A stretch of DNA of 8,607 nt from a virus. The position numbers and the translations under genes were made by a program. The stretch is from UHGV virus genome UHGV-0254280. One strand, written 5' to 3'. Positions 1 through 8,607 of the stretch are shown here, one piece after another. Every line of letters begins with the position of its first letter. Positions within the stretch are counted from its first letter, which is position 1. A model generated the notes under the pieces. The model did no database searches. It saw only the letters and a list, made by a program, of their open reading frames with translations, and was not told where the DNA came from.

Positions 1-552
<552 letters not shown>

Positions 553-556
553 TGTC

Positions 557-1762
<1,206 letters not shown>

Positions 1763-1775
1763 TTACCCCACAAAA

Positions 1776-2135
1776 TTACTTGCCAACATTAAGCCCATTT
1801 GATTTAAATAAATCATAAACCAATCGGTACACTCTATCCTTATAAAGATATATGTATGAAATAAATTGAACATGGAGGATGATATTAAAGCAGTACTGAA
1901 TATTTAAAGGCAGGTAACTGAATGCAACTACAATAACATCGAGTTTATTAACATCGGAGATTTGACGAATAATAAAATTGACGGCAGATACAAGAGCATA
2001 ATATGAAGTGTAGCAAAGACCAAGATAAGAAAGGAGCTTAGCCCATGCAACAGCTTTATCACCGATAACTCCTGCAATGAAACGTAGTGATTTTAAAACA
2101 ACATCAACAAAAAAAGCACCTAAAATGGCCCACAT
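1776..2135 (-). CDS. Minor coat protein pVI-like
   Basis: 119 aa, hydrophobic, sitting between gIII and gI. The ATG overlaps the gIII stop (ATGA), which suggests translational coupling. Assigned by position and size only. Confidence 0.6.
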   Translation of the reverse strand: MWAILGAFFVDVVLKSLRFIAGVIGDKAVAWAKLLSYLGLCYTSYYALVSAVNFIIRQISDVNKLDVIVVAFSYLPLNIQYCFNIILHVQFISYIYLYKDRVYRLVYDLFKSNGLNVGK

Positions 2136-3487
2136 CAGAGTTTTACCTCACGTTCAAATAATGTACGGCGAGAAATAACAAAAACGCGTAACATGGTTAT
2201 CATATAAATAGCATATTCAAGAACAGAACGAACATAATCGTCATAAGCTTTTGCAAAATGGCTTGTATCAATCTTGAAATTAATAGCGCCAATCAACGGA
2301 AGATCAAAGCTAAATTGTAAAATAAAAGGAAGAGCAGTTCCATTATTTGTATTTACCAGTTTGTCAATATTAACTGTAAGCCAATTGTTATTATCATGAC
2401 TCTCACTTCCCTGTCCTGGCAAGTAATGCGAAAGCTCCCCTAAAGGGAAATCCCCATCAGGCAAAGAAGAAGCTATATTCTGACTAATATCTTTAATACC
2501 ATTGTCCAGTGAATTTAATGCATTATTCATATCAGCCTGAGAAACAGAAAAAGCATTATTTAAATCATTCACTGACACCCATATTGTTTTTAACCAGCCC
2601 AAAATACCATCAAGCCAGCCATTGTCATCGCCGGATGAGCCACCGGATCCTGAACCTGAACTACCGCTACCGGATGAACCGCCGGAGCCACCGCTACCGG
2701 ATGAACCACCGGAGCCAGAACCTGAACCACCACTGCCGGATGAGCCGCCGGAACCCGAGCCGGAGCCACCGCTACCGGATGAACCACCGGAGCCAGAACC
2801 TGAACCACCACCGGAACTGCCGCCGCCTGGGTTACCACCACCGGAACTGCCACCACCTGAGCTACCGCCATCCTCCTTACCATCGGAGAATGCAGGATCT
2901 ACAGCAACTGGTTTCCAGTCGGCAGTACAAACTGTATCATCATCGGGATTACAAATAAGAGGATTGCCGGTTGCCTCATAAATACACCCCTGCACATTAA
3001 CATAACGGGTCCCGTCATCACCTTTATAAACATCAGAAAAAGTCATACCATCAAGAACCGGACGAGAAAGACAAATCTCGTCAGTTGGCGGCTTATTATA
3101 TTCAGGTGTCAAATCCCCCTCACCACCCTGAAAAGAAAGGGTGCAGGCTGTCCACTTTTGCTTGTCTGAATCCCAGACTTTATATGCTGACCACCGGGCA
3201 CGGACAAAAGACCCGACAGTCGAAGGTGCATTAACAGGCGTGGAAAGTGGCACACCACAATAATGAATTATTCCGGAACATGCGTCATAATTGCCCGAAC
3301 CACAGAAAAGATGACCGGCCGCCCTGGCTAATTTAATCGACGTCCCCGCGTCCGAATAATCTGTCCTGCAGGATGAATGGCCTGCACACTGAACAAGTGC
3401 ATCCGGATTTTCTTTCTCTTCAGCGAAAGAAAACGAGGAAAAGAACAAAAACAGAAGCGGAATAATAAAGTGAATCAAACAAAACAC
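2135..3487 (-). CDS. gIII: Adsorption / minor coat protein pIII
   Basis: 450 aa. N-terminal signal peptide MFCLIHFIIPLLFLFFSSFSFA, Cys-rich N-terminal domains, a long Gly/Ser linker of about 90 residues, and a hydrophobic C-terminal anchor. Located directly after gVIII and its terminator. Confidence 0.85.
   Translation of the reverse strand: MFCLIHFIIPLLFLFFSSFSFAEEKENPDALVQCAGHSSCRTDYSDAGTSIKLARAAGHLFCGSGNYDACSGIIHYCGVPLSTPVNAPSTVGSFVRARWSAYKVWDSDKQKWTACTLSFQGGEGDLTPEYNKPPTDEICLSRPVLDGMTFSDVYKGDDGTRYVNVQGCIYEATGNPLICNPDDDTVCTADWKPVAVDPAFSDGKEDGGSSGGGSSGGGNPGGGSSGGGSGSGSGGSSGSGGSGSGSGGSSGSGGSGSGSGGSSGSGGSGGSSGSGSSGSGSGGSSGDDNGWLDGILGWLKTIWVSVNDLNNAFSVSQADMNNALNSLDNGIKDISQNIASSLPDGDFPLGELSHYLPGQGSESHDNNNWLTVNIDKLVNTNNGTALPFILQFSFDLPLIGAINFKIDTSHFAKAYDDYVRSVLEYAIYMITMLRVFVISRRTLFEREVKL
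2620..2880. repeat. In-frame imperfect tandem repeats (27- and 39-bp units) encoding the pIII Gly/Ser linker
   Basis: The motif ccggatg recurs at 2670, 2697, 2736 and 2775 (spacings 27, 39, 39). The protein shows repeated SGSGSGGSSGSGG units. Confidence 0.8.
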
Positions 3488-3500
3488 TCCTGGTATGATT

Positions 3501-3523
3501 AAAAAAGCGCCCCGGAGGGCGCT
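3501..3523 (-). terminator. Rho-independent terminator downstream of gVIII
   Basis: On the minus strand: stem AGCGCCC, loop TCCG, stem GGGCGCT, followed by TTTTTT. Position matches the gVIII terminator of Ff phages. Confidence 0.75.
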
Positions 3524-3538
3524 ATCGTTAAATAACTA

Positions 3539-3799
<261 letters not shown>

Positions 3800-3805
3800 T
3801 TAAAA

Positions 3806-3976
3806 TTAATTAACAGCATCACTGAACATCCGGCAGACCAGAGTGAAAATAACACCAAGACCAAAGCCAAGAAGCCAGCAGACAATCCAGACATAAAGAA
3901 CGGACCAGTAAAGCTCCCCGTCCTGTACGCCAGAATTCAGTGCGGATAAAACACCGCTGAAATCAAATTCAGTCAT
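3806..3976 (-). CDS. Small hydrophobic minor coat protein (pIX-like)
   Basis: 56 aa from the internal ATG at 3976, which overlaps the stop of the upstream small ORF (TATGACTGA). Contains a transmembrane-like segment WSVLYVWIVCWLLGFGLGVIFTLV. Assigned by position between the gV-like gene and gVIII. Confidence 0.55.
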   Translation of the reverse strand: MTEFDFSGVLSALNSGVQDGELYWSVLYVWIVCWLLGFGLGVIFTLVCRMFSDAVN

Positions 3977-4109
3977 AATAACGCTGAACAGTAATGCTTT
4001 GTGAGTCACAGGCGCGAATCAGTTTTATTCCGATGCCAAAACCTGAAGAAAATAAAATCATTGCAGGCGCAGCAAATAAAACAAAGTTCAGAAAATCAGC
4101 GTCAGACAT
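3969..4109 (-). CDS. Small hydrophobic minor coat protein (pVII-like)
   Basis: 46 aa from the ATG at 4109, 5 nt after the gV-like stop. The N-terminus MSDADF resembles Ff pVII MEQVADF, and the protein has a hydrophobic core. Confidence 0.55.
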   Translation of the reverse strand: MSDADFLNFVLFAAPAMILFSSGFGIGIKLIRACDSQSITVQRYYD

Positions 4110-4113
4110 ATCA

Positions 4114-4539
4114 TCAGCCTTTTTCTTTACCTGCGGGCAGTGCACCCAGCGGCTGACCGTCAAAACGTTTCATGGAGCCGGAAATAAAACGATACCAGAC
4201 ACCATGACGTTCTGAGCCTGTCGCCCATGAGTTAACATCCACCGTGAGATAAACAGGTTTGCCCTGCAAATCAGGACATGAATTAAAAAATTTAAAATCC
4301 TCCTCAGTACAGGAAAAGCGCTCATGCTCCTCACGGCGGACTTTTAATTTTCGGTCCTCATACGGATAGGCAATAACAATGGCATATTTGGGTTTAGCCT
4401 CAGGGTTATAATGAGAACCCGTGGGTTTTAACTCCTCATCATTTATGACAGTGACGTGAATAAAATATCCCGCCATTGTCATGCCTGAGGTAAAACCCTC
4501 AGGGGAAGGAAACGGAAAACTGTCGTAAATTTGATTCAT
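4114..4539 (-). CDS. Protein in the gV position (putative ssDNA-binding protein; function not supported by recognisable similarity)
   Basis: 141 aa. Shine-Dalgarno GAGGAG 8 nt upstream of the ATG. Lies immediately downstream of Rep and upstream of the small coat genes. No obvious similarity to the 87-aa Ff gV that I can recall. Confidence 0.45.
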   Translation of the reverse strand: MNQIYDSFPFPSPEGFTSGMTMAGYFIHVTVINDEELKPTGSHYNPEAKPKYAIVIAYPYEDRKLKVRREEHERFSCTEEDFKFFNSCPDLQGKPVYLTVDVNSWATGSERHGVWYRFISGSMKRFDGQPLGALPAGKEKG

Positions 4540-4569
4540 AAATCAGACTCCTCAATGTTAAAAATTCAG

Positions 4570-6666
<2,097 letters not shown>

Positions 6667-6708
6667 TTGAGATGTATGATGAGGTATGAAAAAACAGAGG
6701 GGATATAT

Positions 6709-6897
6709 ATGCCAACAAAGCACATAAACGATGTTTTATGGAGAAAGGTAGAGAAAGAAACTGTAAAAGTGGTAACAACACTGGCAATACCAGTAAAAGA
6801 TACCAAAGTTTTAGAATGGATAATCGCAAAAGGACTGGAGTCTATAACAGAAGATGACTACAGGAAATTTGCAAAGACGGATGCAACAAAAAAATAA
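6709..6897 (+). CDS. Hypothetical small protein (62 aa), divergent from gII
   Basis: ATG at 6709 preceded by GAGGGG with a 6-nt spacer. Charged, soluble-looking protein MPTKHINDVLWRKVEKETV... On the strand opposite to all phage genes, in an AT-rich segment. No family recognised. Confidence 0.5.
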   Translation: MPTKHINDVLWRKVEKETVKVVTTLAIPVKDTKVLEWIIAKGLESITEDDYRKFAKTDATKK

Positions 6898-6938
6898 CAT
6901 TATAGTTACCTATCGATACGAAGATTGCTAGAAGCAAT

Positions 6939-7094
6939 ATGCAGACAACCAGTGAATTAATTCTTGACCTGCTGATAAAGCATTTCGTTGTTGGCAGCAT
7001 CACAGGCATGACAATATTCAGCCTGATAACGCTTGTCCCACCGTTGGTGATGACCATACACAACAAACTAAGTAAGGACACTGAAATCCTTTAA
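6939..7094 (+). CDS. Hypothetical small membrane protein (51 aa)
   Basis: Manually translated as MQTTSELILDLLIKHFVVGSITGMTIFSLITLVPPLVMTIHNKLSKDTEIL, with one predicted transmembrane segment. Weak Shine-Dalgarno. Followed by a strong hairpin at 7128-7160. Not in the supplied ORF track (below its apparent length cut-off). Confidence 0.4.
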   Translation: MQTTSELILDLLIKHFVVGSITGMTIFSLITLVPPLVMTIHNKLSKDTEIL

Positions 7095-7099
7095 GGTTC

Positions 7100-7193
7100 A
7101 GTGCGCACAATGACGTTATGTATAAAAAGGCCGCTGCGGTGGAGAGTATCGCAGCGGCCTTTTCAACATAACGCGTGTCACATTATGCGCACT
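7100..7193. other. Putative CTX-type attP: two inverted dif-like XerC/XerD sites forming an imperfect hairpin
   Basis: Site A, plus strand 7100-7126: aGTGCGCAcAA-TGACG-TTATGTaTAAA. Site B, minus strand 7193-7163: aGTGCGCATAA-TGTGACACGCG-TTATGTTgAAA. Compared with E. coli dif GGTGCGCATAA-TGTATA-TTATGTTAAAT (recalled). The two sites flank a perfect 11-bp stem and would pair with a bulged central region in single-stranded DNA. Confidence 0.6.
7128..7160. terminator. Strong hairpin, possible bidirectional terminator (gIV on minus strand, small-ORF transcript on plus strand)
   Basis: Stem AGGCCGCTGCG, 11-nt loop, stem CGCAGCGGCCT. T-runs on both sides (TTTT on plus, TTTTT on minus). Also forms the apex of the attP-like hairpin. 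Confidence 0.55.
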
Positions 7194-7246
7194 GACGTTG
7201 TGGTAGGTAAACTGAGATGCCGCGTCCTGATAATCCCGGTCGGCAC

Positions 7247-8464
<1,218 letters not shown>

Positions 8465-8493
8465 TTAAGTGCTGTTTTTCAGTCATGAAGATA

Positions 8494-8607
8494 TTCCGCT
8501 TCCTCGACCACTCGCTCACTGCGTTCGGTCGCCGGATCTGCGGCGAGCGGTACCACCACACGCGCAACTGAAGCATTCTGCCTCTCTGTTCATCCGTCAG
8601 ACCTGCC
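8494..8607. repeat. Third, partial copy of the repeat (Y plus the first part of Z), 39 bp upstream of the gIV start
   Basis: Matches 148-261 with 4 mismatches at a constant offset of 8346 bp. Runs to the end of the window. Confidence 0.9.

What the first reader, a model, noticed from the sequence alone, without database searches (positions are those of the whole stretch)
7100..7193. Two inverted dif-like XerC/XerD sites fold into a bulged hairpin, resembling a CTX-type single-stranded attP
Both arms of the chromosomal dimer-resolution site dif are recognisable twice, in inverted orientation, flanking a perfect 11-bp stem. Site A has a 5-nt central region and site B an 11-nt one, so pairing them in single-stranded DNA gives a duplex with XerC-arm and XerD-arm stems and an asymmetric bubble. 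That is the architecture described for CTXphi attP(+), which integrates irreversibly at dif using host XerCD. It predicts that this phage uses host Xer recombination rather than encoding an integrase; no integrase gene is present in the window. Both halves are adjacent here, so the window shows the unintegrated or tandem-junction configuration rather than an attL or attR.
Basis: partly seen in the sequence, partly recalled or inferred. Interest (0 to 1): 0.75.

Follow-up and report, generated by a model that had tools for sequence, protein, structure and literature searches.

The report
Filamentous phage's dif-mimicking integration hairpin
A 98-base hairpin in an E. coli filamentous phage imitates the chromosome's dif site, so the host's own XerC/XerD enzymes insert the phage there; the cholera-toxin phage CTXphi already does this, so it is a well-supported new example, not a new mechanism.

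Summary
Window 7100-7126 (+) and 7161-7193 (-) are two inverted dif-like sites with 5-nt and 11-nt central regions, flanking an 11-12 bp perfect stem. The coding (presumed packaged) strand folds into the strongest hairpin of the genome (-40.2 kcal/mol, z = -11).

The window is one genome length of an inovirus (Rep, pIII-like, Zot/pI, secretin) with no recombinase. Near-identical prophages lie as tandem arrays exactly at E. coli dif. The crossover lies within a 13-nt shared stretch spanning site B's XerC arm and cleavage point. One flank regenerates a working dif; the other keeps the whole hairpin. About 210 of 5426 complete E. coli genomes carry this junction.

Sister phages that lack exactly this 679-nt module carry an IS110-family recombinase and sit elsewhere.

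The hairpin family recurs in free circular forms of phages with three different Rep types. It always has the same strand polarity and shows compensatory changes. A pre-CTX phage folded the same way gives the same topology.

The single-stranded substrate and irreversibility remain inferred. This architecture was already reported for CTXphi, CUS-1phi and YpfPhi, so this is a new member of a known kind, of modest interest.

The parts
7098..7195 (-). Complete attP(+) hairpin. Read on the minus (coding, presumed packaged) strand it is: 2-bp flank stem, XerC-arm duplex, bulged central region, XerD-arm duplex, tip stem-loop.
   Evidence: DNA fold -40.2 kcal/mol, z = -11. Strongest fold in the genome. 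96% of cells paired, with 9 compensated pairs across 10 free-form relatives.
7183..7193 (-). Site B XerC-binding arm, AGTGCGCATAA (top strand on the minus strand). The predicted XerC cleavage is between 7183 and 7182.
   Evidence: 1 mismatch to the dif XerC arm. The crossover in prophage junctions falls inside the shared ACATTATGCGCAC.
7172..7182 (-). Site B central region, TGTGACACGCG (11 nt). The first 3 nt (TGT) equal the XerC-side of the dif centre TGTATA. TGACAC is the 6-nt bulge.
   Evidence: TGT is kept in every window-type variant, while the bulge varies: TGTGTTACACG, TGTGCCACACG, TGTGCGAATCG, TGTACGACTCG. The Arsenophonus relative (TATATA...) and the second hairpin of L018/L028 (GGT...) differ.
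7161..7171 (-). Site B XerD-binding arm, TTATGTTGAAA.
   Evidence: 2 mismatches to the dif XerD arm.
7127..7160 (.). Tip stem-loop: perfect GC-rich stem (AAGGCCGCTGCG / CGCAGCGGCCTT) and an 11-nt loop, followed on the minus strand by TTTTTAT.
   Evidence: The stem is replaced by different but still complementary sequences in Arsenophonus (L101) and in the second hairpin of L018/L028.
7116..7126 (+). Site A XerD-binding arm, TTATGTATAAA. Its complement on the minus strand pairs with the site B XerD arm.
7111..7115 (+). Site A central region, TGACG (5 nt). Its complement CGTCA is the bottom strand of the folded central region.
   Evidence: TGACG or TGGCG in all window-type relatives, GAGCG in hairpin 2.
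7100..7110 (+). Site A XerC-binding arm, AGTGCGCACAA. It pairs with the site B arm, giving a conserved T.G wobble at arm position 9.
   Evidence: T.G in 18 of 19 relatives.
6568..7246 (.). Integration/regulation module between the rep start codon and the secretin stop codon. It contains the hairpin and small ORFs (6667-6897 +, phrog_5219; 6842-7081 -).
   Evidence: Exactly this stretch is missing from sister prophages that carry an IS110-family recombinase and are not at dif.
7247..8455 (-). Secretin (pIV-like) gene. Its stop codon lies 52 nt upstream of the hairpin on the coding strand.
   Evidence: Pfam Secretin, 8.9e-25.
4570..6570 (-). Replication initiator (HUH nickase, gpA family), defining the coding/(+) strand.
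   Evidence: Pfam Phage_GPA 2.4e-48. phrog_91 'nicking at origin of replication'. 29-30% identical to the Rep of Vibrio phages fs2/VFJ and to the RstA-like proteins of pre-CTX.
557..3487 (-). Morphogenesis block: pIII-like attachment protein (2135-3487), pVI-like protein (1776-2135), Zot/pI assembly ATPase (557-1759).
   Evidence: Pfam Phage_Coat_A and Zot. PHROGs.

Best explanation
The 98-nt element is the attachment site of an integrase-less E. coli filamentous phage, of the CTXphi type.

Proposed mechanism:
1. In the circular single-stranded (+) genome (the window's minus strand), site B's top strand pairs with the complement of site A.
2. This creates a duplex that looks like dif: an XerC arm, a 5-bp central region carrying a 6-nt bulge, and an XerD arm, closed by a GC-rich stem-loop.
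3. Host XerC/XerD bind it and synapse it with chromosomal dif.
4. XerC cuts the top strand of each partner at the arm/centre border and swaps them. The shared TGT stabilises the swap.
5. Replication resolves the resulting pseudo-Holliday junction.

The prophage then has a working dif on one side (phage XerC arm + dif centre + dif XerD arm). On the other side it keeps the whole, now double-stranded and therefore inert, pair of sites. New integrations at the regenerated dif build tandem arrays. Rolling-circle replication by the phage Rep can then release new (+) circles from those arrays.

Shown here: the fold, the dif match, the dif location of prophages, the position of the crossover, the lack of a recombinase, the tandem arrays, and conservation with compensatory change.

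Inferred: the single-stranded substrate, XerC-only catalysis, resolution by replication, and irreversibility.
For: Fold and statistics.

Phage identity and strand: all core genes lie on the minus strand.

No recombinase.

Prophages at dif:
- Strain 100416 holds a tandem array between the ydeT-type pseudogenes and hipA.
- The left junction reads chromosome-ATTTAACATAA TATACA TTATGCGCACT-phage.
- The right junction reads phage hairpin-CAACATAA CGCGTGTCACA TTATGCGCACC-chromosome.
- The internal junction is identical in layout to the window.
- A four-way alignment with the empty K-12 dif locus gives the attB x attP -> attL + attR pattern, with the exchange inside the shared ACATTATGCGCAC.
- The same pattern is seen in a chicken isolate and in the unrelated prophage of E24377A.
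- A chimeric right-junction query is covered at 80% or more in 210 of 5426 genomes.

The exchange is in site B, not site A. That is what a fold of the coding strand predicts, and what a fold of the other strand does not.

The site B-first strand is the coding strand in 15 of 15 loci, spanning three Rep families.

Natural module swap: sister phages lacking window 6568-7246 have no dif-like site, carry a DEDD/IS110 recombinase and sit between ybiB and hcxB.

Free circular forms carry both halves adjacent.

Covariation: 96.3% of cells paired and 9 pairs compensated, with 0 of 500 shuffles reaching this. On the wider set: 93.9% paired, 2 of 500.

Pre-CTX folded identically: a 12-nt/6-nt centre pair, a 6-nt one-sided bulge, and the long-centre site lying 5' on the coding strand.

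Literature on the CTX mechanism and its enterobacterial relatives.
Against: - No experiment bears on this element.
- The junction sequences alone cannot distinguish a folded single strand from a double-stranded site B. The argument against the latter rests on the known need for a 6-8 bp central region.
- The folded central duplex is 5 bp, one less than dif, and no assay shows that XerCD accepts it.
- Much of the conservation could reflect recent common descent and the constraint of XerC/XerD binding rather than selection for folding. Within the closest relatives, compensatory changes are few and mostly at the stem base.
- YpfPhi, a phage with a reported site of this kind, stays almost exclusively extrachromosomal in laboratory E. 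coli (PMC4266046). Integration efficiency may therefore be low or conditional.
Confidence: 0.82

Rival explanations
1. Only site B matters, and it acts as ordinary double-stranded DNA in the replicative form (a VGJphi-type attP). Site A and the hairpin would then be incidental.
For: The crossover is in site B. Its sequence would be the same whether the substrate was folded or duplex. VGJ-type phages also use XerC-first exchange at dif (PMC4246890).
Against: - Duplex site B has an 11-bp centre (10-12 bp in relatives). Known XerCD substrates have 6-8 bp, and the literature states that CTX attP1, with 12 bp, is not a duplex substrate.
- Site A is retained with its arms complementary to site B in every relative.
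- Compensatory changes include one in the XerC arm and one at the first central base.
- The polarity relative to the coding strand is fixed in 15 of 15 loci. A duplex site would not require that.
Confidence: 0.08
2. The hairpin is primarily a morphogenetic (packaging) signal and/or the transcription terminator of the secretin gene, as hairpin A after gene IV is in Ff phages. Its dif similarity would be secondary, or it might have both roles.
For: - It lies 52 nt after the secretin stop codon on the (+) strand and is by far the strongest hairpin in the genome.
- The tip is a 12-16 bp GC-rich stem followed by UUUUUAU in the mRNA sense (-27.9 kcal/mol as RNA).
Against: - The dif match, the dif location of prophages and the crossover position are not explained by this reading.
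- Sister phages 95-97% identical in all morphogenesis genes lack the hairpin entirely and have no comparable fold. A packaging signal must therefore lie elsewhere if those phages are viable.
- The terminator scan reported no site, because the loop is 11 nt.
- In relatives the hairpin is not always next to the secretin gene.
Confidence: 0.05
3. The paired sites are a scar, not a phage-borne site. The window would be a piece of a chromosomal tandem array, and the two dif-like sites would be left over from successive insertions at dif.
For: The tandem junction in strain 100416 has the same layout as the window. The window cannot by itself be told apart from a tandem unit.
Against: - The same hairpin family is present once per genome in free circular records of 7.9-10.2 kb from Salmonella, Citrobacter and E. 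coli.
- It is also present in viral contigs.
- The centres of sites A and B are unlike the dif centre, so they cannot be copies of dif.
Confidence: 0.02

Closest known systems
CTXphi attP(+) of Vibrio cholerae (attP1/attP2 folded hairpin; Val et al. 2005, as summarised in PMC4246890 and PMC3089051)
   Same: - Two inverted dif-like sites with a long centre (12 nt; 11 nt here) and a short centre (5-7 nt; 5 nt here).
- The long-centre site's top strand lies 5' on the coding strand.
- In window-type relatives and El Tor CTXphi the centre begins TGT(G), next to the XerC arm; pre-CTX as folded here begins GGT.
- A one-sided 6-nt bulge when folded.
- Integration at dif.
- A functional dif is regenerated on one flank, and both phage sites are kept on the other.
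- Tandem arrays and no phage recombinase.
   Different: - It is much more compact: 34 nt between the XerD arms against about 90, giving a 98-nt hairpin against about 150-170 nt.
- The inserted part is a single perfect GC-rich stem-loop with a T-run.
- The folded centre has 5 rather than 6-7 paired positions.
- The host is E. coli.
- The phage encodes its own secretin and a gpA-type Rep only 29-30% identical to RstA-like proteins.
CUS-1phi (E. coli O18:K1:H7) and YpfPhi (Yersinia pestis) attachment sites
   Same: They are enterobacterial inoviruses integrated at dif in tandem. They are reported to carry a pair of XerC/XerD sites in inverted orientation suited to single-strand integration. A phage whose layout matches the published YpfPhi description (L097) carries a hairpin 87% identical to the window's.
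   Different: - The window phage is a different lineage. Its Rep is of the gpA type, whereas L097 has a gene II/X-type Rep.
- The secretin is directly followed by the hairpin rather than by two accessory ORFs.
- It has no nucleotide match to any record of the phage collection.
- I could not obtain the CUS-1 or YpfPhi sequence, so identity of the hairpin family with theirs is likely but not proven.
VGJphi-type and TLCphi-type Xer-dependent elements
   Same: They also hijack XerCD and dif and have no integrase.
   Different: VGJ has one duplex dif-like site with a normal-length centre and is excisable. TLC has a degenerate XerD arm and uses XerD-first exchange. Here both sites have abnormal centres, both XerD arms are recognisable, and the exchange is on the XerC side.
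Integron attC sites
   Same: A recombination site that exists only as a folded single strand with extrahelical bases. This comparison is made in PMC3089051.
   Different: attC sites are recognised by a dedicated integron integrase, not XerCD. There is no sequence relation.
Ff (M13/f1) packaging-signal hairpin
   Same: A long imperfect hairpin of the (+) strand immediately after gene IV (own knowledge).
   Different: It has no dif similarity and Ff does not integrate. Sister phages of the window lack the hairpin.

Membership tests
CTX-type Xer-dependent integrating element (folded single-stranded attP) | Two dif-like XerC/XerD sites in inverted orientation on the phage genome | tested here: met
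   Sites at 7100-7126 (+) and 7161-7193 (-). Two composite sites occurred in 4 of 3000 shuffles.
CTX-type Xer-dependent integrating element (folded single-stranded attP) | Neither site is a usable duplex substrate, because the central regions fall outside 6-8 bp | tested here: met
   Centres of 5 and 11 nt, and 5 with 10-12 nt in relatives. The length rule itself is taken from the literature.
CTX-type Xer-dependent integrating element (folded single-stranded attP) | The (+) strand folds so that XerC arms and XerD arms pair around a partly unpaired centre | tested here: met
   In silico only: -40.2 kcal/mol, z = -11. Same topology as pre-CTX. Compensatory changes. That the minus strand is the packaged one is inferred from gene orientation.
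CTX-type Xer-dependent integrating element (folded single-stranded attP) | Base identity with host dif next to the XerC cleavage point | tested here: met
   TGT of TGTGACACGCG matches TGT of TGTATA. It is conserved in all window-type variants; the Arsenophonus relative (TATATA...) and hairpin 2 (GGT...) differ.
CTX-type Xer-dependent integrating element (folded single-stranded attP) | Prophage at dif: exchange at the XerC side, one regenerated dif, and both phage sites kept on the other flank | tested here: met
   The junction is present in 210 of 5426 genomes.
CTX-type Xer-dependent integrating element (folded single-stranded attP) | No element-encoded recombinase | tested here: met
   No recombinase domain in any ORF of 69 aa or more that was scanned.
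CTX-type Xer-dependent integrating element (folded single-stranded attP) | Requires XerC catalysis and XerD presence; single-stranded DNA is the substrate; integration is irreversible | not testable with these tools
   This needs genetics or in vitro recombination.
VGJ-type element | A single duplex dif-like attP with a centre of normal length, and an excisable prophage flanked by two compatible sites | tested here: not met
   Two sites, with centres of 5 and 11 nt. The right junction has an 11-nt centre.
TLC-type element | Degenerate XerD arm, and first exchange on the XerD side | tested here: not met
   Both XerD arms start with TTATGT and have 2-3 mismatches. The dif centre and XerD arm stay together in attL, so the exchange is on the XerC side.
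Ff-type packaging signal | A (+) strand hairpin after gene IV that is needed for assembly | tested here: inconclusive
   The position fits. Sister phages lack it. Their viability is unknown.
Intrinsic terminator | A GC-rich stem, a short loop and a U-run | tested here: inconclusive
   The scan found none because the loop is 11 nt. The tip folds at -27.9 kcal/mol as RNA and is followed by UUUUUAU.

The most novel reading that the evidence does not exclude
The hairpin may be a self-contained, horizontally exchanged integration cassette rather than a fixed part of one phage.

- Nearly the same 94-98 nt element (84-94% identical) sits in enterobacterial inoviruses with three unrelated replication proteins, which are otherwise at most 66% identical or unalignable.
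- Full copies sit on large plasmids, and the site A/tip/XerD-arm-B part marks non-phage dif-adjacent islands on chromosomes and plasmids.
- It can be present in two copies with different XerC-arm and centre specificity in one genome (L018/L028).
- In the window's own lineage it is interchangeable with an IS110-family recombinase module.
Probability: 0.45. Interest if true: 0.5.

Novelty: new member of a known kind. Interest (0 to 1): 0.3.

Why it matters
It assigns a concrete, testable integration mechanism to an undescribed inovirus lineage present in about 2% of complete E. coli genomes. The strains among the best matches are mostly human isolates (stool where the source was given).

It also shows that the CTX-type single-strand strategy in Enterobacterales uses a compact, highly conserved 98-nt cassette. 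About 4% of complete E. coli genomes carry such a junction at dif. The minimal size makes it a convenient substrate for in vitro XerCD work in the best-studied Xer system.

The natural swap with an IS110-family recombinase offers a ready comparison of two integration strategies on one phage backbone. None of this changes the known mechanism.

Tried and rejected
- Megablast of the whole window, and of the E24377A prophage, against the phage collection found nothing.
- A genome-contig scan with the Rep protein found nothing.
- A genome-contig scan with the pattern GTGCGCAYAA-N55-85-TTRTGCGCAC returned 60 loci. By my estimate this is about the number expected by chance for a collection of that size. 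Almost all were unrelated organisms, and it did not recover Yersinia.
- I tried to obtain the CUS-1/YpfPhi attachment-site sequence for direct comparison. Gonzalez et al. 2002 is not held, and the ancient-plague paper has no held supplements. Identity with L097-type phages therefore stays an inference.
- Single dif half-sites were tested for enrichment and are not above chance on their own.
- The terminator scan and Rfam gave no hit for the hairpin.
- My first guess at the K-12 dif coordinates was wrong. I corrected it.
- Covariation on the first, wider alignment was weak, because right-junction copies have chromosomal left flanks and the sequences are very similar. I therefore repeated it on free or tandem forms plus a divergent second hairpin.

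Full report
**1. What is in the sequence**

Window 7098-7195 reads TC AGTGCGCACAA TGACG TTATGTATAAA AAGGCCGCTGCG GTGGAGAGTAT CGCAGCGGCCT TTTCAACATAA CGCGTGTCACA TTATGCGCACT GA.
- Site A (+, 7100-7126) and site B (-, 7193-7161) each have an 11-nt XerC-type arm and an 11-nt XerD-type arm of E. coli dif (GGTGCGCATAA TGTATA TTATGTTAAAT). The XerC arms have 2 and 1 mismatches and the XerD arms 3 and 2.
- The central regions are 5 nt and 11 nt.
- The repeat finder reports three nested inverted repeats: 15 nt at 93%, 14 nt at 86%, and 14 nt at 100%.
- Half-sites alone are not above chance. A full composite site is expected 0.042 times per shuffled window, and two or more appeared in 4 of 3000 shuffles.

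The minus strand folded as DNA gives -40.2 kcal/mol (z = -11.0).
- The structure is 15 bp (2 flank + 11 XerC arm + 2 centre), then a one-sided 6-nt bulge (TGACAC), then 3 centre pairs, then the XerD-arm duplex with a 1-nt bulge, then the tip stem and an 11-nt loop.
- It is the strongest local fold in the whole window on either strand.

The only refinement is that the centre is a bulge rather than a two-sided bubble.

**2. What the window is**

All large ORFs lie on the minus strand:
- secretin, 8455-7247;
- a gpA-family HUH Rep, 6570-4570;
- a 141-aa protein and small coat-size ORFs;
- a pIII-like protein, 3487-2135;
- a pVI-like protein;
- Zot/pI, 1759-557.

This is one genome length of an inovirus. 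No ORF scanned carries a tyrosine, serine, DDE or DEDD recombinase domain.

There is no nucleotide match in the phage collection. The Rep is only 29-30% identical to those of Vibrio phages fs2/VFJ and to the RstA-like proteins of pre-CTX.

In filamentous phages the packaged (+) strand has the sense of the mRNAs (established knowledge). The strand that matters is therefore the window's minus strand. On it the hairpin begins 52 nt after the secretin stop codon.

**3. Integrated copies**

106 of 5426 complete E. coli genomes match the window.

In strain 100416 (97.6% identity) two copies lie head to tail between the ydeT-type fimbrial pseudogenes and hipA, the position of dif in K-12.
- The left junction is chromosome-ATTTAACATAA TATACA TTATGCGCACT-phage.
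- The right junction is the complete hairpin ending CAACATAA CGCGTGTCACA TTATGCGCACC-chromosome.
- The internal junction has the same layout as the window.

Aligned with the empty K-12 site, these give the classical attB x attP -> attL + attR pattern. The exchange lies inside the shared ACATTATGCGCAC, that is, the XerC arm plus the three centre bases next to the XerC cleavage point.
- attL is a complete dif whose only change is the outermost XerC-arm base.
- attR keeps site A and a hybrid site B with an 11-bp centre.

The same pattern holds in a chicken isolate carrying a more divergent tandem pair. It also holds for the otherwise unrelated prophage of E24377A.

A chimeric query made of hairpin end, dif XerC arm and hipA-side flank is covered at 80% or more in 210 of 5426 genomes.

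The exchange is in site B and never in site A. This is what XerC cleavage of the top strand of a hairpin formed by the coding strand predicts. A hairpin formed by the other strand would present site A's top strand and give different junctions.

**4. A natural control**

Two prophages 95-97% identical to the window over 487-6567 and 7247-8550 lack exactly 6568-7246.
- They contain no dif-like site.
- They carry a DEDD_Tnp_IS110 + Transposase_20 protein directly upstream of rep.
- They lie between ybiB and hcxB, not at dif.

On one backbone, then, hairpin, no recombinase and dif go together, and no hairpin, own recombinase and another locus go together.

**5. Relatives of the hairpin**

The same architecture occurs in:
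- IMG/VR contigs;
- free circular records from E. coli (9.6 kb), Salmonella (7.9 kb, gene II/X Rep), Citrobacter (10.2 kb, 'replication initiation factor' Rep) and E. coli (9.6 kb, II/X Rep);
- large Klebsiella and Arsenophonus plasmids.

The architecture is a 5-nt centre, a 10-12-nt centre that begins TGT in all window-type copies, and a GC-rich tip stem.

The hairpin is 94% identical between the window and the E24377A prophage, although the rest of those genomes is at most 66% identical or unalignable.

The strand on which site B comes first is the main coding strand in 15 of 15 loci.

Pair counting gave two results:
- On 19 sequences, 93.9% of cells paired, with few compensations.
- On free or tandem forms plus a divergent second hairpin, 96.3% paired and 9 compensated pairs, with 0 of 500 shuffles reaching these values. 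The compensated pairs include one in the XerC arm, the first centre base and four tip pairs.

These counts lean on a structure derived from the window, and the sequences are related, so they are supportive rather than decisive.

A T.G wobble at XerC-arm position 9 is conserved in 18 of 19 sequences.

**6. Comparison with CTX**

The literature gives CTXphi attP1 as AGTGCGTATTA TGTGGCGCGGCA TTATGTTGAGG (12-nt centre). attP2 has a 5-7-nt centre and lies 90 bp away. XerC-only exchange is resolved by replication, and integration is irreversible. RS1, YpfPhi and CUS-1phi are listed as relatives. For YpfPhi a pair of inverted XerC/XerD sites is reported.

Folding a pre-CTX genome in the same way gave a 12-nt/6-nt centre pair, the long-centre site 5' on the coding strand, a 6-nt one-sided bulge and a roughly 90-nt structured insert. 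The window's element has the same topology in compact form, with a 34-nt insert.

**7. Rivals**

- A duplex site B (VGJ type) would give the same junctions. It is disfavoured by the 11-bp centre, the retention and complementarity of site A, and the fixed strand polarity.
- A packaging-signal or terminator role fits the position and the tip. It cannot explain the dif data, and the hairpin-less sister phages argue against it as a sole role. A side role remains possible.
- A chromosomal scar is excluded by the free circular forms.

**8. Verdict**

The element is a CTX-type attachment site in an undescribed E. coli inovirus lineage, so it is a new member of a known kind. The single-stranded substrate, XerC-only catalysis and irreversibility are inferred by analogy and architecture, not shown.

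I could not compare directly with the CUS-1 or YpfPhi sequences. A phage whose layout matches the published YpfPhi description, and which is common in extraintestinal E. coli, carries a hairpin of this family.

Noticed in passing
L090 11390-12355 (-) and L092 11164-12129 (-); corresponds to replacement of window 6568-7246: Sister prophages 95-97% identical to the window carry an IS110-family (DEDD_Tnp_IS110 + Transposase_20) recombinase gene abutting the rep start codon. They sit between ybiB and hcxB next to a DUF2726 gene. IS110 transposases are known in Neisseria Nf prophages (PMC7058167), but I found no description for E. coli inoviruses. Element ends, target sequence and any guide RNA were not examined.
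   Followed up: partly
L093 5000-5069 (pAPEC-O1-ColBM, NC_009837.1 134007-134075); L094 6000-6069 (NMBU_W05E18 chromosome, next to hipA): About 900 E. coli records, including about 480 places on large plasmids, hold an 84% match to the site A + tip stem + XerD-arm-B part of the hairpin, without the second XerC arm. In L094 it ends a 2.8-kb non-phage island (ISNCY remnant + SIR2-family gene) that starts at a perfect dif. In L093 the island carries an STM4504-family gene and a dif-like site, TGTGCGCATAA TCTATC TTATGTTAAAT. These may be decayed or different Xer-dependent islands.
   Followed up: partly
L018 4370-4463 and 4560-4650; L028 3109-3205 and 3250-3345: Two IMG/VR inovirus contigs carry two hairpins of this architecture 100-150 nt apart. 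The second has arms AGTGCGTATAA / AGTGCGTACAA, centres GGTATATGCCG / GAGCG and a different tip stem (CGGGTGCGGCG). This suggests a second target specificity, possibly another dif or a plasmid cer-like site.
   Followed up: partly
window 8551-8607 and 1-486: The Zot-secretin intergenic region contains about 1.6 copies of a roughly 339-nt direct repeat (1-110 = 340-450; 8558-8607 = 212-261). Sister prophages L090 and L092 lack this stretch. The window's ends fall inside the repeat.
   Followed up: partly
window 4598-4707 (-): This is the second strongest fold of the coding strand (-29.9 kcal/mol), inside the 3' end of rep. It is conserved in the hairpin-less sister prophage L090 (9411-9520). It is a candidate packaging signal or origin element.
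   Followed up: no
L091 4471-4503 versus 12803-12835: In one tandem array the internal site B centre is TGTGACATGCG, but the copy at the chromosomal junction is TGTAACATGCG. The fourth centre base there matches the dif centre TGTATA. This could be a trace of strand exchange or repair, or just a polymorphism.
   Followed up: no
L097 (NZ_CP128883.1) and NZ_CP128877.1 2530330-2539870: E. coli TUM14759 holds the same inovirus both as a 9.6-kb circular record and as a chromosomal prophage (99.6% identical), which suggests active replication. Phages of this type are at 99% identity or more in about 97 records, with extraintestinal lineages among those listed, and probably correspond to CUS-1/YpfPhi.
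   Followed up: partly
window 7108 / 7185 (XerC-arm position 9): Site A always has C (CACAA) where site B has T (CATAA). This gives a T.G wobble two bases from the cleavage point in 18 of 19 relatives, and also in the divergent second hairpin (TACAA/TATAA). The reason for this conserved imperfection is unknown.
   Followed up: no
OV141394.1 88121-88246 (Citrobacter youngae, 363-kb plasmid): There is a 98.4% match to the whole hairpin region, with four places in the record. This suggests a window-type phage array integrated in a megaplasmid.
   Followed up: no

What the first reader, a model, noticed from the sequence alone, without database searches (positions are those of the whole stretch)
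8494..8607. Window end repeats positions 148-261 at an offset of 8346 bp, but the phase is inconsistent with simple circular overlap
The last 114 bp match Y plus the first part of Z with 4 mismatches, all within the Z portion, so the phage unit is bounded by repeat copies on both sides. However, the sequence before 8494 (gIV start) differs from the sequence before 148 (segment X), and the copies differ by SNPs, so this is not a clean assembler k-mer overlap. The two readings are a circular replicative form carrying a Y-Z-X-Y-Z-X-Y array, or tandemly integrated prophage copies.
Basis: partly seen in the sequence, partly recalled or inferred. Interest (0 to 1): 0.5.

Follow-up and report, generated by a model that had tools for sequence, protein, structure and literature searches.

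The report
Internal repeat array in filamentous phage
The window's two ends fall inside a short 339-bp tandem repeat that sits between two genes of a chromosome-integrating filamentous phage of E. coli. It is therefore not the phage boundary, and the repeated core resembles a plasmid DNA-replication start signal.

Summary
Positions 8494-8607 repeat 148-261 with 4 mismatches, and the left flanks differ.

The repeat does not bound the phage. The window is a circular permutation of one inovirus genome, with its genes on the minus strand. The true attachment site is a CTXphi-type folded dif-like hairpin at 7101-7193, and in close relatives the host junctions lie there.

Both window ends fall inside one intergenic tandem array between gIV and gI/zot: Y1-Z1-X1-Y2-Z2-X2-Y3, with a period of 339 bp. 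About 78 nt of Z1 is missing between position 8607 and position 1, so the predicted unit is about 8685 bp.

The same array occurs within a single-copy prophage (E. coli 600029), within each copy of tandem prophages (E. coli 100416 and a Citrobacter plasmid), and in metagenome contigs. The SNPs specific to copy 1 are shared across these assemblies, so they are not sequencing errors.

The window alone cannot tell a replicative form from a tandem prophage.

Relatives carry 1, 2 or 3 Y copies, so Y is the constant core. Y plus about 35-50 nt of flank is homologous to the ColE1 ssiA / n'-pas element found in more than 5000 plasmids, and it lies in the orientation expected on the packaged strand. 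I infer, without a test, that it is a PriA-type complementary-strand origin.

The structural finding is ordinary. The origin lead is modestly interesting.

The parts
8456..8493 (-). Spacer between the gIV start codon and Y1. It is a diverged homolog of the X tail and carries TAAGTGC at 8466-8472, 21 nt from Y1.
   Evidence: alignment of Y modules. The motif has the same 21-nt spacing as at 120-126 and 459-465.
8494..8550 (-). Y1, the gIV-proximal copy of the 57-nt core (ssiA-like).
   Evidence: The copy-1-specific bases (GCCGGATC, GTACCACC) are shared with copy 1 of L001, L006 and L009.
8551..8607 (-). Z1, first 57 of about 135 nt, cut off by the window end.
   Evidence: Full Z1 copies are present in L001, L006, L023, L025 and L026.
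1..147 (-). X1. It would follow the missing 78 nt of Z1. It contains two TAAGTGC iterons at 93-99 and 120-126.
148..204 (-). Y2, the middle copy of the ssiA-like core.
205..339 (-). Z2, a non-coding spacer segment with a short GC hairpin (CCTGCC-AGTCC-GGCAGG at about 256-272).
340..486 (-). X2, with iterons at 432-438 and 459-465.
487..543 (-). Y3, the zot-proximal copy. It is the only copy present in single-Y relatives.
   Evidence: Most E. coli hits begin at query position 487.
557..1759 (-). gI / Zot-family assembly ATPase, which flanks the array on one side.
   Evidence: Pfam PF05707.
7247..8455 (-). gIV secretin, which flanks the array on the other side.
   Evidence: Pfam PF00263.
7101..7193 (-). 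attP: two inverted dif-like sites around a GC-rich hairpin. This is the true prophage junction.
   Evidence: The minus strand folds at -40.2 kcal/mol with z = -10.95. Host junctions in L001 and L023 lie here.
4570..6570 (-). Rolling-circle replication endonuclease (Phage_GPA family).
   Evidence: Pfam PF05840, E = 2.4e-48. It shares 29-33% identity with the Reps of fs2, VFJ and CTXphi RstA.

Best explanation
SHOWN. The window is one circularly permuted genome of a dif-integrating (CTXphi-type) filamentous phage of E. coli. Its morphogenesis and replication genes lie on the minus strand. The 114 nt at the window end are the first copy (Y1 plus the start of Z1) of a 2.2-unit tandem repeat with a 339-bp period. 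This array fills the intergenic region between gIV and gI/zot: gIV-38nt-Y1-Z1-X1-Y2-Z2-X2-Y3-13nt-zot. Both window ends lie inside this array. About 78 nt of Z1 is absent between 8607 and 1, so the predicted unit is about 8685 bp, and the offset of 8346 equals the unit minus one period. The phage's real recombination site is the folded dif-like attP at 7101-7193. The array is non-coding and varies in copy number between close relatives (Y alone, Y-X-Z-Y, or three Y).

INFERRED. Y, together with about 35 nt on the X side (through CACTTACGC) and about 12 nt on the Z side, is a homolog of the ColE1 ssiA / n'-pas element. It lies on the packaged strand in the active orientation. It therefore most likely serves as a PriA-dependent primosome assembly site that starts complementary-strand (ssDNA to RF) synthesis after infection. 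The Z-X-Y units were probably acquired by recombination at Y with a second inovirus lineage that carries an older, more diverged array. They then expand and contract by unequal recombination or slippage. The extra copies are dispensable.
For: Structure:
- The repeats are at the stated coordinates.
- The full array lies between gIV and zot in L001 (both tandem copies), L006, the single-copy dif prophage L023 and metagenome contigs L025 and L026.
- Copy-1-specific SNPs are shared between assemblies.
- dif lies at the left junction of L001, the host/phage junctions fall at the attP arms, and the attP hairpin folds with z = -10.95.
- Copy number varies: one Y in L002 and L013-L016, two in L009, L010 and L027, three in the window, L001, L006, L023, L025 and L026.

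Non-coding status:
- Every frame has stop codons in every unit, 1-nt indels separate units, and variable sites are spread evenly over codon positions.

ssiA homology:
- Y matches at least 5000 ColE1-type plasmids at 80-91% identity.
- In ColE1 itself the homolog is at 1308-1371. RNAI is at 645-749 on the minus strand, so the homolog lies about 110-170 nt downstream of the origin on the RNA II-sense strand. PMC3167613 says Pol I extension from the origin exposes n'-pas/ssiA, but gives no distance; the figure of about 150 nt downstream is from my own recollection of the classic papers.
- The homology extends to GTGTGAT...Y...N21...CACTTACGC in plasmids L003 and L004.

Orientation:
- The window minus strand corresponds to the RNA II-sense strand.
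- The minus strand is the coding strand of the phage genes.
- The minus strand is also the strand continuous with the dif top strand at the junctions, as in the CTXphi ssDNA integration model.

Conservation and origin of the units:
- In a lineage whose genes are only about 70% identical, Y is 83-100% identical across the copies (the gIV-proximal copy 83-90%, the inner copies 95-100%).
- In single-Y phages Y occupies essentially the whole 111-nt intergenic region.
Against: - No experiment supports the origin function.
- Minimum-free-energy folding of Y on either strand is no better than shuffled sequence (z = -0.4 to -1.2; ColE1 z = +1.0 to +1.3).
- The unit alignment shows almost no covariation (1 of 92 pairs), so no structure is supported.
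- I could not retrieve the primary papers that give the nucleotide limits of ssiA/n'-pas. Equating Y with ssiA therefore rests on its position relative to RNAI, on review text and on my memory of the pBR322 sequence.
- That the packaged strand is the window minus strand is inferred and was not measured.
- Orientation agreement has a 50% prior.
- The function of Z and X is unexplained, and single-Y phages show they are not needed.
- The copy number in the window's own source cannot be verified. The last 50 nt or so of the window are identical to copy 2, unlike copy 1 in relatives. This could reflect gene conversion or an assembler path switch.
Confidence: 0.7

Rival explanations
1. The terminal repeat is an assembler end overlap of a circular contig, and the mismatches are sequencing errors.
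For: The window contains one complete set of phage genes and no host DNA. Circular contigs often carry terminal duplications.
Against: The match is to 148-261 and not to the window start. The flanks differ. The four mismatches are the same copy-1-versus-copy-2 differences seen in independent assemblies. The three-copy array is present in complete chromosomes.
Confidence: 0.02
2. The repeat copies are the prophage boundaries (att-type direct repeats). Alternatively they belong to two neighbouring tandem prophage copies, so that a single phage genome has only part of the array.
For: Relatives do occur as tandem prophages at dif (L001; L006). Tandem arrays are typical of dif-integrating inoviruses (PMC4266046; PMC7307601).
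Against: Host junctions lie at the attP hairpin (window 7101-7193) and not at the array. The single-copy prophage L023 contains the whole Y-Z-X-Y-Z-X-Y array between gIV and zot. Each copy in the tandems has its own full array.
Confidence: 0.04
3. The array is real and internal, but Y is not a complementary-strand origin. The unit would be some other cis element (packaging signal, binding sites for a phage or host protein at the TAAGTGC iterons, or a regulatory RNA). Alternatively it is a selfish recombination cassette exchanged between phages and ColE1-type plasmids through Y homology.
For: Folding of Y is not significant. The TAAGTGC / CGGGCACTTAYGC repeats are invariant while their spacers vary, which looks iteron-like. 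The Z-X-Y units are nearly identical between lineages whose genes are about 70% identical, which implies horizontal exchange. ssiA is, to my recollection, not essential for ColE1 replication.
Against: There is no Rfam family and no promoter or terminator consensus. The position and orientation match ColE1 ssiA. The CACTTACGC motif at the same spacing is also conserved in plasmids, so it is part of the shared element and not a phage-specific protein site. Z-X is absent from fully equipped relatives, so it cannot be the only packaging signal or origin.
Confidence: 0.22
4. The repeat unit encodes a small protein. PGAP annotates 74-145-aa 'hypothetical proteins' on the window plus strand across X-Y, and another annotation calls a 107-aa ORF at 244-567 on the minus strand.
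For: Annotated hypothetical proteins overlap the array in L001, L018, L020, L022 and L006. The period of 339 and the 27-nt indel in L001 X1 are both multiples of three.
Against: The ORF limits differ from genome to genome. 1-nt indels in Y and Z change the frame between units. Every frame has at least one stop in every unit, and variable sites are spread 28/21/23 over codon positions. The Y part is shared with plasmids, where an indel and a stop codon break the frame (my reading).
Confidence: 0.03

Closest known systems
CTXphi of Vibrio cholerae (XerCD/dif-integrating inovirus; CTX-type IMEX)
   Same: Both have two inverted dif-like sites that fold into a hairpin attP on the packaged strand. 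Both integrate at dif with the crossover at the XerC side and regenerate dif at one end. Both form tandem prophages and encode no integrase. Both have an RstA-like Phage_GPA Rep (about 30% identity) and an oppositely oriented small regulator upstream of rep.
   Different: The host is different (E. coli) and the genes are only distantly related. This phage encodes its own gIV secretin and carries no toxin genes. To my knowledge CTXphi has no ColE1-like ssi array between gI and gIV.
YpfPhi / CUS-1 and UPphi (dif-integrating inoviruses of Enterobacterales)
   Same: These share the host range, dif integration, tandem prophage arrays that short-read assemblies do not resolve, and a variable Gly-rich gIII (PMC4266046; PMC7307601).
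   Different: By their published descriptions they have a different replication module: gII/gV for UPphi and YpfPhi, with UPphi otherwise IKe-like. The present phage has a 666-aa Phage_GPA Rep and a secretin. No nucleotide match was found in the phage collection. I made no direct sequence comparison with YpfPhi or UPphi.
ColE1 / pBR322 ssiA (rriA, n'-pas, factor Y effector site)
   Same: There is 80-91% sequence identity over about 60-75 nt, plus flanking motifs. The orientation is the same relative to the strand that becomes single-stranded. [quoted passage not shown]
   Different: Here the element is in a phage intergenic region and not downstream of an RNA II origin. It is present in 1-3 tandem copies interleaved with 282 nt of unrelated Z-X sequence. 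Its function is untested.
Ff (M13/f1/fd) intergenic region with the minus-strand origin
   Same: Both are non-coding cis-acting modules in an inovirus intergenic region next to gIV, and each is presumed to prime complementary-strand synthesis on incoming ssDNA.
   Different: The Ff minus origin is recognised by RNA polymerase (established knowledge) and has no sequence similarity to Y. Ff lies downstream of gIV, whereas this element lies between gI and gIV. Ff has no tandem repetition of the module.

Membership tests
Filamentous phage (Inoviridae-like) | Core gene set in conserved order on one strand: RCR Rep, small coat genes, gIII-like adsorption protein, gVI, gI/Zot and (optionally) a gIV secretin. 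| tested here: met
   Pfam hits: Phage_GPA (E = 2.4e-48), Phage_Coat_A, Zot and Secretin. The ORF order is on the minus strand. Relatives are annotated the same way.
CTX-type XerCD/dif IMEX | Two dif-like sites in inverted orientation that fold into a hairpin attP. | tested here: met
   The sequence is at 7101-7193. The fold is -40.2 kcal/mol with z = -10.95 and an internal bulge at the central region.
CTX-type XerCD/dif IMEX | Prophage located at chromosomal dif, with the junction at the XerC arm and a dif site regenerated at one end. | tested here: met
   This was tested in relatives only. dif lies at L001 10481-10508 with 1 mismatch. L023 lies between ydeT and hipA. The window itself has no host DNA.
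CTX-type XerCD/dif IMEX | Integration of the single-stranded form through XerC-catalysed strand exchange. | not testable with these tools
   This needs genetics or biochemistry.
ColE1-type ssiA / n'-pas (PriA primosome assembly site) | Sequence homology to the element located about 150 nt downstream of the ColE1 origin. | tested here: met
   There are at least 5000 plasmid hits. The ColE1 homolog is at 1308-1371, with RNAI at 645-749 on the minus strand. The nucleotide limits of ssiA come from memory and review text, because the primary papers were not retrievable.
ColE1-type ssiA / n'-pas (PriA primosome assembly site) | The active sense lies on the strand that exists as ssDNA. | tested here: met
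   The window minus strand is the RNA II-sense strand. It is also the gene-coding strand and the strand joined to the dif top strand. The identity of the packaged strand is inferred and not measured.
ColE1-type ssiA / n'-pas (PriA primosome assembly site) | A stable hairpin or fork-like secondary structure in ssDNA. | tested here: inconclusive
   The MFE z-scores are -0.4 to -1.2 for the phage copies and positive for ColE1 itself. There is no covariation.
ColE1-type ssiA / n'-pas (PriA primosome assembly site) | Stimulates PriA (factor Y) ATPase and directs rifampicin-resistant ssDNA-to-dsDNA conversion. | not testable with these tools
   This requires an experiment.
Circular-contig terminal overlap | The window end is identical to the window start, and the flanks are continuous. 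| tested here: not met
   The end matches 148-261 and not 1-114, there are 4 mismatches, and the flanks differ.
YpfPhi/CUS-1 or UPphi group | High identity to the published phage genomes. | not tested
Only the published descriptions were compared. There was no megablast hit in the phage collection.

The most novel reading that the evidence does not exclude
A natural filamentous phage uses a ColE1-type, PriA-dependent primosome assembly site (phiX174-style priming) as its complementary-strand origin, rather than an RNA-polymerase-recognised origin. This roughly 100-nt signal sits in a 339-bp cassette that amplifies in tandem and is exchanged between inovirus lineages, and shares ancestry with the ssiA of thousands of ColE1-type plasmids.
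Probability: 0.45. Interest if true: 0.5.

Novelty: new member of a known kind. Interest (0 to 1): 0.3.

Why it matters
For the scan, this finding is resolved. The end repeat is neither a prophage boundary nor an assembly error. It marks an internal, copy-number-variable intergenic array, and the real attachment site is elsewhere in the window. This matters in practice because short-read assemblies and prophage callers cut these phages at the array: several IMG/VR contigs end at the zot stop codon, and that can misplace genome ends.

Biologically, minus-strand origins are known experimentally for very few inoviruses. A ColE1 ssiA homolog on the packaged strand gives a concrete, easily testable candidate. 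It also links phage and small-plasmid replication signals. The window and its relatives further document an uncharacterised CTXphi-type, dif-integrating inovirus family in human-associated E. coli, with swappable immunity and integration modules.

Tried and rejected
- Megablast of the whole window against the phage collection gave no match. Z-X against phages in distant mode gave no match. Y against phages gave only vector or small-plasmid contaminants.
- An Rfam scan of the window at E <= 1 found only the attP palindrome, as a spurious miRNA-like hit.
- Rfam found no RNAI in plasmids L003 and L004, and their origins did not align with pUC beyond the Y region. I therefore used ColE1 itself for position and orientation.
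- The search for related loci with Zot in genome contigs confirmed no relative. An exact 47-mer from the immunity region also found nothing there, and in viral contigs it hit only a single-Y relative. The source contig of the window was not found.
- A window-specific gIV-Y1 pattern in the metagenomes found nothing. A degenerate Y/Z junction pattern then gave L025-L027.
- The classic ssiA / factor Y papers could not be opened. One literature search with literal sequences was useless because 'ssia' matched 'Russia'.
- Secondary-structure support for Y and for the unit was sought and not found.
- The consensus promoter/terminator scan of the array was empty.
- A coding reading of the unit was considered and rejected.
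- I considered that Z-X might be an IS110 bridge RNA, because a related lineage carries an IS110 transposase. I rejected this because the array is more than 1 kb from the transposase end and is also present in dif-type phages that lack the transposase.
- A hand-written degenerate Y pattern failed to match, probably because I mis-spaced it. It was not used.

Full report
OBSERVATION

Positions 8494-8607 repeat 148-261: 114 nt, spacing 8346, 96% identity. The four mismatches are at 187, 190, 206 and 210. A chance match of this quality is expected about 5e-53 times in 8.6 kb.

A second duplication, 1-204 = 340-543, sets a 339-bp period.

Two details need correction:
- Two of the four mismatches lie in Y (148-204), so they are not all in Z.
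- Both left flanks carry TAAGTGC exactly 21 nt before Y (120-126 and 8466-8472).

WHAT THE WINDOW IS

All large ORFs are on the minus strand. They are:
- Zot/gI at 557-1759
- a gVI-sized ORF at 1776-2135
- a Gly-rich gIII at 2135-3487 (Phage_Coat_A)
- several small ORFs
- a 666-aa Phage_GPA rolling-circle Rep at 4570-6570
- a gIV secretin at 7247-8455

This is a filamentous phage. It has no close relative in the phage collection. Its Rep is 29-33% identical to those of fs2, VFJ and CTXphi RstA. Related prophages occur in 106 of 5426 complete E. coli genomes.

WHERE THE PHAGE REALLY ENDS

In E. coli 100416 (L001, 97.6% identity) two tandem copies lie between the ydeQRS fimbrial genes and hipBA. 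The chromosomal dif site, with 1 mismatch, sits at the left junction.

Window 7101-7193 consists of two inverted dif-like sites around a GC-rich hairpin. The sites are AGTGCGCACAA-TGACG-TTATGTATAAA and, on the other strand, AGTGCGCATAA-TGTGACACGCG-TTATGTTGAAA. The minus strand folds at -40.2 kcal/mol with z = -10.95.

The host/phage junctions of L001 fall at the XerC-arm side of these sites, and the phage-phage junction is the intact hairpin. This is the CTXphi arrangement, which has been proposed for YpfPhi too (PMC4266046).

The window contains this junction intact and has no host DNA. It is therefore either the replicative form or the interior of a tandem prophage. The tandem phage-phage junction in L001 matches the window's attP region, and an RF junction is expected to read the same, so the window cannot tell which.

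WHAT THE REPEAT IS

In L001 the gIV-zot intergenic region reads gIV-38nt-Y1-Z1-X1-Y2-Z2-X2-Y3-13nt-zot in each prophage copy. X1 there is 27 nt shorter.

The same array is present in:
- each copy of a tandem prophage on a Citrobacter youngae plasmid (L006)
- the single-copy dif prophage of E. coli 600029 (L023)
- two metagenome contigs (L025, L026)

The array is therefore internal to one phage genome. The window's two ends both lie in it. The end stops at Z1 position 57 and the start begins at X1, so about 78 nt is missing. The predicted unit is about 8685 bp, compared with 8739 and 8781 in L001 and L006. The offset of 8346 is the unit minus one period.

The bases that distinguish the window's terminal copy from 148-261 (GCCGGATC, GTACCACC) are the ones that distinguish copy 1 from copy 2 in L001, L006 and L009. 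They are real, position-specific differences.

Beyond the position equivalent to 210, the window's Z1 is identical to its Z2. In relatives, copy 1 differs from copy 2 at further sites there. This is either gene conversion or an assembler path switch at the contig end.

VARIATION

- Single-Y relatives have a 111-nt intergenic region that is essentially just Y (L002, L013-L016).
- Three assemblies have Y-X-Z-Y (L009, L010, L027).
- Z-X occurs in only 9 of 5426 E. coli genomes and in two plasmids.
- Seven of those nine genomes carry it in a second inovirus lineage with the order gIV-array-traX-zot-DUF5455-...-rep-IS110 transposase. Its genes are about 70% identical to the window's, but its Y, Z and X are 83-100% identical.
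- In that lineage the outer units are more diverged (83-93%) and the array ends in a degenerate X'.

I infer that the window's lineage acquired Z-X-Y units by recombination at Y, and that copy number changes by unequal exchange or slippage.

CODING OR NOT

Annotated hypothetical ORFs over the array differ between genomes. Units differ by 1-nt indels in Y and Z. Every frame has stops in every unit, and variable sites fall 28/21/23 over the three codon positions. The array is non-coding.

No Rfam family matches it. There is no promoter or terminator consensus, and there is no covariation.

WHAT Y IS

Y matches at least 5000 ColE1-type plasmids at 80-91% identity.

In ColE1 (NC_001371) the homolog is at 1308-1371. 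RNAI is at 645-749 on the minus strand, so RNA II runs on the plus strand and the origin is near 1200. The homolog therefore lies about 110-170 nt downstream of the origin.

Pol I extension from the origin exposes n'-pas/ssiA, the PriA-dependent primosome assembly site for lagging-strand synthesis (PMC3167613). My recollection is that ssiA lies about 150 nt downstream of the origin, which is where the Y homolog sits. phiX174-type pas function is described in PMC5778457. [quoted passage not shown] 1982, cited).

The homology extends beyond Y. In viral / RNA II sense it reads GTGTGAT...ACCGCTCGCC...GGAAGCGGAA-N21-CACTTACGC, and it is shared with plasmids L003 and L004. The TAAGTGC motif is thus part of the shared element.

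The window minus strand corresponds to the RNA II-sense (displaced) strand. That strand is also the coding strand and the strand continuous with the dif top strand at the junctions. By the CTXphi model it is the packaged strand.

My best inference is that the Y module is the complementary-strand origin, acting by PriA-primosome assembly.

The weaknesses are these:
- Folding is not significant.
- The nucleotide limits of ssiA could not be checked in the primary papers.
- The packaged strand is inferred.
- The roles of Z and X remain unknown.
- One copy evidently suffices.

VERDICT

The idea that the repeats bound the phage is wrong. The ssiA-like identity of the repeated core is a modestly novel, testable lead.

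Noticed in passing
window 6571-6900: The region upstream of rep, with its 62-aa plus-strand ORF (6709-6897), is unrelated in sequence to the same region of L001 (18565-18900). The flanks on both sides are about 98% identical. This looks like a swap of the immunity/regulatory module. The window's version occurs in IMGVR_UViG_2651869748_000001.
   Followed up: partly
window 7101-7193: A CTXphi-type folded attP, made of two inverted dif-like sites around a GC hairpin. Rfam scored it weakly as a miRNA precursor on both strands, which is spurious.
   Followed up: yes
L002 15390-16355 (E. coli JNE21-009): This is the same phage backbone (about 96% identity). It has an IS110-family 'RNA-guided transposase' directly after rep in place of the dif-type attP. 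It is inserted near ybiB/hcxB and not at dif. Near-identical inoviruses thus carry alternative integration modules.
   Followed up: no
L018-L022, L030, L031: A second inovirus lineage carries traX (pilin acetylase), DUF5455 and an IS110 transposase. It is inserted at many different chromosomal sites and in an IncC Proteus plasmid. There are up to 31 Z-X matches per genome, which suggests about ten prophage copies.
   Followed up: partly
L006 10342-10369: A tandem prophage is integrated in a 363-kb Citrobacter youngae IncFIB/IncHI1B plasmid, at a plasmid-borne dif-like site (AGTGCGCATAATGTACGTTATGTTAAAT).
   Followed up: partly
window 2630-2878: Gly/Ser-rich 39-nt and 30-nt tandem repeats in gIII (the linker region). 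Their length varies between relatives, as reported for UPphi gIII.
   Followed up: no
window 93-99, 120-126, 432-438, 459-465; L001 12093-12120: The X tail holds two direct CGGGCACTTAYGC repeats (viral strand) 27 nt apart. They are invariant while the spacer between them varies. L001 X1 lacks one of them through a 27-nt deletion.
   Followed up: partly
L007, L008, L011, L012 (IMG/VR contigs): Several viral-database contigs of this phage end 3 nt after the zot stop codon, at the edge of the array. This suggests that assemblies or prophage calls break there.
   Followed up: no
window 6939-7094: An unannotated 51-aa plus-strand ORF with a hydrophobic core lies between the regulator and attP. Its DNA is conserved in L001 (about 27730-27885). 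It has no Pfam hit.
   Followed up: no
L003 / L004 (small Rop-encoding mobilizable plasmids): Their Y homolog is about 91% identical to the phage Y. The rest of their origin region shows no blastn similarity to the pMB1/pUC origin, and Rfam finds no RNAI. The ssi-like element is therefore far more conserved than the surrounding replicon.
   Followed up: partly
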